Under the pieces are notes generated by a model. The model saw only the letters and a program-made list of their open reading frames with translations. It made no database searches and was not told where the DNA came from. This document shows positions 1 through 64,000 of a stretch of DNA of 64,000 nucleotides, in pieces; within the stretch, counting starts at the first letter, position 1, and each line of letters begins with the position of its first letter. Source of the DNA: an uncultured Chloroflexia bacterium. Lineage in GTDB: Bacteria; Chloroflexota; Chloroflexia; QHBQ01; JADMIH01. Location: the NCBI GenBank assembly GCA_963797095.1, contig CAWCNY010000004.1, positions 288,001-352,000 on the forward strand, given 5' to 3'. The translations under genes and the position numbers were made by a program.

Positions 1-486
1 GAGGAATTGCGCAGCCGCCTCTCGACTTCCACGCCATCCATCCCACCAAAAGCGTTCCCATACATCATGGCCCTCGCCGTCGCAAAAGGCGCGATTGCCG
101 AAGAAGCCACTACTTTCCGGCTGCCCAGTCATGGTCCCACATATACCCCTGCACAGGAAGCCCAGTTGCGAGCGTTTCGCCGCGCCAATGCGGACTCGCC
201 GTATTCGCCGCCCTCTCCCGCCGAATTGGGCATCGATCAGGAGGTTCTTGCTTCCCTTATCGAAAGCGGTGAGGTGATCAGGATAGACGACCTTTACTAT
301 ATGCGCCCAGTCTTCGATGAGATGAGAGCTCGTATTCTGACCACAATTGACGAGAAGGGCGAGATCAACGTAGCCGGGATGCGCGAACTCTTCGGCACGA
401 CCCGCAAATACGCCATCCCCATACTGGAGTATCTGGATCAGCACAAGATCACGCGCAGGGTCGGCGATGTGCGTGTGCGTTGGTAG
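1..486 (+). CDS. selB: Selenocysteine-specific elongation factor SelB, C-terminal winged-helix (SECIS-binding) domains; 5' truncated by window edge
   Basis: C-terminus GTTRKYAIPILEYLDQHKITRRVGDVR is the characteristic SelB WH4 signature; frame is open from base 1. Confidence 0.93.
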   Translation, partial: EELRSRLSTSTPSIPPKAFPYIMALAVAKGAIAEEATTFRLPSHGPTYTPAQEAQLRAFRRANADSPYSPPSPAELGIDQEVLASLIESGEVIRIDDLYYMRPVFDEMRARILTTIDEKGEINVAGMRELFGTTRKYAIPILEYLDQHKITRRVGDVRVRW

Positions 487-491
487 CCCTA

Positions 492-500
492 TGCTATAAT
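492..500 (+). promoter_or_regulatory. Extended -10 promoter element (TG-C-TATAAT) upstream of the SDR gene
   Basis: tgctataat about 37 nt before ATG 537, which has an AGGAG RBS. Confidence 0.5.
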
Positions 501-536
501 GTCCAGGCCAATCTATCACTTGCAGGAGTACAAAGC

Positions 537-1383
537 ATGAGTGACAACACCGGGAGCGCTAGTGCTCCTGCTGCCGAAACGAGCGAGCCGAAGAGCCTGG
601 AGTGGGCTCTCATACTGGGATCATCTTCAGGTTTTGGGGCCGCCACCTCCATTGCCCTCGCCGAGCAGGCAGGCCTCAATGTCTGCGGCGTCCACCTGCG
701 TCGCCCAACCGATCAGGATATGTTCGAGGAAGTCAAGTCGCGTATCGAAGCGGCGGGAACTCAAATACATCCCCTTCAACATGAACGCCGCCAATCCCGA
801 CCGCCGGAAGGATGCCCTCGACAAGATGGCCGAAGCAATGGACGGCTCAGGCTTCCGGGTGCTTCTCCACTCCCTCGCCTTCGGCACCCTCAAACCCTTC
901 GTAACTCCCAACCCCGAAGACTCAATCCAGCAGCCCAGCATGGACATGACCCTCGATGTGATGGCCCATTCCCTCGTCTACTGGGTACAAGATGCCCTTC
1001 AACGAGGTATGTTGGGGCGAGGCAGCCGCATATTTGCGATGACCTCCGCAGGATCGCACCGCATCGTTCCCAACTACGGAGCGGTGTCAGCGGCCAAGGC
1101 CTCACTTGAATCGCACATTCGCCAGCTTGCCGCCGAACTTGCACCACGCGGCATAACCGCCAATGCAATCATGGCGGGCGTCACCGACACCCCCGCGCTC
1201 CGCCGCATACCTGGCAATGAACGACTCGTGGAGGGCGCTTTGGCCCGCAATCCCTCCGGCAAACTCACCCTTCCGACCGATATAGCCAACTTTATCGCCC
1301 TCCTCGCCAGGCCAGGCTCAGGGGCCGATTGGCTAACCGGCAACGTAATTAACGTTGACGGTGGCGAAGACATAATGGGCTAG
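537..1383 (+). pseudogene. Enoyl-ACP reductase FabL-like SDR, split by a +1 frameshift near 759 (true lesion or sequencing error)
   Basis: Rossmann motif ALILGSSSGFG is in the frame of ORF 480..1109; catalytic YGAVSAAK and NVINVDGG are in the frame of ORF 541..1383; removing one A in ggaactcaaa joins EAAG to LKYIPFNMNAA. Confidence 0.8.
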
Positions 1384-1387
1384 TCCG

Positions 1388-1416
1388 TTGACACCACTGG
1401 CACGATCCGATACACT
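1388..1416 (+). promoter_or_regulatory. Sigma70-like promoter for the TlpA-rhodanese genes
   Basis: TTGACA-17 nt-TACACT. Confidence 0.6.
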
Positions 1417-1477
1417 AGTTACAGCAGTGCCCTGACTGTTAGGCTGCCATGCCTCAGTAGAGAGGTCAAAAATAAAG

Positions 1478-2296
1478 ATGAGCAAGACGGCATATTCCAA
1501 AACACGGCCCCCATCTCGGCCAGCACCTGCTCGTCCTAGTCAAGTTGACGATTACGACGATGTACAGGAACCCATACGACCTCGATCCCAACGCAAGCAA
1601 TACGACGAGGAATACAATGAGAAATACAATGAGGAAAACGAGGATTACGAGGATTACGACGGCTACTACGCGGACGATGAGGAAGTTGCCGTAGTCTCCA
1701 TAAACCGGCGCGCTGTCGCGCTCTCAGTGTCAGCTATACTCGTGGTCGCGATCTTTGGCGTAGCAATCTGGCTCCTGATGTCCAGGAATAGCGTCCAGCA
1801 ACCTGCGGAGGGCCGCCTGACAGATATCCCAACCATAACGGGCTTCAACCCGGCCACCGCAAGCGAGGCCCAGGCCCCCAATAAAGGCTCTCCCGCACCT
1901 GATTTTGAGTGGCCTGAGAACGGATCTAGCGTGTCGCTCTCCTCCTATCGAGGCGATAAGCCCGTTTTCGTGAATTTCTGGGCCACATGGTGCCCTCCCT
2001 GCAAGGCGGAAATGCCCGAAATAGAGAACATATATAACACGCATAGGAACGACCTGGAGATTATCGGCGTCTCCATGGGCCCCCGAGACTGGCCCCAGTT
2101 GGTCCTCGACTTCGTCAATAAGACTACGTACAGTTGGAAGTTTATCCATGATGGCGATTATGGCATTGCCACACGCTACCAGGTGGTGAGCATCCCAAGC
2201 TCGTTCTTCATTGACAAGAACGGCGTCATCCAGGCCATCCACGTCGGTCAAATGGACCAGAGCATGATGGAGAGCTACTTACAACAGATTCAGTAG
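1478..2296 (+). CDS. Membrane-anchored TlpA/ResA-family thiol:disulfide oxidoreductase
   Basis: VNFWATWCPPCKAEMP motif, IPSSFFID cis-Pro loop, single TM helix after an acidic Tyr-rich N-terminal tail. Confidence 0.92.
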   Translation: MSKTAYSKTRPPSRPAPARPSQVDDYDDVQEPIRPRSQRKQYDEEYNEKYNEENEDYEDYDGYYADDEEVAVVSINRRAVALSVSAILVVAIFGVAIWLLMSRNSVQQPAEGRLTDIPTITGFNPATASEAQAPNKGSPAPDFEWPENGSSVSLSSYRGDKPVFVNFWATWCPPCKAEMPEIENIYNTHRNDLEIIGVSMGPRDWPQLVLDFVNKTTYSWKFIHDGDYGIATRYQVVSIPSSFFIDKNGVIQAIHVGQMDQSMMESYLQQIQ

Positions 2297-2350
2297 TCCT
2301 TATTAGTCTTTTTCCCTAGCTCGCGACAGATCAGGAGGTAATCACTTCTA

Positions 2351-3115
2351 ATGAGTCAGCTTCCAAAGCGGAGGCCACCCGCAGGTCAGGGTCAGAACCG
2401 ATCCCAAAGTCAGCGGAGGTCAGACCCCTACGCCGAATACCCACCACCTAGCAGACGTTCCGCTGGGCCGCCACCGCCCGGTGGCCGGTATTATCAGCAG
2501 AGGCCAAGAGCGGTCTACCCCCAGCGCGACCCCTTTCCCTACATCCTGGGTGGCCTAATCGGCGCGATGTTGGTCGGCCTGATGTTGGTCATCTTCCTTT
2601 TGATCAACAATAACAACGGCACCACCGCAGTACAGAACCGAGCCACCACTGGCAACACTACCACAACTGACCAGACCACAGGTGAGACCACAGATGACAC
2701 ACCACCGCGCATGTCGATGGACGACTTCAAGGCGCTCTACGACGACCCCGCAAAGCGCCCCATGATCATTGATGTGCGCCCATCTGATGCCTATAATGAG
2801 GGTCACATTGCGGGCGCGGTTTCCATGCCAGAAGACGATATCGACATTCTGCTCGATAAGATCCCCAAGGATTCACTCGTCATCGCGTACTGTCAATGAC
2901 CGGCCGAAAATGAAAGCGCCCGTGTGGCGCAAAAGCTACATGAAGAATATAATTACAGCTACGACAATCTGAAGGTGCTCCTCGGTGGTTGGACTGCGTG
3001 GAAAGATCAGAATACAAACAACCCGACAGGCTATCCAATCGAAACGGGTGGATCAACCGCCCCCACTACACCTCCTAAGGTGGTCATCACACCCAGCACT
3101 GTGATCACTCCATAA
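2351..3115 (+). CDS. Membrane-anchored rhodanese-like selenoprotein (CxU motif; TGA 2897-2899 read as Sec), 254 aa
   Basis: IIDVR..AYNEGHIAGAVS..IAYCQ-TGA-PAENESARVAQKL..LKVLLGGWTAW; the rhodanese fold is only complete if TGA is read through; hairpin downstream; selB adjacent. Confidence 0.88.
2916..2930 (+). promoter_or_regulatory. Candidate bacterial SECIS hairpin 1
   Basis: GCGCC-CGTGT-GGCGC starting 16 nt after the in-frame TGA. Confidence 0.7.
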
Positions 3116-3140
3116 TCACAGCGTCAAAACATCTATTCAA

Positions 3141-3168
3141 GTATGGGCGGGCCTAAACCCGCCCATAC
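3141..3168. repeat. REP-like palindrome / stem-loop between the two rhodanese genes
   Basis: GTATGGGCGGG-CCTAAA-CCCGCCCATAC, perfect 11-bp stem. Confidence 0.65.
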
Positions 3169-3945
3169 ATGTGCAATCTCAAGCGTAACTGGAGTTCCTA
3201 TACCACAGTGGATAACCAGCCAAGAGAACACAAACCGGTACGGCATATCAGGCCTGACCATAAAGGGGATCACCACGACCAACAATCTCGGCGTGCAAAT
3301 ATCGCAAAGCACGATCCTTTCCCCTATATGATTAGTGGCCTCATCACCGCCGCTGTGCTCGGCCTGGTCCTCGTCGCCTGGCTCCTCATCTCACCGGGTA
3401 GCACCGGCCTTCCCCTAGCACCCGCTCCAACCGCATTCGCGAACGCCCCATTCGATTTTCCTACTTCCGCGATCCCGATCCCTGCCGGCGCCGCAGCGCC
3501 GGGCGATGTGCCGACCCTTGAGGTTCCAACCCAGGATATCGCTCTCCCGCCTCCCGAACCCACCGGCTCACCTCCCCCCGCCGACGACCCGCCACGTATC
3601 GCCCTCGGTGACTTCAAGGCCCTCTACGACGACCCGTCAAGTCGACCCCTGATTCTTGACACTCGCAATGAGCAAGCATACTCGGAAGGCCATATACCGG
3701 GTGCGGTACTTTTCCCCGCTTCTGACGTGGTAAGCAATGTTGTCACGCTTCCCAAAGACAGGCTGATCGTTGCCTACTGCCAATGACCGGAGGAACACAC
3801 CAGCGCCAGTGTGGCGCGGCAGTTGAAAGAGCAGTTCGGCTTCAGCTATGGCTACGTGAAGGTCCTGCTTGGCGGCTGGGATGCCTGGGCCACAAAGAAT
3901 TCGCAGGACCCCGCCGGATACCCTATCGCTACAGGTGATAAATAG
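3169..3945 (+). CDS. Second membrane-anchored rhodanese-like selenoprotein (CxU; TGA 3784-3786 read as Sec); start may be GTG 3208
   Basis: LILDTR..AYSEGHIPGAV..IVAYCQ-TGA-PEEHTSASVARQLKEQFGFSYGYVKVLLGGWDAW..GYPIATGDK-TAG; homology to the paralog continues past the TGA. Confidence 0.88.
3803..3817 (+). promoter_or_regulatory. Candidate bacterial SECIS hairpin 2
   Basis: GCGCC-AGTGT-GGCGC starting 16 nt after the in-frame TGA, extendable with CC/GG pairs. Confidence 0.7.
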
Positions 3946-4014
3946 ACGCTATCCCATAATCAAGCTCTGGTGGCCCGTTTATGGGCTGCAACTCGCCCAC
4001 TAATATCCAATTGG

Positions 4015-4863
4015 TTAGCGTAACGAATAGACAGGTGGCAACTGCCACACCCTTTCAGCATATTCTCCGGGCGGCAATCCCGCCTCCGCTGCCACGCTAC
4101 CTGTGTAGGCTCGCACCGCCTCCGGCATAGCCTCAGCACTCCCAAACAACATCTCCAATTGCGATTTGTATCGGGCTATCGCCGCGATCTTGACCCCTAT
4201 CAGGTCCGAGATTTGCGTAACGCGGGGTTGAGCCGTCAAATCTAGCTCACGAAGCCTTGAGAGCAAGGCTCCCTCACGCGCCGCATAAGGGTAATCTTCA
4301 TAGTAGAGCACTCCGAAGCGCGGTCCAAGCCTGCGCGCCGCCAGGTACACAAGTTGGTGATCAACGTGCCGCCCGACCCCCAACGGTGCAAATACGCGCA
4401 CTCGGCCCCTGCTACCTATCCGTTCCTGTTCGCGGCTCGCGACCTCTCTCACTCTCGCCACTACTTCCGCAATCACGTGCGATCGTTCCCAGGTGGCGGG
4501 AAGGTCGAAAAGTTCTTGGTCGGAAGTATACAGATAGCGGCCATCCTGCCCACGCCTGTATGGCCCATCGCGCAGGTCAAGCCACACGCGTTCGAGGCCA
4601 AGCAATCGCATCGCCGCCTCCTCTTCGCGCCGCCGCACAGCGTTGATCGACTGCACGTCCATCCCGGCTGCGCGCTGCCATTGCTCATGCATCCCCTCGG
4701 CAAACTCAGAAAGAGGCACGCCGGCCTGGTGCGGTGCAGCAAACAGGGCGATCCCAACCCCATGTGCTCCCATCCGCGACAGGCGGGCAGCTATTCCCCC
4801 GCAGGACAGAGCGATATCGTCAAAGTGCGGGGACAAAAAGAGTGTGAGTGAAACCGGCTCCAT
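4015..4863 (-). CDS. PIG-L/LmbE family deacetylase
   Basis: LSPHFDDIALSCGG, GRHVDH and YYEDYPY motifs; start taken at ATG 4863. Confidence 0.9.
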   Translation of the reverse strand: MEPVSLTLFLSPHFDDIALSCGGIAARLSRMGAHGVGIALFAAPHQAGVPLSEFAEGMHEQWQRAAGMDVQSINAVRRREEEAAMRLLGLERVWLDLRDGPYRRGQDGRYLYTSDQELFDLPATWERSHVIAEVVARVREVASREQERIGSRGRVRVFAPLGVGRHVDHQLVYLAARRLGPRFGVLYYEDYPYAAREGALLSRLRELDLTAQPRVTQISDLIGVKIAAIARYKSQLEMLFGSAEAMPEAVRAYTGSVAAEAGLPPGEYAERVWQLPPVYSLR

Positions 4864-4918
4864 ATCTGGCCCAAAACATGCTATAGGAGAACCCGAATGC
4901 GTTATTATATCAGATAGC

Positions 4919-6229
4919 ATGCTCTACTTATCGACAGTCATAGGCAAGCGAATAGCGGTCAAGAGCGGCGACACTGTAGCGCGCTTGCGCGACCTGGTGG
5001 CCGACCTGGAACCGTCTCCAGTCATAGGCGAGCCTTCAGAAGAGCGCCAGCCAACCTTGCGGATCAAAGGGCTGGTTGCGCGCACCGCAAGGCGTCGCCA
5101 GCCATTCTTCGTGCCTGCTTCCCTTATCGAAACTCTCGGTGAAAACGGGGTGCGTTTGCGCTCGTCCCAGCTCGACCTCCAGCCCTTCGAGCGCCGCGAC
5201 GCAGAGGTGCTCCTGACCCGCGATCTATGGGACAAGCAGGTAATCGACCTTACCAGCAGACGTGTCGTGCGGGTCAACGATATTCTGCTGGACAGCAACG
5301 CCCCTTCATCCCATGACGAGGCTGCGATCTGGTACGTTTCAGGCGTGGACGTTGGGCTGGGTGCGCTACTTCGGCGGGTTAAGTTGACCGGACCTCTCGA
5401 AGCGCTAACGCACAAGCACCTGGACGCCCAGGTGCTCGCATGGTCCGGCATAGACCTTTTCAGCAGTAATATGCCGGAGAACTTTCACGTTCAACACGAA
5501 AAGCTGGCGACCCTCCACCCCGTCGAGATCGCACGCATCACAAACTCCCTAAGCTACCACCAGGGCGCGGAGATCATTGCCTCACTGGACGATACCCTTG
5601 CTGCCGATACTTTAGAGGAGATCACTGCCCAGCGACAGACCGATATTGTCGAAGAGATCCCGGATGAGATGGCAGCCGACATTATCGAGGAAATGGCCCC
5701 CGATGACGCCACCGATTTGCTGGCCGAGCTACCTGAAGAGAAAGCCAGCGCCCTCCTCGATGAGATGGAGGACGAGCGCGCTGAAGATGTTCGCCAGCTA
5801 ATGCGCTACCCGGATCATACAGCGGGCAGGGCAATGACTACCGACTTCGTGCGCGTGCAGCCGACCATGACTGTGCAACAGGTCATTAAGGCCAACCGGT
5901 CACGTTTCCTTGCTTCTGACCTTATCTACTACATGTATGTGACGGCTTCTGAGAAAGACGACACGCTGATCGGTGTGATCACCGTACGCGACTTGCTGGT
6001 CGAAAGCCGCGATGCCCGCGTGAGCCACTTCATGCTGACCGATTTCTTGGCGGTGCGTCCGGGCGAACACGAACGCGAAGTCGCCCGCAAAATGGCCGAA
6101 TACAACCTGCTTGCACTTCCTGTCGTGGACCGCAATGGCATTCTCCTCGGCGTAGTCACGATAGACGATGCGCTCAATTCCCTCCTCCCCGAAGGCTGGA
6201 AGAAGCGGTTGCCGAGGATCTTCAGCTAG
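4919..6229 (+). CDS. MgtE intracellular N-domain + CBS-pair protein with N-terminal PRC-like barrel
   Basis: LHPVEIA, EEMAPDDATDLL, YPDHTAGRAMTTDF, YNLLALPVVD..LGVVTIDD. Confidence 0.88.
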   Translation: MLYLSTVIGKRIAVKSGDTVARLRDLVADLEPSPVIGEPSEERQPTLRIKGLVARTARRRQPFFVPASLIETLGENGVRLRSSQLDLQPFERRDAEVLLTRDLWDKQVIDLTSRRVVRVNDILLDSNAPSSHDEAAIWYVSGVDVGLGALLRRVKLTGPLEALTHKHLDAQVLAWSGIDLFSSNMPENFHVQHEKLATLHPVEIARITNSLSYHQGAEIIASLDDTLAADTLEEITAQRQTDIVEEIPDEMAADIIEEMAPDDATDLLAELPEEKASALLDEMEDERAEDVRQLMRYPDHTAGRAMTTDFVRVQPTMTVQQVIKANRSRFLASDLIYYMYVTASEKDDTLIGVITVRDLLVESRDARVSHFMLTDFLAVRPGEHEREVARKMAEYNLLALPVVDRNGILLGVVTIDDALNSLLPEGWKKRLPRIFS

Positions 6230-7563
6230 TGCACATCAAGCATCGTTACCGCCCTGGCGTGGCAAACCAGCCAAGCGAGGGAAGGGGCGTTCCATGGACT
6301 GAGCGTGTCATAGGGCGGCTGTTGTCGCCGTTGCGCAGGCTGCGACGGTTGCCCTTCTGGATGTACCTCGCTGTGCTGGGTCCGGGAGTTGTGTCGGCGG
6401 CGGCGGGCAACGACGCCGGAGGCATAGCCACCTACGCACAGGTCGGCGCGGGCTATGGATACTCTCTCCTGTGGGCCATGCTGATCGTCACAGTTGGGCT
6501 CGTCCTTGTGCAGGAGATGTGCGCCCGTATGGGGGCCGTCACGGGCAAGGGACTGTCCGACCTCATCCGCGAAGAATTCGGCGCTGGCCGGGCCTTGCTT
6601 GTCATCGCGGTGCTTCTCATCGCCAACACCGGCATCACGATCTCGGAGTTCGTCGGGATTGCCGCCGCTGCGGGCCTGTTCGGAATTCCGGGCTGGATCG
6701 CGGTGCCTCCGATCGCCCTCCTGGTGTGGTGGTTGATCACCAACGGTTCATACAGGGCGGTTGAACGTATCTTCATCCTCCTTTCGCTCGTCTTCGTCAC
6801 CTATGTAGTAGCAGCGTTCCTAGCAAAGCCTGACTGGGGACAGGTCGGTGTATCGTTCTTTACTCCCAATATACAGTTCGAGCCAGGCGCTTTGCAGGCA
6901 TTGGTAGCGCTCATCGGGACCACGATCACGCCCTATATGCAGCTATTCGTGCAGGCGTCGGTGGTGGAGAAGGGCGTCACTCCACGAGACTACAAGTACA
7001 CGCGTTTCGATACTGTCATAGGCGTGCTAATGTCGAATGCGGTCTCGATCTTCATAATCATAGCCACTGCCGCCACTCTCCATATTGCAGGCATCACCAA
7101 CGTAAAGAGCGCCGACGATGCGGCAAAAGCTCTTGAGCCGGTGGCGGGACAGGGCGCGGCGCTCTTGTTCGCCATAGGGCTGTTCGGCGCTTCTATGCTG
7201 GCCGCAGGTGTCCTTCCGTTAGCCACTGCCTTCTCGGTAACTGAAGCTCTCGGGTTCGAGAAGGGAGTGAGCCTCTCTTTCAGGGAAGCGCCCGTCTTTA
7301 TAGGGATGTTCTCAGTCCTCCTCGCAATCGGCGCCCTGGTAGCCATCATTCCCGGATTGCCCCTATTCCCCGTCCTGATCGCGGTCCAGATTCTGAACGG
7401 TGTGCTACTACCGATATTGTTGGTCTTCATAGTCAGGTTAGCGGCAAACAAAGAGTTGATGGGCAAGTACGCCATTGGTCCTGTGTACCGTACTCTGGCA
7501 TGGGCCACTGTAGTCGTGATCACTATCGCTGTTCTTCTCCTGTTTGTCACCACCCTATTCTAG
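6229..7563 (+). CDS. NRAMP-related divalent cation transporter (Mg2+-type, NDAGG variant)
   Basis: LGPGVVSAAAGNDAGGIATY, QEMCARMGAVTGKGL, GTTITPY; about 11 TM helices; coupled to the MgtE-N/CBS gene. Confidence 0.9.
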   Translation: MHIKHRYRPGVANQPSEGRGVPWTERVIGRLLSPLRRLRRLPFWMYLAVLGPGVVSAAAGNDAGGIATYAQVGAGYGYSLLWAMLIVTVGLVLVQEMCARMGAVTGKGLSDLIREEFGAGRALLVIAVLLIANTGITISEFVGIAAAAGLFGIPGWIAVPPIALLVWWLITNGSYRAVERIFILLSLVFVTYVVAAFLAKPDWGQVGVSFFTPNIQFEPGALQALVALIGTTITPYMQLFVQASVVEKGVTPRDYKYTRFDTVIGVLMSNAVSIFIIIATAATLHIAGITNVKSADDAAKALEPVAGQGAALLFAIGLFGASMLAAGVLPLATAFSVTEALGFEKGVSLSFREAPVFIGMFSVLLAIGALVAIIPGLPLFPVLIAVQILNGVLLPILLVFIVRLAANKELMGKYAIGPVYRTLAWATVVVITIAVLLLFVTTLF

Positions 7564-8143
7564 CTAGAACACCAGAATAATAAGTTATCCCGGCGCGTAG
7601 TTACTCTGTTTGAAAGCCGACAAGATACCAAATGGATGTGTACGGTGGTCAAGTGGGTTATCGAGTTTTGAGCGGGTGCCTTGAAGGTGGCTAGACTGGC
7701 CCTCATTAACTATAAGGCAGTACTTGAACAAAACTGGGCAGGTTTTGGAGTGTACTTTCGGGTGATTCTTTGTGCCCAGCGTGGAACGCGAATTTGCAGG
7801 CTGTGATGGCGGGTTGTGGTCGATTCTACACTCTGGATAGAACTGTGAGTAACAAAACGACTGTATCCATATTCACAGGAGTACATGCTTATCAGCCAAT
7901 TAGCTAGTTAGCCAAATCAACATATATCCTTGAGAGTACCTGGAACACCGCAGGGCACTCCTGGTTCGATTGAGCCCCGAATCCTGGCCGCCTTCTTCAT
8001 AAGACTGCAACCAAGTGAACCGATCTCTTACTATTTGGTGGGCAGTAGAATAAGCAGTATACTGGCGCTTGGTGCGATCGGCCCTAATAAGGCGGCTAGG
8101 TTGATAGAGCAATAGTTACAGAATTCACCATGATGGAGGGGAC

Positions 8144-8536
8144 ATGAGCGGCAAGCAAGCAGGCGTAGATACGACCTCAGAAAACAGACTGCAAGAATTC
8201 AAACAATACCGCCTGCGTATGAACGAGCAAATCCAGGGGGCCGAGCACCTGGGTATCAACCGTTTCTTTAACCTCGACACAGTGGCATACCACGATGGCG
8301 CTCTGCCTGGGCGCACCAAAGAGCTTCTGGGGCTTGTGGCCTCGACTGTGCTCCGGTGCGATGACTGCGTGGATTACCATCTGATTCAGTGTATAGAGGC
8401 GGGCTACAGCCACGCCGAGCTTACCGATGCTTTGAATGTGGCCCTGGTGGTGGGCGGTAGCATCGTCATTCCACACCTGCGGCATGCTATGGAGACTATC
8501 GACTTGATTAGAGCCGAGGGAGCAATGAACAAATGA
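8144..8536 (+). CDS. Carboxymuconolactone decarboxylase / AhpD-like protein
   Basis: KELLGLVASTVLRCDDCVDYH motif. Confidence 0.9.
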   Translation: MSGKQAGVDTTSENRLQEFKQYRLRMNEQIQGAEHLGINRFFNLDTVAYHDGALPGRTKELLGLVASTVLRCDDCVDYHLIQCIEAGYSHAELTDALNVALVVGGSIVIPHLRHAMETIDLIRAEGAMNK

Positions 8537-9759
8537 AATGCCTCCTCGTCCTTGCACTACTAAGTATTTTGATTTCGATAGTTGACGTTGCGACTGCCCC
8601 AACCGCACACGCCCAAACACCTGTCTTTACCCAGGCACCGCCTGCGCAGTCCTCTGATGAGCCGCGCCAGGAAACATTGGAGGCACGTGTTCTCACTGCT
8701 TCGCCTCCCACACCATGCCAGCAAGGCTCGGAAGACTCTGAGACTTCGCTGTCCGGAGTAGTCCAGAAATGCCAGAACCTGGAACTGCTGGTTACCGACG
8801 GAAGCATTAAGGGCCAGCGCATACAGATCGATCAGGGACAGATACCCGTTGCGGGCAACGTGGACATTGCCTACAAGCCAGGCGACCGAGTGTATGTGGA
8901 CTGGATAAGCGGCGGGGGCCAGCCAAGCGAATTCTATGTCACCGACTTCATACGCACTGATGGCCTTCTGATCCTCGCCGCACTGTTCGTCATCCTTGCC
9001 ATCATTTTCGGTGGCTTGCGCGGACTTTCGTCGCTGATCGGGCTGGCGATCAGCTTCGCGATCATCTTCTTCTTCGTACTGCCCAGAATCATTGCGGGCG
9101 ACGACCCCGTCTTCATAAGCGTGATCGGAGCCCTTGTGATCATGATCATCACCCTTTATCTCTCGCACGGTCTCAGCATCAAGACCACGGCGGCCTTACT
9201 TGGAACCTCCATCAGTCTTGTTCTGACCGGGCTGCTCGCCTGGGGCGCTGTTGAAGTGGTCCGGCTTTCAGGCTTTGGCTCGGAGGAGGCTACTTACGTG
9301 CAAATCGCACAGGGAGGCTCGATCAACCTGCGCGGCCTTCTTCTTGGAGGCATCATAATCGGGGCATTAGGTGTGTTGGACGACATCACCATCAGCCAGT
9401 CGGCTGCTGTATTCGAAATGAAGCGCGTCGATCCAGGGCTTGGTTGGCGACGCCTCTTTTCTCATGCGGTGAACATAGGGCGCGACCACATAGCCGCTAC
9501 CACAAACACACTCGTCCTCGCCTATGCAGGTGCTTCGCTACCTCTGCTGATACTGTTCGTCAGTGGAGCCGCATCCTGGACCAGAGTAATCAATATGGAG
9601 GTCGTAGCCGAAGAAGTGGTCCGCACCCTTGTTGGAACCATAGGGCTGATGGCATCGGTCCCACTCACGACCGCGTTGGCGGCGGTGCTGGCTGTCCGCT
9701 ATCCGCCCGCTCCATTCCAAGGAAGCCAGCCGGTTCACGTGCACAGCCACCACCACTGA
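8533..9759 (+). CDS. YibE/F family membrane protein
   Basis: GALGVLDDITISQ, GRDHIAATTNTLVLAYAGASLP, EEVVRTLVG; His-rich C-terminus. Confidence 0.9.
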   Translation: MKCLLVLALLSILISIVDVATAPTAHAQTPVFTQAPPAQSSDEPRQETLEARVLTASPPTPCQQGSEDSETSLSGVVQKCQNLELLVTDGSIKGQRIQIDQGQIPVAGNVDIAYKPGDRVYVDWISGGGQPSEFYVTDFIRTDGLLILAALFVILAIIFGGLRGLSSLIGLAISFAIIFFFVLPRIIAGDDPVFISVIGALVIMIITLYLSHGLSIKTTAALLGTSISLVLTGLLAWGAVEVVRLSGFGSEEATYVQIAQGGSINLRGLLLGGIIIGALGVLDDITISQSAAVFEMKRVDPGLGWRRLFSHAVNIGRDHIAATTNTLVLAYAGASLPLLILFVSGAASWTRVINMEVVAEEVVRTLVGTIGLMASVPLTTALAAVLAVRYPPAPFQGSQPVHVHSHHH

Positions 9760-9879
9760 TTTGACCATCTCACGCAACAGTACTAAGGAGGACCAGGAAT
9801 ATTTGGTGCTACGCAGCCCTTGTTTCCATACACATCACTCCTATATACTCACTTGTAGGTGCACTAATCAACAATAACT

Positions 9880-12195
9880 ATGAGTACTACCCAACAAGCT
9901 CGCCAATATCAACTGTCTCCAGAGAATAGTGCGGAGCCTGCCGAGCCTCAGCCTGCACGCGAGCAGTTAGCGTCCAGGAGCGCGCCAACTCAACAGGTCG
10001 CCCTTTTGGAAGCGATCGTCGGTATTTCGCGAAAAGTGGCGGAAGGCTCGGACGAGGAGGCCATATTTCAGAGCGTGGTCGAAGAGGCTCAGAAGACACT
10101 CTTGGCCGACCGGGTCTTGATCGCGTTGGCCCTGCAAGGTGAGCCTAGTCTGAATGTAGTAGCGCATTACGGTTTCCCAGCCGATCAGGCACGACACTTC
10201 GACAATGATAAGTTGCACTTTAGCGACTACCCGTTTCTTCGTCGCGTCTTTGAGGTTGGGCAAGCGGTGGTGGTCGCAGACACAGAGTCGCCCAACGCTG
10301 AAGTCGGGTTACTTCTGAAGAAGCACGCTATCCGGTCCTTCTACATTTCTCCTCTCAAATATGGCGACAACTTCATGGGAGTGCTTGCGGTTGGTTACAC
10401 CACAAGACCTCACCAGTGGACACCTGACGAGATCGATTGGCTTACTGCTCTTTCTGACCAGGCAGCAGTAGCCCTAACCCTGCGCCGCAACCTGCAGGAG
10501 CAATCGCGCAGCCTGGCGGTACGTGAAGCGCTCCATACGGCAAGTAGGCGTTTGCAATCGTCCCCCGATATAGAGACTGTGATTGAAGCTACCTTGCAGG
10601 GCGTGGCTCAAGTGGTGCCAAGCGTGGGCACCTCCATTCACCTGCTAAGTGACGACGGCAAGACGGCTAGCGTCGCTGGCGTCTGGGGGTACAAAGAGAA
10701 CGCCCTGAAATCCAATGCGGTAATCGGATACACCTACTCGGTGAACAACAGCCCCCTCAACAGCCGGACATTGTTAGATCACGAAGCCTTCTTCCTACAT
10801 GATTTCCAGAAAGAGGCCGAAAAGTGGTCGAATGCCGACATGCCGACACTCAGGGCATGGATGAGCGTGCCCCTGATCGCCAATAACAGGTGCCTGGGCA
10901 AGATCACGGTAGATCACGACCTGCCCGGCGTCTACGGCCCTGAGGAACTTGCAATCGTGCAGACCTTCGCCGCCCATGCCGCCGTTGCCATAGAGCGCGC
11001 CCGCCTCTATTCGGAGACCAACGATAAAGCAGCACAATTCGCGTCCCTCGCCCGCAGCGCACGTATCCTTGCAAGCGACCTTGACCTTACTGTCGTCCTG
11101 CAAGCAGTAGTGGACAATGCGCGCTCTCTTACAGGCGCGGAAGCCTCCCTGATGCTCCATAAATCGCAGACCGACACTCTCACACCCTTTGGACTCTCCC
11201 GGATTAAGCCTCAGCATGAAGCTACAGAAGATCCCCTCACCGCATCTATCGAAACAAGATTATGTGCGGAGGCGCTTCACCAACAGAAAGTAATCGTAGA
11301 CCAGGATCTGTTGCATGAGGCGGATGTGAGCGGTCATAGGGGCTTGCGTGTCCGCACCGTGGTCATCTTGCCCTTGAGCGTGGGCGAGGACCGCCTGGGC
11401 ATTCTGAGGATTGCGTGGCCCCAACCTGACCGTGCTGACGAGGAATGCGTGGCTCTTTGCACCGCTTTCGCCGACCAGGCCGCATTGGCCATACACAACG
11501 CCCGCCAGCACAACGAGATGGTGCGACGCGAAGAGGAACGCACAATGCTTTTGCGCCAGCTCTTGACCGCGCAGGAGAACGAACGCAAGAGAATCGCTAT
11601 CGAGTTGCATGATGGCCCGCTTCAATCGCTTGGCGTAGGACTCGTCAATGCCGATTCCCTGCGAAAGAAGATGGAGTCGGGGCTTCCTGTGTCACCGTCC
11701 GACGTTGACGAACTGCGGCGCTACTTTGCTTCCGTGGTAAACGAAATTCGCGGCCTCATGGCCGATTTGCGTCCCGAAGTTCTTGATTCCTACGGGCTAC
11801 GGGCGGGCCTTGAGGCCCACTGCCGGCGGCTGAGGGAAAGCTGCCCATTCGAGATACACATGCTCTACCACTTGCGCGAGCGCCCGCCTACGTACATTGA
11901 GGTGCTGGTCTACAGGCTGGTACAGGAGGCACTCAACAATGTACGCAAGCATGCCAACGCCACCCGGACCACCATTTTGATACGTGCAGACAAGGTTAGG
12001 TCATCTTTGGTTGTGCAGGTTGCAGACGACGGCAAAGGCTTCGATCCGTCTGTGCTGCCCAACAGACGTGATGGGTTCGGCCTCGGGATCAAGAGTATGC
12101 TGGAGCGCACGCAAAGCGCCGGTGGCACAATGGAGATCGACAGCGCCCATGGCATGGGCACGACAGTGACTTTCGAATTGCCTGTGCCCGGATGA
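9880..12195 (+). CDS. Cytoplasmic sensor histidine kinase, three GAF domains + HisKA_3/HATPase (no cognate regulator adjacent)
   Basis: ERKRIAIELHDGPLQ H-box, QEALNNVRKHA N-box, DDGKGF and GLGI G-boxes. Confidence 0.92.
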   Translation: MSTTQQARQYQLSPENSAEPAEPQPAREQLASRSAPTQQVALLEAIVGISRKVAEGSDEEAIFQSVVEEAQKTLLADRVLIALALQGEPSLNVVAHYGFPADQARHFDNDKLHFSDYPFLRRVFEVGQAVVVADTESPNAEVGLLLKKHAIRSFYISPLKYGDNFMGVLAVGYTTRPHQWTPDEIDWLTALSDQAAVALTLRRNLQEQSRSLAVREALHTASRRLQSSPDIETVIEATLQGVAQVVPSVGTSIHLLSDDGKTASVAGVWGYKENALKSNAVIGYTYSVNNSPLNSRTLLDHEAFFLHDFQKEAEKWSNADMPTLRAWMSVPLIANNRCLGKITVDHDLPGVYGPEELAIVQTFAAHAAVAIERARLYSETNDKAAQFASLARSARILASDLDLTVVLQAVVDNARSLTGAEASLMLHKSQTDTLTPFGLSRIKPQHEATEDPLTASIETRLCAEALHQQKVIVDQDLLHEADVSGHRGLRVRTVVILPLSVGEDRLGILRIAWPQPDRADEECVALCTAFADQAALAIHNARQHNEMVRREEERTMLLRQLLTAQENERKRIAIELHDGPLQSLGVGLVNADSLRKKMESGLPVSPSDVDELRRYFASVVNEIRGLMADLRPEVLDSYGLRAGLEAHCRRLRESCPFEIHMLYHLRERPPTYIEVLVYRLVQEALNNVRKHANATRTTILIRADKVRSSLVVQVADDGKGFDPSVLPNRRDGFGLGIKSMLERTQSAGGTMEIDSAHGMGTTVTFELPVPG

Positions 12196-12205
12196 CACGT
12201 CCGGC

Positions 12206-12240
12206 AAACAGAAAGGCGACAACCCGCGTAGGTCGTCGCC
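12206..12240 (-). terminator. Intrinsic terminator downstream of phoU and the candidate sRNA
   Basis: Minus strand GGCGACGACC-TACGCG-GGTTGTCGCC-TTTCTGTTT; the G.U pair only forms on the minus strand. Confidence 0.75.
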
Positions 12241-12324
12241 CGTAGCCTTTGATAGGAGTAAGCGGCCCGGTACTGCTCTCCACCGCACCCGCCCAGGCAG
12301 GAGGAGAGCAGCACCGTTTCCGAT
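12206..12324 (-). ncRNA. Candidate ~120-nt Pho-regulated small RNA
   Basis: Upstream Pho-box-like repeats and -10 TAGACT; 14-bp stem (12268-12281/12303-12316); terminator at the 3' end. Confidence 0.5.
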
Positions 12325-12330
12325 ATTTCC

Positions 12331-12383
12331 AGTCTACATCCCCTTGTTTATGCCGTAGTTAATGAACTGTTAAGGGTGTTAAC
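12331..12383 (-). promoter_or_regulatory. Pho-box-like promoter (TTAAC repeats + -10 TAGACT)
   Basis: Plus-strand GTTTA/GTTAA at 12346, 12358, 12369, 12378; same 12/11-bp spacing as the site at 19351-19378. Confidence 0.6.
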
Positions 12384-12440
12384 GTGATGAGTGGTGGGCC
12401 AATGGCCCACCACTCATAATTGCTCATTCGCGCACGACAC

Positions 12441-13106
12441 TCAATACTTCGATACGTTGATCTCGTCCATTTTACCGGTGACCAGGAAGATTACCCGCTC
12501 GCAGATATTAGTCACACGGTCGGCAATTCGTTCGAGGTTGTGGGCGACCCACAACAAATGCGTGGCGCGATTAATCGTGCCTGGGTCGGCCATCATGAAG
12601 GTCAACAACTCCCGGTACACTTGCTCGTACAAGTTATCGATCTGATCGTCTTCCTCGGCGATTGCGCGTGCCATCTCAGCATCTCGCCGCACATATGCGT
12701 CCATGCTCCTGCGTAGCATAGACCGCGACATTTCGTCCATGCGGGGGATATCCACCAGTGGCTTCAGGGGCGGCTCGTCCCCGATCATGATCGTGACCTT
12801 GGCGATCCCTTCGGCGTGGTCACCCATCCGCTCCAGGTCGGTGATGATATTGAGCACAGCCGCTATCACCCGTAGGTCCGAGGCAATAGGCTGCTGTCGA
12901 GCAATCAACAACAGACACTGGTCCTCAATCCCGAACCGCTGCTGGTTGATCTTGAAGTCATCATCGATGACTTCCTGGGCCAGGACTACATCTCTCGTTT
13001 TCAGAGCAATAATTGACCGTTGAATCGCCTTTTCGACCATGCTGGCCATAACGAGCAGACTATCCTGCACGGCCTGAAGTTCCTGGTGAAATAACTCTCT
13101 GGGCAT
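12441..13106 (-). CDS. phoU: Phosphate signalling protein PhoU
   Basis: IARQQPIASDLR, DLERMGDHA, NLERIADRVTNICE. Confidence 0.97.
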   Translation of the reverse strand: MPRELFHQELQAVQDSLLVMASMVEKAIQRSIIALKTRDVVLAQEVIDDDFKINQQRFGIEDQCLLLIARQQPIASDLRVIAAVLNIITDLERMGDHAEGIAKVTIMIGDEPPLKPLVDIPRMDEMSRSMLRRSMDAYVRRDAEMARAIAEEDDQIDNLYEQVYRELLTFMMADPGTINRATHLLWVAHNLERIADRVTNICERVIFLVTGKMDEINVSKY

Positions 13107-13117
13107 GCTCCCTCCTG

Positions 13118-13945
13118 TTACCCGATACGCCCGGTAATATACTCTTCTGTCCGCTGTTCCTTCGGCGACGTGAAGACGTCGCGCGTGGTTCCCACTTCAA
13201 TCAATTCACCCGCTTTATCCGGCATCATCATCATTACAGCAGTATAGTCCGACACACGTGCGGCCTGCTGCATGTTGTGCGTTACTATGATGATTGTAAG
13301 CGAGTTCTTCAGCTCCTGCATCAGGTCTTCAATCTTCAATGTTGACACGGGATCAAGCGCCGAAGCAGGCTCGTCCATCAACAGTACCTCAGGCTCCACC
13401 GCTAGGGCCCGTGCGATGCAGAGTCGCTGCTGTTGTCCACCTGAGAGGGAAGTGCCGGGCAATTGCAGCTTGTCCTTCACCTCGTCCCACAATGCTGCTC
13501 TTTTCAGCGCAAGCTCCACCTTTTCCTGAAGTGACGAACCGCGCTTGCTTCCCGCTATGAGCATGCCAATCGCCACATTATCAAATATGCTCTTAGTCAC
13601 CAGTGGATTTGGCCGCTGAAACACCATACCTATCGTGCGACGAACGTCCCCCACATCCGACTTGTAGAGATCAATACCGTCGAGCAGGATTTGCCCGGTG
13701 AGATAGGCACCAAGCAACGTCTCATGTATCCTGTTGATCGAGCGCAGAAGCGTGGACTTCCCGGATCCCGAAGGGCCAATCAGCGACATGATCGTGTTGG
13801 CAGGCACTTCCAGGTTCGCGCCCCGCACCGCGAGGAACTTGCCATAATACACGTTTACATCGCGAACGCTGATCTCGCCTCGTCTGCCGAGTTGCCGGTC
13901 CGCCTCTATGGCAGCCCTACTCGTCACTTGTGTTCCTGTAGCCAT
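13118..13945 (-). CDS. pstB: Phosphate ABC transporter ATP-binding protein (second copy)
   Basis: [54 protein letters not shown]. Confidence 0.95.
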
Positions 13946-14017
13946 CCTCTATCTTACCTCTCTGGTTCTCCGCATAGGACTCGTGCCAATATTTCGCTAC
14001 CTGTCGCTCGCCACTTC

Positions 14018-14887
14018 CTATCCAAACCTGCCCGTTATGAAGTCCTCAGTTTCCTTCCGTGAGGGCGTCACAAACATCTTGGTGGTAGCATCGAACTCGA
14101 CAATACGCCCACTAAGGAAGAACGCGCAGTACTCCGACACGCGGGCTGCCTGCTGCAAGTTGTGGGTCACGATCACTATTGTGTAGTTCTCTTTCAGAGA
14201 CACCATCAAATCCTCGATCTTCCCGGTAGATATAGGATCGAGCGCCGAAGCAGGTTCGTCCATCAACAGCACAGCAGGTCGTAATGCAATCGCACGTGCG
14301 ATGCACAGACGCTGCTGCTGCCCACCCGACAAGGCAAACGCCGATTTCTTCAGTTTGTCTTTCGCCTCGTCCCAAAGAGCGGCTTCTCGCAAGCACTTCT
14401 CTACCCTGTCCGCGATCTCGTTTCGGGGATATTTATGAACGCGCATAGCGTATGCAACGTTCTCAAAAATAGATTTAGGGAACGGATTGGGCCTCTGGAA
14501 GACCATTCCCACCCGCAGTCTCAAGCGCACCACATCCATCTCTTTGGCAAGCACATCCTGCCCATCGAGCAAGATGCGCCCCTCGGATCGGGCGGTAGGC
14601 ACCACATCATTCAACCGATTGATGCATCTCAGGAATGTAGTTTTCCCAGAACCCGAAGGGCCAATCAACGCTGTGACCTGGTGTTCTCTTATATCGAGAT
14701 TGATGTTGTCCAGCACTTGTTTTGGCCCGTAAAAGAAGTTCAGTTGCTGCGACTGCAACTTGATCCTGGCGCTAGGATCGGCTTCGAATACAGGCTGCAA
14801 TCCTGTAAGCAGTCCGTGTGTCCTATCCCCCGACATTTCCTGTGTGCTCATTGGACTTCTGCCGTTCTGACTGATTGTTGTGGTCAT
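14018..14887 (-). CDS. pstB: Phosphate ABC transporter ATP-binding protein
   Basis: [38 protein letters not shown]. Confidence 0.96.
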
Positions 14888-14908
14888 ACTCTCTCCCTTC
14901 CCGTCCCT

Positions 14909-15808
14909 TTATTGTATCTTGACGCCCCTGCCGCGTGTAGCTATCCGCAACAGCAGTGCCCCAAGCGCCACGCCGATAACAAGCACGAAGGCCGCGCCAT
15001 ACGCCTGGGCGTGCCAGGTTTCATACGGCCCGCGTGCGTATTTCAAGATTCGGAGCGTCAGTTCATCGGTCGGCTTGAATATATCGGTTTGCACAAACTC
15101 GTTGCCCAGCGCCGTCAGAATCAGCGGCGCGGTCTCGCCGGCCACGCGGGCTACAGCCAGCACCCCACCTGTGATCACACCGGCGCGGGCGGCAGGCAAT
15201 ACCAGGCCGAGTATCACGCGCCAGGTTGGCAGGCCAAGCGCAAGCCCTGCTTCCCGTATGCTTCCGGGCACCAGCCTCATAACGTCCTCAGACGTGCGGG
15301 CGATGATCGGCACCATAATAATCGCGAGCGCCACACCTCCTGCAAACGCCGAGAATTGGCCCATTGGCTTCACCAGCATCAAGTATACGAACAGGCCCAC
15401 GATAATGGAAGGGATCCCAACGAAGGTGTTCACTCCCATACGTGCTATGGCCGAGAAGACACTGTTGCCGGAGGCAATTTCGCTCAGATAGATACCGATA
15501 AGTATACCCACCGGCACCCCTAATAGGGAAGCGATTGACACAATTGTCAACGTCCCGGTGATCGAGGCCACGATGCCGCCACCTTCCTCACCTACGGCGG
15601 GCGCTTCCTGGGTGAAGAAATCCCAGTTAAGGGTGCCCACGCCTTGCACCAGGAGAAATATCAACAGGTACAGCAGAAGGCCGAGCGCCAGCAGCGTGCA
15701 AAGGCCCGTGAAAATATGGACCGCCGTGCCGGTGATCTTACGGCGGGTGGATGCATTCGATGCAGAGCGAAGGCTCGTGCGAGGGCCGGTCATTTGTGCT
15801 GTGCTCAT
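14909..15808 (-). CDS. pstA: Phosphate ABC transporter permease PstA
   Basis: PSIIVGLF, REAGLALG, ARVAGETAPL. Confidence 0.95.
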   Translation of the reverse strand: MSTAQMTGPRTSLRSASNASTRRKITGTAVHIFTGLCTLLALGLLLYLLIFLLVQGVGTLNWDFFTQEAPAVGEEGGGIVASITGTLTIVSIASLLGVPVGILIGIYLSEIASGNSVFSAIARMGVNTFVGIPSIIVGLFVYLMLVKPMGQFSAFAGGVALAIIMVPIIARTSEDVMRLVPGSIREAGLALGLPTWRVILGLVLPAARAGVITGGVLAVARVAGETAPLILTALGNEFVQTDIFKPTDELTLRILKYARGPYETWHAQAYGAAFVLVIGVALGALLLRIATRGRGVKIQ

Positions 15809-15866
15809 ATCTCTGGTCTCAACTCCTGACTTTCCACCTGATCCCGTCCAGATTACCATGCGCTCA

Positions 15867-16925
15867 TCATGCCCGTCGCATGGTTCGGTTCATGCGCTGC
15901 AACAAGTAATACGCACCGATGTTCACCAACGCTGTAATGATAAAGAGAAGCAGCCCAGCCTCGACGAGAGCAGACCGGTAAAGGTCGTTCGATACTTCAC
16001 CAAACTCGTTCGCGATTACGCTGGCCAGCGTGTAGCCCTGGTCGAATACCGTCTTGGGGAAATTATGCCCACCACCGATTGTCATAGCCACCGCGATTGT
16101 TTCGCCCAGAGCGCGCCCCAGCGATAAGATAATCGCCCCAAAAATGCCACCGCGAGCATATGGTATCACCGCCTGCCGCAACACTTCCCATCTTGTAGCA
16201 CCAAGTGCCAGCATCGCCTCGCGCTGGCTGTCAGGTACCAACAAAAGCGCCTCTCTTGACAGCGACAATATGAGCGGCAAGAGCATGATAGACAGAATCA
16301 GTGAGGCGGCGAGGATGCCGGGACCGTACGCAGGCCCTTGAAAGATCGGCAAGGCTCCGAACGTATCGCGCAGCCACGGCTCGACGGTTTGTTGCAGCCA
16401 GGGCACCATTACCAGCAAGCCCCACAACCCGTACACCACGCTTGGAATGTATGCGAGCAACTCGATCAGGAATGACACCGGCTCGCGCAGCCAGCGTGGA
16501 GCGTAATCCACCAGATATACGGCACCGGACAGCCCCACCGTGCTGGCGATAATCATTGCGATGGCCGCTACTATAAGCGTATCAATAATAAAAGGAGCCG
16601 CCCCGAACTCGTTCTCCGGAGGGTTCCACGTAGATTGAGTGAAGAAATTCAAACCGGCATGCTGTATCATCGGGATCGACTGCAGAATCAACACGATTCC
16701 GATCCCGGCCAGAATAGCCAGGAATATCCACACTGCCAGCCGCACCAAACCCTCAAAGACGCGGTCTCCGCGATTGCGCGTCGGTTCGGGTTGTACGACG
16801 GCCGAGGCCCCTGCCGTGTCTATTTCTGTCGCGCGCTCCATACCTATAGCGGGCGAGCCTTCAAGGCGAGGCGTGAAGGGGGCATCCGGCTCTTCTTCGG
16901 ACTTCTCTTTTATGATTTCACTCAT
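15867..16925 (-). CDS. pstC: Phosphate ABC transporter permease PstC
   Basis: IELLAYIPSVVYGLWG, GRALGETIAV, TLASVIANEFGE. Confidence 0.95.
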   Translation of the reverse strand: MSEIIKEKSEEEPDAPFTPRLEGSPAIGMERATEIDTAGASAVVQPEPTRNRGDRVFEGLVRLAVWIFLAILAGIGIVLILQSIPMIQHAGLNFFTQSTWNPPENEFGAAPFIIDTLIVAAIAMIIASTVGLSGAVYLVDYAPRWLREPVSFLIELLAYIPSVVYGLWGLLVMVPWLQQTVEPWLRDTFGALPIFQGPAYGPGILAASLILSIMLLPLILSLSREALLLVPDSQREAMLALGATRWEVLRQAVIPYARGGIFGAIILSLGRALGETIAVAMTIGGGHNFPKTVFDQGYTLASVIANEFGEVSNDLYRSALVEAGLLLFIITALVNIGAYYLLQRMNRTMRRA

Positions 16926-16939
16926 ATGAACACTCGAAA

Positions 16940-16974
16940 GCCCGGCAGGGACACTGGACTTGTCCCTGCCGGGC
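16940..16974 (-). terminator. Stem-loop between pstS and pstC (partial terminator / mRNA stabiliser)
   Basis: GCCCGGCAGGGACA / TGTCCCTGCCGGGC perfect 14-bp stem followed by TTT on the minus strand. Confidence 0.7.
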
Positions 16975-16991
16975 ATAGAGAAATTATCGGT

Positions 16992-18704
16992 CTACTGAGG
17001 GAAGCAAGGCTCTTCCGATCCGCACGTCATGTGGCGAATCTTGTCCTCCACGCGGAGCACTATTGCCGCAGGCAGAGGAGCGTATCCGAGAGCGTCGGAG
17101 TAGTGCTGCCCATCGTGCGCGCACCACCAGAGGAAGTAGGCCAGTATCTTGCCCTTGTTGGGGTCCTGCGACTGGTCAGCATACACCAACAGCCATGTAG
17201 TGGCCGCGATGGGATAGCTGTTGGCTCCAGGTGCATTTGTGACGCTGTAGCGCAGGTCTGCCGGGATCGATGTGTCGATCAGGTTCTGAGCCGCAGCCGA
17301 CACGTTGTCTCCGGTAGCGTCAACAAAGTTGCCTGCTGCATTCTTCAGCAGCGCGTACTGGACACTGTTCTGTCGGGCGTAGGAAACCTCGATATAGCCT
17401 ATCGCGCCCGACGATTGCTTAACCACCTGTGTCACTCCATCGTTACCCTGAGCTCCAATCCCACCCGGCCAGCTTACGGTCGTGTTGCTACCCACCTTGC
17501 TCTTCCAGTCAGCGCTGACCTTGTTTAGATAGTCGGTGAATGTGAAGGTAGTACCCGAGCCGTCAGAGCGGTGAACTACGGCGATGGGAAGATTGGGCAG
17601 AGATACCCCAGGATTGAGGGCAGCAATGGCCGAGTCGTTCCAGTTAGTGATATTCAGCAGAAAGATATTCGCGATAGTAGTGCCATCCAGCTTAAGTTGG
17701 GTCGTAACCCCAGGTAAGTTGTAAGCAAGTACTACGCCCCACATCGTGATCGGCACGTGCAGCGCCTTGGTCGGGCCGCCAGCCTGGCTAAACTGGTCGT
17801 CGGTCAGGAAAGCGTCTGTACCGGCAAAATCCACTGTCTTTGCAAGGTATTGTGTTCGACCGTTGCCGGAACCCGTGCCCTGGTAGTTGATCTTCACACC
17901 CGAATAGATCTGGTTGTACTCGTTCGCCCACTTCGACATTGTCGGAAGCACAGCGGTCGAGCCGGTGCCTGTGAGGTTGGCACTGCCATTGCCGCCGGGG
18001 TACGCAGGCTTGACAACCTGAGTAGCGTCCCACGCGAACTTGCCCAGCAAGCTGAGGAGCACATCGTTGGGAGCCGAGTTCTCAGGGTGCGACTCAAACA
18101 CTGCGCGCTCGAAGTACTGGACCGTGTAGGTCTTGCCATCGGTGCTGCTCTTCTCCTGGAATTCATCCGAGATAGGGTAGCCCTGCTGCGCCAGGCCGCC
18201 GTGCAACTCCCAGTACGCCCGGAACTTACCACCTATGGTGTGGCCTGTCTCGTCAAACTTAAGCGGATTGTCGGTGCTCACCTTCTGCCCGGGCGCGCCG
18301 GCTTTGCCGTAGCGTTCCTTGTACTGCAATGTGCCAAGCAGGCTGAGGAGCACATCATATGGAGCCTGGTTCTCGTTGTGCGCCTCAAACACGGCGCGCT
18401 CGAAATACTGGGTCGGATAGGTCTTGCCGTTGACAGCGCTCACTTCATCGCGCTGCTCCGAGATAGGGTAGCCCTGCTGCGCCAGGCCACCGTTATTGTT
18501 CCAGTAGGTAAGGAACTTGCCGCAGATCTGCCGGTTGGTCTGGGTGAACGTCTGGCAATCGCTCTGCGCCGCCGCGCTTCCCGCCGAGTAGGCAGGCAAG
18601 ACGGCGACCAACAGGCCAAGAATGGCCGCGAAATTCCAGACTGTGCTCAACTTTCGTTTGGGAGCACGCCTGGGTGCGCTATTAGCGTAATCCATCTGTA
18701 TCAT
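16992..18704 (-). CDS. pstS: Phosphate-binding protein PstS fused to two N-terminal surface-protein repeats
   Basis: YQGTGSGNG, DFAGTD, VHRSDGSGTT; N-terminal repeats F..YW...GGLAQQGYPIS...QYFERAVFE.H.EN..P.DVLLSLLG twice. Confidence 0.95.
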   Translation of the reverse strand: MIQMDYANSAPRRAPKRKLSTVWNFAAILGLLVAVLPAYSAGSAAAQSDCQTFTQTNRQICGKFLTYWNNNGGLAQQGYPISEQRDEVSAVNGKTYPTQYFERAVFEAHNENQAPYDVLLSLLGTLQYKERYGKAGAPGQKVSTDNPLKFDETGHTIGGKFRAYWELHGGLAQQGYPISDEFQEKSSTDGKTYTVQYFERAVFESHPENSAPNDVLLSLLGKFAWDATQVVKPAYPGGNGSANLTGTGSTAVLPTMSKWANEYNQIYSGVKINYQGTGSGNGRTQYLAKTVDFAGTDAFLTDDQFSQAGGPTKALHVPITMWGVVLAYNLPGVTTQLKLDGTTIANIFLLNITNWNDSAIAALNPGVSLPNLPIAVVHRSDGSGTTFTFTDYLNKVSADWKSKVGSNTTVSWPGGIGAQGNDGVTQVVKQSSGAIGYIEVSYARQNSVQYALLKNAAGNFVDATGDNVSAAAQNLIDTSIPADLRYSVTNAPGANSYPIAATTWLLVYADQSQDPNKGKILAYFLWWCAHDGQHYSDALGYAPLPAAIVLRVEDKIRHMTCGSEEPCFPQ

Positions 18705-18767
18705 GGTGTATTACTCTCCTCCAAAATGAAACTGTTTCGGGCGGGTTTCATTGGGCGGGTTCGAGTT

Positions 18768-19319
18768 CTAACCTGTCGCTCCTGCAAGGAACGGGGTGAC
18801 CTCTGCCGGTTCGTCTTCATCTGGCAGAGGATCAGACCTCACAAAACCCCAGGGCCGAGCGGCTATCGCTCCTCGGTTGGGGCTGGCCTGTAAGAAGTAA
18901 ATTAGAGCAGTTGCCGTAGCGCGGTTTGTTGCCAGTGGTATCTCCTGCGTGTCACACATATGTAACAGATCGGAGAAATCCGGCTCGTGAGCTCCGGCGG
19001 TCAAAGGGTCACGAAAGTAGATCACTGTTTGCACTTCGTTGTCTTCGGTAAGTTCACCTAACTGCCTGTCCCCTCCCTTTGGACCCTCCGCTAGCAGGTG
19101 AACGTGCAAGCCCGTGCGCCTCTTAGGGAGTGCGCCCGTGCCACCGGTGGCAACGAGTCGGAAGCCCTGGAAGACCGTTCTGTTCTCGAACACAAATCCG
19201 GCCAGTTCTTCCTTCTTGTGATCGTGCGCTATCAGCGCAACCGTGAATCTATGACTCAAAGCTCTATGCTTGCTCTCCACCGAAGGCCGCAACCTGCCTG
19301 CGGCGCAACTTACGCTCAC
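18768..19319 (-). CDS. mgsA: Methylglyoxal synthase (divergent)
   Basis: ALIAHDHKK, ATGGTG, GPKGGDRQLG, FRDPL..HEPD..LL..CD..IPLATN. Confidence 0.85.
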   Translation of the reverse strand: MSVSCAAGRLRPSVESKHRALSHRFTVALIAHDHKKEELAGFVFENRTVFQGFRLVATGGTGALPKRRTGLHVHLLAEGPKGGDRQLGELTEDNEVQTVIYFRDPLTAGAHEPDFSDLLHMCDTQEIPLATNRATATALIYFLQASPNRGAIAARPWGFVRSDPLPDEDEPAEVTPFLAGATG

Positions 19320-19333
19320 ACTATTCTCAGTGT

Positions 19334-19400
19334 AGATTATCAGTGGGGGAGTTTATCAGGGGGTTAGCAGAATGTTAACAATTGCGCCCGACTTGTTAAC
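19334..19400 (-). promoter_or_regulatory. Pho-box-like promoter of the mgsA-pstSCAB-phoU operon
   Basis: Plus-strand GTTTA 19351, GTTAG 19363, GTTAA 19374 and 19395; -10 TAATCT at 19339-19334. Confidence 0.65.
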
Positions 19401-19491
19401 AAAACCCCGCCCCGGATGGCTCACAACCATAATTCCAGGCCCGACTCGCAGCCGGTTGCCTGCATGAAGCTAGTGGTGGGGAAATGCCTCG

Positions 19492-21276
19492 TTACGCGCA
19501 AGGTAGAGTGAAGTAGAATGCCGCCCCCTGGCCCACCTCGCTCTGTACCCAAATCTGCCCGCCATGAGCTTGCACCACGTGCTTCGCGATAGCCAGACCC
19601 AACCCCGTACCGGCTTCCCGCTCTCGTGAGCCTGCGCGCGCCTTGTCCACTTTATAGAACCGCTCAAATATACGCGGCAGGTCATCTTCCGGTATGCCAA
19701 CCCCGGTATCTATGACGCCGACAGCCAATCCGTCCTCGTGCCTGGCCGCACTCAGTGTAATACACCCGCCGGGGCCTGTGAACTTGATTGCGTTATGCAG
19801 CAGGTTGATCAGCACTTGCTCAATTCGCTCCCCATCAGCCAGCGCGAGCGGAAGGTCGTCCTCGATCTCGCACGTCATTTGCAATCCCGCACGTTCCATT
19901 TGCGTGCGCAAGCGACCTGCGGTACGTTTGAGCAGGTCGCCAAGCGGCACAGGACGCAAATTCAGTTGCACTTTTCCCGATTCAATACGCGAAAGCTCCA
20001 GCAATTCACGCACAAGCTGAGTAAGCCGATCAAGTTCTACGTCTATCCGCGAAATGAACTCCTTAGCCGCTGCTTTGTCCTCATCCACGGCAGTGCCGAG
20101 CGTCTCCACAAGCAGCTTGATGGACGTGATTGGCGTGCGGAGTTCATGGCTGATATTCGCCACGAAATCCCGCCGTGCGCGTTCCAGCCTCCTTAGCTCT
20201 GTCACATTCTGGAGCACAATCAGCCCCGTTGGCGCGCCTCCGTCGGGGCCTGGCACCTTGGTCACTACGGCCAATACCGTGTTCTTCCCTACATCTACCT
20301 CAAGGCTCTGCCAATCAAGGGGTTTGGTGAGCGTATTTTGAAGTGCGCTGTGCAGCTCGTGCTCATGCGTGGCTTCGATCAACGAGCGTCCTGCTGCTTC
20401 ATTAGGGAGGATGTTGAACAGCCGGACCGCTGATGGATTCATGCTATCGATGCGTCCCGCCTCATCGGTCAGGATGATCCCATCGTGCATATGCTCCAGC
20501 ACAGCCGCCATCCGGTTGCGCTCCTCTGTGCGCTCGCCGATCAGGTCGGTCAGGCGGTCGGCGGTGGCGTTCAATTCCCGGCCAAGGTCGCCTATCTCGT
20601 CACGCGATTGGATTCGCGCGCGGGCGGTAAGGTCGCCTCCCCCGAAGCGGTGGGCTACCCCGCGAAGATAGGTGAGAGGTCCCACAATGGAGCGCGACAT
20701 CAGCACGCCAAGAAGCACAGCCAGCAAGCTCAGCGCCAGGGTTGTAACGCCAAGCCCTATCCACAACGTATTGCGCGCTTCTTCAACCGAAGTGAGCGGA
20801 TACGCCACGCGCGCTAGGCCCACCACAAGTGATGGGTCGGCGGGGTCTTGTACTGTCACCGCCACATAGAGCAGTCGTTGCTGCACTGTATCGCTCTCGC
20901 GGCTTGCCGTCCCAATCCCGGCCCCACTGAGGGCGTCAATCACTTCGGGCCGGGTCGAAAGGTTCTCCTCCTGTCGAGGGTCGTCCGCCGAGTCGCCAAG
21001 CACCGTGCCGTCCGGGGCGATCAAGGTAACGCGCGTTCCAAAGAGGTCCCCCATGCGGTCGGCCAGCCCGTCAGTGTCGGTGATCGTGGCCGGAGCTAAA
21101 AAAAGTGGGGCAGCCGTAAAAGCCACCCCGCGAGCTTGATCAGCCAGGTCGCGCTGTAGAGCATCCTGCTCGCGCTGCTCAAAATCGCCCGCCAGCAGCA
21201 ACGCAAGTAGCCCGCCCATCGCAAGAACAAGCCCTGCGTAGGTTAGCACGATGCGCGTCCAGGTGTGGGTGAACAT
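19492..21276 (-). CDS. phoR: PhoR-like sensor histidine kinase (HAMP, PAS, HisKA, HATPase)
   Basis: RRDFVANISHELRTP, NLLHNAIKF, IFERFYKVDKAR, GTGLGLAIAKH; context next to pst genes. Confidence 0.9.
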   Translation of the reverse strand: MFTHTWTRIVLTYAGLVLAMGGLLALLLAGDFEQREQDALQRDLADQARGVAFTAAPLFLAPATITDTDGLADRMGDLFGTRVTLIAPDGTVLGDSADDPRQEENLSTRPEVIDALSGAGIGTASRESDTVQQRLLYVAVTVQDPADPSLVVGLARVAYPLTSVEEARNTLWIGLGVTTLALSLLAVLLGVLMSRSIVGPLTYLRGVAHRFGGGDLTARARIQSRDEIGDLGRELNATADRLTDLIGERTEERNRMAAVLEHMHDGIILTDEAGRIDSMNPSAVRLFNILPNEAAGRSLIEATHEHELHSALQNTLTKPLDWQSLEVDVGKNTVLAVVTKVPGPDGGAPTGLIVLQNVTELRRLERARRDFVANISHELRTPITSIKLLVETLGTAVDEDKAAAKEFISRIDVELDRLTQLVRELLELSRIESGKVQLNLRPVPLGDLLKRTAGRLRTQMERAGLQMTCEIEDDLPLALADGERIEQVLINLLHNAIKFTGPGGCITLSAARHEDGLAVGVIDTGVGIPEDDLPRIFERFYKVDKARAGSREREAGTGLGLAIAKHVVQAHGGQIWVQSEVGQGAAFYFTLPCA

Positions 21277-21277
21277 C

Positions 21278-22216
21278 TCAGCGTGTAGCTACCGCCTGGT
21301 TGAACTTGTATCCAACTCCGTATACGGTCTGAATATACTCCGGCACATCGGGGTTGGGCTCCAGCTTCGCCCGCAGCCAGCGCACGTGCACGTCTACCGT
21401 TCGCGCGCCCCCCACAAAATCGTAACCCCACACCCTATCAAGCAACACCTCTCGTGAGAAGACCTGCAGGGGGTGCGAAGCCAGAAATGTTAGCAGGTCG
21501 AACTCCTTCGGCTTAAGAGATACATGCTGACCAAGCTTGGTAACTGTCCTTCGGGCTGTATCAACGACCAGATCACCTGATAAGAGCACTGGAGGAGGCG
21601 CTGGCTCCACGTGCGTTGCCTGGTGGTTGGGGCCCGCGCCGGAACCGGCACTGACCAGACCCGCCGGGGTGCCATCACCGCCATTGGCCCGCGCTGACAG
21701 TGCCATATCAACTTGCCCACCGTTTCCAGGCGTAGCCGCGATAGGTGCTAGCGCCGCTGCTTGCACTTGCAATATCTCGGCCCTACGCAGCATAGCTCGC
21801 ACTCTAGCGAGTAGCTCGCGCAGACTGAACGGCTTGGTAAGATAATCGTCGGCTCCCAGTTCAAGGCCCAGCACCTTATCGATCTCTTCTTCCCGTGCCG
21901 AAAGCATCAGGATCGGCACAGTCAGTTGACGTCGTACCGCCCGGCACACGTCGAATCCGCTCATCCCCGGTAGCATAATATCCAGGATGAGGAGGTCAGG
22001 GCGCTCGTCGAATGCCAGGCGTAACGCTTCCGCTCCGTCCGCAGCTGTGAGCACCTGGAAACCCTCGCGCCTCAGGTTATATTCCAGCATATCGCGCAGA
22101 GTTTCCTCGTCGTCCACCACCAGGATTGTGTGCTGAGAAGTGGGTTGTGGGGTCACCATATCATCTTGTTCTATCTCTAGAGGGTTTTGACTCTCATTCT
22201 CGACCGTGTTCGCCAT
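21278..22216 (-). CDS. phoB: PhoB/PhoP-family response regulator with a long Gly/Ala/Pro linker (start uncertain)
   Basis: ILVVDDE, LDIMLPG, GADDYLTKPF, RTVDVHVRWLRAKLE, TVYGVGYKF. Confidence 0.88.
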   Translation of the reverse strand: MANTVENESQNPLEIEQDDMVTPQPTSQHTILVVDDEETLRDMLEYNLRREGFQVLTAADGAEALRLAFDERPDLLILDIMLPGMSGFDVCRAVRRQLTVPILMLSAREEEIDKVLGLELGADDYLTKPFSLRELLARVRAMLRRAEILQVQAAALAPIAATPGNGGQVDMALSARANGGDGTPAGLVSAGSGAGPNHQATHVEPAPPPVLLSGDLVVDTARRTVTKLGQHVSLKPKEFDLLTFLASHPLQVFSREVLLDRVWGYDFVGGARTVDVHVRWLRAKLEPNPDVPEYIQTVYGVGYKFNQAVATR

Positions 22217-22946
22217 CACTATTCTGTACCTGCCCTTCGTGCTTGTCATGAAGTTGCACTTCGGCCATCGCCACGGGAAAAGCCCGTTCAGGCTCAGGCA
22301 TTGGGGCGGGTATCATTTTGTCGAAATCTATCCACACGCGAGAGTCGTTGCGGCAATCATACTTACGGCAAACGTGCGGGCGCTTCGCATGGATGGTGCA
22401 TGCTCTGGTCGCGCTATCGGAGTGTACACAATAGCCGTCAGAAGACTGCTTAATCCAGTACGGGTTCCCATAGTCCCAGCGCGCCACTCCCTCATCCAGG
22501 TCCTGCTTGGTCAAGAAGAAGCGGAACGAACAACAGCGGGCCTTACAAAGATGTATCCGGTTGTGGCAATCGATCTCCACATTCTCGGACTCTTCATACT
22601 TGTCGCCCATCTCGGCCAACCGCACGCGAGGCACGGGCGCTTCCTCGATTTCCTTTCGCGCCTCTTCCATCGGCCCCATCAGGTCATCCTTATCGATCAA
22701 GCCTTTGCGCATCAGCACGTTCACCAACGCCTGCAATACCGCCACAGCCTCCTGGCTCTGGTTCTGATTGACCATCAACATGATGTGGGCAAACTCAAGG
22801 CCGCGCTCGATCTCGGAGCGCGTTTCCGGGTGCATCAGTATGTCACCTTCAGGCGTGCCGGGGATCATGATCTCGCGCTCTCCAGGCTGGAAAGCACCAG
22901 ATTCCTGAGACCAGGAAAATCTATCGTTGTCTTCTTGCTTATCCAT
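22194..22946 (-). CDS. YkgJ-like (CxxCxxCC) cysteine-cluster protein
   Basis: DCHNRIHLCKARCC...YCVH..CTIHAKRPHVCRKYDCR. Confidence 0.8.
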   Translation of the reverse strand: MDKQEDNDRFSWSQESGAFQPGEREIMIPGTPEGDILMHPETRSEIERGLEFAHIMLMVNQNQSQEAVAVLQALVNVLMRKGLIDKDDLMGPMEEARKEIEEAPVPRVRLAEMGDKYEESENVEIDCHNRIHLCKARCCSFRFFLTKQDLDEGVARWDYGNPYWIKQSSDGYCVHSDSATRACTIHAKRPHVCRKYDCRNDSRVWIDFDKMIPAPMPEPERAFPVAMAEVQLHDKHEGQVQNSDGEHGRE

Positions 22947-22993
22947 CTTTGTTCAAAGCACCTTACCAAGCGCCAGTATGACACAAACCGGCC

Positions 22994-25504
22994 TTAGTTG
23001 CCAGCATTCGCACTATCCCACTGTTTTTCGTAGTGCTCCCGGTGGCGCTGCCCCTCCGGCCCGTTCTGATACCTGTCAATCACAGCCTGCTTGCCGGTCG
23101 CCTTGCCGATCTTAAGAAGCTCTGTTCCCGTCTTCGCGGGATCGTCCAATCTGGCCCTGATTGCTTCATTTATGATGGTGTCTCGATACAACTGCTCAAG
23201 CTTGTCTTTAGGGCTTGGCAAAGCATCTGTAAGGTCAACATCGCTATTCTGTAGCTCATACTTCACATCATAGGTCTTGACGTCGCTCTCGGCCTCTTCC
23301 TTCAACATGCTCTTGACGAACTCGTCCTTCGACATGGTCTTTGCACGTTCTGCCGAGGGCTTGGTATCTTTAGCGATCTTCGCATGGTTCATCTCATGCG
23401 CGAAAGCCAGCGCGAGGAACTGCGGTGTCCTGGTGGCGTCGAGGTTTACCGTATTTGTATCGGGATAATAGCCGATCCCCACATTGGGCTTCAAGTTGAC
23501 CTTCACACTGTACTGCTGCCTGATCGCGAGAGCTTCTTGTCCGGTAGGCGCGCCGTTTAATATCCTCACGATCTCATCAAAGCTCTTGGTAGCAGGCGCT
23601 GTCCCCGCGTCGGCGGGCGCGGTGGTACCCTGTCGTTGCACGCTCACAGCTGCCTCAGAAGCGATCCCCGAAAGCGTAGCCCAACTCTCCTCCACCAGGC
23701 CTAAAGCACCACCAAACAGCGAACCCTCTGACTTTTGATCGGCGCTCTCACCTGAAGGCTCCTCGTCCTCGGTTTGAATAATAGTACCCTCTTTCCTCCC
23801 GTGATCGTTCTTCTTGTCGTACTTGTCGCTGGCATCTTTTAGGTCATCCAGCGCCTTTTGCCAAATATCCGCTGCGTCAGATTCTGTCTTACCCTTCATG
23901 CGTCCGGCTATGCCATCCAGTTTCTGCTTGACCAACGCCACGTGCCCGGCCTCGTGCCTCTTGAGGGCGTTCATGAAGTCTTCCCATTTCTTCTTGTCTT
24001 CACCCTTCAGGTTGGCCGCTCCCGGCCAGTTGGGCATAAGCACAGTGATCGTCACTTCTGCAGCTACACCCGATGTCTTGCCATTTTCATCAAGCGTAAC
24101 ATTATAGACAGGGCTCCAGCTTGTCTCCCCGGCCTCATCCCTCGCCATGATCTGGTCGGCAGCTTCCTTGAGCGTTTTGGCGGTAACCGTCCATGTATCG
24201 GATGCCGATTTGAAGGTGGTGGTTGCGCGGCCTGCTTTGGCCTGGGGCGGCTTGGGCGCGGTCGCATCATCGCGCTGCACCGCCACAAGGCGCTTGAGGC
24301 CGCCCAGGCTATTGAGGCTACGCTGCACGGCCGGTGGTAGCGCCGATTGGGCCTGCGGAGGGCCACCTATCGCCGACGGAGAGGAGGCCCGGAACCCAAA
24401 TCGCGGGCCAAGCAACGCCCCAACATCGGCGTGCATGCCGAACATGATCGCATCGCCGCTCGTATTCACTTCGACGCGCAGCCAGCTTGCCTTCGGGATC
24501 GGAATAGTCTTCCCGTTCAACTGGCTTAGCAGTAATTGGCGAGCAGACGGGTCGTCGGTCAGGGTAACGCCTGCCAGGCCGGTAAGAGCGATTGCCGCCC
24601 CGGTGCTTACCAGTGCAATCTGCTCGCCCGTTCGTAACCGCCGCCAATCCGACTTCACCTGGTCGGCTGCTCGCGTCTGGAAATTTTGCCACGCTGTCCG
24701 GAACGGCTCGGACGCCAACGCAGCGTTCAAAAGGTCTCCAGCGCTGGCCGGTCTGGGCGGTGAAGGTCCCGCTCCTGGCTGCTGACCGCTACTCTGGCTG
24801 CCAGCGCCCCTGGACCCACTAGAGCCACCAGGGGTCGCCGTCGGTAGCGCCGCCGGCGGTACGCCACCTGTCCCCGATGTGCCAGCCGCAGGCGCGCCTC
24901 CCCCCGTTGCCTGGCCTGCACCCGGTAGCGCGCCCGGCCCCAACTGGACACCCGGCCCCGCCGATATTAGTTCGACTATCGCAATATCGAACACCTGGCT
25001 CATATGCTGGCGCATCAATTCCTCGGTGCGTGGGTCCAATTGCAACCTACGCTCGTCAAGCAGGTGATAGCGGCTTGCCGGATCACGGGGTTAAATCAGC
25101 GATGGCGAAGGGAGGTTAACATCCAGCACAGGTGGAAGCGATGAGCCGTCGTCGCGCTGCACAGGCAAAGGCCAACCTGCGCCTTGTGCGCCATTGCCGA
25201 CATGACGCTGCACAGCCCGGTTGCCATATTTGCGTTGCGCGCTATGAAACACATCGATGCGCACCGGCTCGTTGCCATGCTCGTACAACACCGGGTCGCC
25301 AAGCAGCGATTGCGGATAGTTCGGTGGGGGAGGTGGCGCACCGGCAGCCGCGGCACGAGAATCGTCGGCAAGATCTGGGTAGAACTCAGACTGGGTGCCC
25401 GGCGACATCAAGCCAACCTTAACCCCCGTCTGCTCAGGCTGGCGCTTTGCTCTGTCAGCACGCTTCTGGTCGTCGTGTTCGTTGTTATTGTTGTCTTCAG
25501 CCAT
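22994..25504 (-). pseudogene. Putative CIS cargo/effector with two HExxH domains, interrupted by one in-frame TAA (25093-25091)
   Basis: ORFs 25091..25504 and 22994..25045 share a frame with no other stop between them; leader motif GNEPVR..QRKYGNRAVQR; DUF922-like KRHEAGH and C-terminal FAHEMNH. Confidence 0.75.
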
Positions 25505-26270
25505 CTCTCAGTACAGCAACGGGCTCTTCAATCAGGTCATCGGGGAAGAAACCAAAGGCGATCTCCGAAATCTCCTCGACCACAGTGGCCCACGGACGCA
25601 TCACTTCCAGGTCATCCACTACAGGGCTGGTGTCTTGCATCAAGCATTCACACCACTGCTCACACATTGCAGCCCACTCTGATTTCCCCACGCGCGCCCG
25701 TACCGCCTCCAGCCGCGAATAATAATGCAGCACAAAATTGAAGTACGACAACGCGTTAATGCCCTCCGGGCGCGGCGTATTCACGGCATGGTAATTCCAA
25801 CGCGAAACGGCAAGGGCGTAAATATCAAACTCAACATAGGTTCGTATCAGCCGCCCGCGCCACAGCGGGTGTTGCAGCCTGCCGTCGCGCCAGGCATCCG
25901 TCGGGCATGGCACATCTTCTCGACGGTGGACAACCGTGTTCCCCGCGAAGTTCGCGGGATATGTTTGGCACACATATGGTCTCAACGGATAAATACCGCA
26001 CCTACCCAGGCCATCGGGAAACTCCAACCAGAAGACGCACGGCTTCTCATCCGTCTTCGCGGGGCGCTTATCCAGGGCGATATTGAAATACTGGTTGGAG
26101 CTATCCAGCAGGAATCCTCTCGGCCCAGGCTCCATGGCGGGCACAACCACGGTGAATTGCTCAGGTGCCATGTTGAGGCCGCGCGAGATCACCCACATGT
26201 CATAGCCCGTGATTGTGACTATGTACTGGCGGCAGCAGCCCATTGTGCAGTTGGCGCAAGGGCTAGCCAT
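25497..26270 (-). CDS. YkgJ-like cysteine-cluster protein
   Basis: PCANCTMGCC, PCVFW, RCGIYPLRPYVCQTYP. Confidence 0.85.
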   Translation of the reverse strand: MASPCANCTMGCCRQYIVTITGYDMWVISRGLNMAPEQFTVVVPAMEPGPRGFLLDSSNQYFNIALDKRPAKTDEKPCVFWLEFPDGLGRCGIYPLRPYVCQTYPANFAGNTVVHRREDVPCPTDAWRDGRLQHPLWRGRLIRTYVEFDIYALAVSRWNYHAVNTPRPEGINALSYFNFVLHYYSRLEAVRARVGKSEWAAMCEQWCECLMQDTSPVVDDLEVMRPWATVVEEISEIAFGFFPDDLIEEPVAVLRDG

Positions 26271-26883
26271 CTTCCTGCCCGCCCTCATGCTCTTTCTCTG
26301 GGCCCCTGTATTCCCCTAGAATGTATTTGCAAAAATCTGTGAAAGTGCGAGCAGGCTTGCCCGCTTCAAGTTGTGCATTCCAGCCCGCTACCACGTCGCT
26401 ATATTCGGTGGCCTCATCCAACATTTGCGCGAGCAGGCTCTCCTCTTGCTCTTGCTCCACATCCGCCAGCGTCCACCGTCTGCATGTGCACGCCCCGCTC
26501 TCCACCTGCAACAAACCGTCCACTAGCATCGAGGGGTAAACGAGACAAGGGAGCGGCCGCAGCCCGCCCAGCCCACATTGCGCGTGCCCATCGGCCAATT
26601 TCCAGAGGAACACACAGGGCGCGCCCCTTGGCCCTACCTCGCCCTGCTTTGCAAGCACTACCTGGTATAGCTGGCCACCTGCTTCCAACTGGAAGCCGTC
26701 GGGTGCCCCCTCTACCGCCTCCGTGTAGCGTGTGAAGTACCAGGGCATCAATTCAAGCGTCTCTGAGATACGCCACATATCTCTGCCGCTGATGATCACC
26801 TTGGTATTGTGGCAGCACGATTTCTCCCGGCAACCAAGCCAGAACAACTCCTTCCTCCCAGCGATCCCTGTGGAGCTATCCAT
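26263..26883 (-). CDS. YkgJ-like cysteine-cluster protein (paralog; first Cys replaced by Trp)
   Basis: WLGCREKSCC, PCVFLW, QCGLGGLRPLPCLVYP. Confidence 0.8.
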   Translation of the reverse strand: MDSSTGIAGRKELFWLGCREKSCCHNTKVIISGRDMWRISETLELMPWYFTRYTEAVEGAPDGFQLEAGGQLYQVVLAKQGEVGPRGAPCVFLWKLADGHAQCGLGGLRPLPCLVYPSMLVDGLLQVESGACTCRRWTLADVEQEQEESLLAQMLDEATEYSDVVAGWNAQLEAGKPARTFTDFCKYILGEYRGPEKEHEGGQEDG

Positions 26884-27532
26884 CCTTGGCCTTGCCTTCC
26901 ACGTTGCGCTCAACCCACTCGGCCCACTTCGCCGCCGCTCTATCCCGCTCGCTCGCCGGTCCTGATGGATCGTAGCCTCCCAGCAATTCATTGAGCTTGT
27001 CCCAGGTCCGTTCGGGGTACTTCATTCCCGAAACGACTTGCTGGATAATCGTGTAAGCCTTCCAGCGGGTAGCCTCGTCATGTGATTTCAACAGTGGCAC
27101 AACAAAAGGCAGCGCTTTCGGCCCCTGACGCGAAAGCTCGTTGACCGACAAAGAACGGTCTGAATGCAGCACATCGGGAGCGTCGTTGATCGTCTCCACC
27201 AGCGCCGGAAACCCGCGAGGGTCGTCCATACGCGTCAACCCAACCGCAGCCTGCGAGCGCACACCGCCGTCCTTATCCTTGAGGGCAGCCGCCAGGTCAT
27301 CGGCGGTCGAGGGGTCCGCAATCGAGGCCAGACCTTCGGCGGCCAGGGCGCGCACCTCCTTGTCGTCGCTATGCAGCGCTTTCAGCAGCGCGGGAATCGC
27401 CGGCTCGCCTCGAGTGATCAGCTCGCCCAGTGCAAGACTTCTCATCTCGGCATCGTCTGAGCTAAGCTCCTCAATAACCTGCTCAGGCGGCCCACCCAAT
27501 CTTCTTACTTTTTCTTCGTAAGAACTGCTCAT
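26876..27532 (-). CDS. HEAT/PBS-lyase repeat protein (possible immunity or chaperone)
   Basis: Repeats AIPALLKALHSDDKEVRALAAEGLA and LAAALKDKDGGVRSQAAVGL; ATGA overlap with the upstream effector. Confidence 0.85.
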   Translation of the reverse strand: MSSSYEEKVRRLGGPPEQVIEELSSDDAEMRSLALGELITRGEPAIPALLKALHSDDKEVRALAAEGLASIADPSTADDLAAALKDKDGGVRSQAAVGLTRMDDPRGFPALVETINDAPDVLHSDRSLSVNELSRQGPKALPFVVPLLKSHDEATRWKAYTIIQQVVSGMKYPERTWDKLNELLGGYDPSGPASERDRAAAKWAEWVERNVEGKAKDG

Positions 27533-29433
27533 GGCGTGCCCGCTCCCTTAGCCGCACCTGCGGCAGGTGCGGCTGGCGTTGTATGCTTGAAGGTTACGTC
27601 CACGCGCCTGTTTCCGCGCCTGTTGGCTTCCAGGTCCTGGCCCCTCGAAGGGTCGGCGTCCAGTGTGAACTCATCAGTGGCTCCCCCACCCCTCACCGCG
27701 AAGCCATCAATACGCGCAGCAACGATCCCCTTGGCAACCAACGCCCGGTACACTGTGTTGATGCGCCTAGTAGCAAGCTTCTCATTGTACGTTCCGCTGC
27801 CGCCCTTGATATCCGCAAAGCCCAATATATCAAGCTTCACGTCGGGGAAACGCCTCATATAGTCCGTGAACGTATCGATCTTGCCCTCCTCGGTGGGCGA
27901 CAACGTCGACTTATCAAATTCAAAGTAGAATGTGACAGGCTCGTGCACATAGAAGTCTCGGTGCTTCTCCATTGCCGAATCGAATGTAGCCGACTGCGCA
28001 TCTGTGAACGTCTGGTGCTCATTGATGATATGTGCGCCTTTGGACCTCAGGCCGAAGCCCCACTTCACCGAACCATAGATCTGCATCGTATCGTCCGATT
28101 TGGCAACAAACTCAAATTCAAAGTCTAGATCACCCGGCCCGTTGAGAGTACCCGGCAAGTCCCAGAGACCAGCCGCTTTGATATCAGCCGGATCGTCTGA
28201 ACGCTTGAACCCGAACGTCGGTGTGAATGCGTAGTATGGCGACAATGCTTGTCCCTTCTTTGAGGGGTCCAGATGGTATACATCCGTGGCAAAACCGCCT
28301 TCAATGCCTTTAGCTTTATCTTCGGTGGTACGAACATGTGGCTCGGTAGCAGCCGGCAAGGAGAATGGTGCATGTCCGAGGGCACCTGTCTTCGCGTCTT
28401 TGTTCCTGGCGATCTGTATCATTCCGATTTTGTTCGCGTAAGGAGCTGTCTTATAAGGCATGAACTTAATATCACCAAAAAGGCCATAGTGCTTAGACCC
28501 CCGCACTAACCCGCCATCGTTAGTCGTCATCCCCATAATGAACTCGCCTTGCGTGAGAGGGTGTGTGCCAGTGAGCGAGCGCTGGATTACCACTGGCCCT
28601 CTGCTTCGCAAGCCACCCAGCCCTGCTCCCGCATAGCCGGTATCGGTCCGTCGCTGTACCGCCACATCGGTCCCTCCATCACGCATCGTCTGTACCGCCG
28701 TCCCCAGTTCTTCCTCTTCCGGCTCTTGAGCGCGTTGGACCGGCGCGGCTGCCACTGCATGTGCCCCTGTAGTCTCGGCTGGGGTGCCTGATAATACATT
28801 CTGCGCTGACCGCTCGGCAGCCTGCTCGAACTGGTCAGATGGGTCGCTTACCGACACCCCTCCTGCCGTTGGCGTGCCTGCTACAGGCCCCTGTGACTGC
28901 TGCACAGTATGCGTTGCCTCGTGCGCCAGCAAGTGCAGCCCTCTGTCGCTCCCTGGCTCGTATGCCCCCTGCCTGAAGAAGATATCACTCCCTGTGGTAA
29001 ATGCCACCGAATCGACGGAGCGAGCCAGCCTATCCGCATCTCCGTCCGTGTGTACTCTCACCCCCGACAGGTCCGCCCCCAACCCGCCTTCCAGCCTTGT
29101 TCGCGTACCTGGGTCCAATGCTCTTCCCATACCAGTCCGCGACCCTATCTGCTCTGCCAGGTCTTCCTCGGCGTGCGCTACGCTCCGCTGCACCCTCAAG
29201 AAACGCTGCACCGCCCGGTTCCCGTAGCTCTGTTGCAAACGCTGAAGCATGGCTGCGCGCACCGGGGCATTGCCCCTCCCACGCAGAGCATTGCCATCAA
29301 AAAGAGTGCCCGGATATGCAGCCTCAAGCTCCGAGGCAGGAGCCACTTCCTGCTCTCCCATCAGCGGCGCAGGGTGCTCCACCTGATCGGTTTTGCGGGT
29401 GGCCGCTACATCGTGGTCAAATTCCTCAGCCAT
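27529..29433 (-). CDS. DUF4157 (eCIS core domain) cargo protein with C-terminal OmpA-like domain
   Basis: GADLSGVRVHTD..AFTTGSDIFF..LLAHEATHTVQQ; C-term FEFDKSTL..GFAD..YNEKLATRR..NRRVDV. Confidence 0.9.
   Translation of the reverse strand: MAEEFDHDVAATRKTDQVEHPAPLMGEQEVAPASELEAAYPGTLFDGNALRGRGNAPVRAAMLQRLQQSYGNRAVQRFLRVQRSVAHAEEDLAEQIGSRTGMGRALDPGTRTRLEGGLGADLSGVRVHTDGDADRLARSVDSVAFTTGSDIFFRQGAYEPGSDRGLHLLAHEATHTVQQSQGPVAGTPTAGGVSVSDPSDQFEQAAERSAQNVLSGTPAETTGAHAVAAAPVQRAQEPEEEELGTAVQTMRDGGTDVAVQRRTDTGYAGAGLGGLRSRGPVVIQRSLTGTHPLTQGEFIMGMTTNDGGLVRGSKHYGLFGDIKFMPYKTAPYANKIGMIQIARNKDAKTGALGHAPFSLPAATEPHVRTTEDKAKGIEGGFATDVYHLDPSKKGQALSPYYAFTPTFGFKRSDDPADIKAAGLWDLPGTLNGPGDLDFEFEFVAKSDDTMQIYGSVKWGFGLRSKGAHIINEHQTFTDAQSATFDSAMEKHRDFYVHEPVTFYFEFDKSTLSPTEEGKIDTFTDYMRRFPDVKLDILGFADIKGGSGTYNEKLATRRINTVYRALVAKGIVAARIDGFAVRGGGATDEFTLDADPSRGQDLEANRRGNRRVDVTFKHTTPAAPAAGAAKGAGTP
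28803..29085. repeat. 283-bp exact direct repeat, copy 1 (DUF4157 coding block)
   Basis: Identical by eye to 29829-30111. Confidence 0.9.
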
Positions 29434-29523
29434 CTCACACGCTCCATTTCTACCCGCCAGCGCGCTCCCTACTACGGCAATTTGTGACGCTTGCTAAGGC
29501 CGGGCGTGAATATCACGCAACGC

Positions 29524-30474
29524 TCATCTTCCCTTGCCATCGTCGTCACCGGCGTGCCTCTGTGCCGCCATTCCAGCGCGTATACTCTGCACAGACAGTT
29601 CCTCCCCCTCCGGCATACCGGCCCGTTGCACAGAGGCCGCGTAGGTGGACGACCTCATCGTTTGGACTAACTCGTCTTCTTCTCCCTCCCGTTGCACGAA
29701 GGTTGAGTAGGTGGACGACCTCATCGTTTGGACTAACTCGTCCTCCTCTCCCTGCCTCTGCACCTGGGCAGGGTTCGAGCCTCCACCTCCGCCACCGGCG
29801 TTAGCAGACTTCCCGGCCACCACGTTCCGCGCTGACCGCTCGGCAGCCTGCTCGAACTGGTCAGATGGGTCGCTTACCGACACCCCTCCTGCCGTTGGCG
29901 TGCCTGCTACAGGCCCCTGTGACTGCTGCACAGTATGCGTTGCCTCGTGCGCCAGCAAGTGCAGCCCTCTGTCGCTCCCTGGCTCGTATGCCCCCTGCCT
30001 GAAGAAGATATCACTCCCTGTGGTAAATGCCACCGAATCGACGGAGCGAGCCAGCCTATCCGCATCTCCGTCCGTGTGTACTCTCACCCCCGACAGGTCC
30101 GCCCCCAACCCACCTTCCAACCTGGTCTTCGTGCCGTGATCCAGTGGATTTCCCCTGCCTGCTTTCGAGTCGATCTGCCCCGCCAGGTTCTCTTCCTCAA
30201 TTGCCGTTGGTGTCGCTGCGCTACGCTGAGCGCTCAGTAAGCGCTGTAAAGCGCGATTGCCATACGTCTGTTGCAAACGCTGAAGCATGGCTGCGCGCAC
30301 CGGGGCATTGCCCCTCCCACGCAGACCTTTGGCAGCACTCGGTGAAATGACGCCTGCCACATCCGGCTCACTCTCCGAGCGCACTTGCGACGGTATTTCC
30401 GTGCTCTTCACGCGCACGCGCTCCTGTGCCGCTCTGTTCGAGCTTTCCAAGTCGAAATCGTTACTGTTGCTCAC
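29524..30474 (-). CDS. DUF4157 protein with C-terminal VQRxGEEDELVQTMR repeats and no obvious toxin domain
   Basis: Same DUF4157 block as the neighbour; 66-bp tandem unit at 29641 and 29707. Confidence 0.88.
   Translation of the reverse strand: MSNSNDFDLESSNRAAQERVRVKSTEIPSQVRSESEPDVAGVISPSAAKGLRGRGNAPVRAAMLQRLQQTYGNRALQRLLSAQRSAATPTAIEEENLAGQIDSKAGRGNPLDHGTKTRLEGGLGADLSGVRVHTDGDADRLARSVDSVAFTTGSDIFFRQGAYEPGSDRGLHLLAHEATHTVQQSQGPVAGTPTAGGVSVSDPSDQFEQAAERSARNVVAGKSANAGGGGGGSNPAQVQRQGEEDELVQTMRSSTYSTFVQREGEEDELVQTMRSSTYAASVQRAGMPEGEELSVQSIRAGMAAQRHAGDDDGKGR
29829..30111. repeat. 283-bp exact direct repeat, copy 2
   Basis: Identical by eye to 28803-29085 (offset 1026). Confidence 0.9.
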
Positions 30475-30537
30475 GGCTAACCCTCCATTTTGACGCGTTC
30501 ATTTCCCATCGTGACTGCGAAACTGGCAAGACTCCAG

Positions 30538-31812
30538 CTACTTTGTGCCAGATTTAGCACCTGCGGAGATAGCGCTTCCGATACCACCCACGGCACCCGA
30601 AGTAGCGCCACTTGTGTCGCCCGCTCCTCCTGCGCTGCTAGGTGGAGGTACATGCGATACGTTATACCCTATTGCGATTGAAATTGCCGCGGCCGTACCT
30701 GCATCGCTTACAAGCTCTTCGAGCGGCACTTGCTTGCCCATCTGGTCAAGCAATAGTCTCTCGACGAATTTAAGTGCCCCAACTACCTTCCCCATACGAT
30801 TGTTAATATCCGGATCGAACATGCCTAGTATTTCATTACCTTGCATCATTTGTTGAGCGCGCTTGAGGTCCTCGGCAGCTTCAGCAATCTGCGCCTTCTT
30901 TGGATGACCACGCAATAGCTTGGCAGCCTTTTTCATAGGCTCGGTCACGGTGCTCTTCCATAATCGAGCCGCCAATGGATTGTCAGCCACCGGGTCTGTG
31001 CTCTTTTTGCCCAGCCTGCCCTCAGCTTCCTTCTCCATAAGCAGATTTCCTAGCACCTCAGCGTCGTCGATCTGGCCCTCTATTGCCATGTCTAGACCTG
31101 TGATATCTTCCTTGCCGGGGATGTGCGTTTGCAGCCCAGCCTCTATAGCGACGAGTCTGTTGTTCATCTCGCGCAGTTGCCCGATCACTATGGTATCCCC
31201 GTCGGCCTCCTCCAACCCTTCCTTCAACTCGCGTATTATATGTCGAGCATTCTTTACATCAGATAGCAACTCCTCAAAGGCACCCACTTCCGGTTTCTCC
31301 GTACCTTCCAGCCCGCGCAACCGTTCAACCGCCTTGTCCAATGGCCCCTGCACCGACGCTTTCCACATGTTGTCAATCATCGGATTATAGTTTGAAGCCC
31401 TAATCGCCCCGTTTATGGCACTCCCAATTACGCTGCCGATCTCCCCCAACTCCCCCATTACCGGCTTTGCGGCGTCGCCAATCACGGGCAAGTTGCCGAC
31501 GACATCTGATACTGCCGTCGTCGCGTCTCCAACTGCCGATGCTACTGCATCTAATTCCTTATTGCCGGTGTGGAAATAACGCTGAACAGCGCGGTTGCCC
31601 TGTGTGTGCTGGAGGTTCTGCATCATAGAGATGCGCACCGGACCATTGCCCCTCCCGCGGAACTTGGCGGGGTCATACGGAAGGCGAGGGCGATCTGCCG
31701 TGTGGCTTTCGGCCGCCCGGTTCGGCTCACTATCGCGCACCATCGAATGCTCTCGACGCGCTTCAGTATGTTTTCGTTTGCTCCGTTCGTCTTCGAAATC
31801 GAAATCGCCCAT
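30538..31812 (-). CDS. Putative CIS cargo protein, helical, with shared leader motif
   Basis: RGRGNGPVRISMMQNLQHTQGNRAVQR leader; internal repeat (MWKASVQGPLDKA / LWKSTVTEPMKKA). Confidence 0.7.
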   Translation of the reverse strand: MGDFDFEDERSKRKHTEARREHSMVRDSEPNRAAESHTADRPRLPYDPAKFRGRGNGPVRISMMQNLQHTQGNRAVQRYFHTGNKELDAVASAVGDATTAVSDVVGNLPVIGDAAKPVMGELGEIGSVIGSAINGAIRASNYNPMIDNMWKASVQGPLDKAVERLRGLEGTEKPEVGAFEELLSDVKNARHIIRELKEGLEEADGDTIVIGQLREMNNRLVAIEAGLQTHIPGKEDITGLDMAIEGQIDDAEVLGNLLMEKEAEGRLGKKSTDPVADNPLAARLWKSTVTEPMKKAAKLLRGHPKKAQIAEAAEDLKRAQQMMQGNEILGMFDPDINNRMGKVVGALKFVERLLLDQMGKQVPLEELVSDAGTAAAISIAIGYNVSHVPPPSSAGGAGDTSGATSGAVGGIGSAISAGAKSGTK

Positions 31813-31826
31813 AGTCTATCTCCCGC

Positions 31827-34088
31827 CTACGCAAGCTCTTCAATTCCCACCATCCGCGCGTATAGTCCATAGTCGGTCGCGTGAATCAATTTGCCTATCT
31901 TCTGGTGCTCGCGCTTGGTGGCCCTGATAAGGTGCCGCATCGCGATTGAGGTGCCATTTTCGGCGGCGAAGAAAGCCGCTTCAAGCACTATATTCTTGAT
32001 ATTGCCTCCGCTCAGCTTGAATTGCTTGGCTAAGAATTCCAAGTCGAGATCATCTGCCCTGGGCGACTCCGGCGGGAAGGTGCGCCGCCAGATTTCAAGC
32101 CTGTCAGGTTCTTCAGGCATCGGAAATTCGATTGCCCCGTGCAGCCGTCGTATGAAAGCGTCATCCAGGTTCTTGCGAAGGTTGGTGGCCAGGATGACGA
32201 TCCCCTCGTACTCCTCCATCTTCTGCAGCAGGTACGAAATCTCGATGTTCGCGTATCTATCATGCGAGTCGCGCACCTCTGAACGCTTGCCGAACAGCGA
32301 GTCTGCCTCATCGAAGAACAAGATCGCGTTCGAGGTCTGCCCCTCTCGGAAAATCTTCTCCAGGTTCTTCTCTGTTTCGCCTATGTACTTGCTCACCACG
32401 CTTGATAGGTCGATCTTATAAAGCTCAAGCCCCAGGTCAGTCGCGATTACCTCGGCTGCCATCGTCTTGCCGGTTCCCGGTTGCCCGGCGAACAACATAT
32501 TAAGACCCTTTCCCCCCGACAGCTTGCGATCAAATCCCCATTGCTCGAACACCAGCGGCCCATAGCGCACGTGCAGGCACATCTCATGCAGCTGCGCCAA
32601 TCGATCCACCGGCAGCACCAGGTCGCCCCAGGTATAGTGCGGCGTGATCTTCCGAGAAAGCGCGCCCAACCCCTGGTTCGAGTGCGCGCGACACGCTGCA
32701 AGGAGATCGCGCATAGTAACCACCGCATCGACAACATCCGCAACTCCACCAGCCCTCCATTTGGCAGCGTGGCGGGCGCTGTCCGCCGCCGCCTCGATTT
32801 GTTCCCCTGTCAGCCTGAAAGCTCCCGTCAACAGCGTCAGGTCAACATCCTCTGCAAGCCGCGTCGAGCCATTCAGGGCGCGCTCCCACAGCGTTCTCCT
32901 GCGCTCATTCGAGGGAGCGGGGAAATCAAGCTCAATTGGCAATGCGGAGATAGCCAACCTCAACGGCAACGCCGCCCTGATATCGATCATGATGCAGCCC
33001 GGCCACTCCGACAGGAGGCGCGCAAGGTCCTGCCCTAGATCATACCCTCCTTCCTCTTGCCGCATCAGTATCACGTCGGCCTCCGACAGGAAGAGCAGAG
33101 CCCCTTGCAAGCGCGCTTCCCGCAACGTGCGATACAGCAACCGCCTCAAATCGCCTCCCTGGAGCATGAGCATCTGAGCGTCAACCGTCAGCAGCGGTCG
33201 GTTCAGCGCCGCCGCCAGGTGCTCGGCACTCGCCCGCTTCCCCTGCTTCTCAGGTCCGCGCATCCAGACAACCATCCCCACCCCGGATCGAGTGCTATGG
33301 TTGGCGCTTGATGCGCGAACTTGTCGGTTCTTCCTATCTTCGTCCTTCGCCCTTCGCCCTTCGTCCCCACTCGCCATATTGATCAGGCGCTCCATCTGGT
33401 GGGCAAGGAGCGGCAAGCTATCATGATGGCTAACGGGATATGTCACTCGCGCCGACACGCCAAGAGAGTGGTCGGGGTCGTCGTTGCCAAGAAGAAAGGC
33501 CGCGATCCGCGCGTCGAGAGTGAGCGGCCGCGAGAGGAGGGATGTATGGTGCATTGGCGAGTCGTCCAGGTGAAGCAGCAGATTGCGGCGCAACGCACGC
33601 CCTTGCCCCAACAATTGCCGCGCCACCAATTTGCTCGTGAGGCTGTCGCACCAGAGCATTGACACAAGGTCCAGCGTGGCGAACTTGCGCGTTACATCGT
33701 CCTGAATATAAGAGTAGAGATTGGCATAAGCCACATCCACTTCCGGGGCCAGTACAGTAAGGAGCATAGCGCGCTCCAAAGCCCCCAACCCATACAGGTC
33801 ACCCAGGGCCGCAAGACGGCTGCCGGCAGCGCCCAATACACTCGCCGCCCTGGTGCCGATCGTACCGTCGCTGCCTTCACCCAAGCTCCCCGCGCCGAGC
33901 GACTGCAGCCAGGAATCAACATCGCTTTCCTCGATCACAAGCCCCCGGTGCGCGGGATCGGCGTCAGGCGCGAGCGACCGCCTTACTTTGTCGATGGCGC
34001 GCTCCACCATGGCGTCCAGCACTTGCAGGTCCGCCATCAGCGCGTCAACCAGGCCGATTGCGCTCTGTTCCTGTTCAGGTCGGTCCAA
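31827..34088 (-). CDS. CIS AAA+ ATPase (Afp15/Pvc15-like)
   Basis: GQPGTGKTMAAE, DLSSVVSKYIGETEKNL, FFDEADSLFGKRSEV, DRYANIEISYLLQ. Confidence 0.95.
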   Translation of the reverse strand: MDRPEQEQSAIGLVDALMADLQVLDAMVERAIDKVRRSLAPDADPAHRGLVIEESDVDSWLQSLGAGSLGEGSDGTIGTRAASVLGAAGSRLAALGDLYGLGALERAMLLTVLAPEVDVAYANLYSYIQDDVTRKFATLDLVSMLWCDSLTSKLVARQLLGQGRALRRNLLLHLDDSPMHHTSLLSRPLTLDARIAAFLLGNDDPDHSLGVSARVTYPVSHHDSLPLLAHQMERLINMASGDEGRRAKDEDRKNRQVRASSANHSTRSGVGMVVWMRGPEKQGKRASAEHLAAALNRPLLTVDAQMLMLQGGDLRRLLYRTLREARLQGALLFLSEADVILMRQEEGGYDLGQDLARLLSEWPGCIMIDIRAALPLRLAISALPIELDFPAPSNERRRTLWERALNGSTRLAEDVDLTLLTGAFRLTGEQIEAAADSARHAAKWRAGGVADVVDAVVTMRDLLAACRAHSNQGLGALSRKITPHYTWGDLVLPVDRLAQLHEMCLHVRYGPLVFEQWGFDRKLSGGKGLNMLFAGQPGTGKTMAAEVIATDLGLELYKIDLSSVVSKYIGETEKNLEKIFREGQTSNAILFFDEADSLFGKRSEVRDSHDRYANIEISYLLQKMEEYEGIVILATNLRKNLDDAFIRRLHGAIEFPMPEEPDRLEIWRRTFPPESPRADDLDLEFLAKQFKLSGGNIKNIVLEAAFFAAENGTSIAMRHLIRATKREHQKIGKLIHATDYGLYARMVGIEELA

Positions 34089-34248
34089 TTCTACCCCTTG
34101 TCCGCGATGCTACTTTCCACCATAATACCGCATATTATTCTATTTTCGTTACATCTCTTTCTCACACGTTTGGTCTACAACTCGAAATCGCTTTCCGTAC
34201 AGGCTTCCTGAATCGTCAACCGCCCCTTGCGCCTCATGCTCCACCCCG

Positions 34249-35421
34249 CTAGGGCTTCTGTATCTCCAGCATCCTGAAATCATCTGTGCAGTAATACAAC
34301 TTCCTGTCCGAGATGAAATAGACATCCCCGTCAGTGCTCGAAGGTGTCCTACGCACGAAGATGAGTGTCCCATTTGTTGTGCTCTGTCGAGAGTTCCCAA
34401 AGTCGTCAAAGTTTACTTCATTGTTCAGAGGATCGCCGATCAGTTGCGCGTTGGCCGCGCTCGCGTCGTGGCACTTCTTGAACCCCTCTGAATAGACCGG
34501 CCCCGCTGGCACAGGAGTATCGCCCGGAGCCGGCGTCACTGTTATTTCTGCCACGGGCGTCGGTGTGGAATTCGTCGAGCCTTTAAATAGCCCTTTAACA
34601 AAGCCGTCATAGCTGCACGCCACTGTGCTCAGTGGATATGGTAGCGGGAAACGACACAAACTCAAGAAGGATGGGCTTATCAGAGCCAGAAGTGCAAACA
34701 TAAGTATGACTCCAATAAGCGGACCGCGCACACCCTTCAACGGCGGCTTCTGCACAAACTCGCCCACCACCTCTTTAGCATCCTTCTCGTCGCCATCCGT
34801 TGGCTGCGCGATCACCGCGAATTGGTAGCGGCGCTGTTGCCCTATTATCTTCAGGCCCGGTCGTCGCACCGTCACAGGCACGACCAGTTTCGTGCCTGCG
34901 TTCACAGTCGGCTGCTTCCCCTTGAATTTATAAATCAGCTCCGATTCCTGGTCCTTCCCCTCGAGGTCCAACTGTAGCTCGCTATTCCCGCCATTCGACA
35001 GGGTAAGACGGTACTTCCCACGCCACGCCGTCACTCTCTTGGGAGCCAACTCCATCTGGAATATCGAGTACGAACCTACCTGCAATACGCCCTTCGTGAC
35101 GCCAATCATCGTCGGATCGGAGTGCGAGCGAGCGCGTACCGTGAAAGTGTAGTGTCCGGCCCGCGTCCCGCTCCCCTTTGGCGGGTGGAGCCGGATCGGG
35201 ATCGGTGCGCTATCGCCGGGAAACAGCGACACGCTCTGTGCCGTGATCGTGTACCAGGTCGGGTCGAGATTCTCCACCTCGATCCGGTACTGGTCAACCG
35301 TAGTGGTGGCGTTACGCACATTGGCGATCACCTCCACCGGCTCGCCCCCCGCCGCCACCTTGATCTCAGGCGGCGTCAGGTTCACTACAATAGGTTCCGA
35401 CCCAGGCGTGGCTGTGAACAT
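34249..35421 (-). CDS. Bitopic membrane protein with N-terminal Ig-like domains (CisA-like adaptor 3)
   Basis: VRNATTTVDQYRIEV..WYT..VSLFPG..HPPKGS.TRAG; TM GPLIGVILMFALLALI; small C-terminal extracellular domain. Confidence 0.7.
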   Translation of the reverse strand: MFTATPGSEPIVVNLTPPEIKVAAGGEPVEVIANVRNATTTVDQYRIEVENLDPTWYTITAQSVSLFPGDSAPIPIRLHPPKGSGTRAGHYTFTVRARSHSDPTMIGVTKGVLQVGSYSIFQMELAPKRVTAWRGKYRLTLSNGGNSELQLDLEGKDQESELIYKFKGKQPTVNAGTKLVVPVTVRRPGLKIIGQQRRYQFAVIAQPTDGDEKDAKEVVGEFVQKPPLKGVRGPLIGVILMFALLALISPSFLSLCRFPLPYPLSTVACSYDGFVKGLFKGSTNSTPTPVAEITVTPAPGDTPVPAGPVYSEGFKKCHDASAANAQLIGDPLNNEVNFDDFGNSRQSTTNGTLIFVRRTPSSTDGDVYFISDRKLYYCTDDFRMLEIQKP

Positions 35422-35429
35422 AAAGACTG

Positions 35430-37965
35430 TTACCTCCCTTCCACTGTATAGTAGGCCGATTCTCCGTTCGTAAAGCAGATTTCCAGCACCCACCCCTCAA
35501 GCGTCGAAACTTCAGGCGTTGGCTGTGGCGTTAGTGCCGGTGTTGGTGTGGGTGTCCTGGGCACCTGCATTGCACTCTGGCTGTCCGCAGACATACTACC
35601 ATTCGATGCGTCTATGATCCTAGGGTCCTCGATTCCAAGTGCCCACATGCCATAAGCGTCAATGCCGTTGAAAACCGACAGAGGATTCAAAGGCTTGAAC
35701 GTTCCGATTGCCTGGTCCGGGTTGCAAAGCTCGACCGTCATCCCTGCGTTGTCGTCAAGATCGACGTTCATCTCGTAAGGAGCATCCGCGCTCAAACAAT
35801 GGTAGGTGGCAACTATCTGGTAGATCAACTGTTGCTGTCTCGAGTATGGAGATACAAGGAACACGTTGAAGTAATCTGTGACCGGAGTCGCATACATATG
35901 CAGATTGTGTATCCTCACAGAGGCCACTAGCCCGTGCACAGGTACATCGACATATGAGTACCCATAGATAGGCTTTGGCACATCCGTCGGCTCATATGTA
36001 GGGCATAGTGTCGGTGTAGGCGAAGCGGTGTCGGTTGGCGTGGATGTGGCAGTAAACGTCGCCGTTGGAGTGCTGGTCACTGTAAATGTCGGCGTACTGG
36101 TTGACGTTGGCGTAGATGTCTCTGTAGGCGTAAAAGTCGGCGTGGTAGTAGTAGTGCTCGTTGGAGTAAAGGTCCGTGTAATTGTCGGCGGCAATGTAGG
36201 CGTGAATGTAGGTGGCAAAAGTGGCAGCGTGTTCGTGGGCAAAGGCAAGCTTGTGGAGGTCGGTGGCACAGATGTGCCTGTCGGCGGTCGTGGTGTCGGA
36301 GTAAGCGTGTTCGTCGGAGTAGAAGAGTTCGTGGGCACAGGCGTAAACGTCTCGGTTGCTGTAGCCGTAGGTGTCGGTGTTTCGGTATCCGGCACAGGCG
36401 TCGGAGGTACAACCGTAATCGTCAGCGACTGGCAGGTCTGCCCCGCCAAATTGCCCGCACAGAACACGTACTCGCTGGTCTCCGGCGGTTGAACGCTTAT
36501 GCTCCCGGTCCTGCCCTCCCCATCCGCCGCAATCGCACCAGCGTTCACACTTGACCCATCCAGCGTGGTGGTCTGAGCTCCCAGCACCATCCAAAGCAAA
36601 TTGGAGCTTTCCCCGAGCGTAATCGTCAAAGGTTCGGCTGTGAACTGCCCGATCGATGGCGGGCGCACCAACAGCACGCTCAAAGTATCGGTGGCCGTTC
36701 CCCGCTCGCCCACTGCCATCAATTGATAATCGATTATTTTGGATGTCTCCCAACCCTGGAGGCTCTCCTCGCGCGTAGTTGGGCTTATCACCACGCTCTG
36801 CGCAGCAGTAATATCATACTGCAGGTTAGGCTCTCCCTGTCCGGTCTCGGCCTGGGCAGTCGGTATCTCCAGCCAGTATTTCCTTATCGAGGGTACTCCG
36901 TCCGGACTTGGCCCTGTTTCGCCATCGTTCCCTTGCCCCCCGTTGCCGTTCCCATTCCCATTGTTGCCATCGCCGTTACCCTGCCCGTTCTGATTTGCCA
37001 CGGCGATTGCAGTCAGCGTAGCCGACACCGCGTTCTGCGCTGCCAGGGCAGTCTGCGTCGCTTGAGCATCTATCTGCGGCACCGGTGGCTGATCGGGCGG
37101 GCGGAACAACAGCCACAAAAGCACCCCCAGGAACAGCAGCCCAAGCACTATCGGCAGCGCCCGCCGAAGCGCACCGGGCAACCCATACCACATGGCAAGC
37201 ATGGGCCGGTAAGCAAGTTCACCGCGCACCACTTGCATCTGGTGCTGCTCCCACTCCACGCCCGGCGGATGTGTGCGTGCCTCGAATGCAAATCGTACCT
37301 CTTTGCCCGTCCACCTTCTCTTGCTCGGACTAACAAGCAGCGGTATGCCCACCGACCCACCGGCGGGCACCTCTATCTCATGCTGAAGAGACCCATCTCC
37401 CCCGGCTAGGGTCTCGCCCATCACAGTCTCAGAACGCTCGTCCCCTCCCGCATCGTCACGGAGTTCAGCAGAACGCACCACAGGCGTACCCAATGCATAG
37501 CGCAGCGCTTCTTCGGCGTCGGTCAACTCGATAACGGTCGGGGCAGCCGCATTGCCGTCGTTTGTAATCGTTAGCTCAAACAGCCCCCGGCGTCCTGCCA
37601 CCCTTTGTGGCTCCAGCGCCAGCGAAAGCCCCCCTGCGGCCAGCACGTGCAATACACCCTGCTCTGTCGCAACCTCGTTAGGATCATCGGCCGAGGTAGC
37701 CACCACCCGAAATTCATAATCGCCCGCGAAAATACCGGCACCGGGCGGCGTCTGCAAGCGCAGCCAGAGGCTCTCCGACTTGCCTGGGAACAGGCTCACC
37801 CGATCCCCTGTAACCGCATAAATCGAAGGCGGAAGCCCCTCGACCCGCAGCATGAACGAATCGACCACACTCCCGTCGTTGGTCAGCGTGATTTCAATAT
37901 CGCCCGCCTCGCCTGGTGCAAGCGAGAGTGCGTTCTTATTGAGGGTTAAGCTTAATACGTTGCAC
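35430..37965 (-). CDS. Bitopic membrane protein (CisA-like adaptor 2) with Pro/Thr linker and proprotein-convertase P-like domain; probable start GTG 37965 requires a frameshift near 37947
   Basis: Paralogous to 38027..39613; TM IVLGLLFLGVLLWLLF; PT repeats; C-term FKPLNPLSVFNG..GMWALGIED..LEGWVLEIC. Confidence 0.7.
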
Positions 37966-38026
37966 TTTTCAATGTCGACCTGCCTGCGCTCAGTTATCTC
38001 CGGTTCCGATCACTGAGCGCCCGGCG

Positions 38027-39613
38027 CTAAGGCTGCACGGTGATAGTTACCGTCCCCTGGACCTGCCCGAAATTGTTCCGGGCCACCAGGATATGCTGTT
38101 CCGTCTGGCGGGGTTGCAGCGAAACGCTCCCGTTTGGCCCTGTGACCTTACTTCCGTCAAAGAGTATCTCGTCCGCTCTCAATACTTCCCAACTCACTAC
38201 CACCCCGTCGCCAGGCTTGATCAACTCCGGCTCCGCCTTGAACGAAGTGATCTCCGGAGGGCGCAGCAGCAGAACTCCCAGGCTGCGGCTCGCCGTCTCT
38301 TTGCCGTTTGTCGCTATCAACGTCATAGCCTGGTCTGACGTCGGGTCCACGGGCTTTGTGCCCACAAGTGTAACCACATCCGAATTTAGTGTCACTGTCA
38401 GCGCGTTCGTCACCTCCCACGTCACCGCCAACCCGCCACTGCCATCTGTTGTCCAATCGAACTTCAATATTCGTAATGGCCCCATTCCCCCCGGACCGCT
38501 GTTAGCCGCCGCGACCGCCGTAAGAGTCGCCGGGATGTTCGGGCCGTTCGCGGCCTGCGCCGTCAGTGTAGCGGCCACGTTCGGCCCACTATTCGCGGCC
38601 AGCGCTGTAAGTGTAGCCTGCGCATTCAGCACAAGCGCCGTCTGTGTAGCGCTGGCGTCCACCGCGTTTGGGTTCCGATTGTCGGTCGGCCTCAACAAAA
38701 GGAACAGTAACAAACCCAGCAACAGCAGCGGGAACAACACCGCCAGCACCCGCCGCAACACCAGCGGCATCTTCGACCACCACGAAAAGACCGGGCGATA
38801 CACAAGCTCGCCCATTATCCGCCGAGCCTGGTATGCTTCCCATTCTATTCCCGGTGGTGTAGCCGCGATCTCAAATCGCAAGTCCCGTTCAGGTCCAAAC
38901 CAGATACGTTTCGCTGGCCCCACCGTCACCGGTATAGCCACCAGCGATGATGCAGGGATAGTCATAGCCAGCGCGCCCTGTGCGGCCTCCTCGCCCGGCG
39001 CGGTCCATTCGGTCGCGACGCGCGATGCCGGTGTGGTTTCACCCACAGCCGTGCCCGTAGCCACATCGAAACTCTCTGTAGGCGCGTTAGGATCGGACCG
39101 CTTCCCGCCTTTCACTATCGGCGTAACCTGCGCTTCCCCGAACGCAAAACTCAGAATCTCGTCGGCATCCGAGGGGTGCAACACCACTGCCCGCTCGATG
39201 TTCCCTTCATTTCGCAGCGACAGTGTGAACACACCCTTGCGTGCCACCACCTTCTGTGGCTCGATCTCCAGCACCAGTTCCGACTCGGGGGCAATCGTGA
39301 GCGTAATCGTTGCTAAGGAATACTCCGTGGCCGCATCAACCGATGTGACGAGAAGCTGAAACGTGTAACTACCCGCTAGAGTAGACCCCACGGGCGGGTG
39401 AACTTGCAAGTTCACCTCAGCTGCATCACCCGGAAATAGCGAGATCTGGTCGGACGCAAGTGTGCACCACGATGGGTCCACGTTGGTCATGCTCAGTTGG
39501 AAGGCATCCACAACAGGCCCTGAGTTAGTCACCGTGAAGGTAATACCGGCTGTTTCGCCCGGCGCAAGTTGCAAATCGGTCTGTTCAGGTGTAAGAGCTA
39601 TCCGGGACGCCAT
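38027..39613 (-). CDS. Bitopic membrane protein with N-terminal Ig-like domains (CisA-like adaptor 1)
   Basis: LAPGE..VTNSGPVVDAFQL..ISLFPGD..HPPVGSTLAG; TM VLAVLFPLLLLGLLLFLLL; ATLTA repeats; C-terminal Ig-like domains. Confidence 0.72.
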   Translation of the reverse strand: MASRIALTPEQTDLQLAPGETAGITFTVTNSGPVVDAFQLSMTNVDPSWCTLASDQISLFPGDAAEVNLQVHPPVGSTLAGSYTFQLLVTSVDAATEYSLATITLTIAPESELVLEIEPQKVVARKGVFTLSLRNEGNIERAVVLHPSDADEILSFAFGEAQVTPIVKGGKRSDPNAPTESFDVATGTAVGETTPASRVATEWTAPGEEAAQGALAMTIPASSLVAIPVTVGPAKRIWFGPERDLRFEIAATPPGIEWEAYQARRIMGELVYRPVFSWWSKMPLVLRRVLAVLFPLLLLGLLLFLLLRPTDNRNPNAVDASATQTALVLNAQATLTALAANSGPNVAATLTAQAANGPNIPATLTAVAAANSGPGGMGPLRILKFDWTTDGSGGLAVTWEVTNALTVTLNSDVVTLVGTKPVDPTSDQAMTLIATNGKETASRSLGVLLLRPPEITSFKAEPELIKPGDGVVVSWEVLRADEILFDGSKVTGPNGSVSLQPRQTEQHILVARNNFGQVQGTVTITVQP

Positions 39614-39615
39614 GC

Positions 39616-40776
39616 TTATTTCTTTTCGCTCCGGCGGGCACGCGCTACGTTGCCCTTACGCACAAGAGCGTATGCCAGCAAATTCTCTGCGAACTCGACC
39701 GCCGTGCGGATAATCGCACGATCCAGGGGTTTGTCCGCCAATCCTCCGTTCCATGTGCATGAATAATCGGCGCTGCTGACCACGAAACCGTTGTCTTCGA
39801 ACAGTTGGGCGGGTGCTGCCCCCGGCGGAGGAGCCGCGAACACGTGCCGTGCTACCAGCAGTGGGTGGTTGCGCTCCACCGGCTTTGGTTTCCGCCCTAG
39901 CGCCTGCGCGACCGTCGCGATCGTGCGCTGTGCTTCGGCACCGCCCGCCAAACATGCCTCCGCCAGCAATACCCCGCCTCCATCCAGGAACGCCGCCAGC
40001 CGCTTTCGCTCGTTATCACTCAGCGTTGTCTTCGCATGCACCGGCATAACAATCACTTCGGCTTCTATCGGCTCTTCGGCTGCTCCGTGTGGCTGGTCCC
40101 GCCTCCTGATACGCCAATCAACCCCGGCTGCCAGGTTCTCAAACAGGCGTGTCGGCCCCGCCAGGTGGTTTCCATAGTTCGCTGGAGCATCGGCGGGCTT
40201 CCACACCCCCACGGTTGTGCGCGGACCTGGCCGAATGGCCGCCACTTCGCGATAGCGGGTGTCTATCTCGTTCGGCTTCGGTGCCGTGCTGTCGGCGGCA
40301 TCGCGCAGAGCTGTCTTGGTATCGGTAAGCTCGATCCGCGCCAGTTCCACGTGCGCCTGATCAGGCAACCGATCGCGCTCATAAATCGCGTATGCCTCCA
40401 GCATCCGGCTCGGCTTTTCAGTCCCATCCTCAACCGAAATCGCGGGTTGCGTCGGTATTTCGCGGAACACAAGCACCAGGTACACCAATCCCGGCACCTG
40501 GGTTGTAATCTGGTACCTGAAGGGTTGCGCAACCAGTATCAATCGCCCCTCGGGGTCCACCGCCACCCCGGGCCGCACCCACACCGACCTGTCCGCGGGC
40601 TCGGCGGCGTCGATTTCCAACCCCACGACGATCCCCCAGCCGTGCATGGCAAGCGCGTGCGCCTGCGATGCCAGCCGGTGATAGTCATGCGAATCACCCC
40701 ACGTCTGGGCGTCGATCATCAGCCCCATGAAAGGGTTTACACGCTTCAACTGCACACGTGGTACAGCGTTATCCAT
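39616..40776 (-). CDS. Baseplate/fibre-associated protein: fibre-like N-terminal domain + DUF4159-like domain
   Basis: N-term KRVNPFMGL..DYHR..HGWGIVVGLEI..GVAVDPEGR; C-term LSDNERKRLAAFLDGGGVLLAEAC..HPL..DYSCTW. Confidence 0.6.
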   Translation of the reverse strand: MDNAVPRVQLKRVNPFMGLMIDAQTWGDSHDYHRLASQAHALAMHGWGIVVGLEIDAAEPADRSVWVRPGVAVDPEGRLILVAQPFRYQITTQVPGLVYLVLVFREIPTQPAISVEDGTEKPSRMLEAYAIYERDRLPDQAHVELARIELTDTKTALRDAADSTAPKPNEIDTRYREVAAIRPGPRTTVGVWKPADAPANYGNHLAGPTRLFENLAAGVDWRIRRRDQPHGAAEEPIEAEVIVMPVHAKTTLSDNERKRLAAFLDGGGVLLAEACLAGGAEAQRTIATVAQALGRKPKPVERNHPLLVARHVFAAPPPGAAPAQLFEDNGFVVSSADYSCTWNGGLADKPLDRAIIRTAVEFAENLLAYALVRKGNVARARRSEKK

Positions 40777-40825
40777 AGCATCTCCTCTGTGGCTCAATGG
40801 CCGGCACTATCACATACTTCTCGCA

Positions 40826-41533
40826 CTACTTCTTTGTTTCTGCTTTTCGCCTCCTGCCTGACTGCTGATCCTTGCTCCCCTTCTTCTCAAGCTTGACCAT
40901 GCGCAATATGTAGCTTGATTCAACCGGTTTATCGGCCTCGATTATTGAGCGCAGCGTTTCAATGTCCAATTCCTTAGGGTCGGGCACCGCCACAGTGATA
41001 GTAAAAGTGCGCGCGCGGTCCTCACCAATGGAAGTATTGAGGCCAAGCCGAGCATCCCCATCCAACCGAAAACCGTTTGTTCTGTCCTGGAGCAAGGTAA
41101 GCCCGCCCGCATAAATCCCGATGTGCCTCTTTATTCCTGCCGCGGTGCCCCTCATCCTGTAGAGCGCCGCGATTGCCGCCACCAGTGCGCGCCTCTTGGG
41201 CATCGGCCAGTCGTCCGCCTCGTCGTCCAGGTTCACCCAGAACTCCATCCAATCAAGCAGAGCCACAGGCGCGGTCATTGGATCGAAATAATAAGGCTGG
41301 TTATCCACCATCACCTGGATCGGCCCAAGCACATCCTCGAAGATCCTCAGAAACCGCCCTGCGAAGCTATCGGCAGAATAAATGGCCGGCAGATACTTCA
41401 GGTAGTTCGAAGCCTCCGGCTCAGTACCATCCGGGAAAGGGGGTGCCGCATGCCCGTTCAATGTGGGCCCCTGCGGTATCTGCGGCGCACCGGTCTCAAC
41501 CGTTCCTGTTAGCGATGTCAGCTTATCAGGCAT
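40826..41533 (-). CDS. Baseplate wedge / P2 gpI-like tail protein
   Basis: YLKYLPAIY..RFLRIFEDVL..FDPMTAP..LYRMRGTAAG. Confidence 0.88.
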   Translation of the reverse strand: MPDKLTSLTGTVETGAPQIPQGPTLNGHAAPPFPDGTEPEASNYLKYLPAIYSADSFAGRFLRIFEDVLGPIQVMVDNQPYYFDPMTAPVALLDWMEFWVNLDDEADDWPMPKRRALVAAIAALYRMRGTAAGIKRHIGIYAGGLTLLQDRTNGFRLDGDARLGLNTSIGEDRARTFTITVAVPDPKELDIETLRSIIEADKPVESSYILRMVKLEKKGSKDQQSGRRRKAETKK

Positions 41534-41580
41534 AAAACCTACTTCCTATCTCCCAAGTCAACCTCACCATGCCCCACTTT

Positions 41581-43542
41581 CTACTTCACGCTGACTCTAT
41601 GCGTGTGCGATGCCAGCAACCCATCCTTGGGACATGACAGAGTAGCTCCTACACCCGTCCGGTTGTCGTTGGACACATCGACCACGAACAGCCGCACGTT
41701 CTCCACAAACTCCACTCCCTCAATTCCCTGCACCAGCGCCGTAACCTCCGATTGGAACAGGCTCCGCTCCCAGGGCCAACCCGTCCCTTCTGTCCCTCCA
41801 TGTACGGGGTTGATCAACCTGTAGAGTCGCTTCTGTATCTCGGCCAACAGTGCTTCCTTGTTCGCTCGCCTGCGCGATTGCACCTCGACCTCCACACTAA
41901 CAAAGCGATATTCGGGCGCGTCAAGTTGCACCTGCGAAGTAAGCAGCCTCCTGTCATTCAGATACTGCATTACCTCGGCCCGTGCTCTATCATTCAATCG
42001 CAGTTCGCTGAGCGGCACGGGAGTGTCCTCATGATTGGTCTGGGGCACCAGCAGCACCTTAATCACGGCCCGCCCCGCTGCCAGCGCATCCGGTGTGGGC
42101 GGCACGCATCTCGCTCGCGCCACCTCCGGCGAAGCCTGCATAGCCAAATACTCGAAATCGTCCGTGGTAACAGCACGCGATCGAGCCCGCAGCATCGCCG
42201 GAGCCCTCAGCATTGCCATCTCAAGGGTCTCAGCATCTTCCCCACCAATAGCAGGCGAGAAGTTGGTTACCCGGTCAATATACGGAATAGACGACTTCAG
42301 CACCGTGATAGTGTTCTTGCCTATGTTCCCCCGCGTGCCCCCACCCGTTCTGTAGTGCGTGAATCTGATCAGCCTTCCCTGTGGCGGCACCGCCCCATAT
42401 TGCACCTCGCGCCCTCCCGCGTCGCGTATTGTTGGCCCAAATCGTAGCACCCCGGAATATTCGTCCAGTGTATAGTGCAGGTCTTCGTTCCCCGAGTCCC
42501 CAAAGTCTGAAACCTCCTCCCACTCCTCGAAGCTGCCGTCCTCCTGCTCCACCTCCACTACCTCTCCAGGTCTCCGCTCAAGCACAGGCGCGTAGCTCAA
42601 CTGCCACTCCTGACCCGCTTCGCCGTTTGATCTCCCCAAAACCTCGTTCTCGATCCTCTCCACCTGGCTGGCCGGGACGATCCCACCCAGCGACTCTGTC
42701 ACCACCCGGTGAACCCGAGGCGCATTGGAGTACGCCGGTTGCTTGGGGCGCGGCGATATGGCCCGGCACCTGATCCAGAACGCCACCCGCCCATCAAGAT
42801 CGCGAGGGCGTGCCCCAAAGGGCACATGCACGATAACGATCCCCTCCCGGTTCAGGCCGCCCGTCGTGTCCTCTTCCAGGTGCATCGGAAGCCACTCATT
42901 GGCCGGACCGTCCCAATATTCCCAAGCGAGTGGAGGATCTTTGGGGTCCACGCCATACCCCTTGATCGTAGCGTCAATATCCAGCCGCAGGATATGCCCC
43001 CTCAAATCCTCATAATATCCGAAATACATAGAGTCGTTGGGCTGTGGCGGGTCCTGGAAAATACCAACATCCAGGCTAGCATCCCGAAGCGCAGGCATAT
43101 AGTCATAGAATGCCTGTCCAACCCTGCTCACAAGCAACCCGTATTGTGTTGGCACATAAATTGTCAGGTCATAGTCCGTGGCAAACGTAATCGCATTCTG
43201 CTGCTCGGTCCGGACCGTAGCTACCTCTGTACCCAATGGAATCAGCACAGCGGCGGGTTGGGGTGCGGTCAAATAGAGCACTATATCAGTACGGGCCGGG
43301 CGCGGTGGCTCCAGCTTCAACCCAAGCATCTCAAGCCACTTGATATAGTTGCGCTCCGGTACCCGGTTGATCCTGAACAGCAGTATATCCACCATGTAGG
43401 CGAACAGCTCGATCAACGTCACGCCAGGGTCCGACACGTTGTGATCGGTCCACTCTGGGGTGTATCGCGGAATGAGCTTCTTCGCCTCGTTTACGAGGTC
43501 CTGGAAACTGCGGTCATCAAGTCTCGGTACTGGTAAAACCAT
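41581..43542 (-). CDS. Baseplate J-like wedge protein (Afp11/Pvc11-like)
   Basis: LDDRSFQDLV..PEWTDHNVSDPGVTLIELFA, YRTGGGTRGN, RAVTTDDFE. Confidence 0.93.
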   Translation of the reverse strand: MVLPVPRLDDRSFQDLVNEAKKLIPRYTPEWTDHNVSDPGVTLIELFAYMVDILLFRINRVPERNYIKWLEMLGLKLEPPRPARTDIVLYLTAPQPAAVLIPLGTEVATVRTEQQNAITFATDYDLTIYVPTQYGLLVSRVGQAFYDYMPALRDASLDVGIFQDPPQPNDSMYFGYYEDLRGHILRLDIDATIKGYGVDPKDPPLAWEYWDGPANEWLPMHLEEDTTGGLNREGIVIVHVPFGARPRDLDGRVAFWIRCRAISPRPKQPAYSNAPRVHRVVTESLGGIVPASQVERIENEVLGRSNGEAGQEWQLSYAPVLERRPGEVVEVEQEDGSFEEWEEVSDFGDSGNEDLHYTLDEYSGVLRFGPTIRDAGGREVQYGAVPPQGRLIRFTHYRTGGGTRGNIGKNTITVLKSSIPYIDRVTNFSPAIGGEDAETLEMAMLRAPAMLRARSRAVTTDDFEYLAMQASPEVARARCVPPTPDALAAGRAVIKVLLVPQTNHEDTPVPLSELRLNDRARAEVMQYLNDRRLLTSQVQLDAPEYRFVSVEVEVQSRRRANKEALLAEIQKRLYRLINPVHGGTEGTGWPWERSLFQSEVTALVQGIEGVEFVENVRLFVVDVSNDNRTGVGATLSCPKDGLLASHTHRVSVK

Positions 43543-43596
43543 CTATTGCTCCCAAGGCAGAGTGCGGAACGCCTATCTTCTGCGAGTCCTGGCCGC

Positions 43597-43995
43597 CTAC
43601 TCAGGCCTGATTAGATAGAACGGGTACACCAGATTACGCTGGTCATTCGTAGTGCGCACCCGGTAGTGAATATTGATCAAGAGTTTGTTGCGCTCATCGA
43701 AATCTGTATCCACGTCCACGCGCAGTATCTCGACGCGAGGCTCCCACCAACCTATCGCCTCAGTGACGTACGTCTCCACCAATCCAGCCGTCGTGGCGTT
43801 ATTCGGTGCGAACACAAGATCATGGATTCCGCAACCGAACTCAGGCCTCATATGCCGCTCACCTTTGGCCGTACTCAGTATGATTCGGATCGCCTCGTCA
43901 ATATCAAACTCCTGCCGCGACAGGGCGATCCCCCCGCTGGGGCTTATCCTGAACGGGAAAGCCCAACCATTACCAAGAAAATCACCTTCGTCCAT
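43597..43995 (-). CDS. gp25/GPW-like baseplate protein (Afp9-like)
   Basis: FLGNGWAFP, IILSTAKGERHMRPEFGC, WEPRV, NLVYPFYL. Confidence 0.95.
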   Translation of the reverse strand: MDEGDFLGNGWAFPFRISPSGGIALSRQEFDIDEAIRIILSTAKGERHMRPEFGCGIHDLVFAPNNATTAGLVETYVTEAIGWWEPRVEILRVDVDTDFDERNKLLINIHYRVRTTNDQRNLVYPFYLIRPE

Positions 43996-44045
43996 ACTCA
44001 CTCCTATGGTAGTAGATAGCCGCTAGTCATAATCAAGCAGCCACC

Positions 44046-44165
44046 ACTCGTCACTCGTTACTCGTCACTCGTTACTCGTTACTCGTCACTCCTCCAACTA
44101 CCGACTACCGACTACCGACTACCGACTACCGACTACCGACTACCGACTACCGACTACCGACTACC
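44046..44165. repeat. Two adjacent heptamer tandem arrays: (ACTCGTY)x6 and (ACTACCG)x9
   Basis: Directly visible at 44046-44091 and 44097-44165 between vgrG and gp25. Confidence 0.95.
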
Positions 44166-44166
44166 C

Positions 44167-45894
44167 TTAATTCATATTGATCCTGATCCCCTTGATATTC
44201 ACCTGTCCCGGTGTGCCTTCGATGTCTACTCCTTGCAACCCACTGATCTTCACCTTGCCCGTCTTCGACTTAATTTCGATATCCTGTTGCGCCTCGATCA
44301 GTATCTTGTTCTCCTTCGCGATAATCCTGATCAGGTTCTGTTCCGTCTTGTCTATCAGAATTATCCCTTCCGTAGGATCGGGGCTGTCATCAATCGTGAT
44401 CTCGTGTCCCAGCCTGCTCCTCATCACGCGCCTGATCGTTTGGCCCCCTGTCACCAACTTCCCAAGAGGTTTCGGCAATTTATCGTTACCGTTCCACACC
44501 GCCCCCAGCACATACCCGTAATTGGGGTCGCCATTCTGGAACGCCACCACCACTTCATCGTTCACTTCGGGCAAAAACGCGATGCCCCTTTGCGCCCCCG
44601 CCATCGTGCTCGCCAGCCTGCACCAATGGCTCTCGGTATCCAGCGCTGGTATCTTCACCTTCACTCTACCCAGGTTGTCGGGGTCCATATTGTTCGTAAC
44701 CAACCCCACCAACACCCCGTTTGCGGTCGGCTTGCCGCCTCGACCGTTGCTGCCGGGCGCTGCCGATGCGCCATTCTGGCTCCCCGACAGCAGGTCTGTG
44801 ATAGTCATCGTGCCGTTACCCCCACTCACCCAGAATTGCGTCGTATAAGCCTTGGATGTGTACCGGTGTTGCGCCCTCGTCACCAGGTATTTACCGCTGA
44901 ACCGCTCGCCCACCCCCTCAATCTTCACTGCGGTAGAGGCTTGTATCGCGGGGTTGCCCGAAGCCCGCCCCTCTGCCTGGACGAAATTGCTCGACATCCT
45001 ATCCAGGGCCGCCTGCGCGACCTTTTCGGCCTCCTTCGGCGAAAACACGGGGCGGTCTACGATCATATGCTTACCATGGATCGAGTGAGCCAGTACCGCC
45101 TCAGTTGCCCCCGTCCTTCCCTGGTCCCGGCGGTTCTGCAATGCCCCGGATGGGCGTGTCGCCCTCCCTACGATCTCTCGCTTTCCTTTCGGGTCCCACC
45201 CGCGCACCTCCACCTCCGTCACCTGCTCCATCGTCGTCAGGCGCGCCCTGAACTGCTGCAACGTCAACCCCCACTTTAGTACAGTCTCAACAGAAGGAGA
45301 CTCGGGCGGCTTCTCAAAATGCAGCGTCTTCCCTTCCACGTACAACCTGTACCCTATCCGCTGCGCCCGCTCCATCAGGAATTCCCAATCGGTCTGGTTC
45401 GCCTGCATCAGATACTCATACACCTCACTTGTGGCAGTAACTACTGCACGCAGGCTGGCTCCCTGCGCCAACCGCTGGGCGATATCCGAATCGGTCATGT
45501 TCAGATATGTCGTTGTTCGCCGCACTCTATGCAGACGGTGCGACAAATCATACCCGCGCGCCGTCAGCGTCGAACGCTCGGTACTGTTGATGTCCGGCTC
45601 GATAGAAGTGATCTCGCCCTTCATGAGCAGCACCCGGTCTGTGCTGCTCTCCAGTTGTATAGATAACTTCACTTTCCTCCCAGGCTTAAACACATCCGCC
45701 TTCAATGCGTCAAGATTCGGGTCCATGAGGTGTACCGCGAACATATCCGGCAGATAGAGCGAATCGTCCACCTCTACGCCCAACAGATTTGCCATATGCA
45801 CAGGGTCAAGGTGTTGATACCCGCCATCGGCGTCAATGTCGCCGTCGGTCAACTGGATGTAAATTTGCGATATGTGTTGTGTTGGCCCGCTCAT
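44167..45894 (-). CDS. VgrG-like spike protein (Afp8-like)
   Basis: RGYDLSHRL, QANQTDWEFL, VEVRGWDP, DPDNLGRVKV, LPEVNDEVVVAF. Confidence 0.93.
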   Translation of the reverse strand: MSGPTQHISQIYIQLTDGDIDADGGYQHLDPVHMANLLGVEVDDSLYLPDMFAVHLMDPNLDALKADVFKPGRKVKLSIQLESSTDRVLLMKGEITSIEPDINSTERSTLTARGYDLSHRLHRVRRTTTYLNMTDSDIAQRLAQGASLRAVVTATSEVYEYLMQANQTDWEFLMERAQRIGYRLYVEGKTLHFEKPPESPSVETVLKWGLTLQQFRARLTTMEQVTEVEVRGWDPKGKREIVGRATRPSGALQNRRDQGRTGATEAVLAHSIHGKHMIVDRPVFSPKEAEKVAQAALDRMSSNFVQAEGRASGNPAIQASTAVKIEGVGERFSGKYLVTRAQHRYTSKAYTTQFWVSGGNGTMTITDLLSGSQNGASAAPGSNGRGGKPTANGVLVGLVTNNMDPDNLGRVKVKIPALDTESHWCRLASTMAGAQRGIAFLPEVNDEVVVAFQNGDPNYGYVLGAVWNGNDKLPKPLGKLVTGGQTIRRVMRSRLGHEITIDDSPDPTEGIILIDKTEQNLIRIIAKENKILIEAQQDIEIKSKTGKVKISGLQGVDIEGTPGQVNIKGIRINMN

Positions 45895-45920
45895 CCTTCA
45901 CCCACAATGCCCAATAAACC

Positions 45921-45955
45921 ACTCGCTACTCGTCACTCGCCACTCGTCACTCGTC
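45921..45955. repeat. Heptamer tandem repeat (ACTCGYY)x5
   Basis: actcgct actcgtc actcgcc actcgtc actcgtc. Confidence 0.9.
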
Positions 45956-45967
45956 GTCTTCCGTCTT

Positions 45968-46627
45968 TCAATCATTCAGCGGCGGTACAACCAGCCGCTG
46001 CCCCGGCCTCAAACGGCTGGGATCGTCCAGCTTGTTGGCGGCTGCCAGGTGCCGCCACGCGTTACTGATTCCATACTCCACGAAAGCGATCCAATCTATC
46101 GTTTCCCCCTCTTTCACCATATGCATTGAATACCCCTGCTTAGCGCCCGAGGTGGGGTTCTGCCCAGGCCACTGTTCCTCCTCCTCGGCCTGAAGCATCT
46201 GGAGTGTCACTATCGACCGCACGGGCTTACCTTCCGGCAAGAACAGTGTAAACTTCTCCGATATCGACGTGATAACCGCCTTGAAGCTCCAGAAGCGCCC
46301 CCACCTGAACTCAATGTGGGGTGGCTCGCTCCGCTTGGTGGCCCTATCTTGCCTGCTTGGCGTTACCTTCATCATCTTCCATAACTTGCCCGTAACGTCG
46401 CGCACGTCTGTGCCCTTCTCGTACGTGTCGAACATCAATTCCACCTGCAAGGTCTTTGGCTGCCCCCCGTTGAACTTGGGTGGCTGCATCGAAGCTCCGG
46501 CTGCCTTGCCCGGCGTCCACTGATTCTGCTTGGAAAAAGTGTACTCTTTGGGCCGAAAGATGCACTGAACTTCATCCCCATCGGTGAGATTCTTTATGGT
46601 AGCTCGTTCCAGACTGGCACCGGCCAT
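45968..46627 (-). CDS. CIS tube initiator with LysM domain (Afp7-like)
   Basis: FRPKEYTFSK, LMFDTYE, FTLFLPEGKPVR, C-term VKEGETIDWIA..WRHLAAAN..LRPGQRL. Confidence 0.9.
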   Translation of the reverse strand: MAGASLERATIKNLTDGDEVQCIFRPKEYTFSKQNQWTPGKAAGASMQPPKFNGGQPKTLQVELMFDTYEKGTDVRDVTGKLWKMMKVTPSRQDRATKRSEPPHIEFRWGRFWSFKAVITSISEKFTLFLPEGKPVRSIVTLQMLQAEEEEQWPGQNPTSGAKQGYSMHMVKEGETIDWIAFVEYGISNAWRHLAAANKLDDPSRLRPGQRLVVPPLND

Positions 46628-46640
46628 CTTGTTTCTCCTC

Positions 46641-49600
46641 TTATGTAAAGTTCCGCTCTCGCTCGATAGCGAGCCTCCGCTGGATCAGTGAATATATCGT
46701 ATCAGCAAGTTCTTCCATGTCCGGCCCAAACGATCTTTCCTCGTTGGGTGGGCGCTCCTCTCCGCTATCGGGTGCCGATCGCTCCTCGCCTGCAAGGGCC
46801 AACGCCACACTGCTCGCCGAAGATACCGCCGCACCTCCCACCGAGGCCGCAATTACATCAGCCCACATCCCCGCCTCCGCCGCGGCAGCAGGCGACTCTG
46901 CCGCCTCACCCCATGAATAATCCGTAAGCCACCCTACACTCTCCCCAGGCGAGTCAACTCGTGCTGGTGCTCTTTCCCACTCTATTTCTGTGCTTAAGGG
47001 ATATGTATAACCGGAGGTTGTGCTATATGCCTCGCCAGCTTCAACCATGCCATTATCAGGAATAGAATCCATTTCACCATCGTCCGGTGTCTCACTGCCA
47101 AAATAGCTCGCCCGCTCACCGGGCACCGCAAAACCTGCGTATGGCACGGCCAACGGCAGCATCGTAGACCCCTCCTGAGGACCGTACAAACGGTTGAGTG
47201 CCTCGATGTAATCCTCTACTTCACCGCCCTCTCCCACCGCCTCTTCCGGCGCAACACCTAGCTGTGTTAGCCGCAACATCTGAGCGGGTGCGCGCAACAC
47301 CCCTGCAAATGGCTCGCTGCTTCTCGCGCCAGGCGAACCCGCCTGGGTCGCCGACGGCCCGCGCCCAACATAGGCAGCCACGCGTGACCCGATGTCGCCC
47401 CTTCTCTGCGCCGCCGCGAATTGTCCGCGCCCGGAACCACTAGCCAGCGGACTTGCAAACTGCCCTGGAATCGCCTCACCCGATGTTATAGGCATGGTAC
47501 TCCTTGCCACCAGACCGGGACGTGATTCAACCCTCCATACTCCTCCCATCGGCGCAATCACTGAGGGTGGCAAATCGAGTTCCACTGAGCCGGAACTTAC
47601 CATATCGGAAGCAATATCTCCACCTAGACGCAGGGTCATCTCCAGACTGCGCGCCTGTCGCCCCGTCTCCCTCGATATACTTCGCCCACCCCTTAGATCA
47701 CCCAACCTTGCAAGGATGCGGGCCAACAGTCCTCCACCTACCACACTCGCCAGTGGACGTGCCTCCACCTCCGGCAGAGGACTGTGCGCCTCGGTCACCG
47801 CCTCCGCCATTTCCGGCATCGACTCCCAGACGGGCACCTCCTGCGTTTGCGCTTCATATGGCCCTACTATTGGCGACTGCGCTTCCCCAGGCCGAGCCTG
47901 CTCAAGTCTCGTGTGCTCTGCAACCGCGTCAACGGGGCTTGCTGCTTCTAAGCTTGTGTTTGCACTTTGAATCGAGTGCGGGATCGTCGGTACCTCAATG
48001 GGCCTTCCGGCCTCCGACGCCACCTGCTCCACACTCCCGACTTGTTCCATCGGGGTTTGCAGTTCTTCCAGGTTTTGCTCAACATGCACCTCTTTTGCGA
48101 TACTATGCTGCTCGGTAAGCACAACCCCGACAGATTCGACAGGCGCAGATGCAACTACACTCAACATAGGCGGCATAGGCACGGCAAATTCTGATGATTG
48201 CGATGGCACACCAACCACCGGAGCCACATCGCTCTCCGAGGGCGTTTCTACTTGTTCGACATCCTCCCGAACTGGCTGATTCCGCCGGACCCACGGCAAC
48301 GTCAGAGGGGCTGGTCCTCTCGCTTCAGTCCGGGTCGCCCCGCGCCCGCCAAACCTACTGAACAAAGAGCTGAGCAATCCTGCTGGCCCACGGCTAACAA
48401 TAACCGCCCTCTCTTCTCTGGGTGAAACAACGTCCGGCGATGAAACCTGTACTCGTGATTGTTGATCCGCAAGCACAGGCGGAACCGCTAGGCTGACCGC
48501 ACGGCCTTCCGGTGCAGTAGCTCTTTCTTCTAACGAATCCTGATCGGCAATCTCATCTTTGACCGCTATAGGAATCTCTCTAAAGACAATGTTACTCCCT
48601 GTCGCCACCACTTCGTGACTTGAAGTAGTGGGTGGGCTTACCTCAACTCTCACCGCTTCGGGCTGGATTGTTACAGCTTCTCCTTCTTCCACTCGCGTAA
48701 CCGCCACTCCCGCAGTCGACTCTAATCCACCGCTCGCCTGTTCCACGCGTGGTTCCTGCTGTGCCAGCCGCTTCACCGCCTCCGGCAACGGCAATATCTC
48801 CACGATCCGCTCGATAACCCGGCCCACGACCCCCCTCTGTTGGGCAGGTCGAGTAAGGTCAACGAAATCTTGGTTCGTTTCCTCAATTCGTGGGCGTACC
48901 TGAGGTTGGGCCAACGGCATCGCTAGGGCCTGTGGCGCGCTCTGCGAGGGCGTCACGGGCAAGGTCTGTACAGCGATGCTTTGAGGCGAAGCCTGCCCAA
49001 CCTGCTCCTGCTGCGGAGCGGATGATGGCGAAAGCTCCAGCTGGGCAGGCCGCACCATCCTCGATAGGAGATCGGTTGTTGGTGCTAGCGGCTGTTTGTT
49101 TCCAACTTGCAAATCACGATGAACGGCAGACTCCAACGTCCCGATCTCGAGCGCAGGGCGCTCTATGCCTGCCATAGGTGCTGCCCTTGTGATCGGCACA
49201 AGTGCGGGCAGTTCAGGCGGTCGAGGCACGCCCACCGGAGCGGGCACATACTCTATTCGAACGGTCACTGCGGGCGTAAAAGTGGGCGGCTTATCCGCGC
49301 CTTCCCAACCACCTTCCGCTTCCTTCCTGCCGCCCACTGCCCCCAAGGCCCCAGGTTCGGCCCACCGATCCACCTTTGGCATTTGTGGTTCCACACGCGC
49401 CTCAACCTGTCGCGTTACCGGCTGCGGCTCCCCCACAACACGTAGCGCCGAACTTGCTGAGGTTCGCGCACCCGTTCGCCTCGCGAATGGATCGGTCTCA
49501 GGCGCTTCCTGCACCACGGGCCGGGCACGCCACACGAACTGCGGGGGCGAAGCCGCACGCCGTATGCCTGCTGATCCATTTGGGGGCGTCGAACCAGCAT

Positions 49601-49871
49601 TCCCCAACATACGCGAGTTAGCCACTTCCCCACTTGCCGATGGTGGCGAATAGCCTAACCTGCGCGTGATCTCTCGCCATAGTGTGACAGGGTGCGGTGC
49701 GCGCACCCCCGGCCTGGCGAACGGCGACTGAAGCCTGCTCAATATCTGGTTCGCCAACCGCGTCGCTGCCCCGGCCGCGAGCAAAGGCATACCGCCGGAC
49801 CTTTGAATATTGGTCCCGCTTACGCCATCGTTCGCATCCTGCTTTCTTCTATTGTTACCCTTGTCGGCCAA
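46641..49871 (-). CDS. Large low-complexity CIS-associated protein with conserved C-terminal helix
   Basis: 1076 aa, P/A/S/E/V-rich; ends PDMEELADTIYSLIQRRLAIERER. Confidence 0.7.
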   Translation of the reverse strand: MADKGNNRRKQDANDGVSGTNIQRSGGMPLLAAGAATRLANQILSRLQSPFARPGVRAPHPVTLWREITRRLGYSPPSASGEVANSRMLGNAGSTPPNGSAGIRRAASPPQFVWRARPVVQEAPETDPFARRTGARTSASSALRVVGEPQPVTRQVEARVEPQMPKVDRWAEPGALGAVGGRKEAEGGWEGADKPPTFTPAVTVRIEYVPAPVGVPRPPELPALVPITRAAPMAGIERPALEIGTLESAVHRDLQVGNKQPLAPTTDLLSRMVRPAQLELSPSSAPQQEQVGQASPQSIAVQTLPVTPSQSAPQALAMPLAQPQVRPRIEETNQDFVDLTRPAQQRGVVGRVIERIVEILPLPEAVKRLAQQEPRVEQASGGLESTAGVAVTRVEEGEAVTIQPEAVRVEVSPPTTSSHEVVATGSNIVFREIPIAVKDEIADQDSLEERATAPEGRAVSLAVPPVLADQQSRVQVSSPDVVSPREERAVIVSRGPAGLLSSLFSRFGGRGATRTEARGPAPLTLPWVRRNQPVREDVEQVETPSESDVAPVVGVPSQSSEFAVPMPPMLSVVASAPVESVGVVLTEQHSIAKEVHVEQNLEELQTPMEQVGSVEQVASEAGRPIEVPTIPHSIQSANTSLEAASPVDAVAEHTRLEQARPGEAQSPIVGPYEAQTQEVPVWESMPEMAEAVTEAHSPLPEVEARPLASVVGGGLLARILARLGDLRGGRSISRETGRQARSLEMTLRLGGDIASDMVSSGSVELDLPPSVIAPMGGVWRVESRPGLVARSTMPITSGEAIPGQFASPLASGSGRGQFAAAQRRGDIGSRVAAYVGRGPSATQAGSPGARSSEPFAGVLRAPAQMLRLTQLGVAPEEAVGEGGEVEDYIEALNRLYGPQEGSTMLPLAVPYAGFAVPGERASYFGSETPDDGEMDSIPDNGMVEAGEAYSTTSGYTYPLSTEIEWERAPARVDSPGESVGWLTDYSWGEAAESPAAAAEAGMWADVIAASVGGAAVSSASSVALALAGEERSAPDSGEERPPNEERSFGPDMEELADTIYSLIQRRLAIERERNFT

Positions 49872-49958
49872 TATTCCTCACTTATCTCTTATTTCACCTG
49901 TCTCTACCCAAACAGGAAGTCCCTCATGTTGCTTTCGATCCGGTCTTCGACCAACCAT

Positions 49959-50390
49959 CTATGTAATTTGCAAGCCCTCATGAGTCAATTGCAGCGACTG
50001 TATTGCACCCTGGCTCTGGTCCGACTTGAATTGCGGGCCTGTCCATTTTACAGGCAGAGCATGTATGAAGCTCCAGCGCATCTTCTCAACCCCGTGCTGA
50101 TCAACCATAATGATCGACACATTACGCCGCTCAAAATCCCCCTGCAATATCTTCTTGTACCAATCCCACAGCTCATTTGACGTAGTAATTCCGTTCTTCA
50201 GGGTGATATCTGACACCTTCACACGCCCAGGCAGCCTGTGAACATGATCGTTCACGCCCCCCTCCTCGTAATTTGTCACCTCCACCTCTATATCCAGCCC
50301 CGTAACCTCGGTGAACACGGCCTGCCCCACACCGTCCACATGGAAGTGGAAAGTCGTCATAGGATCTGTGCGATTACTGGTTCCAGACAT
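49959..50390 (-). CDS. Tail tube protein, second copy (T4 gp19-like, Afp5-like)
   Basis: FTEVTGL..YEEGGVN..LPGR..ITLKNGIT..PVKWTGP. Confidence 0.93.
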   Translation of the reverse strand: MSGTSNRTDPMTTFHFHVDGVGQAVFTEVTGLDIEVEVTNYEEGGVNDHVHRLPGRVKVSDITLKNGITTSNELWDWYKKILQGDFERRNVSIIMVDQHGVEKMRWSFIHALPVKWTGPQFKSDQSQGAIQSLQLTHEGLQIT

Positions 50391-50455
50391 CTAGTCCCTC
50401 TTTCAGTCAAACACTTTATGCCCTGTGCAACACGCAGTAGACTATGATCTACCCC

Positions 50456-51100
50456 TCACCACCCATAAGCAGCCCGCTCCCGATCAAGCACAAGATCGCG
50501 CACGATCAAACCATACACGGCATCCGCGATGTCCTCCGGGTCAGGTGGCTCTTTGCCTGCCTGGTTCTCCGCCGTTGCGCCAACCCGCTGCCGCACCATC
50601 GCTTGCTCTATCGCTTCAGCAGCCACCTCTGATCCGGAAAGACTTGCCGGCGCTGGAGCATTTGGCCCCGGAGTTCGTTGAACTGCCAATCCCCTCCCGC
50701 GCGATGCGCCCGAAATCCCACTGGCACCCATACTCCGCGACCGCGCTCCACTGCTTGCCCTCAACAAAGGCATATCAATTGTGGGTGCAACACCCGTCTG
50801 CTCGCCAACATGGTATAGCTCATGGGCCAACAGCGACATACTCCTGGCACTAGCGGGTCGCATCAACTCCGGCCTTACATAAACATCGCGCCCCACGGTA
50901 AACGCACGTGCTCCCAACCGGCGAGCAAGCTCCCCCGCCTGCGCCGTGTCATGCACGCGCACCTCGCCCAACCGCCCAACCAACCTACGCACCCAGGCGC
51001 TCCGGTCAAGCGCCAAATCAGCATGTCCGACCAAAAAATCCTCACCTGTATATCCCAGCTCATCCACAACATTTCCCTTCCCATTCTGCCTACTCGCCAC
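50456..51100 (-). CDS. Small DUF4157 domain protein (start uncertain)
   Basis: VRVHD..GARAFTVGRDVY..LLAHELYHVGEQ. Confidence 0.8.
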   Translation of the reverse strand: MASRQNGKGNVVDELGYTGEDFLVGHADLALDRSAWVRRLVGRLGEVRVHDTAQAGELARRLGARAFTVGRDVYVRPELMRPASARSMSLLAHELYHVGEQTGVAPTIDMPLLRASSGARSRSMGASGISGASRGRGLAVQRTPGPNAPAPASLSGSEVAAEAIEQAMVRQRVGATAENQAGKEPPDPEDIADAVYGLIVRDLVLDRERAAYGW

Positions 51101-51130
51101 TCGTCACTCGCCACTCCTCACTCGTCACTC
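51092..51130. repeat. Heptamer tandem repeat (ACTCGYC)x5
   Basis: Visible directly; overlaps the gene boundaries. Confidence 0.85.
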
Positions 51131-51289
51131 CTGCGTCTTGTTCAACTCAGTATTGATACTCGCGATCTGGTCCACCCAGGCGCGGCGCTCTGCGTGTTCC
51201 AGCTCCATTATCTCGGCCAGGGGCCAATGGAAGTAATACGCTATATAGGCTACCTCTTCTCTGAGCTGGTCGAGAGGGTAGCCGATCAT
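51125..51289 (-). CDS. Small 54-aa DUF6760/GpE'-like tail chaperone extension (absent from the ORF track)
   Basis: MIGYPLDQLREEVAYIAYYFHWPLAEIMELEHAERRAWVDQIASINTELNKTQE; ATGA overlap with the upstream chaperone. Confidence 0.88.
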   Translation of the reverse strand: MIGYPLDQLREEVAYIAYYFHWPLAEIMELEHAERRAWVDQIASINTELNKTQE

Positions 51290-51684
51290 TCCCCCGATGG
51301 AACCAACTCCACTTCAAACTGGTGCCCGCAATTAGGGCATTGCGTTGGGATAGTGCTGTGCTCCGCCTCGTTGATGCGCCGGTAAAGGTCTTGCAGATAG
51401 GCGAAGTCTGCCGAGAACATGTTTTCGATCACACCTGTATGCACCTGAGCCAGCGTCCCAAGCTTCGTGATCACCCGCGACAACAAGACGACGGTCAGGT
51501 AAGCCTGGTTCTGTTTGACCCGCATATCCCGCATCGGCACGATCTCGTCCATCGCTGTTGCGAGGCGCATCGTACCCTCCCGGTGCAGGTTCCCATCGCT
51601 ATCCACATACCCTCTCGGCAAGATGAAGTCGAATTCGGTTTGCAGCCCCTTCGCAGGCGCGCGCTCCTTCTCAGGTACGAACAT
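51286..51684 (-). CDS. Tail assembly chaperone-like protein
   Basis: LQTEFDFILPRGYVD..HREGTMRLATAMDE..DFAYLQDLYRRIN..CPNCGH. Confidence 0.85.
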   Translation of the reverse strand: MFVPEKERAPAKGLQTEFDFILPRGYVDSDGNLHREGTMRLATAMDEIVPMRDMRVKQNQAYLTVVLLSRVITKLGTLAQVHTGVIENMFSADFAYLQDLYRRINEAEHSTIPTQCPNCGHQFEVELVPSGE

Positions 51685-51705
51685 TCCGCTTCCTTTCTAG
51701 CTTCG

Positions 51706-51772
51706 CGAATTACGAATTACGAATTACGAATCACAGCTCGCTAACGCCGCCGCCATTCGTAATTCGTAATTC
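51706..51772. repeat. Inverted heptamer arrays (CGAATTA)n/(TAATTCG)n forming an 18-bp stem
   Basis: GAATTACGAATTACGAAT 51714-51731 is complementary to ATTCGTAATTCGTAATTC 51755-51772. Confidence 0.85.
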
Positions 51773-51787
51773 ATGGTTCCTTTTAGC

Positions 51788-52252
51788 TTAGCCGGTCCGC
51801 TCCAGCCCTTCGTGCACGATCTCAAGCTCTTCGATGCCCACCTCGTTCGTGCTCGAATTGAGCGATGGGCCGGAGATCTTCCGGGGCCATGCGCGCAGGA
51901 AGCTCCAGCGCGCCACTTCGTCACCATTCTGGTTCACCATCACGATCGAGCCATTGGCGCGGGCCGATTCCACCTGGCCTTCCTCAACCAACTTCCGCCA
52001 CTGCCACGCCTCCATTGAGTTGGTGATGCCGCGCTTCAGGTTGATCGGCGTCCACTTCAACCGGCCTGGCACGGCCTGGATAGTGTGATAATCTTGTTTG
52101 GTGCTCCCCTTATACTCGATCAACTCGGTCTCCGAGCCGATACCGGAGCACTCGCGGAACACCATATTGTCAAGATGACCGTCCACGCTTACATAAAAGT
52201 GCGCCTGGACCAACGGGTCAACGCGAACTGCTCGTCCTTCCATTCCGGGCAT
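51788..52252 (-). CDS. Tail tube protein (T4 gp19-like, Afp1-like)
   Basis: FRECSGIGSE, PGRLKWTPINLKRGIT, AWPRKISGP, IEELEIVHEG. Confidence 0.95.
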   Translation of the reverse strand: MPGMEGRAVRVDPLVQAHFYVSVDGHLDNMVFRECSGIGSETELIEYKGSTKQDYHTIQAVPGRLKWTPINLKRGITNSMEAWQWRKLVEEGQVESARANGSIVMVNQNGDEVARWSFLRAWPRKISGPSLNSSTNEVGIEELEIVHEGLERTG

Positions 52253-52320
52253 AGTTGTGTTCCTCCATATTGGTACATGCTGGGCCCCAGCCCAACATCA
52301 TCGAATTGCCATAACCGAGA

Positions 52321-52352
52321 ACTCGCCACTCGTCACTCGCCACTCGCTACTC
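52321..52352. repeat. Heptamer tandem repeat (ACTCGYY)x4
   Basis: Visible directly just after the sheath stop codon. Confidence 0.85.
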
Positions 52353-53948
52353 ACTGACCGACCCCCCGCTCTGCCACTGGCTCAAGCGGATAATCACAAA
52401 CTCGGCAGGTTTTACAGGGCAGATGCCAACTTCGATAATCAGCTGGCCCACGTCACGGGTCTCCGGTGGGTTGTTCTCTTCATCGCACTTCACGTAGAAC
52501 GCTTCCTTAGCGGTATTCCCGAAGAGTGCCCCATCGCGCCAGGTGCGCATCAAGAACGCCCCGATATCCCGCTTCACCCTCTCCCACAGGTCTCTGTCGT
52601 TCGGTTCGAACACTGCCCATTGCGTCCCCTGCAATAGCGACTTCTCGACATAGTTGAACAGTCGTCGCACATTCAGGTAGCGCCACGATGGATCGCTCGA
52701 CACAGTGCGAGCGCCCCATACCCGGATGCCCCTGCCGGGGAACGTCCTGATCACATTGATCCCGACCGGGTTCAAGATCGACTGCTCGTTGTGGGTCGTC
52801 TGGTATTCCAGGCCAATCGCACCAGCCACGACCTCGTTGGCCGGGGCCTTGTGCACGCCCCTCTGGTCGTCGTTGCGCGACCATATGCCCGCCATGTGAC
52901 CGCACGGCGGCACATAGATGCCGGAGCCATTGCCCAGCGGGTTGGCTACCCTGATCCAGGGGTAATACAACGTCCCGTACTTGCTATCGTAATTGACCTC
53001 TTTCATGCGCCAATCGCGGATGCGTTGAGGATTCATCCCCGGAGGCGAATTGAGGATCGCTACCCGGTCGCCCATGTTCTGGGAGTGGTCCAGCATCGCC
53101 TGTTGAACTGCCTGCACGCCCTCCATGTCGATCCGTCCAGCCTGGTACAGCGCCCACAGGTCCGGGAAGCAGACCATGGTAGCGTCCTCGGCCACTTCCA
53201 ACCCGTTAACGCCACTTCGCTCCGAGGCATCCCCTATAAGCAGGTCGGTTCCCATTCGCGAGTTTTGCGTCGCCAGCGCCGTCTCGCTTGGCAGCGACAG
53301 CGGGTAGCTGCCAGGTGATGGCATTCGCTCTGCCGCGCTTGCCGAGCTTTCACGCTCTGCTAACCTCACCAGCTTCAATTCGGCGTTCACTATATCTATC
53401 GCGTTGCGCACCCTGCGCCCGCGTCCCATAGTTACATTCTCGAATCTTTCCTCAGCATCGCCCTGCTTCACGACCACCGTGAATGCATCCTCCGGCGCTG
53501 GCTGGCCGTCGGCGGGAGCCGTGCCCGGCTGTATCTCCAGGGTGATCGAGCTACCCGTCGAGCCAGAGTCGCGTGCCGTCGCATCAAACGACACTGCCCC
53601 GCCACCCGCCAGCGCAGGCACACCCACACTCGCCGTCGGCAATTGAGCGGCCCCTCGCTTCGCCGAAGCGGCGTCGGCTTCGCTCATCGGCAGTCGGGTG
53701 ATATAGCACGTTGATCCGCCGTTGTTGAAGAACCCATATACGGCGTGCGCCAGGTAACCTCCAGGTATGAAGTTACCGAACGTATTGACGAACTGCGTCC
53801 AGTTGGCGATAAACGTAGGCTCGTTGATCGGGCCGCGCTCCGAAAAGCCCACAAAGGCCGCGATGCGCGTCCCCACACCCTCGATTGGCTTACTACCCTT
53901 ATCCACCTCCTCGACGTATACGCCTGGGGTCAAGTAAGTTGTGGCCAT
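52347..53948 (-). CDS. Contractile tail sheath protein
   Basis: YLTPGVYVEE, YYPWI, RGVHKAPANE, VWGART, WRYLNVRRL, FEPND, PVKPAEFV. Confidence 0.97.
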   Translation of the reverse strand: MATTYLTPGVYVEEVDKGSKPIEGVGTRIAAFVGFSERGPINEPTFIANWTQFVNTFGNFIPGGYLAHAVYGFFNNGGSTCYITRLPMSEADAASAKRGAAQLPTASVGVPALAGGGAVSFDATARDSGSTGSSITLEIQPGTAPADGQPAPEDAFTVVVKQGDAEERFENVTMGRGRRVRNAIDIVNAELKLVRLAERESSASAAERMPSPGSYPLSLPSETALATQNSRMGTDLLIGDASERSGVNGLEVAEDATMVCFPDLWALYQAGRIDMEGVQAVQQAMLDHSQNMGDRVAILNSPPGMNPQRIRDWRMKEVNYDSKYGTLYYPWIRVANPLGNGSGIYVPPCGHMAGIWSRNDDQRGVHKAPANEVVAGAIGLEYQTTHNEQSILNPVGINVIRTFPGRGIRVWGARTVSSDPSWRYLNVRRLFNYVEKSLLQGTQWAVFEPNDRDLWERVKRDIGAFLMRTWRDGALFGNTAKEAFYVKCDEENNPPETRDVGQLIIEVGICPVKPAEFVIIRLSQWQSGGSVSE

Positions 53949-54064
53949 AAACACTCCTTTCTAACTACACTGTCAACCCGCAACGGACGACATGATCTTC
54001 ATCTATTGCAACGACCCTCGTCCAATCCGAATTCTGTGATCCGAAATCCGAAATCCCAATAGGC

Positions 54065-55045
54065 TCACCTCCTCCGGCCTTTGCCGCCTGGCGACGGACC
54101 CGGCTGCTGGCCGGCGTCTCCTTCATTTGTGGGTGGCGATCTGTCACCGCCGCTGGTTGATCCTCCTTCCCGGCGCTGCCGTATGATCAAGTCGTAACCA
54201 TCACCGGGAACATCAATCTTCCTTTCGGTTTGCGCCCAATCGGGGTGCGTAGCCCGCAACATATAAGACCCATGCACCACATGCGAGAACCTGAAGCGGC
54301 CTTCAGGGTCAGTCTTCGACCTCAGCCCTCGCCCTACTATTTCCACTTCCACTCCCATGTCCCGGGCAGGCATGGGCGGCGCTCCATCGTTCTCCACCAG
54401 CACCCACCCTCCGATCTGCGACACAGGCACTTCATACGCCGCGGCCCCTTCCATATCGGGGTGCACCAGCACCCGCCTGGTGAGCACCAACGGCACCCCA
54501 ACCAGTTGGTCTGGATCGAGCGGCAGCGTCACCGTCAATTGCACCCCCGGTTTCACATACGACTCCAGGCTGCTCCACAGGTCGCTAGGATTCTTGAACG
54601 GCCCATCGCTCTGAGCAACCTTAACGGGCACCGGCCACTCCTGCTCGGCCAGCACTCCCTGTAGCTTCTCCTGTGGTATCTGGCGGTAGCGCATGAATGA
54701 AGCAAAAGCTCGCCACAGCAGCCGGTGTTCGTCCTCCACCAGGTTGGCCCAGGCGGTGATCAAATAGTGAGCATCGATCCGCGACGGCATCCTGCGTCTG
54801 ATCGCGCCCACCCGTATCCCACCCTCACCCGTCTGCATGGCTTGCATCCGCTCAGTTTCCCAGTCTAAGTTCCTCAGGTCGGTATTTTCCACCATGTGGT
54901 ACAGGTAGCAGTTCAGCGTTGGTCGCGCCAGCGACCCGCTCCACTCCTTCGTAGGCGCGTCAAACACCACGTCAATTTCGGCGATGTCTAGCGGCACCCC
55001 CTCAATCAGGAGTTGCTTGATCGTTTCGTCCAGGTCGGTAATCAT
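54065..55045 (-). CDS. DUF4255/Pvc16 tail terminator (cap) with C-terminal carboxypeptidase-regulatory-like domain
   Basis: MITDLDETIKQLL..FDAPTKEW..LNCYLY..EN.DLR..YLITAW..DEHRLL. Confidence 0.9.
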   Translation of the reverse strand: MITDLDETIKQLLIEGVPLDIAEIDVVFDAPTKEWSGSLARPTLNCYLYHMVENTDLRNLDWETERMQAMQTGEGGIRVGAIRRRMPSRIDAHYLITAWANLVEDEHRLLWRAFASFMRYRQIPQEKLQGVLAEQEWPVPVKVAQSDGPFKNPSDLWSSLESYVKPGVQLTVTLPLDPDQLVGVPLVLTRRVLVHPDMEGAAAYEVPVSQIGGWVLVENDGAPPMPARDMGVEVEIVGRGLRSKTDPEGRFRFSHVVHGSYMLRATHPDWAQTERKIDVPGDGYDLIIRQRREGGSTSGGDRSPPTNEGDAGQQPGPSPGGKGRRR

Positions 55046-55058
55046 GCGCTACAAACTC

Positions 55059-55385
55059 TCACTGTCCACTCGCCCTTGTCCTCGATTTCGATGTGCCCGC
55101 CTGCCCCTTCTTCTTGCCGTCACGGTGGTTCTCTTGTCCACCTACCTGCCTATCCGCCGCCCGCTCCCCATCCGGCTCCCGGCTCATGGGTGTATCATCG
55201 CTTTCCAGAGCAAACGGCAGCGACAACTCATTGACATCCGAGTGAGCCTGGATGAACTCCAACATCTCAGAAGGAGAGCTGAACCGCAGGCGCTCGCGGG
55301 TTGCGACGTGTTCAATAAGACCCCAGCGCCAGCCCTGCTCAGGCTCAACCCAGAAACGTAAGATAAAGGAGCTATAGTGTCCCAC
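55059..55385 (-). CDS. Small hypothetical protein, first gene of the CIS operon
   Basis: AAGGAG RBS before GTG 55385; YSSFILRFWVE..GLIEHVATRERLRF. Confidence 0.65.
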   Translation of the reverse strand: MGHYSSFILRFWVEPEQGWRWGLIEHVATRERLRFSSPSEMLEFIQAHSDVNELSLPFALESDDTPMSREPDGERAADRQVGGQENHRDGKKKGQAGTSKSRTRASGQ

Positions 55386-55476
55386 ACACACTCCTTGCAA
55401 GCTTGGCCGTGATCGCAACGAAATAAGATAACAGGAACAACAAGAAAGCCGCTCCATGACAACGGGAACGGCCTTC

Positions 55477-55519
55477 AATCTAGCACCACTGCGTTAGCGC
55501 AGCATTAGCCACGCGTTAG
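55477..55519 (-). promoter_or_regulatory. SARP-type activator site and -10 of the CIS operon
   Basis: CTAACGC-N4-CTAATGC-N4-CTAACGC-N8-TAGATT on the minus strand. Confidence 0.75.

Positions 55520-64000: not shown

What the first reader, a model, noticed from the sequence alone, without database searches (positions are those of the whole stretch)
2351..3945. Two tandem hidden selenoproteins: membrane-anchored rhodaneses with a CxU active site
Seen: both ORFs 'end' at ...AYCQ-TGA, exactly in the rhodanese active-site loop. Both continue in frame with homologous sequence (PAENESARVAQKL..KVLLGGWTAW..GYPI and PEEHTSASVARQL..KVLLGGWDAW..GYPI) to stops at 3115 and 3945. The paralogs are otherwise diverged, so a TGA shared at the same codon indicates conservation rather than decay. 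Known: related rhodanese domains have YCxCPxExxSAR, so the TGA aligns with a Cys, the standard selenoprotein signature; selB lies about 2 kb upstream. Inference: both are Sec proteins that automated annotation would truncate. Rhodanese-related selenoproteins have been reported, so novelty of this TM-anchored CxU pair needs checking.
Basis: partly seen in the sequence, partly recalled or inferred. Interest (0 to 1): 0.9.

Follow-up and report, generated by a model that had tools for sequence, protein, structure and literature searches.

The report
Two membrane-anchored rhodanese selenoproteins, mis-annotated
Two neighbouring genes for membrane-tethered rhodanese-type proteins each carry a TGA that is almost certainly read as selenocysteine, so public databases cut these proteins short, but this kind of selenoprotein is already known.

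Summary
ORF1 (2351-3115) and ORF2 (3169-3945) each read AYCQ-TGA-P, and both frames stay open and homologous to the next stop. The selenocysteine reading is strongly supported. All 33 homologous copies in 30 loci have TGA at that column. A third paralog clade alternates TGA (12) with Cys (9). A hairpin GCGCC-NGUGN-GGCGC starts 16 nt after the TGA in 40 of 45 Sec forms and 0 of 9 Cys forms, and its synonymous sites are frozen. The motif occurs only 5 times in the 6.0 Mb genome, 3 of them after these TGAs. selA, selB, selD (itself with a TGA) and tRNA-Sec are present, and TGA is otherwise a normal stop. Database homologues are truncated at the TGA or read it as W. Both proteins have a basic N-terminus, one membrane helix and an outward-facing rhodanese domain. 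A ResA/TlpA-like thioredoxin gene lies beside the rhodanese gene in 21 of 30 loci. The closest curated family is NF041203, the CxU rhodanese selenoprotein "form 3", but scores (73 and 67 bits) miss its 115-bit cut-off. Verdict: real, a new variant of a known kind, biochemical function unknown.

The parts
1..486 (+). 3' end of selB (selenocysteine-specific elongation factor), winged-helix domains
   Evidence: Pfam SelB-wing_3 at 74.6 bits and SelB-wing_2 at 26.7 bits. The whole 633-aa frame at G000:C4:286594.. scores 323.5 bits for TIGR00475, above the cut-off.
1478..2296 (+). Membrane-anchored ResA/TlpA-like thiol:disulfide oxidoreductase with a WCPPC motif; proposed redox partner
   Evidence: AhpC-TSA 87.9 bits and Redoxin 85 bits. 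The NCBIfam ResA subfamily model scores 107.6 bits, below its cut-off of 170. One hydrophobic segment at residues 79-97. A homologue lies next to the rhodanese gene in 21 of 30 loci.
2351..3115 (+). ORF1, full selenoprotein gene (254 aa with Sec183)
2537..2608 (+). ORF1 predicted transmembrane helix (about residues 63-86); the N-side is basic, so N-in and C-out
   Evidence: Kyte-Doolittle 19-residue maximum of 2.71. K+R count is 12 on the N side and 1 in the 25 residues after the helix. The orientation is inferred from the positive-inside rule.
2717..3007 (+). ORF1 rhodanese domain
   Evidence: Pfam PF00581, residues 123-219. AlphaFold2 model with mean pLDDT 88.2. Foldseek best hit is 3nhv (BH2092), E 2.3e-08, rmsd 2.0 over 106 columns.
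2891..2899 (+). Cys181-Gln182-Sec183 (TGT CAA TGA), the CxU motif in the active-site loop
   Evidence: Read directly from the sequence. Both the Cys column and the Sec/Cys column are invariant in all 48 aligned homologues.
2916..2930 (+). ORF1 SECIS-like hairpin GCGCC-CGUGU-GGCGC, starting 16 nt after the TGA
3169..3945 (+). ORF2, full selenoprotein gene (258 aa with Sec206)
3325..3393 (+). ORF2 predicted transmembrane helix (about residues 53-75)
   Evidence: Kyte-Doolittle maximum of 2.45. K+R count is 10 on the N side and 0 in the 25 residues after the helix.
3610..3894 (+). ORF2 rhodanese domain
   Evidence: Pfam PF00581, residues 148-242, 55.7 bits.
3778..3786 (+). Cys204-Gln205-Sec206 (TGC CAA TGA)
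   Evidence: Read directly from the sequence.
3803..3817 (+). ORF2 SECIS-like hairpin GCGCC-AGUGU-GGCGC, starting 16 nt after the TGA

Best explanation
Both genes encode full-length selenoproteins of about 255 residues. SelB bound to Sec-tRNA(Sec) reads the in-frame UGA as selenocysteine, guided by a short GC-rich hairpin with a GUG-containing loop. That hairpin begins 16 nt after the UGA, inside the coding sequence.

Each protein has a basic cytoplasmic N-terminus, one membrane helix, a low-complexity linker and an extracytoplasmic rhodanese domain. The active-site loop of that domain reads Cys-Gln-Sec-Pro.

The following steps are shown here:
- the TGA and the downstream frame are conserved;
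- Cys and Sec alternate at this column in a paralog clade;
- the hairpin is conserved at the RNA level;
- the Sec machinery is complete;
- the domain has the rhodanese fold.

The following steps are inferred. The Sec is the nucleophile that takes up a sulfane sulfur or attacks a disulfide. The neighbouring invariant Cys resolves the adduct as a Cys-x-Sec selenenylsulfide. The co-encoded, equally membrane-anchored ResA/TlpA-like thioredoxin recycles it. I put this redox-relay function at about 0.45. The confidence given below refers to the selenoprotein reading only.
For: 1. TGA conservation. TGA is at the same column in 33 of 33 homologous copies in loci L027-L056. In one search, every match above 100 bits that spans the column carries an in-frame TGA. 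The single match without one (G023:C37, query residues 1-164) ends before the column.

2. Cys/Sec alternation. In the paralog clade that holds the genome's third copy (G000:C5:533406-533984), 12 rows read YC[QT]U and 9 read YC[DE]C, out of 21. On the tree the Cys label needs 3 changes, at least 2 of them forced by well-supported branches.

3. Hairpin specificity. The motif GCGCC.GTG.GGCG sits exactly 16 nt after the codon in 40 of 45 Sec forms and 0 of 9 Cys forms. By my reading of the rows printed, the other 5 Sec forms still form a hairpin there. L055b and L067 have a different stem, GAGAGCAA/UUGCUCUC. L043 and L073 have G-U wobbles. L074 has a different loop.

4. Natural control. The Cys form L059 encodes the same ESASVA peptide with other codons that break the stem.

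5. Frozen synonymous sites. Codons +6 to +10 (S, A, R, V, A; 4- to 6-fold degenerate) have codon entropy of 0.24 bits or less. Ala +2 has 1.36 bits and Leu +13 has 2.15 bits.

6. Genome-wide rarity. The motif occurs 5 times on both strands of the 6.02 Mb genome, and 3 of these lie 16 nt after the three rhodanese TGAs.

7. Fit to the published bSECIS model. The model asks for a 3-9 nt loop, a 4-16 bp stem, G in the first two loop positions, 16-37 nt from UGA to the loop, and MFE of -7.5 or lower (PMC13188914 section 5, read). Here the loop is 5 nt, the stem 5 bp, the loop is C/A-G-U-G-U and the spacing is 21 nt. The isolated hairpins fold at -9.1 and -10.1 kcal/mol.

8. Positive control in the same genome. 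selD has an in-frame TGA at the usual ..CAGU-AGK site, followed by GGCGCAG-GUG-CUGCGCC.

9. Sec machinery. selA scores 566.7 bits, selD 324.6 bits, selB 323.5 bits, and tRNA-Sec 69.1 bits with anticodon tca.

10. TGA is an ordinary stop in this genome. It ends 636 of 1825 open frames of 400 codons or more.

11. Best curated family. NF041203 'rhodanese-related (seleno)protein' is the top match for all 48 of 48 aligned homologues.
Against: - There is no protein-level evidence: no selenium labelling and no peptide.
- The hairpin is almost invariant, so covariation is weak. Only 1 pair changes on both sides, and 17 of 500 shuffles reach the observed score.
- Folds of 76 nt around each TGA are not more stable than shuffled sequence (z -0.83 and -0.61).
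- No Rfam family matches the region.
- My generic test of the bSECIS criteria separates the two classes poorly: 38 of 45 Sec forms against 3 of 9 Cys forms.
- Scores against NF041203 (72.7 and 67.2 bits) lie below its 115-bit cut-off.
- For the functional part, the ResA link rests on gene neighbourhood alone.
- The active-site loop is acidic (UPAENE), unlike the basic loops I recall for thiosulfate-using rhodaneses.
Confidence: 0.92

Rival explanations
1. The TGAs are genuine stop codons. The genes would be truncated rhodanese fragments or decaying pseudogenes, and the downstream similarity would be a relic.
For: Automated gene calls end at the TGA. In one search, no database homologue among 69 covers more than 74% of the read-through query. 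Of 12 homologues fetched, 9 end at YCQ and 1 at YCA. TGA is a common stop in this genome.
Against: A fragment ending at YCQ lacks the helix and strands that complete the rhodanese fold. The downstream frame is open and conserved at 45-65% identity in dozens of species across two families of one order. The TGA itself never mutates to a sense codon or another stop in 45 Sec forms. Cys forms continue through the same column. Synonymous sites are constrained exactly over the hairpin.
Confidence: 0.03
2. The TGA is read through, but not as selenocysteine. Candidates are Trp, Cys or Gly by near-cognate suppression, or a lineage-wide reassignment of TGA.
For: Two JGI gene calls, P0005 and P0007, translate the codon as W and continue in frame. 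I cannot tell which code or setting produced them.
Against: TGA ends 35% of long open frames in this genome. Several homologues of the same gene use a second TGA as their real stop, for example L064. The codon aligns with Cys in the sense-codon homologues, not with Trp. The complete Sec machinery is present, a SECIS-like hairpin sits at the right distance, and selB lies 1.9 kb upstream.
Confidence: 0.03
3. This is a rival on function only. The proteins are genuine selenoproteins, but they act as classical extracytoplasmic sulfurtransferases or as chalcogen/metalloid-handling enzymes. Examples would be a PspE-like, ChrE-like, ExtH-like or arsenate-reductase-like role. They would not form a redox pair with the ResA-like neighbour.
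For: Weak family matches among the 48 homologues include PspE (38 of 48, best E 3.2e-12), ChrE (27 of 48, best E 5.9e-15) and ExtH, the selenite/tellurite reduction operon rhodanese (5 of 48, best E 6.3e-06). Rhodanese-fold metalloid reductases and Cdc25 appear among the structural matches. No ResA-like hit was found in the 3.35-kb locus L022 around the third paralog on contig C5.
Against: The ResA-like gene is adjacent in 21 of 30 loci. The invariant Cys two residues from the Sec suggests a resolving residue. The loop is acidic and lacks the basic residues I recall for thiosulfate or oxyanion binding. All the named matches are far below their curated cut-offs.
Confidence: 0.4

Closest known systems
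NCBIfam NF041203 rhodanese_LYCAU, 'rhodanese-related (seleno)protein'. [quoted passage not shown]
   Same: It is a single rhodanese domain with a Cys-x-Sec motif at the same place. It is the best curated match for both window proteins and for all 48 aligned homologues. Its function is likewise only predicted.
   Different: Scores of 72.7 and 67.2 bits fall below the 115-bit cut-off. None of 301 Chloroflexota genomes reached the cut-off in a six-frame search, where the best score was 98.4 bits. The model has 126 positions, whereas these proteins are about 255 aa with an N-terminal tail, a membrane helix and a linker. The motif here is AYCQU rather than LYCAU. I could not inspect the architecture of bona fide NF041203 members.
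BH2092 of Bacillus halodurans (PDB 3nhv, 3o3w), a structural-genomics rhodanese-like protein
   Same: It is the best Foldseek match (E 2.3e-08, rmsd 2.0 over 106 columns). Among single-domain proteins it is also one of the best sequence matches. It shares the loop pattern YCxxPAxN.
   Different: It has Gly where these proteins have Sec, and a second Cys three residues further on. No membrane anchor was seen in the chain lengths listed. I know of no assigned function.
Single-domain rhodaneses PspE (periplasmic) and GlpE of E. coli
   Same: They share the fold and are single-domain proteins. PspE is also extracytoplasmic. NCBIfam matches are PspE in 38 of 48 homologues and GlpE in 40 of 48.
   Different: They have one catalytic Cys and no Sec. 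Their loops are of different composition. They are soluble, not membrane-anchored. All scores are far below their cut-offs.
TsoB, the rhodanese/DsbD fusion-like selenoprotein (NF045694)
   Same: It combines a Sec-containing rhodanese domain with a thiol:disulfide-transfer module. Here the two functions sit on neighbouring genes. Weak matches come from both the rhodanese proteins (24.7 and 20.8 bits) and the ResA-like neighbour (20.3 bits).
   Different: The cut-off is 805 bits, so this is not a member. TsoB is listed with a UxxxxU motif and two Sec residues (PMC13188914 table).
Eukaryotic SELENOF (Sep15), a CXU redox motif in a thioredoxin-like fold
   Same: According to the abstract of PMC9304195 (search listing), it has a Cys-x-Sec motif that acts as a redox-active pair resembling CXXC.
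   Different: The fold and lineage are unrelated. The parallel is in chemistry only.

Membership tests
Bacterial selenoprotein gene (SelB/SECIS-dependent UGA recoding) | In-frame UGA with a conserved open frame on both sides | tested here: met
   All 33 of 33 homologous copies carry TGA at this column, and the downstream sequence is conserved.
Bacterial selenoprotein gene (SelB/SECIS-dependent UGA recoding) | Homologues with Cys at the UGA column | tested here: met
   9 Cys forms and 12 Sec forms in the paralog clade. No Cys form was found within the window genes' own clade (0 of 29 rows; none among the 69 hits).
Bacterial selenoprotein gene (SelB/SECIS-dependent UGA recoding) | [quoted passage not shown] | tested here: met
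   The stem is 5 bp, the loop is (C/A)GUGU and the spacing to the loop is 21 nt. The isolated hairpins fold at -9.1 and -10.1 kcal/mol. The motif is in 40 of 45 Sec forms and 0 of 9 Cys forms. Covariation is weak.
Bacterial selenoprotein gene (SelB/SECIS-dependent UGA recoding) | selA, selB, selD and tRNA-Sec in the genome | tested here: met
   All are above their curated cut-offs, and ARAGORN calls tRNA-SeC with anticodon tca.
Bacterial selenoprotein gene (SelB/SECIS-dependent UGA recoding) | Selenium actually incorporated into the protein | not testable with these tools
   This needs 75Se labelling or mass spectrometry.
Rhodanese homology domain (Pfam PF00581) | HMM score above the gathering threshold, and the alpha/beta rhodanese fold | tested here: met
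   Scores are 58.2 and 55.7 bits against a cut-off of 22.2. The AlphaFold2 model has pLDDT 88.2. Foldseek gives 99 PDB matches at E of 0.001 or lower, and those listed are rhodanese, Cdc25 or rhodanese-fusion entries.
Rhodanese homology domain (Pfam PF00581) | Nucleophile at the first position of the active-site loop, after the central strand | tested here: inconclusive
   DSSP on the model puts the strand at 70-73 and the helix from 80, which makes Cys181 the first loop residue. The BH2092 and 3tp9 alignments agree with that. Gapless HMMER alignments to 6mxv and 1yt8 instead put the Sec on the catalytic Cys.
NCBIfam NF041203 rhodanese_LYCAU | Whole-protein score of at least 115 bits | tested here: not met
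   Scores are 72.7 and 67.2 bits. The best E-value among the 48 homologues is 3.3e-29. None of 301 phylum genomes was over the cut-off.
NCBIfam NF041203 rhodanese_LYCAU | Cys-x-Sec motif in the loop (the family name gives LYCAU) | tested here: met
   The motif is AYCQU in both genes. One database relative ends at YCA before its TGA (P0043).
NCBIfam NF045694 TsoB | Whole-protein score of at least 805 bits, as a rhodanese/DsbD-like fusion with two Sec residues | tested here: not met
   Scores are 24.7 and 20.8 bits. Each protein has a single Sec and no fusion.

The most novel reading that the evidence does not exclude
In this reading the rhodanese fold is not used as a sulfurtransferase. The canonical Cys and a Sec two residues later would form a Cys-x-Sec selenenylsulfide redox centre on the outer face of the membrane. 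Together with the co-encoded membrane-anchored ResA/TlpA-like thioredoxin, this would be a so far undescribed selenium-dependent extracytoplasmic thiol/persulfide-handling system. It would be widespread in Chloroflexota, duplicated in tandem, and in one species fused into a two-Sec protein.
Probability: 0.3. Interest if true: 0.6.

Novelty: new variant of a known kind. Interest (0 to 1): 0.42.

Why it matters
Practical value. A whole clade of genes is cut short at the active site in public protein sets. It was found in 25 of 25 sampled genomes of the genus, in 8 of 9 genomes of a sister family, and in related forms across the phylum. The curated selenoprotein model that should rescue these genes does not reach its cut-off on them. 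A model built from these sequences, together with the very uniform hairpin GCGCC-NGUGN-GGCGC, would let annotation pipelines recover them. It would also help chart the selenoproteome of Chloroflexota.

Biological value. Several features make this a tractable case for asking what a Cys-x-Sec rhodanese does, and why Sec is retained in one paralog while it is repeatedly exchanged for Cys in another. These features are the outward-facing membrane-tethered topology, the invariant Cys-x-Sec pair in an acidic loop, the conserved thioredoxin-like neighbour, and the repeated Sec/Cys switching in the sister paralog.

Tried and rejected
- Rfam scan of 2300-4000 at E up to 10. It returned only 5 chance matches (snoRNA, frameshift elements, a lncRNA region) and no SECIS family.
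- RNAalifold and pair counting on 30 sequences. The hairpin is recovered, but it is too invariant for covariation statistics. I relied on synonymous-site entropy and the Sec-versus-Cys contrast instead.
- Folding 76-nt windows around each TGA. They are not more stable than shuffles. The signal is a small local hairpin, not a large structure.
- My own implementation of the published bSECIS criteria. It separates Sec from Cys forms poorly (38 of 45 against 3 of 9), because four-pair stems miss the energy limit and unrelated hairpins pass. The position-specific motif is the better test.
- selA across 61 relatives. It is present in 59 of 61, so it gives no contrast between genomes with Sec forms and genomes with Cys forms.
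- Deciding which of Cys181 and Sec183 is the canonical nucleophile. HMMER alignments to solved structures disagree. This is left open.
- Literature searches for this membrane-anchored or ResA-linked form: 'selenoprotein + rhodanese + Chloroflexi', 'rhodanese/selenocysteine/CxU', 'selenoprotein + Chloroflexota' and 'rhodanese/ResA/selenocysteine/TlpA'. In the listings, and in the passages read, nothing describes it. Supplementary tables of these papers were not available and may list such genes.
- I considered assembly error as a cause of the TGAs, because a nearby gene looks frameshifted. I rejected it, because the TGA is present in dozens of independent genomes.
- Sequencing-run tools were not used. 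Transcript coverage cannot show how a codon is translated.
Full report
THE SEQUENCE

ORF1 begins at ATG 2351, twelve bases after an AGGAGG. It runs to a TGA at 2897-2899 that directly follows ...VIAYCQ. The same frame continues with PAENESARVAQKLHEEYNYSYDNLKVLLGGWTAW...GYPIETG to TAA at 3113-3115. ORF2 begins at ATG 3169. It reaches TGA at 3784-3786 after ...IVAYCQ and continues with PEEHTSASVARQLKEQFGFSYGYVKVLLGGWDAW...GYPIATGDK to TAG at 3943-3945.

Read through, the two proteins have 254 and 258 residues. They are 42% identical over 232 aligned columns, and the alignment runs across the TGA (E 1e-56). The Pfam Rhodanese domain spans the TGA in both (58.2 and 55.7 bits against a cut-off of 22.2). 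A product ending at the TGA would therefore lack the last third of the fold.

IS THE TGA SELENOCYSTEINE? COMPARATIVE EVIDENCE

The window is G000:C4:288001-352000. A six-frame search with the read-through ORF1 in 61 related genomes found matches in 44 of them. That includes 25 of 25 other genomes of the same genus and 8 of 9 genomes of a second family in the same order. Every match above 100 bits that spans the active-site column has an in-frame TGA. The one match without a stop (G023:C37) covers only query residues 1-164, upstream of the column.

In the 30 loci fetched, 33 of 33 homologous copies read [YL]C-x-TGA at the same position, mostly AYCQ-TGA-PAENESARVA. This count includes the window's two genes.

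The genome holds a third, more distant membrane-anchored paralog at C5:533406-533984, also with the TGA. I fetched 20 further relatives of that paralog. At the column there were 12 TGA forms and 9 Cys forms, out of 21 rows that include the genome's own copy L022. The TGA forms read YCQU in the genus and YCTU in three more distant relatives; the Cys forms read YC[DE]CP[NH]DEES.

A maximum-likelihood tree of 48 domains puts this paralog clade on a branch with 100/100 support. It needs 3 changes of the Cys label, at least 2 of them forced by well-supported branches. Sec and Cys have therefore been exchanged repeatedly within one genus. Among the 29 rows outside that clade, which hold ORF1 and ORF2, none has Cys.

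THE RNA SIGNAL

Sixteen bases after each TGA lies GCGCC-(C/A)GUGU-GGCGC, at 2916-2930 and 3803-3817. Several results bear on it.

- In an alignment of 30 copies this element is nearly invariant at the nucleotide level.
- The five codons that make it (Ser, Ala, Arg, Val, Ala; four- to six-fold degenerate) use one codon in 25 of 26 up to 30 of 30 sequences, with entropy of 0.24 bits or less. Flanking codons vary freely: Ala at +2 has 1.36 bits, Glu at +3 has 1.0 and Leu at +13 has 2.15. This is selection on the RNA, not on the protein.
- The motif GCGCC.GTG.GGCG sits at exactly +16 in 40 of 45 Sec forms and in 0 of 9 Cys forms.
- By my reading of the rows printed, the five Sec forms without the exact motif still pair at that place. 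Two have a wholly different stem, GAGAGCAA...UUGCUCUC. Two have G-U wobbles. One has a different loop.
- One Cys form, L059, encodes the same peptide ESASVA with codons that break the stem and remove the loop GU. It serves as a natural control.
- In the whole 6.02 Mb genome the motif occurs five times on both strands, and three of these are the sites after the three rhodanese TGAs.
- The hairpin meets the published consensus for bacterial SECIS elements as printed in PMC13188914 (section 5, read). That consensus asks for a loop of 3-9 nt, a stem of 4-16 bp, G in the first two loop positions, 16-37 nt between UGA and the loop (21 here), and energy of -7.5 kcal/mol or lower (-9.1 and -10.1 for the isolated hairpins).
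- As an internal control, selD of this genome has the classical in-frame TGA (...AQCAG-TGA-AGKMGPGDL), followed by GGCGCAG-GUG-CUGCGCC. That is again a GC-rich stem with a GUG loop.

There are weaknesses. The hairpin is so conserved that covariation statistics are weak. Windows of 76 nt are no more stable than shuffles. Rfam has no matching family. My generic implementation of the consensus criteria discriminates poorly, at 38 of 45 against 3 of 9.

MACHINERY AND GENETIC CODE

The Sec machinery is complete.

- selA scores 566.7 bits.
- selD scores 324.6 bits and has one TGA.
- selB scores 323.5 bits in a 633-aa frame that ends at window 486.
- tRNA-Sec scores 69.1 bits, and ARAGORN calls it SeC with anticodon tca.

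TGA ends 636 of 1825 open frames of at least 400 codons, so it is a normal stop here. Several homologues use a second TGA as their true stop.

PUBLIC ANNOTATION

A search of 5.8 billion predicted proteins returned 69 homologues at E of 1e-5 or lower. None covers more than 74% of the read-through query. I fetched 12 of them. Nine end at ...YCQ and one at ...YCA. Two JGI calls read the codon as W and continue with PAENESARVA.... Where a name is given it is 'rhodanese-like domain-containing protein', 'rhodanese-related sulfurtransferase', 'Rhodanese-like domain' or 'hypothetical protein'. The NCBI entries are labelled Chloroflexia or Chloroflexota bacterium.

ARCHITECTURE AND NEIGHBOURHOOD

Each protein has one strongly hydrophobic segment, at residues 67-85 in ORF1 and 57-75 in ORF2. 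In ORF1 the N-side holds 12 Lys+Arg, and the 25 residues after the helix hold 1. In ORF2 the counts are 10 and 0. By the positive-inside rule the rhodanese domain faces outward; this is inference.

An AlphaFold2 model of the ORF1 domain, built on a 48-sequence alignment, has mean pLDDT 88.2. The C-terminal tail has low confidence: 79, 54 and 69 for the last three ten-residue blocks, from model residue 121. Foldseek finds rhodanese domains, with BH2092 (3nhv) the best at E 2.3e-08 and rmsd 2.0 over 106 columns.

In the alignment the Cys and the Sec/Cys columns are both invariant in 48 of 48 sequences. So are an Asp, two Gly, a Tyr, a Ser, a Leu and a Trp.

Which of the two residues sits at the canonical nucleophile position is unresolved. 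The model's strand ends at Tyr and its helix starts six residues later, which favours the Cys. So do the alignments to BH2092 and 3tp9. Gapless alignments to 6mxv and 1yt8 place the Sec on the catalytic Cys instead.

Directly upstream, at 1478-2296, lies a membrane-anchored ResA/TlpA-like thioredoxin with a WCPPC motif. A homologue lies beside the rhodanese gene in 21 of 30 loci. Several of the nine loci without one are short contig ends. The genes are 54 and 53 bases apart on one strand, followed by a convergent gene, which fits one operon. selB ends 1.9 kb upstream.

MECHANISM

The recoding step is well supported. The biochemical function is inferred. My preferred reading, at about 0.45, has four steps.

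1. The outward-facing Sec attacks a disulfide or a sulfane sulfur.
2. The invariant Cys two residues away resolves the adduct as a selenenylsulfide.
3. The ResA-like thioredoxin on the same face of the membrane reduces it.
4. The system is thereby reset.

A Cys-x-Sec pair acting as a redox centre has a precedent in eukaryotic SELENOF (abstract of PMC9304195, seen in the listing).

The main functional rival, at about 0.4, is a classical sulfurtransferase or a chalcogen/metalloid-handling role. It is suggested by weak matches to PspE, ChrE and ExtH. Against it, the loop is acidic (UPAENE, or CPHDEE in the Cys forms), whereas I recall basic loops in thiosulfate-using rhodaneses.

COMPARISON WITH WHAT IS KNOWN

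Rhodanese-type selenoproteins are catalogued. The table in PMC13188914 (passages read) lists five forms. One is 'form 3, NF041203, CxU', credited to its reference 13, the work that the same review cites for the bSECIS consensus. PMC9312934 lists the same group as 'COG0607 form 2, CxU' and notes that functions are unknown. The Sargasso Sea study lists 3 rhodanese-related selenoprotein sequences (PMC1088965 table).

NF041203 is the best NCBIfam match for both window proteins and for all 48 aligned homologues. The scores are 72.7 and 67.2 bits against a cut-off of 115. In a six-frame scan of 301 Chloroflexota genomes, 82 had a match at E of 1e-12 or lower and none passed the cut-off; the best was 98.4 bits. 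Most of the better matches carry one TGA.

In the twelve loci fetched from that scan, eleven rhodanese copies read [YFV]C[TSA]U and are followed at the same distance by the same hairpin or a one-base variant of it. They occur in different architectures: small proteins of about 150 aa, and C-terminal domains of frames of about 600 aa.

The kind is therefore known and appears widespread in this phylum. The window's genes are a distinct variant: membrane-anchored, ResA-linked, tandemly duplicated and below the curated threshold. My searches found no description of this variant. Supplementary tables were not available to me.

VERDICT

It is a solid annotation correction and a useful entry point to an uncharacterised selenoprotein family, but it is not a surprise to a specialist. 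I score interest at 0.42 and class it as a new variant of a known kind.

Noticed in passing
window 480-1383 (+): An enoyl-reductase/short-chain dehydrogenase gene appears split over two overlapping frames. The NAD(P)H-binding N-terminus is in frame 480-1109 (Eno-Rase_NADH_b, residues 40-77). The rest is in frame 541-1383 (adh_short_C2, 122.6 bits, residues 73-275). This could be a frameshift, a pseudogene or an assembly indel between about 711 and 757.
   Followed up: no
G000:C5:533406-533984 (-), locus L022: This is a third membrane-anchored rhodanese gene of the same genome, with in-frame TGA (LYCQU-PHDEESASVA) and the same hairpin. Its orthologues in sister species alternate between Sec and Cys, and the Cys label needs 3 changes on the tree. 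All 9 Cys forms have D or E between the two Cys. Within the genus, the Sec forms of this paralog clade have Q at that position.
   Followed up: partly
L055 (G003:C17), locus positions about 1411-2379: One open frame holds two rhodanese domains in tandem, one of each paralog type. Each has its own TGA and its own hairpin, and the second hairpin has the alternative stem GAGAGCAA/UUGCUCUC. This would be a protein with two Sec residues.
   Followed up: partly
G000:C2:243079-243930 (+), locus L002: selD is itself a selenoprotein gene here. It has TGA at ..AQCAG-U-AGKMGPGDL, followed 26 nt later by GGCGCAG-GUG-CUGCGCC.
   Followed up: partly
L079, L081, L084 (phylum relatives); also L075, L076: Sec-containing rhodanese domains (VVAYCTU...) with the same hairpin form the C-terminal end of open frames of about 600 codons in other Chloroflexota families (617 or 618 in the three loci named first). 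The N-terminal parts were not identified.
   Followed up: no
window 4973-6229 and 6229-7563 (+): A protein with MgtE_N and CBS domains, for which Pfam reported no membrane domain, ends exactly where an Nramp transporter gene begins (313.1 bits). It may be a regulatory subunit paired with the transporter.
   Followed up: no
proteins P0005 and P0007 (JGI): Two public gene calls translate the TGA as W and so give the full-length domain (AYCQWPAENESARVA...). Ten other fetched relatives stop at the codon.
   Followed up: no
proteins P0065, P0067, P0069: Relatives of the same rhodanese carry other N-terminal parts before the membrane helix. P0065 and P0067 have zinc-ribbon domains (PF13248, PF13240). 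P0069 has a region of about 340 residues with no assigned domain.
   Followed up: no
alignment A1, codons -3, -1 and +1 around the TGA: The immediate context of the TGA is also fixed at synonymous sites: TAC in 30 of 30, CAA in 27 of 28 and CCG in 26 of 29. The codon is therefore nearly always followed by C. This may tune termination against Sec insertion.
   Followed up: no
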